DNA of 61,325 nucleotides, filler included, from Rhabdomonas costata (lineage: Eukaryota): NCBI GenBank assembly GCA_019059605.1. It is 15 parts of 15 records of this genome, joined end to end, with 100 filler letters (N's around TTAATTAATTAA, not from the genome) between each part and the next. Parts side by side here need not be neighbours in the genome. Positions count along the whole stretch, not along the records: positions 45,122 to 49,106 come from JAHMHO010000421.1; 14 more parts are not named here. One strand, written 5' to 3'. A program made the translations under genes and the position numbers. The notes under the pieces are model-generated. The model saw only the letters and a program-made list of their open reading frames with translations, searched no databases and had not been told where the DNA came from. Every line of letters begins with the position of its first letter. Within the stretch, counting starts at the first letter, position 1. Positions 1 through 61,325 of the stretch are shown here, in pieces.

Positions 1-48
1 GGTTGTGTGGTTGTCGACCGGGATGTGCTGGTATGTGTCGGGACTCAG

Positions 49-3000
49 ATTGAGGCGGCGAAGAAGAAGCTGGCGCCGTTCGGCAACCAGGAGGCTCTGT
101 TCAAGGCCTGCCAGGTGCTGCGGAAGCAGAAGGATGAGGAGCAGCTCCTGTTGGACCGCATGAACGAGCAGCTCGCGCTCAGCAAGCTCGCCGACCAAAG
201 GTCCTCCTCTCGCCTCCACCGCCTCACCCCATCGTTTGCACGGGGTCCGGTTTGAAGCTCTGAAGACGAGTCACATGCACACATGCACACCTACACCTGC
301 TACAACGGGCTGCCCCTTCTCTTCCACACACTCCCAGAACGGCTCAGGCGATCCAGAAGCAGGGAGAGATGAAAAAGTTCTCTGGGGACCTTGACGTGGA
401 GAAGCTGCTGCGCAGCCTTTCCGATGAGAATGCCCTGCTGTCCCTGATGCTTACCGACAAGCTCCCCCAGGAGATTTCGCAGTGTCGGGTAAGGCCTTCT
501 CCCTTTTGTAACGTGGTTGGCAGCTTCATCCTCCCGCCTATACTCAGTCACTCGTAATTGCCCACTCACGCACCCAAAACGCGTTCCAGGGGGTAAGGTT
601 GGAAAATTGAAATGAACAAAAGGACCGGTCACTCAGCGTTGAGGCCTGCTATATATGCAAAAGACCCCATGCCTGCTTCGGCTTAGCCCTCTCACCAGGG
701 TGTAGTAAAGCAAGAGCAATCGATTCGAATGTTATGCAGGTTTAGCCCGGGACTGGCATGAGGGCAGTGGTGCTGCAACGCGGAGAATACAAAGGGAGGA
801 AGGAGGGAGAGGGTGCAGCCAGCACTCTTTACGTGAAAAAATCTGGGAAATGTGGAAGCAGTTTGTTTCCCGCGCATGCTCGGACCATTAGAGAATTCAC
901 ATGACTTTTGACGAATGCCCCTTTCGTATGTCTCCATCACCTCACAGCTTCAATGCGAGGCCCTAGAAAAGATCTCCTCGACCTCCACGGAATCGTTGAA
1001 CAAGGCGGTGTACCAGCTGGAGAAGGACATCCAGGAGATCGAAGACAAGTCCAGGCCCAAGCTCAGCCCCTCAGAGGAGCAGTCACTGGGCCTTTTCCGC
1101 CAGCAGGTCTCCGCGTCTGCACCTTTGTATCGAAAGGCAGGGTGAGGGAATAATGGGGACTCTCCGGAAAGTGGTTCAGCTTGCTCCCTGTCTCAGCATG
1201 GTGGAAGCGCTTAGTGCACCTGTCCGTCGCACAGTAATAAATTCTTTGAGCTCGTCTCCTGCCGTACATTGTTGCTTTTCTCCATGTTCCTGCGGCCAGT
1301 AGTATCATTTTCTTTTTATGTCCATTCGTTCCAAACATACAAACGTTTGAGCAAGCGCCTTCACGCTGTTGGCTGTTTGCAAAGGGGTCACTCGCACAAA
1401 AACGTTCCGGCTGCGGGGCATGGACAGTGTTGGATTTGTTTCATAGCTTGCTGTGAGTGTGCCCTAGTGTGCCCTGCAATGGGCGGGCACCAAAAGGTTT
1501 CAAATATCCCCCGGGAAGGGTGAAGGAGCCAGGTTGAGTTCCGTTTGGAGGATGGATTCCAACCTTGTCCTAATCTTCCTTCGCAACTGGTAGTTCAACA
1601 ACTCTGCAGGTCGCTTGTTCTTAAATGTGTGGTTAATTGCGCAGGCAGCAGTGGTGGCATCGCGGAAAGAGAAGTTCAAGGATGAGCTCAAGGCGCTGAA
1701 GGACCAGCGCCAGAAGTTCCAGGATGCCCTCTCGAAGCGCCAGGTGGAGCTCTCGCAGCACCACGGCTCGAAGATCTTGCGAGGGGAGGTTTGCATTCCC
1801 TCCAACCCCAACCTCGCTGCATTGTGCTCAGGGAAGATCAGCGATGGTCCCACGCGCCTCTATCTTCCTAACTCCTTGTTGCTCAGCAGGGCCCTCTCAG
1901 CGCAGCGCCTCAGAATGGGCGGTGTCCCAATGCGTGTGCACATCTCCTCCGTATGCGGGTCGCAGTGTGTGTACAGTACGCCCTCTTGGTAGCCGGGTTT
2001 CAGTGAGTTTGCGTTCTGTAGAGCGCAAATTTCGGGTGCCGGCTCCCCCTCCCCCTGAGAGTCTGGAGTTTGTGCGCGGTGGACTTTTCCTCCTATTCGA
2101 AAGCGCAGCTCTGCTCACTCTGGCTAAGCCACCCAGAGTTTTATAGCTGGGATGCCGTTAATTAGCCTTGCCTTGCGTTTCTTCATTGTCTTTGAGGTGC
2201 CCAAGTGCGCAGCTTCTTACCTTGCCTTTGTTTTGCATCCCACTGTTGCCCCGGTGAATACTGCCGGTCCTCTTCTTTTTCAGTGCCGTTGTAAATCAGT
2301 TCTTTCTTTCCACCCAAACTGTCAACACTTTTTTGCTGTGATCTAGCGAATGTATTGTCTTCTCAGCGGTTATGCCGCTGATTCGATGTATCTGCCTGAC
2401 ATCTAAGTTTTGTCTCCCGTGACACCCGGAAAACGGACACAACAACAACGTCCGCTGCCGCCAAAACCCCAACGCTCAAAAAAAACAGGATCAGGAGCTG
2501 AATTCATACCCGTCTTTCCATATGGTGAGGTCGCGGCAAGGACTGCTTCCTTGGGTGAGAGACTTCTAAAAAACACTGCAAAAGTCACACTCCTGCCAAC
2601 TTGAGACTTTCACACCTGCCCTGCTGTATACACCCTTCCCGGCTCTGCAGGAGTTTAAGCAGTACGCGAACTCCTTGCGCGGAAAGTCCACACAGTACAA
2701 AAAGCTGAAGTCGGAGCTGCAGGAGCTGCGCACCGAGCTGGGTGTGGTGCAGCGCACTGAGGACATCCTCTCCCAACGCTCAGCCAGCCTGGACAGCTCG
2801 ATCGCCGCCGTGGAGAAGATGAAGGGCATCACGGGTGTGTGTCCGTCTGTATGTCCGCTGATAGGAAGAGGGGAGTTTAGCCGTTACCTCAAAACTTGCG
2901 GCAAGGAGGCGGGAGAACCCATGAGATCTTCAAACGAACCTGTGCCTTGTGCAAGTAGTGTGTATGCGCGCGGTTGTGTTGGAGAAGATGGACAATGTTC

Positions 3001-3650
3001 TTGGCAGTAATGCAGCTGTGTTTTATACTACCTTTCTGTTTGTTGGCTCCTAGGTCAGAAGCTGCTGGTGACTTGATGAGGAAGGAAGAATTCTATGTTT
3101 TCCATCCACCGACCACTTGTGTATTCCAATCACAATATCAACCTGGTCTCTGAGGACCAGGGTCCTTACATACACTCTCACTGTCAACAGGCGGTGGTGA
3201 AGAAATTACAAACCGTAGAAGTCGTGCCTCCCAAAAAGCGCAAAAAGCACTTGTGACAGGCATCTAAAGGAGGGTCGGTCTTTCGACTTTCATACATCCA
3301 CCGTTGGGGGGAGGGGGTGCTTTTCCCGTGTATCCATTTGGTTGGCAAACGCGATTACATTGGAGCTGGCTTTTGCTTTCTTTTCCTTCACTCGAGAGTA
3401 GCGAAGTTAATTCGGACGAATACTTGTCAAAGAACAATTTAACAAAGAATGTATGATGTTGCCACAGTATAAACCTGCGCTAGTTCTCTTCATCTCAAGT
3501 TGACGACTTTGAAAGAATCCATATGTCGACACTCCTTCCGGAACCACCTTCACCCTCCTTTGCTCAGGTTTCCGTAGCATGAAGGACAACCTCGCCCTGG
3601 TGTCCGAGAACAAGGCAGAGATCGATGAAGCAAAGAATCAAACCCTTGAG
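49..3650 (+). CDS. IFT81: Intraflagellar transport protein 81, internal fragment; exons 49-200, 338-488, 948-1106, 1645-1788, 2651-2834, 3568-3650
   Basis: Five GT-AG introns join in phase to give a coiled-coil protein: ...LGLFRQQ|AAVVASRKEK...KILRGE|EFKQYANSLRGKSTQYKKLKSELQELRTELGVVQRTEDIL...KGITG|FRSMKDNLALVSENKAEIDEAKNQTLE. This matches the conserved IFT81 motifs as I recall them. The last exon appears to end at a GC donor (gag|gctcgc). Confidence 0.9.
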
Positions 3651-4006
3651 GCTCGCTAACCCTGGCACCCGCTCCCTCTTTCTCTTTCTTTATCTCTTGT
3701 TGTCTGTCTCTCTAGGGATCGGAAGTCGAAAACACCAACAAGAACACCAAGTTGCGCATTATCCTCTCATCAGCTGTACCGCCGAGTGTCATTCTAAGCC
3801 GGTCTTATGACAGCTACGTACGAGTTCAACAAGCCTGTGGTCTCGGAAATGGTGAAGCGCTGCCACAAGGCCAATAGCGAAGCCTAGTTTCATCGATAAC
3901 GTGGCGCAGAATCACGACCTTTGGTCTTCTCAGAGGTCCAGAGTCTGGTACTGCAGGCTAACCTTAGGGCAAACCTTTTAGCCGATTCTGGCGGGGGTCA
4001 GGGGTA

Positions 4007-4106
4007 NNNNNNNNNNNNNNNNNNNNNNNNNNNNNNNNNNNNNNNNNNNNTTAATTAATTAANNNNNNNNNNNNNNNNNNNNNNNNNNNNNNNNNNNNNN
4101 NNNNNN
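4007..4106. other. Artificial contig spacer (N44-TTAATTAATTAA-N44); first of 14
   Basis: The same 100-nt spacer, with stops in all six frames, recurs at 8114, 12255, 16351, 20452, 24554, 28644, 32763, 36853, 40940, 45022, 49107, 53184 and 57258. It separates ~4-kb contigs. Confidence 0.98.
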
Positions 4107-4600
4107 ATGAGGGTGGTGGCACTGTGCTTGGCGCTTGAACTACGTAGGTGACTTGCGGCGCGGGGCGTGGATCTCGGAAGAACTTCAAGGCGATCTCATA
4201 GGCCGCTTCGAGCGTCTGAGGGTTCCGTTTTGCGACCTTGTTGTGCCATCCAGCTTTCCAGCATTTGGATGTACAAAAAGATAATGTGGGGGTCCGGTAG
4301 GAATCAGGGAGACACTCGACCGTGGTTTTGAATTTGGCCGGCGCGATGGGAAAGTCGCCGTTTTGCATAGGCCGCGGCCTCCGGGTAAGGGGCGGGCACC
4401 ACCACAACTTTATGCAGAACCGGCTAAAGGGGATAATAACGGGTACCTCGTGGATGGGAAATATGGAAATTTACCCTGGGCCTGGTGCACAGTCCAACGA
4501 GCGTTACCACTTGACCCCTACGGCTCCTGAAAGCTTGCCAGTTCTCACCACCTTGACACTCCCACCTTGCTTTCTCTTTCACGTGTGTTTGTATGTCGTT
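4107..4600 (-). mobile_element. Decayed LTR-retrotransposon gag-like fragment
   Basis: Frameshifted segments GGENWQAFR and NKVAKRNPQTLEAAYEIALK followed by a Pro-rich tail resemble Ty3/gypsy gag (PxTLxxAxxxA). Truncated by the contig edge. Confidence 0.5.
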
Positions 4601-4798
4601 CCACTTTATTGGTGTATCTCTGTGTTGTTGCTGCTTCCACTGCACGTCCGGAATTAGATATTTTCTTGTTGTGTAGCTGCCCTCTCGTACCACACAGGAA
4701 AACAGGCGATCATTGTGCATCCCTACCTTTTTCCCTTTCCATTCCTTTTATTTGCTGTTACCTTTTCATTCATTTTTCCTTGTGTGTGCTTTTTCTAG

Positions 4799-5007
4799 GC
4801 CAAAGTTTTGCCCCACCAGTTCAGCAAGCTTAACGATGACGTCTTCTTCCTAAACGCCACGGACTTTTGAGCTCCACGGCCCATGCCTCCGTCCCCCAAG
4901 GAGACGCTGAACCCCGCCCGCCAGCCAGCCCTGGTTCCGCGGAGCCCCGCCTACTTGGTAGGTTACCGCCGTGAAACTCAGGATGCCCACCTGCCTGAGA
5001 GCTCGCA
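4799..5007 (+). pseudogene. Isolated exon-like segment with one in-frame TGA
   Basis: Polypyrimidine tract and tag| acceptor, GC3-rich codons AKVLPHQFSKLNDDVFFLNATDF*APRPMPPSPKETLNPARQPALVPRSPAYL..., and a |gtatgt donor. The TGA is at 4868-4870. Confidence 0.3.
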
Positions 5008-8000
5008 GTATGTCATTTACACAGACTAATGCCCTTCATTCCCCTCATCAATCTTACAAAGTTCCTTTACCATTACCATCCAGCTAGTCATTATTGTCTT
5101 CTTTTGACTTCACCATCATGGATTCACCCATTTTGACATCATCCACACCCTTCACACAAACACTTCATCCATCGTCTTTTCAACTTCAACTGTGCCCCCA
5201 CCCCCTTCGCTGCCACATTCATTATCGGGGCTTTGGCTCACACTTGCACCTGGTAAGGGAGGGTGTTGTGGCCGCTCAGAACACAGAACTCATTCTCAAG
5301 CACTGTTAAGTCTGCATCTCATATCATATTGTGCACTCCCATAAAGCATCCTTATTACCCATTGGCTTCTGCCCAAACAAAAACCCCTTTTGGATCAGAT
5401 CGTGCCTTCAACCAGTTCCTCCCAAAATTCTATCGATTTTGCTTACATATTTCCCATTCACCCCCTTTCCCACGAAATCCTCTTTTCCTGTTGTGCCCCA
5501 TAACAAGTCCCATTCTCCTCCACTCCCGTCGAATTTTATGGCCGATTCTCTCGCTTATTCTTCCCTCATCCATATTGTGGGCAAAATCATGACTGGGCGA
5601 CCAACTACCATTGACACAACACAGTTATTTTTACAGGCTGTTATTTTCCTCACACTCGTGCTGCGCAGTGACCTCAAATCGCACCTTGGTTCGAGTCACC
5701 TTGCGTTACATTGCGCTTCTCATCCCCTCATCCCATTGTAGCCCCTGTTTTGTACAGTATTGCGTGTTTCCCCTGACTGGCTTTAGGTTTATTAAAAATG
5801 CAAGTCTACCGCTGAAATGTCGTAAATTTCCTACCGTGTTTTTCAAATTAATCGTCAGGATTTAGAATCAATCTCCATCAAAGCTTTTACTTTTCTGAGA
5901 ATTTTCCAATGCTTTACTTGTAAATTCCATCTTGGCTTTCTTTTACCTCTTTCTGAGCTTCCAAAAATCCCAACCGCCAACCGAAGTCTCGGAATCGGGC
6001 GGCGTGCTTTTCTTTCCTGTTGGTCCCTTCTCCTTCTTTCGATCTTCCTGTGTTGAACTTACCGTGTGAACTGTGATTCCCTACCGGTGAAAGTTTCCAT
6101 CGATCATTCAGGTGTTCAGTGGAAGAGAGAAAGTAAACTGGGATCATACCCAGAAGAAGGTCTCGGTTAACTAAAATCAAAAGAGTAAAACCCAAGAGTT
6201 GATCATGGAGACCGGACTCTAACACCTACCCACACATGTGTGCCTCAATTTCTGACGCCGCCCTCATTGTGACGTCGGTAAGGACGTTGGTTTGCCGGCA
6301 GTGTTGCGAAATATTTGGGATTTTGTTGTCGTAATCCCCGGCACAGGCATCACTGGAGCCAATTGTTTTGCAACAAATGTCTGCAAATTCCACCGGGTTG
6401 GCACAGCCATCGGCGAAGCTGCCGCCCAGCAGAGCCAAGGGGCTGTCCCTGGCAACAGGGGAACGGGGAACGCAAGGTAAGGAAGGAGCCCGCCATTGAA
6501 AACGGCGCGGTGCTTGGGCTATGTGCTGGTTGGTTCTATCCACCGGCCTGGACCTGGCAGTTCATTGTCGCGTGCGCCTGGACACCGTCCGCCCATCCCC
6601 AACAAGAAAATCGCAGGAAAGAACTACCAGGTGGAGGGGTTTTGTTACCGGTCCTTCCAGCTTCGGGCCGTTCCTTCAAACACTGTGACCCCCGATTTGT
6701 TTCCCCAACTTTCCGCCGCACCGCCTGACGGGCAACGTAGGGAAAAATTACCAAATGATCCTTCCATTTTTCCCTTGGCTCTTTCCTGGCATTGCAGCCG
6801 TTGGGCGCGTCGCCGTTCGTGAACACCTCCTTAATTTTGCGCCTGCTTTATCTTCAGTCCACGCTTAATAATCGGGTCTCTGTGTCTTCAAGTCGTTTCC
6901 GCGCCGCCAGCGTCGGAACATACCACCACAGCGGTCTTCCGAGCGACAACTCGGTGAAGAACCGGACCAAATGCTCGAAGTCGAAACCACTGCGCACGGA
7001 AAAGGCGTGCTAGAAGAGAAAAGACGCCAAAAAACTGCCTCAAATGTCAGGTCGCGAACCGTCGATGCGCAAGATCACCGGAAATGGCACACCCACACAA
7101 AAATAAACGATACCAGCGTGGAGGCCTGTACGCAGGATGGTATTAATCCGCGTGGGCCGCCGACGCTTGTGGCAGGTTACACCATGCGCACTGCACGGCG
7201 GGATGCGGGACCAAGGAGATTCAGCTGATCCAACCGAAGACGACGATTTGGAGGCCATGGGCATCAACTTTTCCGCGCCGGAACTCCCGGTAGCCGATGG
7301 TGGAGTATCCATTTTGCAACACGCGCTCCCACCCCAGAGACACCAACCGCCCCCGCTACCATACCCATTCGCTGTCAAAGGACATCGCCACTGACGCTTC
7401 CATTCGCCGCGGTGCCTGTTCCGTGTGCCTTTGCGCATCCTCCCGCCAAGGGGACCCGCCATCATTGAGCGGACCTGCGCCGCCCTATACACTGGGGACA
7501 TCCAGGCGCTGCGTCACCAGCTGGGCTTTCCCATTCTGGAGGTCGCCCTGTAAGACCCTAAGTTCCCGCTCCAGCTGCGTGTCCATCCCGACCACCTAAG
7601 CGATCCAACATAAGGGCACAACCGCGCACAGCCACCCGCACTGGAGAGGAAATGAAGCAAAGGAGGCGACCTCCCGAAGCATTCACGCCTAAGTGGAAGT
7701 ACGCAGCACCACCCACCCCAACACATGCCCGCATTCACCATTCCACGCTTCCAGCCGGCAGCTTTTTCTGTCACACGGCCGCCATCCACCACGGAATATT
7801 CTGCATTGTTTCTGCTTTTGCTTCAGGACGACATGCACATTGTTTTCTTTCGGGAGCCCCATTGTAAAAGCTGGTGCTCTGTCTTGGCGTGACTGTGTTT
7901 CTGCATTGTCTGCATTGCCTCTGTGTGTGGTGTTATCCGCTTACGTTGCCTTTTTGTGCGTTGGTTTTTTTCGCTTGAGATTTGCGGATTTTTTCACGCT

Positions 8001-8269
8001 CCACGCGCCACATTTTTATGCCATTCTCTGTGACTTGGTCCGCTTCCTTCGGAACCTGTGTCACCGATGTTTTTCCACAAATCCATAAATTTGGTGCCCT
8101 GTGGTATTGAATGNNNNNNNNNNNNNNNNNNNNNNNNNNNNNNNNNNNNNNNNNNNNTTAATTAATTAANNNNNNNNNNNNNNNNNNNNNNNNNNNNNNN
8201 NNNNNNNNNNNNNTGTGTTGGGTTTTACTCATTGAACGGTACAGTTCTCCCGTCCTGAAACTGTGTGAT

Positions 8270-9420
8270 TCATGAAAATGTAGTTGGTGCTGACTGCCCA
8301 TCTCTCGACCTGATTTCCTGGCAATCCTCCATGAAATGGTCTGGTGAACCGCAGTAAAAACACCTCAGAGCCCCTCGCTGCACCGTATCGTCCAACGGTA
8401 ATTGTGCAAACGGGATTCTCACTTCCATCCTGACGGTATTTGTTGTCGCCAATGATCTCGGCGAGTTGGAACTGTGTCCCACCACCGGTCTACCACCTAC
8501 TCTTGGTCTTTCGTAACTGGTGAAATGGTTCTGTGGAATCTTCTCTTTATCTGCTCAAAAAGCTTCCCCCCCTGGGGTACACTCTGGTCGGTCGGTATGG
8601 GGGTCTAGGTGACGGGTCCTAACTGCGTTGGCTTGCGGCTCTCTACGTTCCACAAACAGTACTCCTCTGGGCGGCGACGCGATCGCCTCCAGCAAAGTTC
8701 CTGACGTCATGGCGTCCCACCACACGTCAACTGAAACCCAACTCAGCCCTCTTGCATTGACCACCCACACACTCTCTGAACCGTGTGATTGAATTTGAGC
8801 GTCTGGTTTGTCAAAGTACCGCGCCACTGCAAACGGCGAGTTGCCGTATATCAATGGAATCTCCATTCATGTCGGTTTTGCTGCCGCTTTCTCTGTTGGC
8901 GGCGCGACAACAATGAACTTGGGTGGGGCTATGGGTTTACTGTGGAACTCCCAGGCCGCGTCAACGTTTTCCTGCAACTCAACAGATTTTTCGTCATCAG
9001 CTCTGCCTGCATGTCTGTCTCCAACCCTTGAATGAAAGCGTACCTCAAGTTCATCGTGAACAAAAGGACAACATCTCAGTAGCTTGGCTCCCAGTGTGAA
9101 CTGGGACACGAAAAACTGAAACTTTCCGTCAACTCTCAGCTTATTCAATCTCCTCAAAATGTTGCACTCAAAAGTGTCTGAACAAAACCTGGTCTTTAAG
9201 TAAGCTACAAAAGCTTCCCAGGTCTCAAATGTCTGAGCGTCCCCCACTGTGACTCTGGCGTGCGGTCCCATCGCTTCAACCACAAATGTGATTTCAACCT
9301 GATTAGGAAGACGCTGGTTCATCTCTTTCTCCTCCACCGTGATTACCCACGGCATCAAATTCTCTGGGTTACCATCGTATGGCGTGAACTCTGTGTCCCG
9401 TTACTGCAAATTTCTCAGTG
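8270..9420 (-). mobile_element. Ty3/gypsy-type gag with CCHC zinc knuckle, disrupted
   Basis: Retrotrans_gag-like FETWEAFVAYLKTRFCSD...LRRLNKLRV (ORF 8867-9358) and knuckle CFYCGSPDHFMEDC (ORF 8270-8485), broken by stops and frameshifts. Confidence 0.8.
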
Positions 9421-10587
9421 CTACTGTCTCTCTACATGCACACACTGTGTTCTCACTCTCTGACAACTTGTAAAGAGCTCTTGTCATCACTTGTGTTGTC
9501 GCCACCTGATTCTGATTCATCAATCGCAAGGCCCCTGCAAACTGCACCAGCAATTCTCCAGCCCCATCGGCTCTCTTGGCGCTGGACCCACCAGTGGAAC
9601 AGGCAGGACCGTTGCCATCTCTTGGACGAAGGCGGTGCCCCCTTTGTGGGTCTGGCTCAGTCCCGGCTCAATCATTCTTTTTTCAAACAAACAAGAGCAA
9701 AATTTACCACTGTAATCAATGTCAGTGCTCCAAACTAACAACACCCTTGAATAACCTTTGCTTACCACGTGACAACGTGGCATATTTCCTTGACGCTGTG
9801 GGAAATCCTTTGATACCACGTGTCAGTGGTAGCACAATCAAAACTTCACCCCACCAAAACCTAAACCTCTTCCACTACGTCTCAGACAGCACGGTGGGCT
9901 CGGAAAAATTACGTGGCTCTTGCGACTTCCACGCGTAGCCCACTCAATCCGCTCCACTCCGTGGTCCCTCCAGACAAAGCTTTCGCTTTGTGAGCGCTGT
10001 CAACTCAACTAGGTGAAATTCCCCAGCTTTGGTCTCGCTTTCGCCTAGGGCCTGGTAGAGACTGGCCGCAACCACGACACGCAGCTGCCCAAGCCTATGG
10101 ACTCTTGGTCAACTACTCTCTGTCGCAACCTGACATTCCGCCACAACCTCACCGTCGCTTCTCAAACTCCTCCGAAGGGGACTTAACCACCTTATCTCCG
10201 CTATTTGCCTTAGTACGCCAAACTCCCCGACCGACTTGCCCGCTTCGCTTCTCGCACCTCTACTCACCTCGAAGGGGGCTTGACCGCCTTCGCTTCGACC
10301 CGAAACACTCGAAATGGGACTAAACCGCCTTCCCATTTACAACCCCGCTTGCTCGCGCACCTGGCGCTTCACACTTCTGAGGACTTCGACGCTTGATGGG
10401 ACTAATTCGTCGGGGGGTGGTCTTCTGCCTCATTGCTTCGCCAAACTTGGAGGGGGGACTTGGGGTGAAATGGGCCGCCTACTGTCCAGTAGCAATTCCA
10501 GTGCTACTATACCTCCAAAATGTCCTCTTACATCCTTCCTCTTTGGCTTCAAAGGGAGCGGCGGCACAACCAACAAATCCCACCCCA

Positions 10588-10780
10588 CACGTCCACACAG
10601 ATTGTCCCAAAAACTCGCAAAAACACACCAAATCCACCTGCACTTCTTTGATANNNNNNNNNNNNNNNNNNNNNNNNNNNNNNNNNNNNNNNNNNNNNNN
10701 NNNNNNNNNNNNNNCACGTCCACACAGATTGTCCCAAAAACTCGCAAAAACACACCAAATCCACCTGCACTTCTTTGATA
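10588..10780. repeat. 66-bp direct repeat flanking an N gap (scaffolding overlap)
   Basis: 10588-10653 is identical to 10715-10780, separated by Ns at 10654-10714. Confidence 0.85.
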
Positions 10781-11098
10781 TAAGAAAAACGGGCCACCTA
10801 TTGGATTCCTGGCGCTCACTCCTTTTTAGTCTGTCGGGTTTTCCTTCCTCGCTCCTCTCTATCTCTCTTGCTGCTTGATTATGCTTGACTTTCTTGACAT
10901 CCTTTGCTTGTCGGCGGCCTTGTTCTTGATGGGCTTCTTCGTCTCGCTGGCATGCCGTTGTTCTCCTTCTGGATCATGACACACCCTGCTGTAATCGTTT
11001 ACTCGATCGTACCTCCGATTGTTTCTCCGGTGAAACCCCAGTGACTCCTGACTTGGGTTTCTTTCACCACACAATGCGCGCTTCCCGCTTTTCGCTCT

Positions 11099-12000
11099 TT
11101 ATCTTCCGTCGTCAAATCGCGGCTCAAAAACAGCCCCTGCCCGTCTCCTGATCACTGTCAATGAGTCGATCTTATGATCTGTCTGTATCGAAGGGGGGTT
11201 CCATTGGCACCTTCTCTGGAAGGAGATTGGCAAACTCCTTGTTAATCTCCAGTATCTCCGGTGGTACGGGGTACACCTCACAGTCTGATCCACATACCGT
11301 GTGATCAACTTCCTTGATTAACTTTTCCACCGCTTTCCGAGGCGAATTCTTCAACTCCGTTCTAAATTTTCAGTCTGGTTCCTGTGCTATCTCTAACGCT
11401 CTCTGATCCTGTGCTGTGGGCTTTCTTTCCTCCAATTCCTTTGGTTTGTCACTGTCCCTTAAGCCTGAGCGCACAGAAGAGTCTTTTGGATCGTATTTCT
11501 CCCCTGCTAAAGCTGGAACTTCATCCACCAGCGTTGCCAATATTGCTGCTCTCCGCCCAGTGCCACTTTTTACCGGCGGTCAGGAAATGCGAAACGACTC
11601 TGCATCTTGGAGTGCCTGTATCTCAAAGACTTTCTCTTTCCGCTCAACTCTGACCAATCGCCTTTTCCAGTCCACAAACGGCTGCACCAGCACCAAGAAC
11701 TGGTAGACACCACAATGTGAATTGTAGTCTTTATTACACTCAAAAACAACTTGACGTGACAAAATGTCACAGCCAGCCCTTCACTTTGGCCACTTTAACA
11801 TTCAGCGGTTGCTTCAAAGGAAATTGCTGCAACCCCAACTCCCTCACCACAGCCAACCTCACAAAAGAGTCTTACGCCCCCGAATCCAGGAGTTCTCTCA
11901 CCTGCTTCTGTCCCACAACCATTGGCAAGAAAATCAAGGGTTGGTGGGGCGGCATGTCCTTCAAGTTCTCTAAGAACCCGTACCCCTCTGGGTCCATCCT
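11099..12000 (-). mobile_element. Decayed LTR-retrotransposon pol: retropepsin and pre-RT region
   Basis: Aspartyl protease motif VRELLDSGA*DSFV, then EILEINKEFANLLPEKVP..PP and DHKID, which are typical of the gypsy protease-RT linker. Multiple stops. Confidence 0.7.
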
Positions 12001-12998
12001 TTCAAACTGAAAGGCAAACAGAGGGTCTTCTCTCAACGCGTCTTTTCGCGTCCCTCGTCTCCTCACTGCCCCACTGCTAGACTCCAAGCTAAGCTCTTCG
12101 ACTCGCGAATCTCCCCTTTGCGCTCTTTACAATGTCGGCCACGTACGACATCCGTCCTTGGACACTTTTCTGCAGTACACTCTCTTTCACTCTAGGCCTC
12201 AACCATCAACAAGGAGCCCCCTTCGTCTGGAACATTTTTCTGAAGTGACTCTTTNNNNNNNNNNNNNNNNNNNNNNNNNNNNNNNNNNNNNNNNNNNNTT
12301 AATTAATTAANNNNNNNNNNNNNNNNNNNNNNNNNNNNNNNNNNNNNNNNNNNNGGTTTTTGGGTCCTTAGCGGAGTAAACCCGGGGCCCGGCGTGGTCT
12401 ATTCTTGTGTCCCTTCGTTGGGACTTCGTTGGGACAGGGATGACTATAGACCAACTTGTGATTAAAGTGTGGTTTGATGACCACGTCAAACCCCTTCATT
12501 TCGTTGCTAGACCCCCTCAGCTGCTGGCTTGGGCGAGCAGCGTCCTTACTTGTTTTTATTTACGATGTAAACGGAAATGCACATTTCAAGCATGTTCCGG
12601 AGATTCTTGAACGCCAAAAAGAAAAAGAACGTCAAAAAACCTTGCAGCGGTAAAATCGAGTTCACCGATGTGATTCCCATGAAACGCGCGGGTTCCATCA
12701 CCAGTCTGTGGCATGAAGATGAGGTGGACTGTGCTGTCTTGTGTGCTTTCCTTGGGAACGAAAAACGATTGTTTGAAGAAGTTCGGGACAAAGCAGAGGA
12801 GCCGGGATTTCCGCATACCTGCAGATCTATCAACAGCTGACACCTATCTTGGAAAGGTTGGAAACCAGCAGCGGTATCCAGCGGTGTTTCTGAGCTGTGA
12901 CTTCGCTCGCCTTGTTCACTCATGCCTGGCCACCCTTTCAGGATTATTTTGCCTTCGTGCTGTTCGCCATGGTTGGTGGGCTTGATCTGTTCTTTCAG

Positions 12999-15900
12999 AG
13001 CAGGAATATTCCTCCACCTGGTCACCGCTCCCGCTCCGTAGGCCAACGCTCCCCTCCCGTCGACCAATCCCAGGCGAGTGGCCATGTTGCACCCGCAGCC
13101 ACTTTGCAGGGAGCCTCCTCCGTTACTCCTTCCTCGTTCGTTCCAAAGTGGCCAAATGTCCCTCCACCCCCCACGCCTCCACCTTTGACTGCAGTATCGG
13201 GTGCCTGCTGCGTGCAGCAGCCACAGAATGGGTCGAAAAGTGCCCAGCAGCAGCTCTCAACACCGCATCCCTCAAAATGCACCTCATCGGTGGCGCAGCC
13301 TTTTGTACCCCCTGTCTCCTCAAATGCCCAGCAACAGCGCTTCACTCCTCACCCCTCGGAGGGTGCACCAACGGCAGATATAGGGGAAAGTAGCCGCAGG
13401 GAACCCAGGAGCGTTGACCTTCCCCCGCAAGAGCAAGTGCCCTTCCTTTCCTGCTCCTTGGGTGACCTGCTGCTGCGCATGGAGCAGAGCTGTCGTGCGG
13501 TGGACTCTTTGACCTCGACCGTTGGGGTTCTGTGCAGAAGGCTCGACCTGCTCCACAAAGTGGTGGTGCAGCTGGTTCCTCGGGGGGCCGCAGTTCTTAC
13601 TCGGGACCTGTCGGAGGGTTGGAACGAGGTGGTAGCAGGCGTGGCGGTCCCTCCGGCAAAGCCAGCGGCAAGCTGCCTCGTGCAGGCTCCAGCGAAGAAT
13701 CAAGTGCACCCCCTCCAGCCTCAGTCGCCCTCAGGCTCCGCACCAACGCTACGCTCATCGTCGTCTGATTCTTCCACGGGAGCGTCAACTGCGGTTTTTT
13801 CGCCGCAAAAGCCGGACCCCACTGGTCAGCGATCCGCAAATTCAGTACCTGGCTCCGAAGTTGCTGGAAGAGAAGACACAACAGCACCTCCCTGCCGTGG
13901 GGAAACCCCTGCCATGAGTCCAACAACGGGGCCTGTGGGTTGCAAGACTGCAGATGCAGGAAGAAGCACGGAGATCATTGACTATACTCGCGCTGACAAG
14001 GTAAAAATGGCCCTCACTTCGTTTATGGCGCGGCCTCATCGGCGTACTTTTATGGAGCTTCGCTTGGTAGACATTCCCCCGAATACACTTCTGGGCGAAT
14101 GCGCCAAGCTGGGCAGCGGGGAGGCTCTGCTCGCGGGGTTTCAGCTGGCGTTTCATCACTTGGAGCAAAATACCAATCCGACAGCTTTTATAAAGAGGTG
14201 CGCTTTATTTTTCAATTGTTGTGGTGCCTGATAAAAATATTGTCCGTGCTACCTAGCAATTGAGAGGAACGTGGTATAAAGACCGCCACCGATGGGACAT
14301 ACAGGGGTTGCAGTGTTGTCAAAGAAGTCTCTTGGTGTCAAGCATGCGTCAGGAAAATTGGTTTTTTGTGCATTTGAAGCTCCTTGTTTCAGTTGTTTTA
14401 GGTTACTGTTAGTGGGATGCACCTATATATATTTTCGAGATGTATGGGTGACATTGACTTGAATTTTTGCCCCGCAATTCTGGGTGTTTTTGTTTTATGC
14501 GCCCGACTCCTTCCATCGCAGTGGCGTGGTCGTTCCGCCAACCCCCACGCATCAAATGTGCACATCGTTTGCTTCCTTTACCATTGCTGGACTTTAACTT
14601 CAGCATTGGTGTGGTTTCGTTGGGAAGAAAAATTCATCTGACTTTTTTTATGTTCATGTTCATGAATTTTATGTTCAACTTCACATGATTTCTTAAAGGC
14701 TGGTCTCCACTGAGGAGTATGCTATGCTGGAGAGTCTTGCCCTTGAGAGGATCCGGCCGAACAGCTGCATGACCTACTTCCAGCTGAGAGCTATTTGCGT
14801 TCTTTCTGCATCGCTAAGTTTAAAGATTGCAGAGCACGTCTTGACTCGTCCTGGGTCAGACATCACCACATTCTTTGACGGTTTGTTCTGGCATCAGCCA
14901 CTGCATGGCGACAAGTTGTTCAGCTTTCTGGAAAGCACATATTCTGGAGTTTCACTCGAGTTTCTGCTCGAGCGCTTTGCAACGGACAAATCCGTATGCC
15001 GTTTTCTGTTTGATTGATCTTCTGGTGTTTGAATTCGGTATAGATACTAGTTTTCGTTGGTTTTGTTTAAGTATCATTTTTACTCTTCAAGAAAGAAGTT
15101 GGGCAGTATGCTTGCAGTTTTTTCTTTTCATCGCTGTTTCTTCTGCAGATGCATTTGCATCGGAGGTGTTGGGAGGCTATGTTTGAGGCTGCCGGGAAGA
15201 GCTTTGCGAGGTTAATGCTACCGGACCTGGCTGGCGCTGTTGCTCTTGTTCGGAAATATACCGCAGGGTTGGGTGAGCCGGCTGTCCGATTAAAAAAGCT
15301 GCTGCTGCCTGCTTTTTCCGCGCTCGGTCTGGAGGATATGGCGCGGCATCGTCTTCTGAGCCACTGGTGCTGGCTGCACCTGCCCGACACGAAGGATCCG
15401 AGAGGCACTCCCAGTCTGAAATTCTGCGAGAATGTCTTAGTGGTTCTTGCAGCTGCCTCAGAAAACAAGATGCTGCTCACGCAACTCTCCGATGCACTGG
15501 CCAGCAAAATAGGCGCCGATGAGTACGGTTTGATTCTGGGGACATCGGAACCTAAGAAGGTGCTTGCCGCTGTTCCTGGAGTGCTTGTCGGTTGTGTCAA
15601 TGGTTTTGATTTCTGCTGGTGGAAGTCTGCAGCGACCATTAGTTCGATTCTTCCTATTCATTCCTCGTCTCCTGTGATTGGCATGAGTCATTTAGGGCAA
15701 CCAGCGCAAATTCTCACGGATAGTGGCTCTCGGAGTAGTGCACTCTGTGGGTTATCTTCTAGAGATACCAACAACCAGCTGTTGACTGCCGGACTTGCTG
15801 AAACTGCTGATATTTTGTCGACTTCGTTGCTTCCGGCATCCGCGCCGTGCGCTACGCAAGGAAAAGGGCTGGAGGATCCTTCACCTTTGGTTGGAGACCC

Positions 15901-16342
15901 TTTTTCGATGAATGACTTCCCAGGTTCTTCCCCGAATATGGGTGAGGTTGAGTCCTCGGCATTTGAAGCGAAAGCACAGAGTTCAGGTGATTCCTTCGCA
16001 ACCCCTTGTCAGTTCTCAGATGATCCGCCGAAAGTGGTACCACTCGGTTTGGGTGCATCTGATGTCACAGTGGGCAGCAAAACGTCGAATTCGGATGCCG
16101 CCAAGCCGCTCTCCGGCGCGACAGAAGAACCGTCATACTGCTCGGCTTTTGACTTTTTGCCCACCGCTGAACTCAGCTGTGCGCCTCCTCTCCCGAAGGA
16201 TATGATGAATGAACTGACACTTGGCCACGACGCTATGCTCGAACGTGCGTGCGGTTACGGCTCTGTAGCATCCGATGACGCGTCTCGTCTCCCAGAAGGT
16301 CGCAGTCCTGTTCCAAAATTGCAGAGTGGTTCCATGTCCACG
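12999..16342 (+). CDS. Large intron-containing protein of unknown function (partial); exons 12999-14197, 14699-14993, 15149-16342
   Basis: Three long ORFs are joined by phase-consistent GT-AG introns (ag|gtgcgc..aag|g; tcc|gtatgc..cag|atg) and end at a gtatga donor. Pro/Ser-rich flanks surround a Leu-rich, probably helical core. Confidence 0.75.
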
Positions 16343-16468
16343 GTATGACANNNNNNNNNNNNNNNNNNNNNNNNNNNNNNNNNNNNNNNNNNNNTTAATT
16401 AATTAANNNNNNNNNNNNNNNNNNNNNNNNNNNNNNNNNNNNNNNNNNNNGTGGTTTTGTTTGCATAG

Positions 16469-16522
16469 GCGGTGCTAGTCTTCAGCTGCTTGATGGGCTT
16501 TTTTGTAAAAGAGATGGCTTGA
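16469..16522 (+). CDS. Probable terminal exon of a membrane protein (AVLVFSCLMGFFVKEMA*)
   Basis: tag| acceptor near the contig start, 17 mostly hydrophobic codons, then TGA. Confidence 0.3.
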   Translation, partial: AVLVFSCLMGFFVKEMA

Positions 16523-17379
16523 GTGTTATCCGTCATGCGTGTCCGCGGCCCACAAGGAGTAATTCCTGCGTCCCGCTTATCCTTGTGGTGTTGTGCCTTG
16601 TCCAAAGAATGGGGCCGCCCCCGGCCGGCGCGCTATTCTCTACGCGCGTGCCGGAAAGGAGCATCGCCAAATCACCCGTAGCAAACCAGTGCTTTGTTCC
16701 CTGCGCGCGTTAAGGTTTGTTTCAGTTGCTCCGGGCTGGGGCTTTGACGCTTCGGAAGTCCTAAAGGCTCTGCGCATCTTTTGTCCGGGCCGGGATGATC
16801 ATCATCTTGGAAGGAAATTCTTCTCGAGGTGGAAAACGCCTCGTTGAATCGCCCGCCGCCTTTGTGTCCGCGGTGTTACGGCCCGGCTTGCAACCTCACC
16901 ACTTACGTGTACCAGCGTCTGCCGGTGGTTCCACTGGGCTCGGTGTTCAGCAGCCTTATCCCGACTATGCTTTTGCAAAGTGGGTGCTGTCCCGGATTAC
17001 CTTGGGTGCCACCAAGAGCGTGACTCGGCCTCCTGCTCTGCCTATTCACGGGGGCTTGTTGGGTGCAAGCCGGCTGGGACTTACGCAGCAACAGTGCAGG
17101 CACAGCAGCGTTCACAACCACAACGGCAACAGCTACGATTCACACACTTCTACCACCCTCTGAATTTTTGCGCCGGATCTTTCGCCTACGCTCTTCTCCC
17201 TTGCAACCTACTTACAACTCAAAACCAACAGAACAAAGGAAATAAAAGGTCAACCCCTTTGATCAGCCTGTCCCAACCCCATTTCGTCTGCAGCGAAACT
17301 TTAATCCAACAAAACGACCACTCTGACCCAAAAACCGGTCCAGATAATTTGCAAACTTCGATGCAGTTGAATTTCTTCT

Positions 17380-20300
17380 TTTGAAGAAGTCATCTTTCAT
17401 TGAATTCCGACACTTGCGACCATTCTTGTTACTTTCCCGAATTCTTCTGTCTTCTGTGCAACTCTCTTGTGCAAAACCTTCTTTCCGATGCAACTCTGCC
17501 GCTTTACTCTTGCAACCCTTCTGCCTCTTGCCTTTGGCCCTCGGCAATTTCTTACCGAGCTCCTCTTTTCTTTGACTGTCCTCCCTTCGGAACTTCTCTT
17601 CTGCCACTGCGCTGCTGCTTTCTGCTGTTCTGCTGCTTCGTCACCTGGAATCTCCTCCTCTCTTGTCCTTCTCTCGCTGAATCGACCGGGCTTTTGCCCA
17701 ACTTGGATCTCCGGGTCGGCATTCTCTCCATTACTCTTTCCCGTATAAAATTTCTCTGCCTGACGGCTTTTCTCTTATTTCGAGGGTTGTGGCTTCCATT
17801 TGTACCAAAACTTCCCCCTCTGTCTCCCGCCTTGCTCTTCTAACTTCTCCTCGTTTTACTCTTCAACGAGACTCTTCCCCCAAATTCGTCCTGCAACTTG
17901 CCTTCTCGGCTTCCCTTCGCTTCTTCCTTCTCTTTTATTTGCGCTTACCTCGGCCTGGGGCGTCCTCCTCGCTGCTTTGGCTCCTCCTCCCGCTGTCCCT
18001 ATGCTCTGCCCCGTCTGTGTTTCCCGCTTGGGTGGGCACTGTTGGCCGTGGCCTCGCGGCATCAACCTGCACTCTTTGCTTCTACTCGTTCCGTTGCCCT
18101 GCCCTCCCCTCCGGGACTGCTCCCAGGACTCTCCGCGCACTCCTTCTCCACAAGTCCCGCAGCCACTCATCAAACTCTTCCTCCCCAGCTTGCTCGTCAA
18201 AAGCATCCTGAAGCCATGTCGTACTCGACACCTGCGCTCTGCACTTTCTTATTTCTCTTCGGCGCTCGCCTTTTCACTCACTTTTCTCCTCTCAAAGGTC
18301 AGCTCCCCACAAATGTCTTCCATCTTTCCTTGCAACTTTCTTGAAAGCTAAGCTCTTGAGCCTCTTCTGCCTCTTTGCAAGTTCGACGCTTCTGCTCTCA
18401 ACTTGAGAAAACTTCATATCTGCATCTCACTTATCTCCTGAGATTTCACTGATTCTCTCTTCTCTCTCACAACATCTGCAACAGTTCAGATCTAAGCTGT
18501 CTTTCAGTCAATGCAACTGATGTTCTGTACAAAGACACAGATCCGGTAAAGCCAAATCTGAGCTCAACATTCCATTACCGAATCTTTTTCAAAACCACTT
18601 AGATGTCACGAAACAACTTCTCTTGCAAGCGTGATACCTAACTGTACTGATCCGTTACACGCGGTGGCAGGCACGTAAAGTTACAGGCCATTTGTCCCAT
18701 TGATGTAAAGTAATGTCTCCTCCGCCTGGAGGCTAAGTGTCTTGTGGGGCAACAAGCTAAAGCTGCCGCCCAACTTCACCACCGGCATGTCGGCTTTGGT
18801 CTTTAGGGTGCTGTTAAAGCTGTTATTCTCCGCGTTCTGGACCAACACTCCACAGAACCGACCCCACAAAACCCCACACCATCTGTACAATCAAGCAAAC
18901 CCATTGATAAGTTCAAACACACCGAAAGACTCGCATTGACTCGAACCCCAGCACCATCACCACAAACCACATCACCACTTCCAACTACCGCGCCAGCACC
19001 ACAACCACTGCACACACCAACGTAGCCGAATACTACCATGCGAAAACTGGTGGTTGCCATTCCATCGCATCCAACAAACGATAATGCAAGACCTATTAAC
19101 AGGACCTCGTAGAGAACCATACCCGCAAAGCCGTCACCACACTCCACAACATCGACCCCATCCACCAAAGCACCGTCAGCACCATCCACTACATCCCACC
19201 AGAACGTACCACGAAATCATGCCCACACCCACCAAACGTATCCATCCCAACACTACAACACCAAAGATCGAATTCAAAGACCCAACGACGCCCCTATGCA
19301 GAAGGACAGAAGACGAATGCCGAAACAGGATACGCTACGCTTGTGCGCACACGAGAATAAACAGAAACAGTACACAAAGACAAACCACGAATGCAAAGAC
19401 GCACTCGAATTAACGAAACCCATGAAACCATCGAATGCCGAATGCCGATACCATTACGCATATCCCTACGCATAGCAGCCAAGACCCAGACCACCATTCC
19501 ATAAATGCGACACCTGAAACCGAAAAAAGAAAGCAAGAATACCAACCCCAAAATCCACGCGTGGACTCACTCATTAATGTCAGATAAACGCCAGGTAACC
19601 TGGACTGAGCAGGTGGCATTCTCCATCACTAAGCCGCCAAGATACACGTGTACCCACTGCTGCCGATTACTACCACAGGTGGTAACAGAGGGATGACAGC
19701 ATGACACTACCCTTCCGGTGGTGTGAGTGGTGCGAGCTGTGGGAGTGGACCATGAAGTGAGGACCTACCTCCGGTGCCACGAACCACCATATGACGCACC
19801 CGTAATGCCTACCTTTCACTTCCTCCATGCCACACATACTATCGCAGATGCCCTCCATACACTCTACTAATCATGGCTCCTGTTTCGCAGACCCATTCTA
19901 TGTGACCATTCACCGAAGCGAGAATTGAACGGCAAGCATCCACGAAACACCCTGATGATAAAAGATCCAAAGGTGAAGCACAATGGTACGGATTATGCAA
20001 AGTGGAGTCCTCCGATGACAACGCGCCAGGAACCCCCATTCTTTCTCTACCCGTGCAAGCCTCCATCCGGTCGACACATCATACACCTTGAAACCAGGAA
20101 TTCAGGACTGACCACCACAGACATGGTACCCATGAATGGCCAAGAATGCCTTCACATACTTCGTGGATTTTGCTACGCTCCACCTGCGTACCTATGGCAG
20201 CTGCTGATATGTAAAATGGCCTCGCCCCACCTCTTACCCATGATGGCCAACCTAATCCCAAGGCAGCATCTTTACTCGAGCTACGCCCGGTCGGAAGGAA

Positions 20301-20400
20301 CATGATGGGCACAGACGATGGGAAGGGACTATCATGAGAGCAAGGAGACAACCATCGAAAGTGTGAAGGAGCGACAATGGAGCGACCCAGATGATTCATA
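17380..20400. mobile_element. Heavily decayed retroelement-like sequence
   Basis: Strong strand-compositional skew and many short interrupted ORFs with no splice pattern. Faint chromodomain-like TDYAKWSPPMTTRQEP near 19985-20035. Confidence 0.35.
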
Positions 20401-20555
20401 GGGGTCTAGGTTTTGAACTTGGTTCAGCACTCTACTCGGGTTTAAAAAAACNNNNNNNNNNNNNNNNNNNNNNNNNNNNNNNNNNNNNNNNNNNNTTAAT
20501 TAATTAANNNNNNNNNNNNNNNNNNNNNNNNNNNNNNNNNNNNNNNNNNNNGGGT

Positions 20556-20657
20556 TTGGTGACGTTTTAGGCATGCAAATAGATCCCAATGAGAATCTGC
20601 CTGAACTTTGACACGGTTCCTCATTGGGATCTATTTGCATGCCTAAAACGTCACCAA
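20556..20657. repeat. Perfect 38-bp inverted repeat with 26-nt loop at contig start
   Basis: ttggtgacgttttaggcatgcaaatagatcccaatgag (20556-20593) is the exact reverse complement of 20620-20657. Confidence 0.95.
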
Positions 20658-20984
20658 TTGCGCAGGTACTATTCGGATGATCCGGAGAACCTGCAGTCAG
20701 ATGACTAAAACGCCTTCAAATCCCACTGTGGGCCGTGTCAAATCATTCTTGCAAATCATCCGTGGTCCTAGTTGGACGAGGTACTTGACAAAATCCAAGG
20801 TGATTGGAGCAGGGTGCTGTTGTTTGCACCGCACTGTCCGGATGCCTCGTTGTGTAAAAAGCTGAAAATACTGAGTAGAGGTCTTCAATACTGGAAGCAA
20901 CCTCTGTACTTGGAAGAAAATGACACGTCGAGGCGACTACCTCCTTGGCCAACTGTCTTCTCATGGATCAATTCAAGAGACTAA
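20626..20984 (+). pseudogene. Retrotransposon-type N6-adenine (Dam-like) methyltransferase remnant
   Basis: One frame reads WDLFACLKRHQLRRYYSDDP..*NAF...ILANHPWS*LDEVLDKIQGDWSRVLLFAPHCP. This parallels the DLFA / NPPW-type motif IV / VLxKI / APxWP pattern of DIRS-type MT domains. Two in-frame stops. Confidence 0.6.
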
Positions 20985-21131
20985 GAGTACACGTGGAAAG
21001 GCATATGCTACTCTTGTGCCCCTCGATTGAGCAAGTGGGCGCTGTTCGCTCTTTGTGGTAAGGCATTTGCCGCTCATATGCTCCCACGTCGAGTTAATGG
21101 CATCAATGTCGACTGGACTTGATGGTGTTCT

Positions 21132-23460
21132 TTGAGGCAACTTTCTCAAAATTCGAGACTATTGGCCATTATGCTGCCATTCTGCCGGCGGGCGGCCCAT
21201 AGGGACCGCCGAAATGATATCATCAAGACCTTTGAGGCAAGTTTCGCCGAAAAAAGCGCCATGGTCAGCATATTTGGCAGTTTCGTGGCAAAACGTGATA
21301 TTTGCCCAAAAATGTGGGTACAAAACAAGGGTGCAAGGGACAATGGACAATGGACAAGGTGAAAATTGGAGACGGTATGTGCTGAAGGCACTTTTATTGG
21401 ACCAGATTTGCTCTCATAACCTTCTGGGCTTCGACGAAAAGACCGAAAGGACACCCATGTGACAGCACCCATGATGACCAAGTTCTTTCATGGAAGGCGC
21501 CGCTTGCATTCAGGTCTGTGCTGCCCTTTTTCCTCTAGAAGTGCAGTCCTAGCTTTCTTATATAAGAATTTCTTTATTAGCTTTGTTTTGCGGCCAATGG
21601 AGTGGAGTGACACCTCGGGCAAAGCAACCACAATCCAGAGTTACCCACCACTCCTCCCAACTCCTCCTGTGTATCCGGGTCGGGACCCAGACACCTAAGG
21701 GCTTATGAAAGGGAGCAGCGGCAGCAGCAGCGCGGAGAAAACCCCAGAAGGCCCAGGTAGCAGCGCTCCACCCACAGACACTTGGGCACACCTGAGGGCT
21801 GCAGGTGGCCAGGCGGAGCCCCCAATACACCCTACAACACCCCCCAGAAAATTTAAGCTGTTAAAGGAGTTTTTCCAACAGTTTAGAGTCGGAAAACCAC
21901 TCATTAATAATCCGATTCGGACGAAGCTTTCCGTAATAAATTCATGGTGGGGGATTGTATCACAAACCGGCTTGGTAACCGGCTACCAAGATGGCTGCTA
22001 CGCCCGGAAACACGCAAACCCAAGACCGGTGGATGCGCACCACAGGGGACCTGGATAAAGTCCCCCATAGCATAGCCAATGGAATGAAGCAGCTCTTCAT
22101 GGCGAGTAAAATACAAGCAGGAAAAATGTCCACAACAACCCAGTCGGTCAAAAGGCGCCCTAGGTATGGAATGCCAAGCCCCTTGGGGCAAATGATCCCG
22201 GCCCACCGTGGTATGGTGCCGTCGCTGTTTCCAACGAAAGGTGATTGCAGCCTTGCTGTGCTATTGCCTCCTTCCGGGACCTTGTAACCGCTGTTCGTGG
22301 CTATGCTTGGTGCTTCTTTTGATTCCTCTTTTTCAAGGCCCTTCAGAGCCCGAAATTAGCTAGAGATAAGGGTAACCACGTGGCAAAGCACAAAAAAATT
22401 GGGTTTATTTTATACTTTTGTGCGTTCTAAATGGGCATGTGTGGGTCGACTTTGTCCTGAACCGAAAATATATATATTTGATTGTTAATCTTTCTTTGGG
22501 GTCACCTCTCCCCAAATACTCTGGCAAACTGTCGTGATCCAAACAGGTCACCAATCCCCCAAATCCTCTAATGTGGTGTGCCGTTCACCTGCCGGGGACC
22601 TAATCCGTCAAAACTGCCAATTCGGAGCCCTCATGGTACCACCGGCTGAGTGATCCCAATATGACCATCCACACACACACACCCGTTGCCGCAATTAACT
22701 GTCAAATTAGTTATTGTGTGTGTGTGATCAAAAAAACGCCTTGTTGGGGTTGGATTGGACCCTCGTTCGCCGGGTTGGTGTCCCTCCCCTTCCTCTCCCG
22801 ATCCGATCCGATTTATTACCTATTGAAGTAAACAAAAAAAGGCAGAACAAAACAAGAACCAAACCGAGCTCTTAGGGGTCAGTTTCTTCCTCGGTTCAAT
22901 TTGTAAATAAGGGAGAAGCAATCGAAAAGAAGCCTGGCGGTAGGAGGGTACGCTTTGGATCACCACGGGTCGGTTTCAAATCTGAAACCGGGCATCTATA
23001 TAATATCCTTTGGGGGTCCTTTGGAATGGCATTTACCCGTTTTCCTGCGGATCGGCTCGCGTCCAGGTCCGATCGGTTTCTCGGCTCTTTCGGGTGTTTG
23101 GGGTCGATCGGGCGAAAAAAATGTGCACACGGCCCTTCGGCCGACAGTATTTTCCCTCGCGGGCGTATTATTCTACCATGCGTTTAACGAGGCCATTTGG
23201 CAAAGAGAAGGTTTCGAACTTTCCATTTGCCAACGAAGCCGCTCGCCACGTTCCGTCCTTGTCCTCGGCACACACGCTTTGGCGTGTTTGCCTCCCTCCG
23301 TTTGTGTGTTTGTGTTCTTCATCTGCTTCCCGTGGTTTTTGTTCCAAGAAGTTTATTGGATATTGCTTCCAAGTCCCTGGGTGGAAAATTCCAATCGGGA
23401 TAATCAAAACTAAACGCATCATAGAGAAGTGGAAAAAAATACGTCCAATCTTAATCTTAG
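21132..23460 (+). mobile_element. Decayed DDE integrase fragments (LTR retrotransposon)
   Basis: Degenerate zinc-binding-like stretches (AH...KT...FVAKRDICPK; DAHHRGPG...KQLF...PLGQMIP) and a core-like VDRAKKMCTRP...FCSKKF, with many frameshifts. Confidence 0.45.
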
Positions 23461-25187
23461 GTTAAATACGGCTCCGGGCAACGCGACCTTGATCGATCAT
23501 GTGAAATACCCGGGGGCCTTTCTTTCGGGAAACTTGAACGAAGAAGGCCTATACAAATTCAGTTTCATGGGTAGGTTTAATCAACGCGGTATCACGGCTT
23601 AGGGTGCAATAATGGGGGCAAGTGGGGTACCAATGGTAACAGATTTTACTACGGGAGGATGTTTTAAAACGTTGTTTGAGGTCCCCAGGTCGTATCGGCC
23701 CCGGGCGCGGACTGACATTCGCTCCTAAACTAATGCTGTCCTGATCGTCCGCCCATATCCCAGCAATTGGCAAGCCCTCAGACAGCAGTAGCTTGCTAAC
23801 CAAAAGCATTCAAAAACATTCGTCTGAGAGGCGCCGGCAAAGCTCACCTAATCTCCCTTACACAAAAATAAAGCCACTACGAGACTGCTGGCATACTTCC
23901 GGAATACTGCCGGCATACTTTACAAGCCAGTTTTCTGTCACCACGGGTAACCGGTACCACTCCCCCTCCTCCAACTGCCATTGGGCCCGTATCACGGAAT
24001 GGCAACGTGCGGGGTCCAGCGTGGATTCATACTCACTCGAGCCAATGACCCAATCTCAACAACAGCACTGAACTCTAACTCGCCAAATTCACGCCAAGTT
24101 TTGTTATAAACTACTTCCGTTTGTTAGGAGCCCCGATTCCCTTTTCTAAAACTCCTCGAAAGTACCAAGTCCATTTCAAACATCACAGGTGGCATTGCCC
24201 GAGGATAGGTCATGAACAAGCCCCGTGGCGCGCAAACGGCTCTGGGCACTTGTGCATTCAAAAATGCTCTATTGGAGGAGGGGAAAGGCAATCGAAAGTG
24301 GCACATTAGGGAAGACGACTGTACAATGCGCGACGAGGACAGAAACAAGCATGACGATCTTCTGACGACCGTAAGACAAGAGGACGCAAGCAATTCCGGA
24401 TAACGCAACGTATCAAGAAAAGCACGATACCTGTGCACATACAGAGCAAGTCCGGTTTGCTTTGTGCATGTGGGCGGTGAGTAAACCGAAGAAAGGTGAC
24501 AACACTACACCCAGGGTATGTTGTACCGTAAAAAAAAAGTAGTCACAAAAAAANNNNNNNNNNNNNNNNNNNNNNNNNNNNNNNNNNNNNNNNNNNNTTA
24601 ATTAATTAANNNNNNNNNNNNNNNNNNNNNNNNNNNNNNNNNNNNNNNNNNNNCCCGGAGAGGTGCTGTACTGGAACACCAGCCTGATTTGGATAAGGAT
24701 GCGGTTGTTGGAAAAAGAGAGGGAGCTCGCGTTTCTTGAAAGGGAGGAAAATCACCTCGTTGACAAAACCATACACACACAAGTAAGCACATTCCCGATA
24801 GAAGGCATTTGAGCACCATCACACTGCGTGTCGCCATTCCAAGGTGATCTGGCGCAACGATGCGATTAGCGGTAATTGGGAGGATGACAATCTATACATC
24901 CAGGCAATGATTCACAGGCTGTCGTTGATGCACCGCGGCTGTGAGCCCCAACGCGCACTGCTACTCGAGCGCGGACGCAGTGCGAACGAGGCACGAATCG
25001 ATGAGGAGCCCGACTGAACCCCCACCTCAGGATGCACAGGGGTAGTATTTTCCTGGTTCGTTATATCGCCATCGTCTTCCCTTGAGGAGGTGGCAGTAGT
25101 GACGGCGAGGCCTCCATTAAGAAACATAAATTATGCTCTCAATCCGACGGTGATTCTTAATCGCGATGCGCACACCCGAGGCAGCAC

Positions 25188-25345
25188 AGGTTGAAGCCCA
25201 GGCTGTTGTCTGGCTTTGCCAGGGCCTGCAGCATCCGATCGACGTACTCCGGGTGCTCCGTGAAGATGAAGTACAGCTCCGGGTCCGGCACAGTACCCCA
25301 CAGCACCAGGCCCTCCGGGGGATCCATGCCCCCACTCCCAATGGA
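25188..25345 (-). CDS. Exon of an unknown gene (MDPPEGLVLWGTVPDPELYFIFTEHPEYVDRMLQALAKPDNSLGFNL), possibly a first exon
   Basis: ctctcag| acceptor at 25346, ATG at 25327, GC3-rich codons, and donor ct|gtgctg. Confidence 0.55.
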
Positions 25346-25882
25346 CTGAGAGCATCCCCACGCTCACCCGTCCAAACCCTCACCCGTCCAGCACACCGAC
25401 ACTCAAACCCTCACCACAAGGACAGGCAATGTCATGGGTGACAATGGATGTGTGCAGGTATGGTCACTGGCATGTTGGCGCAATGGCGTGGATGTCGGGT
25501 GGCTCTCGTCTCAGGCAGGCCCAGATGACGCAGGCCATCAAAAATCGCCTTTCAGAAGGAGAGACACGCTCCGGGTCATTGCGTGAGCTCTTGGACACAA
25601 AGCGATGTGGCCGAAAGAAACTTCGCGAATATATCTTCCAAACGATGTCAGCAGGAGCCGAGGACTGAGGACAGGCTTTGCCATAAAAGAAAGTGAAACA
25701 GAGGCAGAGGGCTCAGCCGAAGCTAGCCTGGGGTCTTTTTATAAACAGCAGTTCTCTCGAAACGCATAGAAAAAGTATGCGCACAGAATCACTCAGCAAA
25801 AACAAATCTGACACACCGCAAGGGCATCCTGGACAAGCCCCAACAGGGTGCCGCCGTTGCGGCCGGTGCCGCCTGGGCTGAG

Positions 25883-38680: not shown

Positions 38681-40310
38681 GTGGGGGTGTCCCCTGGCGT
38701 GGTTGTCCTCGAGGTGGCCGCGGGAGCGCAGCACACCCTGATTCGCACCTCGACTCATCAGGTGTGTGGGTGCACAGGCTCAAAATGTGAGCCCAGGCCC
38801 TAGACTGGCTGGTGGTCATTTCTCCTTTTTGGAATCGGATGTGGTGCCATCGTCTGGTCATGGTAATCCCTGAAGCCCTGGTCTCGCTGGTCATGGCAAT
38901 CCCTGAAGCCCAACATCGCTGTACGACCCATCCCAGAACTCTGAATGGCCCAACCTAGTTGTCTGCTTTCCTTCTTGCTCACCAAGGTTGCCAGCCCCGC
39001 TGTGCCCCCACCATCTTGAACACACAGGTCTATAGCTTTGGCTCCAATTCCGCCGGGCAGCTGGGTTATGGTCTTGTGAGCCCTACAGACAACACCACTG
39101 TGCTGAACCTTAGTTCTGTCCCCATGGAGATCACCCCGTGGTTTGACTCCCCGGTGGTTCAGCTCGCTGCAGGGTACAAACACACATTAACGCGCAGACA
39201 CATACACACATGCAGGTATGCACTCACATCTTCCGTGTTGCTTGCTTTCCCTCTCCCCATGGCGGTGCCCTTTGGTAGTACTGCCTTTCCGTTGCCATTG
39301 GTTGATATAGCTGATGTTGGTTGATGTAGTACAAATGTCTCATTGCAGCGTATAGATCTGAATCAACACGTGAACTCAGCCAGACCACTCCTCCCTCGCG
39401 CCCGGGGTGTCCTCGTCGAATTGGACTGCTTGCAGTCCGCACGCACGCACGTGTGCTACCCCACAATGAGGAAGTGGCTCGTGGAAGGGAACTGCTCATG
39501 TCGTTCTGTGCTGACATTCACTGCAGTGCAGTGCAGTGCAGTGCAGTGCAGTGCAGTTTCGTGTTCTGAAATGCGACTAGTCTGGTCTGCTTGAGGCTTC
39601 CATAAATTTTGGAACGGCCTGCGTCCTTTTCCTGCAGGTGTGCACATAGCGTGGCGCTGACTCAGGCGGGGCGGGTGTACGTATGGGGAAGCAACGAGCA
39701 TGGGCAGCTGGGGTTGTTGGGTGGCCCCTCCGTGACAAACCTCTCGGACATTCCCATCGACATCACAGGTGCGCAACTGCAGACCCTCGCTCCCCTCTCC
39801 CATCCTCCCATTGAGTCCTCTTTTGCTCCGGCTCCGATGTACCGGGCCCATTTTCTGTCCATGTGGGTTAGGGTTTGTTTTGTACTATCTCCACGCACAC
39901 TGCTCTGTGCCACTGCCACAATCCAGTCTCCACTCTCTCACCCACCCCACTCACCAGCACCACCGCAACGTTTTTGGCAAAATGTGAAACGATTCCAACT
40001 TACTAAAATTACAGCGTCAGTACCCAACCTAAGATCGCCCTCGCCCACAAATGCCCCCCCCCCATTCACAAGCCATCCCATCTCACCTCTCCCCTTTTCC
40101 CAGCTTCCTTCGCGGTTCCCGTCACCTCGGTCGTTGCTGGGTGCAACTTCACTGTGGCGCTGTCCCGCTCCGCGGGGTCCCTCACCACGGTGTGGTCGTT
40201 TGGTCAGAACTCCGCTGGGCAGCTCGCCACTGGGGACTTGATGGACCGGGCGACCCCGACCAATGTCACCGCCGCCTTCCTCCCGGAGACGCTAATCAGC
40301 GTCAGCGCAG
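38681..40310 (+). CDS. RCC1/BLIP-II repeat protein, internal exons 38681-38761, 39028-39173, 39638-39768, 40104-40310
   Basis: Repeats VAAGAQHTL..|VYSFGSNSAGQLG, LAAG|CAHSVALTQAGRVYVWGSNEHGQLG and VVAGCNFTVAL...VWSFGQNSAGQLA. Junctions are in phase. Confidence 0.9.
39522..39557. repeat. (GTGCA)n pentanucleotide microsatellite in RCC1 intron
   Basis: About 7 tandem units, seen directly. Confidence 0.9.
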
Positions 40311-41579
40311 GTCTCTTAGTATGTGTCTGCGAGTCGAATGTAATATGAAGGCCCTCTCAGGGCATAGCGCTGCTCGCTTTTGCTGCGGGAGTCTCTTGGT
40401 TGCAATTTTCCAACAACAGCAACAACTGACGTGCCTGTCCGGGGAGGGGGAATCCAGGGCACTGCTCTCTGTTTCTCAGCGGCCCCAGTGGTCGCGCATA
40501 CTCTTCCATGAGGAAGTCGTCGAATGTGTGAATGCAAAGTTGATGGCAGTATGTGGGAGTGTGAACGGTCCCGCACCCAACGAGCTGCGAAAGTTGGGGT
40601 TTAAGTTGAATATCCACAGTCGCCCAAGTGATCGCGTGACGTTGGAGAATGCGGTCCCAAAGGACCTTGACAGGCCCACAAGTGTGCTGATGACAAGGTG
40701 AAGCGCAGGTTATGCTGATGACAAGGTGAAGCGCAGGTTACAATGTACGTACCAACCCCAGTTTGAAAGCTTGAGCTCTTGCCACAACCAAATGGAGAGA
40801 TGGACAGAATCTGGTTTTGTTGGCCCTTTGCTTCCATCAAGACAAGATTTGCGACGATGTCACCCACCTGTGATTTTATGTCCTTCGCGCCGACCCTCTC
40901 ACTTCTGCAGGCCACCAAAAACCCAAACACACTCAACAANNNNNNNNNNNNNNNNNNNNNNNNNNNNNNNNNNNNNNNNNNNNTTAATTAATTAANNNNN
41001 NNNNNNNNNNNNNNNNNNNNNNNNNNNNNNNNNNNNNNNTTTTTTGTTGCCGTGCGCCCGGGACACTGCAGCAAAAAACCGAAAGCCAGAAAGACCATAG
41101 GGAAGGAGAGCACTTTTTACCGCTCGCCAGAATCGACACCGTTAGGACAAAGGGGGAGGGAGGCAAACGACGAGCAGCTCGGTGTCATACGTAACGACGA
41201 GGCTTAGGGACCAAACCACTGGTTTGAGAGACTGGGACAGTAGTGTATGTTTATATAGGGTTTTTAAACGATAATATAGGGCTTATATATGTAAATATAT
41301 TTTATGAAAGTTTATATGTATAGCAGGCTACACCGTAAATCGAGATTTCACAACCTTGCGTCTTCACCAAGAGACAGAATATACCACCCAAGCCTAGCGG
41401 CATAAAAACAAACCAAAAAGACTACAGTTCGCAACGTTACGGACTAAGTTATCGATTTCGGGGTGTAACTAGGCTTATTATGTATATGTTTGTGCGAAAG
41501 AAAAAGACGGAGAAGGGGAAAACGGGAAGAAAAAAAGAGAAGAAAAAAAGGTGATGGGTAGAATTGTCGATAAACATAC

Positions 41580-43031
41580 GGTCAAAAGAGAGGGAATTGC
41601 TGCCGTCGGCCGCGGGGCCGGGGTGCCGGCCGGTGCGGTGCTTCTGCAGCCCCTCGTCCATGTCCCTGACGTGCGCGCACAGCCGTTGCAGCGTGCACTC
41701 CATCTCCGCCACCTGTGGGAGAAGGGGGAAGGGGGGACGGCTTGCACAAACCACGAAGTAAACACAATAAAAAAGGTATGTGTGTGTGTGCAAGTGCACA
41801 TGTGCGGTGTATGCACGTATGTGAGAACACGAGTGATCGTTTGGCATTGTGTATCGCAGAAGCGGCGTTCTGCCGAACGTTTCGTTTGAAGGGGTGGCAC
41901 TTGTCCACTTGGTTTTCCAGGCAATGGCTGCTCCGCCAATGCAGATTCCCCACCGCTGTTGGGTGCAAACGCGGGACTCGAACCCAAGACCTCTAGGGCG
42001 GGAGACCTGTGTTCGACCACTGGACTACGGGGGGAAGCCCTGGGACGGCGCTCCCATGGCTCCTGTACCGAGAGGGTGGAAAATTGTGCCTGCAAGAGCG
42101 GGGATTGAACCCGGAACCTTCCCACAGAGAGACCGGAGAGCAGACCACTGAGGCAGCGGTCGCGCTGGAAGATAAAGGGAAGGGGGGGAGTGATCTAGGG
42201 AAGGTATGACGTCGCTGAAGAAAAAGCAATGCAGAAGCAGCAGCAGAGAAGGGACACAAACAACGCAACACAAACAACGCACACGGACGGACGGGATGAC
42301 GATGGGGGGAATCCCGCCCAAGACCTTCTCCGCGAGAGCCCCATGATCACGCCCTGTGACCTCATCCACCACAGGGTCTTTTGGTGAGGTAGGGAGCGTG
42401 GACGGCACCACCACAACTGCCGCACCCCCGCTGCCACAGCCGCCCACTGGGATAGCTGAGGGCGTGGTTGCAGAGGGTGGGGTGTCGCGCAGGTCTAGGG
42501 CGCGGTTCAAGGGGAAGAAGCTGATGTCCCGGCGCTGAAGCTTTGCGCTGACGTAGGACTCCTGGCCTGTGTACTCGTCCTTTGAGAGGGCAGGGGGGCG
42601 AATTTGCGATTGCAATTGTTTCTATTCATTAGCAGTCTCGTGCTTCTTCTGGTGCTGGTGCAGTTTTTGTGTCCTCGTTCTGCCTTCTGTCCAGCGTTCG
42701 TCCTTCTTCAAGTAATAATTTATACGATTGACGGGCAGAGAGCAGGGGAACACATTGAACTCAGAAGGGAAGGGGTGGGAAGGGAGGGGATGAAGATATA
42801 GAAAGGGGGAAATGTGCCAGAGTGATTCCGCGGTGTATGTACAGCGGCACAAGCAAGTAAAACCAAGTGAAGAAGTCTTTATGCCTCCTTCCTTCCTTCC
42901 TCAGAGCAACAGAGGAAGATACACCGGTTCACGCGCAGAATAATCTCGCCGCCCTCGCACACTTTTTCAGAAAGCTTTAGGTCTCTGCCGTAGGGGCTCG
43001 AGTTTGGCGGGCAAGCACTAGTTCACACTTA

Positions 43032-43072
<41 letters not shown>

Positions 43073-43787
43073 CAGGCTTGCGCTGCAGGTGGTGCATGAA
43101 GTACAAGTACTGTGGGAGCGCAATTGCCCAAATGAAATAGCAGCACGAGCAATTGGCAATCGCCACACAAAATTCACCCCCAAGCTCACCCTCCAGTCTT
43201 TACTGGAACATTCCGGTCCAGTTCAGAGCAGAGAAAGGGGCTCATGTTTGTTCCCATTTGGTGGAAGCGACTTTTGGTCAATGCACCAAATGCCTCCAAA
43301 CAGCAAAAGGCGGGGTCGAACATCCACAGACGCGCATATTTTTTCCCGACCGACCTTCATGCAATGCACTTAGGTAGCACGCGGGGGCGAGGGGAAGGGT
43401 GAGACCTGCCACATGTTGTGAGCGTGCTTGATGTGGTGGGCGAACCCCTCCTCGGTGTACCTAAAGATGCCGAACGAGCCAATCTACCCCACATTCACCA
43501 CATAATGTGTGGGAGGGAGTTGAAGTTGAGGTTCCAGAAATGGGAACTACTGTCAGTGGTGGATCAGATTAGTTCAGCAACCTTCAGTTAGGCAGCACAG
43601 GGGAATCAGACCTTTTCTGGACTCTGCAGATAAAACAATCGAGGAGTTGAGGCAATAGCTGAGAGGGAAATCATTGCGCAACCCACCTCACAACAAAAAG
43701 TATATGAGTATCAGCAGTCTCGCGGCAGATAAGAAGGTGCGCGGGGAGCAAGTGCCTGTCAAAGGTGTACGCGTCGATGCCGCAGCA
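41580..43787 (-). CDS. ITPR: Inositol-1,4,5-trisphosphate/ryanodine receptor family channel, C-terminal part; exons ~43787-43756, 43460-43406, 43109-43071, 42579-42325, 41712-~41580
   Basis: CGIDAYTFD|RYTEEGFAHHIKHAHNMWQ|YLYFMHHLQRKPE|DEYTGQESYVSAKLQRRDISFFPLNRALDL matches the IP3R C-terminal C2H2 / HNMW / EYTGxESYV signature and is followed by a coiled coil. Confidence 0.88.
41964..42034 (-). ncRNA. tRNA(Gly)-like pseudogene or SINE head, copy 1
   Basis: A-box TAGTCCAGTGG, B-box GGTTCGAGTCC, a CCC anticodon-like loop and a 3' ...TGCA. The acceptor stem does not pair. Confidence 0.6.
42091..42162 (-). ncRNA. tRNA-like pseudogene or SINE head, copy 2
   Basis: A-box-like TGCCTCAGTGG, B-box GGTTCAATCCC and 3' ...TTGCA. 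Colinear similarity to copy 1. Confidence 0.55.
43035..43070. repeat. (CA)n/(TG)n microsatellite forming an IP3R intron donor
   Basis: The minus strand reads gag|gtgtgtgt... Confidence 0.9.
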
Positions 43788-44572
43788 CGATGTTGAAAGA
43801 AGAGAGGCATACGTTGGGGGGAAAGGGAATGCTCGGTCGTGGGTCCCCAGTGGGCCATCCACTTATCCAGTTATATGCCCGTGTCACCTCAAAATGTAGA
43901 GGTAGACAAACCAACAAGAAGCGAAAGCAACTCCAGGCAAAAGCCTGGGTTTTTCACCACCCCTTTTTAGTCCGAAAATGCCGCCCGACTTTTTCGGCTG
44001 TGACTTCGGCTGTGAGGTGATGCGTACAATATTACGCATCGCACCACCCCAAATCCAAGGACGGGTGAAGATAACAGGAATAGCAAACCGTGTTGCCATG
44101 TGCTGTGCCCATTCCAACTGGCACTCCTCTAGCTGGACACTCGCTGACGTCATTGCGGGGTTGCGGGGAGGAGAACTATTACTCCACCCAGCACAACACG
44201 TTTGGGATGTGAGGGCTTCCCAAGAGGGGAGCGTGAGTTGCCATGCGCACCAAAAAGTTGTCAAGACAAACAGGAAAAGAATTGACATGCACCAATGAAA
44301 ACACAGAATTCGCAGCCAGTCTGTGAGTCAAAGTGAGGGAAGGGAACACGTATCACTGGGAGGACTCGCAAAAAAAACCACCACGAAATACCGGTAACCG
44401 AAAAGTACGCAAAAAAGGGAAGAAAAACATTGCTGGGATGGGGGATGGGGCATAGAATTGTAGAACGAGAACAAAACCATGATAAATATTGCGGTCGGCT
44501 CGTCATGGATGGGTCAATAAGAGGTAGAAAAAGGTATGGTTTTGCTTTTGCACAGAAGAGAGAGCACAGCAC

Positions 44573-44624
44573 CTCCTTGACGCTGATCTCCAGCCACACC
44601 GCGCCATGCTGCGTGAACTTAGCA
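44573..44624 (-). CDS. Isolated exon resembling a histidine-kinase HATPase N-box (AKFTQHGAVWLEISVKE)
   Basis: tttcag| acceptor, |gtgctg donor and GC3-rich codons. Resembles the NAxKFTxxGxVxLxV consensus. Confidence 0.4.
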
Positions 44625-45121
44625 CTGAAAGAGGGCAGGCACAAAAAGCGATAAAGTGGGGTGGGGGAAAACACCCACAACCAAAACCACCAGACCACCA
44701 GGGGGTTTGCAGGCAAAAATCAGCTTCCTATAGACAGGAATGCAAGGTGAATTCTTGGACAATTCGTGAACATCAACAATGGCGGTGACTTTTCTGTCGA
44801 ACCTGCCTTGCAAGGTGAAACTCCTGAAACGCTCCTTTCACGGGCTGAGCACACGTGCGACCGTGAATATCACACGGTCTCTGTCTTCTTTCTTCCGTCC
44901 AGCGCACCGCTCAAATGAATCCAAGCACTGCCCAAAAACGCACAAAGGAGGCCGATAATCACAGAACTAGAAATGGGCAGAGCTTCAAAACGCTGGGAGC
45001 ATTGCCTAAACAGCATCACTCNNNNNNNNNNNNNNNNNNNNNNNNNNNNNNNNNNNNNNNNNNNNTTAATTAATTAANNNNNNNNNNNNNNNNNNNNNNN
45101 NNNNNNNNNNNNNNNNNNNNN

Positions 45122-47930
45122 CGGTGACCTGATGCGAGGATTGGCCCCTGGGCCATCCGGGCTGAGGGCTGATCACTTGCTGCAGCTGGCAGCTTTCCAG
45201 CGGGGGAAGAACAAAGCTGCGCTCGCTGCTGCTTTGGCGTCCTTAATTAAGGTGGCTCTTGCAGGGCAGATACCCGCTGATCTTGGGCGCTGGCTGTGTG
45301 CCGGGAGAGGTGTTCCACTTCGAAAAAAGGATGGGGGTGTACGCCCCCTTGTGGTGGGAGAAGTTTTGCGTGCAACCATTTCTCGCTATGTTATGGTACG
45401 CTCTGAAGTTGCCGCTGCCGAGTCATTACCTGCAGTGCAGTTGGGCTTCTCTCCAGGACGGAACGGCATGCAGGCAGGCATATTTGCAGCGCGACTGTGG
45501 GCTCAGCGAGTGATGTCGAATAAGCATCTGGTCATGGTTAAGCTGGATGTTCGCAATGCCTACAACAGTATCTCCCGTCACTGCTGCTGCGAGGTAGCCG
45601 ACACAATTGACCCCGAACTTTCACAATGGGCACGATGGTGCATGGCCACTCCGGCGCTGCTCAGCTGCAATGGTGAGTTGGTCCTCTGTCGCACCGGTGT
45701 GCAGCAGGGCGAACCTCTGTCGCCGATACTCTTTTGTGCAGGCTTGGCACCAACTGTAATGGCAGTTGCCGAAGGGCATCCTGAGGTTGCGCAGCAATGG
45801 TACTTGGATGACGGGCTTCTCTGTGGTGAGGCTGCCCGCGTGGCCAAGAGCCTGCCCGATATCGAAGCTGCCTTAAGGACGTGCCACTTGGAGCTTAACT
45901 ACAACAAATGCGAGGTTTACTGCCTTGACCCCGAGTCTGTGCCTCAAGAACTACGACACCTCCCTATCGTCGTGAACCCCCGGGACTGGTCCTATCTGGG
46001 TTCACCACTGAGGGGTTGCGGTACCGTGGCCCTTAAAGCTGCGGAGCGGGCCAATGCTGTGGCGTCGATCATTGCCAAATTTGGAGGAAAGTTTCCGCTG
46101 CAGGCTATGCAGCTGCTGCGCTACACTGCTGGTGCTTGTCGTGTACAGCACCTTTCCCAAGCTCTTCCCACGGAAGAAGTTTGGGATGAGGTCCTCAGAC
46201 CAACGCAAGCGGTCCTGCGGAAAGCGTTGGAAGAGATAATCGGATGTCTGGTGAGTGACAAGCAGTGGTTGCACGCCTCGCTACCAGGGCGAATGGGAGG
46301 GTTGGGAATGGCTGATCCTACCGTTGCAGCACATGCGGCCCGGTTTGCCATGATGGTCAATGCTCGGGATGCAATGAGTCAACTCGGCATCCCGCACTCT
46401 TCCATTATCGAGGCGACGAGGGTGGCGGCAGCTGCGTACTGGAACAAATGGGACTTAAAGGGGAGCATACCATTGCCCTCGAAGTCCCTCCAGAAGGATT
46501 TAACCGATGCTGTTCATTCTATTCGGAGGGCGCATTTGGTGGCAGATGTTAACCCCCTGGACCAGGAGCGGTTGACGTCTACTCTCAGTCCACACGCATT
46601 GGACTGGACGCAGGGACCCAGCCCATGGTTTAGCCTCACCCCAGAAGAAGTCCGACAATCCGTGCGCTGGGTGCTGGGGGTCCCAATTAGACCGGGCCCG
46701 TATACTTGCCCTTTCTGCGGAGGTCTTGCTGATGCGAACGGAACTCATGCTGTGGCGTGCGGAATGACAGGTCCCACTGCAATCGGTCACTCTATCGTTA
46801 AACGGGTGCTTGGTATTGTCTACAAGGAGGCTGGTGGTACTGTCGATTTTGAGCAGCCCCGAGAGCGGTCGGGACTGCACCCCGCTGATCTCCTGGTGTC
46901 CGGTCTTACAGCTAAGCCTCTGGCGATTGACCTAACGATCTGGTCCAGATACTGGGATGGGCCCGACCCGCTTGATGCTGTTGTTGCACGCAAATTGCGC
47001 AAGAACAAACCAATGTGCGTTGCCAAAGGCTGGGTATGCAAACCATGGGCCGCAGATGTATATGGCGGGCTTCACCCGGCAGCGCGTCAGATGGTGGCAA
47101 GAGTAGCCAGGGAGGTGGCGAAGAGATTTTCGGATATACCCTCAATCTCCTCTGCTTCCAAGATGGTTTGGAGAGCTGTGTCAGCGGCAGTGTTGGCAAG
47201 GGCGGCAACCCACTTGGTAAGGCACGTCACCTCAGACGTGAGTCAGGTCACCGTGCCTGGACGACCACAGGATGAGCTTGCAGGCGTGGAAGATGGGGAG
47301 CTTAACTTGGCGGACGAGGAGGACGAGGCTTTACTCAGGATTGAACCGGATGCAACAGGAAGCCCAATCGATGCGGCAGCGACCTCAGCCACCCTGGGCA
47401 TCAACACCCCACCGCCTGGTGAGCTGATGGTTACTGGCGAGGAGCTTGAGCGGACTGCGATCACGGAGCCTTCTTTCTGGGACCTCGTCCCCAACGCCGA
47501 GCTGGGCCTTGCCCCATGGCCCCGCGACTTCGTTTTGCTGCAAGGCCCTGCGCCTGTGGCAGCATTTTCTGTGCACGCCCCCGGGAAGCAGCGGTTGCGA
47601 GAGCAGCTTCCACTCACAGCTAACGTTGGCGTGCTCAAGGAGCGGGCAGCGCAACTATGGGGCGTAGGGCTGCATGAGTTCTGCCTCAGCCTGAAGGGCA
47701 GCGTCCTGGACGAGCTGACACCCCTCCACCACTATGTGCGAGGTGGGGCGGACCTACTCGCAGTGGCGAGTAGTCCCGCCCAGATCCCTTGAATTTGGCA
47801 TGTTCGGCTGTGACAATGTTGACTTTGACAACCTTGAGGGGCTTTTCAGGCGCACAGCTCCTCCACTTGTACAGTATTTAATGCCCCTCCCCCATTTTGT
47901 TCAACTTGTTCCCTCCCCTTTTATTTTTTT
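45122..47930 (+). mobile_element. CRE-clade non-LTR retrotransposon (5' cut by contig edge)
   Basis: Single intronless ORF with RT, CCHC and REL endonuclease domains, then a short 3' UTR and a T-rich tract. Confidence 0.88.
45132..47792 (+). CDS. Retrotransposon polyprotein: reverse transcriptase, CCHC knuckle, restriction-like endonuclease and C-terminal ubiquitin-like domain
   Basis: RT motifs APGPSGLRADHL, PLRKKDGGVRPLVVGEVLR, KLDVRNAYNSISR, GVQQGEPLSP, WYLDDG, YLGSP and SLPGRMGGLG. Knuckle CPFC-x8-H-x3-C. REL motif PADLLV...AIDLT. Ubl-like segment at ~47565-47766. 886 codons without a stop. Confidence 0.9.
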   Translation: MRGLAPGPSGLRADHLLQLAAFQRGKNKAALAAALASLIKVALAGQIPADLGRWLCAGRGVPLRKKDGGVRPLVVGEVLRATISRYVMVRSEVAAAESLPAVQLGFSPGRNGMQAGIFAARLWAQRVMSNKHLVMVKLDVRNAYNSISRHCCCEVADTIDPELSQWARWCMATPALLSCNGELVLCRTGVQQGEPLSPILFCAGLAPTVMAVAEGHPEVAQQWYLDDGLLCGEAARVAKSLPDIEAALRTCHLELNYNKCEVYCLDPESVPQELRHLPIVVNPRDWSYLGSPLRGCGTVALKAAERANAVASIIAKFGGKFPLQAMQLLRYTAGACRVQHLSQALPTEEVWDEVLRPTQAVLRKALEEIIGCLVSDKQWLHASLPGRMGGLGMADPTVAAHAARFAMMVNARDAMSQLGIPHSSIIEATRVAAAAYWNKWDLKGSIPLPSKSLQKDLTDAVHSIRRAHLVADVNPLDQERLTSTLSPHALDWTQGPSPWFSLTPEEVRQSVRWVLGVPIRPGPYTCPFCGGLADANGTHAVACGMTGPTAIGHSIVKRVLGIVYKEAGGTVDFEQPRERSGLHPADLLVSGLTAKPLAIDLTIWSRYWDGPDPLDAVVARKLRKNKPMCVAKGWVCKPWAADVYGGLHPAARQMVARVAREVAKRFSDIPSISSASKMVWRAVSAAVLARAATHLVRHVTSDVSQVTVPGRPQDELAGVEDGELNLADEEDEALLRIEPDATGSPIDAAATSATLGINTPPPGELMVTGEELERTAITEPSFWDLVPNAELGLAPWPRDFVLLQGPAPVAAFSVHAPGKQRLREQLPLTANVGVLKERAAQLWGVGLHEFCLSLKGSVLDELTPLHHYVRGGADLLAVASSPAQIP

Positions 47931-48043
47931 TTGATTCTTTTTTGATGTGTGTGTTGGTGTGTTTTTGTTATGTTTTGAAATGGATCTCTTGAAATGGATG
48001 GGTGAGGAGTGGAATTGGGCCTTGGTGTTGCTGTGACGCTCAG

Positions 48044-48461
48044 GTGGTTACCGGGGAAAGGGCAGAGCGGGAGCAGCTCGAGGCCTTCCTGGCCAACTTT
48101 GACTTCGACCGGGACGGCCGAGTGACCTTTGCGGTGCCCTTTTGTGCAACCCGTTCCCACGCACCCTGCACTTGCCTGCCCGTTCTCTCTTTCACTCCCT
48201 CCCTGATATCTGTTTTACCGATGTCCCGTTCCTGGATATTGTTCAGCGTTTTTCAGGTTATTGCGTATTTCACACTGATTCGTCCTTCGATTCTTTTTCA
48301 GTGTCTTCAACGTGAGACCCCCATCCCGTTGCATCCAGGAGTTTGAGGACTACTACACCTTCGTCAGCGGAAAGATGGACAGTGACGACGAGTTCCTACA
48401 GCTGATGGACCGGGCCTGGAACCTGGACAAGCGCAACCTCGTGGGGATCCCCTTCCACTGA
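48044..48461 (+). CDS. Calcyphosin-like EF-hand protein, last two exons 48044-48133 and 48339-48461
   Basis: VVTGERAEREQLEAFLANFDFDRDGRVTFA|EFEDYYTFVSGKMDSDDEFLQLMDRAWNL matches the calcyphosin C-terminus (EFxDYYxxVSxxxDxDxxFxxMMxxAW). Confidence 0.85.
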
Positions 48462-50191
48462 CCAATGATGGACCTCTTCCTCCGCGGGGCTTTCCTCCCC
48501 GCTCGGCATGCGACTCTGTGCCATGCAGGAGTTGTCTCTTGTGCAATGGCCGTGGGACGGCTTCGCTACACCACTGTGCCCCCGATTTTTCTCCAATGTG
48601 TGATGTACGTTGAATGTTAATTTGTGCATACCTGCGTACCTTTTGTGTGATGGTTGCTTTCTTTGCACCAGAGTACTGTTTGTTGTGTTAGGTGTGTTAT
48701 TTTGTTGGCGCGCGACGCTCAGCTCAGCGACGGAGGAAGACCACATGCTCTCATCTATGCAGCGCGTGCCTCGGAGGAAACAGGCGGCAACACCTGCACA
48801 TATCGACATATCGGTGCACAGATGCACCACGCATCGTTTTGAAATTGAGTTGGGAGACGGATTCCTTTTTTGACCGCACCACCCAAAAAGCAACATAAAA
48901 AGCAGAACATTTGGAAAACTCCTCTTGGTCAGTCAGGTCTTTTTGATGGTGTGGTGCCGTTTTCTTTTTGCATTTTGCACTGTTGAATGGGGGCCCAACG
49001 ACGGAGCGAAGAACGCGCTGGCGAGCGCAACGACAGGTAGGAAACCTACGTCAACACTTACGTATTACATCAAACCCTTGTTCGTCACGCCGCAGGCACA
49101 CAAAAANNNNNNNNNNNNNNNNNNNNNNNNNNNNNNNNNNNNNNNNNNNNTTAATTAATTAANNNNNNNNNNNNNNNNNNNNNNNNNNNNNNNNNNNNNN
49201 NNNNNNTGTTTGTTGTCGTTTTCTTTCCCCGTTCTTCAGGTCCTCCGATGTGGGGCTTGCGTGCGCTTTCTCTGGTGCGAGAACCAGAGCCTGTGAGAGA
49301 CACAGGGTTGGGTTTATTTCGCTTTCTTCTCCAGCTTTTGTTTGCACTCGGCGCTCCTTTTTGTGTGCTCTTTCTCTGCATGATTTGTCCCAACAGATTC
49401 TCTTCTACACCATGCGTTTCAGCCATTGCTTCTGAGCAAAGCATTCTCTTGCCTTGCCAGCAAGGACTGATTCCAGCCCAAAGTCAACGGTATTTGGACT
49501 TATGCTGAGACGTATTCATGTCTGTGTGCTTTCACACCCACTTTTGTGGAGAAGAACTGACTGATACGTCGATGAATGGCATCGACGCTCTGCTGCGATA
49601 CCTCTGTATTGGTTCCTTTGTCTCAGTGTGTACCCTCTTACTTGTCAAACGGGAGGTCGTTGAGTGTTGAGTGCTGAGTCTCAAATCTATCTGTCCTGCT
49701 TTGCTGAAACTCCCACACAAACATCCACATAGAAAACGTGTGATCTGCTTTTTATTGAATCGCCTCCAAAAAGGAGGATGAAACCCAGGAAATGACGAAA
49801 ATGCCGAGTGCTCTTCTTTGTTTGTTTCTTCTGAAAAAGTCAGCTGTAGTATCTTGAAGGGGCTTTTGTGCCATTTCCCCTTCGTTTAATTGCTCTCTAA
49901 AATGGTCCATTATATCCGCCCCCTCTGCCTCGTGGTACTCAGGTTCTCTTCAATTCTTTCTCTGAGTAACGTGGGAACCGCAGTGAGCAACAAAATGGGT
50001 GTGGGTCTGCCGTGGCTGATAGTGCTCAAATCCAACGTGCTGTTGCCAAACGCACGGAGCACATACGCCCACTCACCCGCCCTTTCGAAATTTCCGCTGT
50101 CAGGCCTCCTGCGAAGATGCGAAGAAGGGCGTGATGTGCGGCCATTTAGGGATGGGGTTTTTTTATGACTTTCGTGCCCATTCTCCGTCAG

Positions 50192-51291
50192 AACGACAAA
50201 GAATTTTTCCTTTCCGGACAGCCCTCAGAGAGGGGAAGCAAGGGGCGCTCACTGCCAGAAGACTGTATCACGTTTACTTCCACCAACACGTCTACTGCCT
50301 GGCTGCCTGAGGTCTGTGTATGCTCATGTTTCATTGCTCATTTTGTCTGGTGTGGTTTTGTGGAATGGGGAACGGGCCCGGATTCTAATTTGGAAGCAGG
50401 GGATTTTCCGTCGCGTTTTCTGTTTTCTGTTTTCTGAATGCGGATCCCTAATTCAGACTGCGCGAATGCAGAAAGTTGGAGCCCCGTAAAAGCACAGGAT
50501 TTCGGTTGCTAAGCGCATGACACATGTGTGTGCGTATGGCATGGCCATATGATGCCATGTGAAGTCATTCTGTATTTACTTCACATAACGATGGCATAAT
50601 GGGATGGGGCTAAAAGTGCAAGGGCACTTTTTTGGATATCGGGCCGGTCCGGACTTTCTTCTAAAAGCGCATGTTTATTCCTTTTTTTTTTCGCATATGA
50701 ACGCATAAAAGCCGTTCAAATTCCAGGGTCCGACACAATGCAGCACAAAAACAGAAAGTGAGGGGGAGATACCAGGAAGAAAGTGCAGCGTGACTAAACG
50801 GCAAGGCCCGGAGGGGAGTCAACACCTCATTGGTGGACCCTCGTTTGTTTGTAACGGCAAGAGCTTTTTTTTTGCATTTCGTTGCGATTTTTAAGCCCGA
50901 TTCATTTTGCTTGAACCCTTGAAAAAATGCTATTCTTTGAAATGCATTTTCTGCATTTTTAAGCATAGCATTTTTTTGGTTCGGCCGGTTACATATTTTC
51001 CCCTCCACTATGGTATATCGTAGCAACACATATTTAGTTGTGCAGGTCATTTTATGGGTTCGCTGGGTAGGTAGTTGAGGGGTGGAGTGCGTAAAACCTG
51101 GTTGTTGCCAAATGTAGACGTAAAATATGCAATTATGTTTCTTAAACAAATTTTACAGCATCTCAATTATTATGAAGTGAAGATCAAGTAAACAGCTTGA
51201 GGCGAGTCCTGTCCTGGAGAACAAGATGAACGTGGCCTCTGACAATTGCCAAATCCCCGGTCACCGTGTGCTGTCTGAGCGAGCGAAGTGA
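50192..51291 (+). CDS. Possible 3' exons of an unknown gene (50192-50311, 51196-51291)
   Basis: AG/GT-bounded segments join in phase 0 and end at TGA. No recognisable motif. Confidence 0.3.
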
Positions 51292-51902
51292 GCAGTGGAA
51301 CATGGAACAGCGGAACAAGATTATCTCAGAAGGCCGCCGCCGCCTGAACTCGGGAATTGGATCTTACCCTTTAGCAGTGTGTTCCGCGACTACAGTTGTA
51401 AAAGTCACCATTAGCCGTAAAGTTCATGGCAATTTTGTGCAAAAGATTGGTGACGGTTGTGTGGCATTCTGTGGATTTCAAGAACCCGTCTAGGCACCGG
51501 CAAGGCAACGTCAGACCTTTGCCCAACTGCCCTTTGGGCCGGAAACGGTGCCTGAACGTTTCGCTGGATCCCCAAAACGTTCGTACAAATAGCTCTAATT
51601 TGTGGTGTTTTAGTTTAACGTCATTCACTGCGTTGGGCAATGCACTGGAACACCTGAATGTGGAATAATGGAATAATGCAGTCAGTTGTTCTCCGGACGT
51701 TTGTTTGATGTGAGCCAAAAAAATGTGGTCCGGTGCTGTCAAGTTAATTGTCCCCTTCACTTTTTTTTTAGGCCTTGTGCTTGCCCCCTCTTTTCTTGTC
51801 ATTTGTTTCGGATTTTATGGTATTTTCTCTCTGCGTCCCTCCCAAGTTCGACTTTTCACCCTTCACATACACCTTCACTCCCAAGCACACGCTATCTTTT
51901 TT

Positions 51903-52654
51903 ATGCCTGCCTTTCGGACAACTGTGTCTCATTATGACGGCGGCCCGGAGAACCCCTACAGGGCCGACCTCTCCCCTTGCTCTGTCAGGCACACCACCTT
52001 CCCCAGCCCGGCGTCCCTGAGAAAGAACCCGAGGCTGCGCCTGAAGCTCGTCATCGTGATCTCGATGTGCGTTTTCACAGTGGTACCGGCAATCGCACTG
52101 TGGAGGGCTTCTTGGAAGGTGAGTGGAAGAAGCGGGAGAATACCCTTTTCTTCGGATTGCTCGCACGGAATGGTTGCCATGCCTGTTGTTTGTATAGCCT
52201 AGGGTGCAAATTGGGCTCTGCTCTTTCGGGCTGTCAAGCGTACAAACAATTTGTTTTTTATAGGAATTTATCAGAGGCGGCGTGGAGACAAGATGGCAGT
52301 TTGCAGACGAAAGAATTGCAGGCTCTGTCTGTCCCTCGCACGTCGTGGTGGGAAATGACTTTCCATCCCGACTGCATTCGCGTGTTGCTTGTGTTTCTTC
52401 TTCGCTTGGATATGCGCAAGGGAATGCCTCGGCTTCACAAATGCAACACGCTTATCCAAGTATGCACTGCATGGCATCCCACAAAAGAGAGCGTGCCTTT
52501 ACACTTCCTCTTGGGTGGAGGGCACCAGTGCGCGTGTTTGCTCTTGTGGAACCGGATTTCGCCGATAGAGTCACTGGACGAGACCTTGCCTGCTGTTTAG
52601 GTTGGCAGCGATGCGATCACCAGTGTCAAGGATGTGGACGAGAACTGTGTGGAG
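51903..52654 (+). CDS. N-terminus of a membrane receptor-like protein; exons 51903-52118 and 52601-52654
   Basis: TM helix LVIVISMCVFTVVPAIALW, strong donor aag|gtgagt, and an in-phase second exon VGSDAITSVKDVDENCVE. Confidence 0.6.
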
Positions 52655-53341
52655 GTGCGGGGTTTCAGTTGCTTTGAAATACGGCAAGAAACACGTGAAG
52701 AGCGCGGTGATACCTCATATCCCCTGTGGTGAGGGTGAGGTATTGCTATTGCCAGGCCGTTACTTGAGTGTGTTTCGGAAGGGCAAAAAAATCGAATATT
52801 CAGGCTGCCGGAAAATTGTAAACGTCCATTCCTGTTGTGTTTTTTGTTTTACTACGATGACATTAATTAATTTGGAGCCACGGTGCTTTTTCATGTTGAG
52901 AATCGGAACCCCTCCCCCCCACTTCCAGTCACAGGAGTGAATTAGCTTTTTTGGGGCGCTGCGGTTAACCGGAGCCCAAACTGGGCAAACTGCTAACTGC
53001 TAACTGGACTGAAAAACGTAGCGGCGTGAAAAACAGCAGCAGATTCTCCTGCGGCGGATTACATCTGATACCGCATTCTTTTCCATCTGACTTCAACCAA
53101 CTTCGTGCTCCCCTTATGTGAACAGTGTTTTGCGTCCTTTCGGGGGCACAGCGAGTGACGATGGAGTTTCGCAACCACACCACNNNNNNNNNNNNNNNNN
53201 NNNNNNNNNNNNNNNNNNNNNNNNNNNTTAATTAATTAANNNNNNNNNNNNNNNNNNNNNNNNNNNNNNNNNNNNNNNNNNNNCCAGGGCTCACCCCTTC
53301 ACCCTCACTTGGACAGCTCCCCTTCCCTTCCCTGGTGATAG

Positions 53342-56300
53342 CGAGGTCGAAGTCATAATAGCGCTAGCTATTGATATTTTCTTTGTGCTGGTGATGTTTT
53401 CGTTGCTATTGTCTTTTGGGTTGTCGATGAGGAAAGTCCTTCACAGTAAGTTTTGGGAGATGAATATTTGCAGGTCTTATCCGGTTGAGGTTCAGGTTCA
53501 GGTTATAGACCTGAAAAATTGATAGCGAGCGATTCTTGCAGCAGTCAAAAGACGGTATCCGCGCAAGAATTGTGTTCTTGTCTTTCGGAAGACAATAATG
53601 AATTACCAGGGGCTAAGTCCCACGTACACATATATATAGTCTCTTTTCCTCCTTATATATCAGTCTCTTTTCCTCCTGCCCGCGCAGTGGGGGTGTTGTG
53701 CAAGCTCATTCCCATTGTCGGGAATACTCTGATGTGGGACAAGCACGCCAGTTATCAGGGGCTCGCCTTCCTTCTACTCTCGCTGTTCGGAGGCACGATT
53801 TTTGAGCAAGCCCCGCTGAGGCAGCCCGAGGCTCCCCGTGAATCTTCTGTACTAGCAAAGGTTTTTTGTTCTTCTGAGCATCGGAAAGAAATATTCGTGG
53901 GTGCTGCCTGAGAGCATTCCGAAAAAACTTGTTCATCACAAAAAAATAGGGAGGGTAAAAGCTGTTTGGGCCCGAGTGCGAGAAGACGCGTTTTATGATG
54001 GGGATGAGCTGGTTTCGTACCTTCATCGCAGAGAATGTTGCTCTGAACCTCCCAGATGCGCATCATTCCCAGTCGGGGTCTTATCTGTGAGTGTGTCGCC
54101 CCTTGACACCTAGGTGTTCAGCGCGTGCTTTCATCCATGACTGGTGGTGCACGACAAAAAATCACACTTTTGCCCTCCACTGCAAACACAACGTTTTGTA
54201 AAGGTTTGCAGCACTTTGTTTTCTTCTTTGACCTCTCACCCTTGCCGCCTGCTGTATGCGGCCTTGGAGGAGGACCCGCCCCTTCTCATCGACATCAATG
54301 CAAAAAATGCAGTGCCCTCGGAAATGCTCTCTCTCTCTCTCTTTCTGTGACGCGTACACACTCCAGTTAGGCATCAGATCGTTCAGCTGCTCAACTCAGA
54401 ATTGAGAGACAGGTTTCCTTTTTCATAGACGGATTTCACACCACCCAAGAAAAAGGAGAAACCCTTTCATCGCGTAAACTTTCTCTGACATGACATCAAT
54501 TTGCCGCTCAGTTGAGAACGTACCGCTTTCACCCTCACTTGCACTCTGTCTTTCTTTTTCAAAGCTGACCGGTGTTGTGACAAAAGAGCTTCCATTTCCT
54601 ATTCGATCCAACAGTTCGTCATAATCTGCATCACTGCATCACTACATGATACCCCGTCCCAGAACCTGTCTCCTGACGCTTCTCCTGGTGAGACTGCTGA
54701 CCCGACCCCTGAGGCAGCTCGTGGAGGACATGAAGCTGCTGAGTCGGATGAAGATCACCCAGCCCATGAACTTTCCCCAGTCCCGGCTAAGTGAACTCAA
54801 CGACCTCATGCGGTCTTTTGAAACGCTGTGTGGGTGTCTTCGAGAGTACCGGAAGTTCATGCCGGAGACGCTTTGGGTGCGGCGGCAGCGGGACCTGCAG
54901 CTTGCCGCGGACAAGGACTGTCCCGAGCCTCAGGCGTTGGCCCCGGGCCCTATGGATCTTCCTGGGCTGATTCCCGGAGTGGATAGTGACCCCCTCGACG
55001 GGGAGAGTACCGCGCTTCGGGACTGGGGTTCTATTTGCCCGCTATGTCCTAGCCCGATGTTGCGGCCACTGCTGTGCACGGTGTCCTGCTTCGACCTCTC
55101 TGGGGTTGGAGTTTTTGCGGCCGACTTCAGACAAGTCCGCTTCCCCCTCCCCTTCCCCAGACCTCCCAAACCAACCTGGCTTCCGGTTCCGGTTTCTTGC
55201 CCAAGTCTGGAGAGAAATATTCTATGCATGTTTGTTTTCCACGTCGCGTTGCCATTTCTAGAGTTAGTTCAACTCGATTTTCTGTCCTGACTGTCTGTTT
55301 AAACACTCAGAGTCGAAATAAAATGTCACCGTTCCTTTCAGGGTCCATCTTTTACCTTCTTGGGAGATTCTCTTCACTTGTTGTCGTGTTTGATCTCGTC
55401 GATATATATTGTTTGTTCTGCAGGCATGCCTGCACAGTCGCTTCATTAGCCTTGTCCACGGCTTGGTGAGTAGATGGCAGGGGGTCCTGGACAAGGTCGT
55501 GGGAGACTCGGCGTTTGCACTGTGGAACGTCCCTCGGGGTTGTGACCACCCCGAGTACCGCGCTGTGAGCTGCGCCCTTGGTGTGGTCTCGCAGTGGGTC
55601 TCACCGTTAACTCGGCAATACACGCCCGACCTCGGACCTTCAGATGTTTCTGCAGAGCCCGTGAACCCGCTGCTGGGTCCACCCGCTGGTGGGCCCACCC
55701 CGACTGTCACTCCGAATCCAACCATGGCGTTACGAACATCCCTCGGGCAGCTTCGAGTAGGCGTGGCTCGGAGCTGTGTTAGATACGGTAAGGTGGGCAG
55801 CACGGAGCTGAGCTGGTTTGCTTTGGTCGGGGAGGCGGTCAGCGAGGCCTTAGCGCTGCAGAAGGTGGGGTGCCGGGCGATTGGGGCGGCAGTGCTGGTG
55901 ACAGAAGCCGTGAAGGCACAGGTCAGCCCTTGTCTAGTAGATAGCTTGAAAGAGTTGAAGAGGTCAAATCAACTAGTATTCTAGGCAGTGGTCATTTTCC
56001 ATCTGAAGCCATTTTTGTCATGGTTTACATCCCGTTCCCATAAAACAGGCCTACGCTGGCGCGGTGCAACTGTTTAGTGGTGGATTCGAATTCCCTGCAG
56101 CATTTCGTTTCTGGTGCAGGGGGTGGAAGTGTATTTTGTCTGTGGGTATGTTGTTTCGCTGTTTGATTGCGGTCGGACAAGGAACCTTCTGATGTATTTT
56201 TTACATCGAAAGCTGAACTCGTCCCACTACCCCCCGAGACAGCTGTCACACTGAAGGAACAGTATGCAGCAGCAGCTTCGCTGCGCACATAGGTTTGATA

Positions 56301-56765
56301 TTAACTGCACCTGCCTGTACACGTGCTAATTTTCGCAGGTGACGCCTGGGTTGCAGTGGGGGTTGAAGCAATCGCAGTCCGTTCACTTTCGGGTGTTATT
56401 TAGGATCCCTTTGGCAGAATGCATCAGTAGACTGACGACTCTTCAGCCACGATCGTTTTTGCTCTAATCGCAGCTATTGGCGTGCTTGAGTGAACCGAGA
56501 CGAGTTCTTATGTATCCTGAATCGAAATAATCCTTGGACGGTTGGTGAGATCTGCAAAAAGAAAGGCCCTGATGTTGGGGATGAAGCGATCGCTTCTCTC
56601 GAAAAGGTGGAGGGCCGGGTGCGGTGCAGCCCTGGGGTGGTGCTGCGGTACCCGTCCCCAGAGAAGGGGGTGTTGGTGGCCTGGCAGCCCTCTGCTTACG
56701 AGACTGTGCAGGAAGGCCTTCTGGGAGAGCTTCCCAATGCACAGGCGTGCAGAACGCACGCTTAG
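53342..56765 (+). CDS. Receptor-type class III adenylate cyclase-like protein (TM, HAMP-like, cyclase); exons 53342-53445, 53688-53792, 54032-54086, 54371-54412, 54663-55134, 55424-55921, 56607-56765
   Basis: TM segments, HAMP-like RPLRQLVEDM...SELNDLMRSF, LREYRKFMP, and cyclase motifs TVSCFDL, GVLDKVVGDSAFALWN, LRVGV and LVGEAV. All joins are in phase, one using a GC donor. Confidence 0.8.
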
Positions 56766-57399
56766 CGAGACAGGCTCCATCAGGCAGCGCGTTTGCCTGA
56801 CACTGGGCTCACGACCACAAAGGCAACACTCTATGGACTAGAGAATAAGGATCCGCAAGCTAAATGTCTGCGAGCCCTCTTGGAAATCTGTGCAAGTTTG
56901 AAACGGCTCCGTCCGAGTTGCAAGGCAGCCTAAAGCGGTTTGTAATTTACGATTGTAATAAGGTGTTCAAGAGAAGAATTTTAGGAAGGGAAGAACAAAA
57001 TGGGCTCGTTAGCAGAAGCATTGCATGAAGACCTTGAATCATATTCCAAATGCACCTTATTCCCATAGTGCATGACAGGGGTTTGGTTGTGGTGCCCCGG
57101 TCTGGTGCTGAGCCTTTCCTCCAGGAGTTGTGTACTGTCCGAACTGCTGTTGGCTTCACATCTCTTCCACCAGGAACCGGGCATTGCTGGCTCCGGGACA
57201 TCCCCGCTGCCCCCCGGCAGTTGCTCGGCGACAGTCATGACAGTAAACCCCAAAAACNNNNNNNNNNNNNNNNNNNNNNNNNNNNNNNNNNNNNNNNNNN
57301 NTTAATTAATTAANNNNNNNNNNNNNNNNNNNNNNNNNNNNNNNNNNNNNNNNNNNNTTTGGGGGTTGTGGTCAACAAGGAATCAGCGGTAGCCCTCTT

Positions 57400-58337
57400 C
57401 CATTTTTGCCTGCACAATGAGCCCAAGCCTTCGACGGGGTAGAGCCAGGGGTACTTAATACTGTCATCGGAATGGGTCCGGAATGATTCAATCTGCAGCT
57501 GTCCAGCACGCCATTTGGGAACTTTTTGGGTGAAGCGAGCTGATGTGAAACCGAGGGGTGTTCAGCCATTCTTGTGGGGTGTTGGACAAAGAGGCTTCAT
57601 ACCGAGCAGCCAAATGTCAAAGAACTTAACCATCTGTCACACAAAGCGCTTCAGGACGGGGGGTGGAGTGGGTGCAGGGCACATATCACCAGGCGTCTTC
57701 TCATTGGATCCTCATCCTCGGGGTCTGGCCCCGGAGCCGGGGAGAACACTGAAGGAGATGTGATGGTGATATCTTTGTCCTCCTCCCGTGGGGCCACAGG
57801 AAGCCCGAAGATCTGCAAAACCCGCCGTTGCAGGTCTTCGTCGTCTCGATGACACATCAAATACTCTGCGACCTGTGAAGCAGCGCCGAAATCGCAAAGC
57901 GGAACTTGCCGAGTGCAAAACCAAAAGCAGGCCGGGCTATTCTGTGTACCGTGTGCCTCCCGAAACGCTGTGTGGACGGTTCTTCCCCCTAGGCCGCGTC
58001 CCATCCGTACCCCATGGCGGCTCCAAATCGGAACCAAGATGGCTACTGGACCCTGGACCCCTTCCTCGTAGAATAACTCGCTCGCAGCCCAGAAATATCG
58101 CATGGCAGCAAGATAATACTTTCCAACCCCCCTGCTGCTGACGAACAGCTTTTCACAGGAAAAAAGTCTCCTCGATGCGTTTTCGCGAAAAAAAGAAGCT
58201 TCCTCTCTATAAGAAAACCGACTTCTGCTCCAATCCCTCCAAAAGCAAACAATGACCTCATCAAGGGTGAGAACTTCACCCCCAACGGTGAAAGTGGGCT
58301 CCGCGACACGACTCCCGGAGCTGGTCCCGCGTTCCAT
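57400..58337 (-). mobile_element. Decayed retroelement-like coding sequence
   Basis: Intronless 228-aa ORF plus frameshifted pieces (DWSRSRFSY...; PIPMT). No splice pattern. Confidence 0.3.
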
Positions 58338-59183
58338 TGTGCTATTCTGCTTAGTGAACGAAGCGAATCAGATCATACAAACCTCTAACTCCCAGCAGAG
58401 CTCGAGACCTTAAACCGCTTGGGCGCTGTGAGAGTGTGTGGAATGGTCGCAATAGTAAAATCACTATACCACCGCAACGGTGAAAGGCAAAAACATCAAA
58501 TATGCGGCATTGCCTCCATAGGGTGGAACGGTTGCATACGTTGTTGCGATGTGCGGTATCAGGTATCGCTGGCGGGAGAGAAAGACCAACCATGACCAAG
58601 TCTGCAGACCTTGCCGTCAACTGTATTGGCCGTGGGTGATTTCAAGAACAGTGGCCGATCTAAGATGGCATGTGAATGTTCCTGCAAATCGAGGTGTGAT
58701 GTGGACCGAATACCACGATGACACGATTTCCTCACGAGGCACGTTGATACGTTCGAACCATCGGGCAAAAAGGTCACTGTGCCATTAAATTATGACAGAA
58801 ATCTTTTTAAGGAGGGCGATAGCCATATGCAGCGCTGTCACTCCCGGCTAGCATCATTAGAGCCAACTCACAGCCAAAAGCACCAACACGGAAAAGCGCA
58901 GTGGCTGGTGTTCACTGTGCTCGGGGGCTCAAAATAGGAAGGCAGAGCGCCACAGATGCGACGAAGCCAAAGAAGAAGAAGAGTCGGAGAAGAAGCAGAT
59001 GGGATCACTGGTTTCTCGGTAACGGAGGAAATTGAACCAGAGAAGTTGGGCGAAATTCCCCCCATAGAAAAACAAGAGGGACAAGCAAGCATTCAAACAA
59101 CAAGGCAAAACGCAGCGGCCGCTTTGGCAGCGCTCCTGCAAAGGGCTTGTCGTTGGTTTCTTGCTTCCACCTCACCTCTCCGC

Positions 59184-60982
59184 TTAGCGCTTCAAGTGGC
59201 ACACAAACTGAAGCCCCAGCATGATGAGAACGCGGAGGAAGATGAGAATGCCCAGAACAATGCCGAAGCCTAGCCACTGCATATCCTGGGTGAGAGAGAA
59301 GTAGTCGCTAACGTAGGCCCAGGTGGTCTGCTGGATTTCCTTGCCGGTCGTGCCATCCAAGACCTGTCCACACAGCATGAATCGCAAGCAGGATCTACCA
59401 GCGCCACGCCACTATGCTTTCAGAGATATCATTATTACCGTTTTGGGGAAAAACTTCACGTCGAATTTTAAGCCCAGCTTCGGGGGGGGGGCGCTAGCTT
59501 TGAGAGAAAGCTTTTAAACCACATTTTGTTTATTTCTCCAGCGGCAACAAAAACACGTCACAGCGATGTAGAAGTAGGGTGCAGGAGGTGCAGTACCATG
59601 CAAAGGTACAGGAGCCAGGGAACGATGAAAAATAGATCCGTGAAATAGGAGTAAGTGTGGGGCGGGAGTAGCTGTATGATGAAGAAGTGGGTGGCAGTTT
59701 CACGGGGACACGGAGCCACAGAGGGAAGGGGTCAGAAGTTGCATGCGGAGCACATACACACCACATAAGTCAATCAGACGGCAATAAGGAGCAAATGGGG
59801 TGAATACACGTATCCATGGTCGATATAAGTCGACATTGACAATGCGACATAAGCTGGTATTGGCCCCAAACCCCTGCAAACCACTACCAAATGAACGATG
59901 TTTCACGCTTTCGCTGTGTCATGTGCTGATTTTGTTTAAGTGATGAGGTCCTCCATTTGCCAGCTTGGTTTTCACTTCTGCATGGGTATTGCGAGCATCA
60001 GCACAGAACAGAATTTCAACTGAGGGGGGGTCGCTCGGAATCATCGGAGCGAAGATTGTGTAGGACGGGGTGAACGCGGGAGAAGGGGACTGTACAGTAA
60101 TGGTGGGGCAATCCGAGCCCTCGCAGTAGAATTGAGAGGTCAGCAGGCTGGAAAAAGCCCAGAACACTGGAGAGGCCGCGAAGATCCATCTAAGACCAAC
60201 GACAAAGAAAACGAGGAAGAAAGGCAAACCAAAAGACATACAAGCGTATTTCGATGCAATAAAACACAATGCAATAGAACCTCTTTTGAATTGCATGTAC
60301 CACCTTGTGGGAGGTAGAAAAGAAAACAAAAAAATAAATATAATAATCCCCCCACTCACACTTTAGATCTTAGGGGGTGACAATTTCAGCATATTTTTAA
60401 GTTCAGCTCACTTCATATTTCATATGCCAATGCTTTTCCAAATGTACAGGTGACCATAGCTTTGAAATTTTTCGGATGCCACTGACAAGTTTCGGCAGCC
60501 AATTTAGCCATGGTCGCGGATTCCATGAGAGCGCATTCAGTCTCTCAACAACAACGCTAAGAATACAGTGATCCAACTCAGGTAAGGAAGGAATAAAGAA
60601 CCAATACATACACTGACAAAAAGTGGGTGGATGGAAGGAAATTTGCTGTAAACAACGAAGAAAAAAGCAAGCTGCCTTCAAGACTTCTTAGAGAATTCGC
60701 GGTACAAGTCTCTCGCATTTAGCGCAAACACACAGTCAAACACAAGGGAAAACAGCTCGAGAGAGAGAGAGGCCTGCAAATGAGGGAGGAGGTCCCAATG
60801 GGGATCATCAGCCCCGAGAAGAGGTTCCACAACAGCCTGGCCGCGTTGTTCAGCACATGAGCGGCCTCCGTGGTGGGGGTCAGCACCACCGCCATGGTGG
60901 CGTAGGAGGTGTACAGCAGGGTAAACATAACCAGAAACACGTACCAGAACAGCAGGGCTCCCAGGTCGTTCTTCAGCCCAAC
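59184..60982 (-). CDS. ABCG/PDR-type ABC transporter, C-terminal TM domain; exons 60982-60774, 60189-60096, 59363-59184
   Basis: VGLKND...MAVVLTPTTEAA...LWNLFSGLMIP...R|WIFAASPVFWAFSSLLTSQF...CPTIT|VLDG...FLRVLIMLGLQFVCHLKR* is the typical PDR C-terminus. The first intron has a GC donor. Confidence 0.88.
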
Positions 60983-61325
60983 CTAAAAGCAGTAAGAGTG
61001 CCAGCAAACCGGCAAACCCTCCTTTCGTACATCACTTCAACTTTTCATAAATCACACAACCGTTGCACACTCAAATGTCGGTAACTAAATACTTACGTAA
61101 AATGAAATATTTCCCCGCGCTCTGCACAAAAAGCGCTCCAACCGTCCTTTGTATTCACTAACCTCGAGGACAGGCTACCATCCGAAAAGGAGGAAAGCAA
61201 AAGATGCGTGCTTTGCATATTCACTGCAGGGGATGGGGTGCAGGGAAGAGGGAAATGGAGGGAGGGTACAGAAAGGGATCTTTACTGCTCTGTTCCATAC
61301 AGGGTAGGCTGATTCAATACAAACC

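Follow-up and report, generated by a model that had tools for sequence, protein, structure and literature searches.

The window, that is, the whole stretch of 61,325 nucleotides of Rhabdomonas costata DNA that was analysed, carries a retrotransposon ORF on the plus strand at 45123–47792, inside one contig (the JAHMHO010000421.1 part). The frame stays open without interruption for 889 codons and ends at a stop codon at 47790–47792. At its 5′ end the ORF is cut by the contig break, 45123 being the first base past the N-linker, and compared with the full-length relative P0090 it is short by about 410 N-terminal residues (the first residue matched by RVT_1 is 67 here and 480 in P0090). The features of the locus are as follows.

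45123–47792, plus strand: single retrotransposon ORF, from translation; 5′ incomplete
45321–46004, plus strand: reverse transcriptase (RT) domain; Pfam RVT_1, residues 67–294, E 1e-14, 55.2 bits against a 29.6-bit cut-off
45801–45815, plus strand: YLDDG motif of the RT, located in the sequence
46707–46760, plus strand: CCHC zinc knuckle CPFCGGLADANGTHAVAC, upstream of the endonuclease, read from the sequence
46878–47009, plus strand: catalytic motifs of the restriction-like PD-(D/E)xK endonuclease (HPAD, 13 residues, IDLT, K-rich ARKLRKNK), from sequence motifs and alignment
47166–47225, plus strand: final helix of the conserved core, VWRAVSAAVLARAATHLVRH, the anchor for the tail start, from sequence and AF2 model
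47226–47471, plus strand: acidic disordered linker, 82 aa with 19 D/E and 3 K/R, from composition, low pLDDT and gappy alignment columns
47475–47549, plus strand: conserved short motif FW..PN..LGLAPWP..F..QGP, in which FWDLVPNAELGLAPWP spans 47475–47522, from the alignment of family members
47550–47771, plus strand: ubiquitin-like (Ubl) beta-grasp domain, tail residues 31–104, from AF2 models and DSSP
47772–47792, plus strand: C-terminal tail SPAQIP (residues 105–110 of the 110-aa tail query) and TGA stop, from translation
47793–48040, plus strand: post-stop sequence of 43% GC with no poly(A), presumed to hold the 3′ UTR and the element/host boundary

An RT domain with a CCHC knuckle and a PD-(D/E)xK endonuclease on its 3′ side is the arrangement of RLE-type non-LTR retrotransposons. 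The CCHC pattern (CPxC..D..GxH...C) is kept across a 40-sequence alignment. C2H2-like patterns can be seen by eye in the N-terminal regions of full-length P0090 and P0012, where Pfam gives RVT_1 only. In the AF2 model of 46620–47789 the pLDDT exceeds 90 over the core, and the best Foldseek matches of this core are R2 proteins, with 9dou_A (E 1.4e-6 over 232 columns) followed by 9nl3_A, 9nl2_A, 8iby_C and 8gh6_A. R2 proteins are also the sole PDB sequence matches of the RT region (E 0.0012 and 0.0016). Taken together, the analysis supports the identification of the element as an RLE non-LTR retrotransposon whose ORF ends in an integral, non-conjugatable Ubl belonging to the element itself. An earlier, sequence-only reading of this DNA had placed the start of the fused region at 47225, which is one base out of frame (8 stops lie in that frame); the frame begins at 47226.

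A tblastn search inside the window returned the self-match and no second copy of the element, and Rfam gave no match in the window. No spliced-leader context was seen, and a dinoflagellate spliced-leader motif matched nowhere, even with 3 mismatches allowed. A scan of the 3′ flank for bacterial promoters and terminators, a type of scan irrelevant here, was empty. Exons of an EF-hand/calcyphosin-like gene lie in the 3′ flank, on the same strand, about 250 bp downstream.

Beyond the core, the acidic linker has a pLDDT below 50 over model residues 210–281 of the same AF2 model and is unalignable between relatives. The short motif that follows is 50–88% identical between family members and has no confident predicted fold, with a pLDDT of 51–56 alone and 60–71 in the longer model. 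A related N..LGL..WP...LL motif is found in P0009 and P0008, two relatives lacking the Ubl. The GC3 of the motif together with the Ubl is 0.71, against 0.57 for the RT-RLE part.

The terminal domain of about 75 residues displays the b-b-a-b-b-(3-10)-b topology of the beta-grasp in DSSP assignments on two AF2 models (pLDDT 85–95), with b1 at residues 33–39 of the tail numbering, b2 at 46–51, a helix at 56–67, b3 at 74–78, a short b4, a 3-10 turn at 89–91 and b5 at 97–103. It superposes closely on solved ubiquitin and Ubl structures. The stretch FSVHAPGK...ADLLAV, at 47565–47765, lies inside this domain and is followed by the seven residues SSPAQIP and the stop. All 19 matches of the tail in a phmmer search against the PDB are Ubls (18 of ISG15 type and one SF3a, best E 0.017), as are 33 of the 37 matches of a family profile (best E 0.0016). 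Among look-alike clusters in the ESM Atlas, which serve as leads only, every named one is of the ubiquitin family (0.86–0.87). The tail domain is thus predicted by its models to adopt the ubiquitin-like beta-grasp fold, and the beta-grasp pattern aligned by eye in the sequence-only reading is borne out by the structural comparison and by the PDB and profile matches. Pfam PF00240 scores 11.8–13.7 bits on the tail (E 0.056–0.21), below the curated gathering cut-off of 25.4 bits, and at E ≤ 1 it matches 2 of 11 family members; the domain is therefore placed at the fold or superfamily level and not as a member of PF00240.

Neither the window's ORF, which ends in SSPAQIP, nor any of the complete relatives, which end in PGPR, LGPR, GPV or PGPAG, has the exposed or processable C-terminal Gly-Gly of a conjugatable modifier. 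The domain instead lies in frame in a multidomain protein and is kept there by relatives, as is the case for integral Ubls, in agreement with the earlier proposal of an integral domain that cannot be conjugated. Its charge is near neutral (7 K/R versus 6 D/E).

Run exhaustively over 1.84 billion representatives with the 110-aa tail as query, phmmer recovered 9 true relatives, with E-values from 2e-23 to 3e-6. A tenth match, P0085 (E 7e-4), was discarded as an unrelated repeat protein of 1978 aa. The 101 C-terminal residues align with the relative P0003 without a gap at 42% identity (E 3e-18), and over seven rows compared the Ubl shows zero indels at pairwise identities of 29–85%. Four relatives (P0003/P0087, P0076, P0081 and the locus L001) likewise carry the tail behind this endonuclease core. 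Relatives with core identities of just 57% to 74% have the parts arranged alike (core, acidic linker, motif, Ubl, stop), the tail diverging in step with the core, and in complete relatives the stop comes 3–5 residues past the last strand. The continuation in frame past the endonuclease, through an acidic linker and into a Ubl, which had been noticed from the sequence, is thereby upheld by both the unbroken 889-codon ORF and the same fusion in relatives.

In a word-indexed search with residues 690–889 only, none of 8000 candidates reached E ≤ 0.001, and a family-profile search among proteins of 409–2000 aa matched P0003 alone; since a single long protein cluster besides the window bears the tail, the lineage appears thinly sampled. 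In a scan of metagenome DNA with a 4-sequence pattern, 116 pattern matches yielded one confirmed locus, L001, a copy in decay whose Ubl bears frameshifts. The evidence base is thus one intact copy and a thin set of environmental relatives.

As L001 was the only locus obtained, dN/dS could be estimated for one pair. Between the window and L001, the motif and the N-terminal half of the Ubl give a pN of 0.34 and a pS of 0.71 (54 codons), and the endonuclease gives 0.16 and 0.76 (144 codons), in a single comparison in which one member is decayed and dS is saturated. Non-synonymous differences in the tail thus appear fewer than synonymous ones, as far as one pair with saturated dS can indicate.

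The placement of the Ubl among related elements was approached through a tree built from the core only, by a quick method with midpoint rooting, from 24 hand-picked rows comprising unnamed relatives and one Porphyridium protein. In this tree the window pairs with P0087 (support 100), and the pair is sister to P0090 and P0006 (support 98). Both pairs fall inside a 7-row clade (support 100) whose remaining rows are P0004, P0005 and P0007, each with an alternative C-terminal module or the beginning of one. The Ubl accordingly seems confined, on these sequences, to one subclade nested among relatives with a different small C-terminal module. Because of this nesting the Ubl looks acquired, which fits the earlier suggestion of a captured domain; it would have been gained on the branch leading to that subclade, in place of the older C-terminal module. 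It had also been held that ORFs of the CRE/SLACS/CZAR clade usually end soon after the endonuclease. This is untrue of the element's own kin: the core-end anchor could be placed in 12 relatives, of which 11 have 70–207 residues after the core, and the twelfth, P0002, has 22, its cluster mate P0090 showing a fuller C-terminal form.

What, then, could the tail do? The sequence-only reading had proposed targeting of the RNP or control of its turnover, roles that stay hypothetical. We consider it probable that the last 188 codons are a genuine inherited part of the protein, in which a disordered acidic tether and a short linear motif precede a terminal Ubl acting as a docking module. A docking role is suggested by two properties, namely that conjugation by the usual route is impossible and that the tether is about 110 residues long. 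Held on this tether, the Ubl may act non-covalently, and docking would link the RT-endonuclease, or the RNP at its target site, to a host partner that reads ubiquitin- or SUMO-like surfaces. The usual interaction patch of ubiquitin is Leu8-Ile44-Val70. In an alignment made by eye, the equivalent positions here read Ala-Ser/Ala/Thr-Val, so that classical receptors, whether of UBA/UIM or proteasome type, are not the obvious candidate partners. A more far-reaching version, which we regard as tentative and rather doubtful, is that this R2-like lineage bears its own ubiquitin/SUMO mimic on a long acidic leash, hijacking host factors that read such surfaces (DNA-repair, chromatin or segregase factors, for instance) where target-primed reverse transcription takes place, and that the wider family, in adapting to its hosts, exchanges one C-terminal adaptor for another: the Ubl, a small R.L.W.D..G.RVW module, or nothing but the LGL..WP motif. 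If this were true, the C-terminal tail would be a modular host-interface region so far unrecognised in non-LTR elements.

Several other explanations for the tail can be weighed against docking. The Ubl might bind RNA, as the C-terminal UBL of SF3A1 does, and while target-primed reverse transcription proceeds it would hold either a host RNA or the element's own, for instance at a stem-loop in the 3′ UTR. The affinity of SF3A1, however, comes mostly from its RGGR tail, where the window has SSPAQIP, with no Arg, and relatives have PGPR, an ending that is not conserved; the near-neutral charge of the domain and the strongly acidic linker before it also make this fairly unlikely. It is likewise conceivable that the Ubl and its linker govern turnover, either by delivering the protein to the proteasome as a form of self-limitation or by stabilising or solubilising a large ORF product. 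With Ala and Ser/Ala/Thr found in the family at the Leu8 and Ile44 equivalents (in the same by-eye alignment), and with self-destruction hard to square with purifying selection in a selfish element, we think this unlikely, and its structural matches are no better than the SUMO, ISG15 and SF3A1 rows (Z differences below 1 being ties). The tail might also serve self-association, pairing two ORF proteins by Ubl-Ubl or motif-Ubl contacts; RLE elements may need two such proteins for cutting both strands. For the FW..LGLAPWP motif the models show no confident docking site within the molecule (pLDDT 51–71), so that it could bind in trans; yet nothing observed points to such pairing, and we hold it very improbable.

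There is also the view that the tail is no functional part of the element and arose by chance read-through, by chimeric assembly, or from a host exon joined on through insertion or 3′ transduction. In keeping with it, the window strings together contigs of roughly 4 kb, host-gene exons lie a short way downstream on the same strand, and the GC3 of the motif and Ubl is raised relative to the RT-RLE part. Against this, the ORF runs unbroken inside a single contig, relatives repeat the arrangement of parts with tail and core diverging in step, and the Ubl combines an absence of indels with pN < pS. The sequence-only reading had itself named, as a sign of chance read-through, other copies stopping right after the endonuclease; in four relatives the tail instead continues from the same core. 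This family of explanations is largely refuted, and the probability we leave to it is minimal.

RLE non-LTR retrotransposons are the earliest-branching LINE-like elements. R2 is under development as a gene-insertion tool, and how RLE proteins engage host factors is poorly known. A conserved terminal Ubl would offer a concrete handle on host engagement, one that experiments could remove, exchange or turn into bait, and its presence in one subclade in place of another module would amount to a natural experiment on the function of the C-terminal tail.

Compared with the R2 proteins of known structure (R2Tg, R2Bm and turtle R2; 9dou, 9nl3, 9nl2, 8gh6 and 8iby), the element has the same single ORF running from RT through CCHC to the PD-(D/E)xK endonuclease. 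It differs in an identity of 14–18% in the structural alignments, in about 190 extra residues after the core (linker, motif and Ubl), and in a 3′ flank that adjoins an EF-hand gene, an rDNA site not being established for it. The sequence-only reading had called the element CRE-type, a label that stays putative; the only named neighbours, in structure and in sequence, are R2 proteins. The CRE clade (CRE1/2, SLACS and CZAR) has the general layout of N-terminal zinc fingers, RT, and zinc finger with RLE, and its elements are not known to carry a Ubl. Searches of openly accessible full texts turned up no description of a ubiquitin-like domain in a non-LTR retrotransposon.

The clades that encode an RLE are given as CRE, R2, R4, NeSL and HERO, plus Dualen, in PMC4640811. 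The same paper describes accessory domains in the NeSL/Utopia group: nematode NeSL and Utopia-1_TSP have gained a Ulp1-like cysteine protease, and oomycete Utopia an RNase H (PMC4640811). Such gains show that lineage-specific acquisition of domains is normal for the RLE group, and one of them touches the ubiquitin/SUMO system. Both extras, the SUMO-type protease and the RNase H, are enzymes placed N-terminally, in contrast to the C-terminal Ubl of the present element, and the word ubiquitin does not occur in PMC4640811. The Ubl would thus join the accessory domains of retrotransposons, among which RNase H and the Ulp1 protease are known.

Among cellular proteins, the C-terminal UBL of SF3A1 has an RNA-reading RGGR tail that is absent from the element, and the SUMO-like domains of Rad60, Esc2 and NIP45, as well as the C-terminal domain of ISG15, are about 17–24% identical to the element's Ubl. 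ISG15 is a conjugated modifier that ends in Gly-Gly. Capture of host ubiquitin-family sequence is also known from pestivirus polyproteins, in which a near-identical ubiquitin signals cleavage upstream of NS3. Different from that insert, the Ubl of the element is terminal, highly diverged and devoid of Gly-Gly, so that, unlike in the pestivirus case, it has nothing downstream to release.

The 61,325-base window is made up of 15 pieces, each about 4 kb long, with fillers of the form N44-TTAATTAATTAA-N44 between them, and since adjacent pieces have no physical linkage, context across a filler is meaningless. The element lies on piece 45122-49106; the contig break at 45122 makes the upstream sequence unrelated and cuts the element at its 5′ end. 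A single frame of 889 codons stays open between 45123 and the TGA at 47790-47792, which confirms that the ORF runs past the restriction-like endonuclease (RLE) through an acidic linker into the stretch recognized as ubiquitin-like (Ubl) in the sequence-only reading, although the start given there, 47225, is one base out of frame. The features are as follows.

about 4007-4106, 8114-8213, ... 57258-57357, fillers between pieces
10654-10714, run of 61 Ns; 31157, single N
45801-45815 (+), YLDDG of the reverse transcriptase (RT)
46707-46760 (+), CCHC knuckle
46878-46943 (+), PD...D endonuclease motif
46986-47009 (+), K-rich segment
47166-47225 (+), last helix of the core
47226-47471 (+), 82-aa linker in which 19 residues are acidic and 3 basic
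47475-47522 (+), FWDLVPNAELGLAPWP motif
after FWDLVPNAELGLAPWP (+), the FSVHAPGK...ADLLAV stretch quoted in the earlier reading, then SSPAQIP and the stop

With this ending, the terminal Gly-Gly is missing, as had been claimed. A tblastn search found no second copy of the element in the window. GC3 is 0.71 in the motif plus Ubl (47475-47789, 105 codons), 0.57 in the RT-RLE part (45123-47225, 701 codons) and 0.60 in the linker, and the 248 bases 3′ of the stop have a GC content of 43%; the contrast may point to a different origin or be no more than local composition. About 250 bp past the stop, the same strand shows two stretches that resemble exons of a host EF-hand gene; the element may sit within or just upstream of this gene.

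48041-48139 (+), weak EF-hand_7 (E 9e-4) and EF-hand_1 (E 0.023)
48300-48461 (+), calcyphosin C-terminus (PDB 3e3r, E 3e-5) and ciliary protein RIB22 (E 0.0026)

Two further observations concern other pieces of the window.

39606-40241 (+), ORF with an RCC1-like repeat signature by eye (RVYVWGSNEHGQLG)
42977-43373, (CA)n microsatellite, read as CVCVCV/THTHTH

The element is an RLE-type non-LTR retrotransposon, as follows from a Pfam RVT_1 match (E 1e-14) together with sequence and structural matches to R2. The only PDB sequence matches of the whole ORF are R2 proteins (E 0.0012 and 0.0016), and an AF2 model of the 46620-47789 product, built from a 40-sequence alignment and with pLDDT >90 over its first 208 residues, has R2 retrotransposon proteins as its best Foldseek matches (9dou_A at the top, E 1.4e-6 over 232 columns, followed by 9nl3_A, 9nl2_A, 8iby_C and 8gh6_A). 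Kojima and Jurka (PMC4640811) split RLE-type elements into CRE, R2, R4, NeSL and HERO, plus Dualen; the 'CRE-type' label of the sequence-only reading is tentative.

The Ubl tail belongs to the element. Searched exhaustively with phmmer, 1.84 billion representatives yielded nine true relatives of the 110-aa tail, with E from 2e-23 to 3e-6; one additional match, a repeat protein, was spurious. The database protein P0003, whose core is 57% identical to that of the window element (word-indexed search with the whole ORF), aligns gap-free over the last 101 residues with 42% identity (E 3e-18). P0087 (636 aa), from the same cluster as P0003, covers in order CCHC, RLE, acidic linker, motif and Ubl between the RT end and the stop, and a core end also lies upstream of the tail in P0076 and P0081. 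The sole locus from the metagenome DNA scan, L001, carries RLE, linker and Ubl in this order within 1-1395, the RLE in frame 1 (1-522); its Ubl frameshifts after SELVG, P0080 being the predicted, frameshifted product, and these frameshifts mark L001 as a decayed member of the subfamily that bears the Ubl. Among the seven rows holding most of the Ubl, pairwise identity is 29-85% with zero indels, and the preceding motif is 50-88% identical pairwise. Complete sequences end 3-5 residues beyond the last strand.

PGPR ending: P0076, P0077, P0078, P0102
LGPR ending: P0003, P0087, P0086
GPV ending: P0079
PGPAG ending: P0082

Between the window and L001, pN is 0.34 and pS 0.71 across the motif and N-terminal half of the Ubl (54 codons), and the nonsynonymous deficit is stronger in the RLE (pN 0.16, pS 0.76, 144 codons). 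The lower pN supports the tail being part of the element without deciding the matter, as dS has reached saturation and L001 is a pseudogene.

Sequence comparison by itself provides suggestive but weak indications of a ubiquitin-like fold. The Pfam ubiquitin model scores 11.8-13.7 bits on the terminal domain against a cut-off of 25.4, and matches 2 of 11 tail-family members at E <= 1. All 19 PDB phmmer matches at E <= 10 are Ubls (best E 0.017), as are 33 of 37 for the family profile, with ISG15 the best (E 0.0016); the remaining four, reovirus lambda-1 chains, align to the upstream core of P0003. Identity to the best-matching known Ubls is only 14-27%, too low to point to a donor.

The expectation that such ORFs end soon after the endonuclease does not hold in this family. 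The core-end anchor was located in 12 of 13 relatives examined (none in P0008), and in 11 of these 12 the protein extends 70-207 residues beyond the core helix, the exception being P0002 with 22, whose cluster mate P0090 is the fuller form. These C-terminal tails vary by lineage. P0090, P0004, P0005 and P0010, and in truncated form P0007, end in a small, conserved alternative module, R.L.[WY].D...G.R[VI][WY], a pattern that matches 18 of 121 collected proteins; its fuller form, [FI]RV..R ... R.L.[WY].D...G.R[VI][WY], occupies the C-terminal 50-60 residues after acidic linkers of its own. P0009 and P0008, more distant relatives, are without the Ubl but have in common with the Ubl lineage the motif N..LGL..WP...LL, which precedes the Ubl in the window (47475-47549) and in these relatives is followed by LL.E.RY.PP; this short linear motif seems to be an older one that does not depend on the Ubl. 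The distant RLE-type relatives P0012 and P0064 contain near the N-terminus (residues 86 and 189) a 2A-like sequence, DVEENPGP. Sequences of this kind are reported from non-LTR elements of the APE type and from trypanosome Ingi/L1Tc (PMC3708506).

A maximum-likelihood tree of the core, tails removed, was inferred with an IQ-TREE quick search, SH-aLRT and midpoint rooting only, from 24 rows (window, P0087, P0090 and 21 hand-picked from 74 whole-ORF matches, short fragments and the other 53 excluded). The window and P0087 pair with support 100, their sister being P0090 with P0006 (98), and both pairs fall in a support-100 clade with P0004/P0005 and P0007; P0009, P0008 with P0010, and P0012 lie outside. 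As the Ubl lineage is thus nested among alternative-module lineages, the simplest reading is that the alternative module came first and that the Ubl was acquired on the branch leading to the subclade of the window element.

How might the tail work? The RT-RLE core is followed by a tether of ~110 residues (82 disordered and acidic, plus the motif) and by a terminal Ubl without Gly-Gly. E1 enzymes are not known to activate Ubls that lack a C-terminal glycine, and integral Ubls of this type bind non-covalently; on this basis a tethered docking module is the favoured reading, which would join the protein or its RNP to a host factor. When the domain is aligned by eye to the ubiquitin pattern of the earlier reading (ubiquitin numbering, anchored on the conserved G..L.....L..Y), we take the equivalent of Leu8 to be Ala, of Ile44 Ser in the window or Ala/Thr in relatives, and of Val70 Val. 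These substitutions, together with the b1-b2 loop H..G(R/K).R being the most conserved surface feature, would make a partner of the classical UBA/UIM or proteasome kind less likely. RNA binding in the manner of SF3A1 is an attractive alternative, the SF3A1 UBL being a structural match and likewise C-terminal, but the RGGR tail on which SF3A1 relies (PMC8833184) is missing here. The conserved FW..LGLAPWP motif is modelled with low confidence (pLDDT 51-56 alone, 60-71 beside the core), and probably serves as a linear motif binding in trans.

The openly searchable full-text literature yielded no report of a Ubl in a non-LTR retrotransposon, though such an element may already be catalogued, for instance in Repbase, subscription journals or supplements. 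The lineage is thinly sampled. For RLE elements, PMC4640811 names the Ulp1-like protease and RNase H as accessory domains; the Ubl, a seemingly unreported gain, accords with lineage-specific domain gain as a known habit of these elements.
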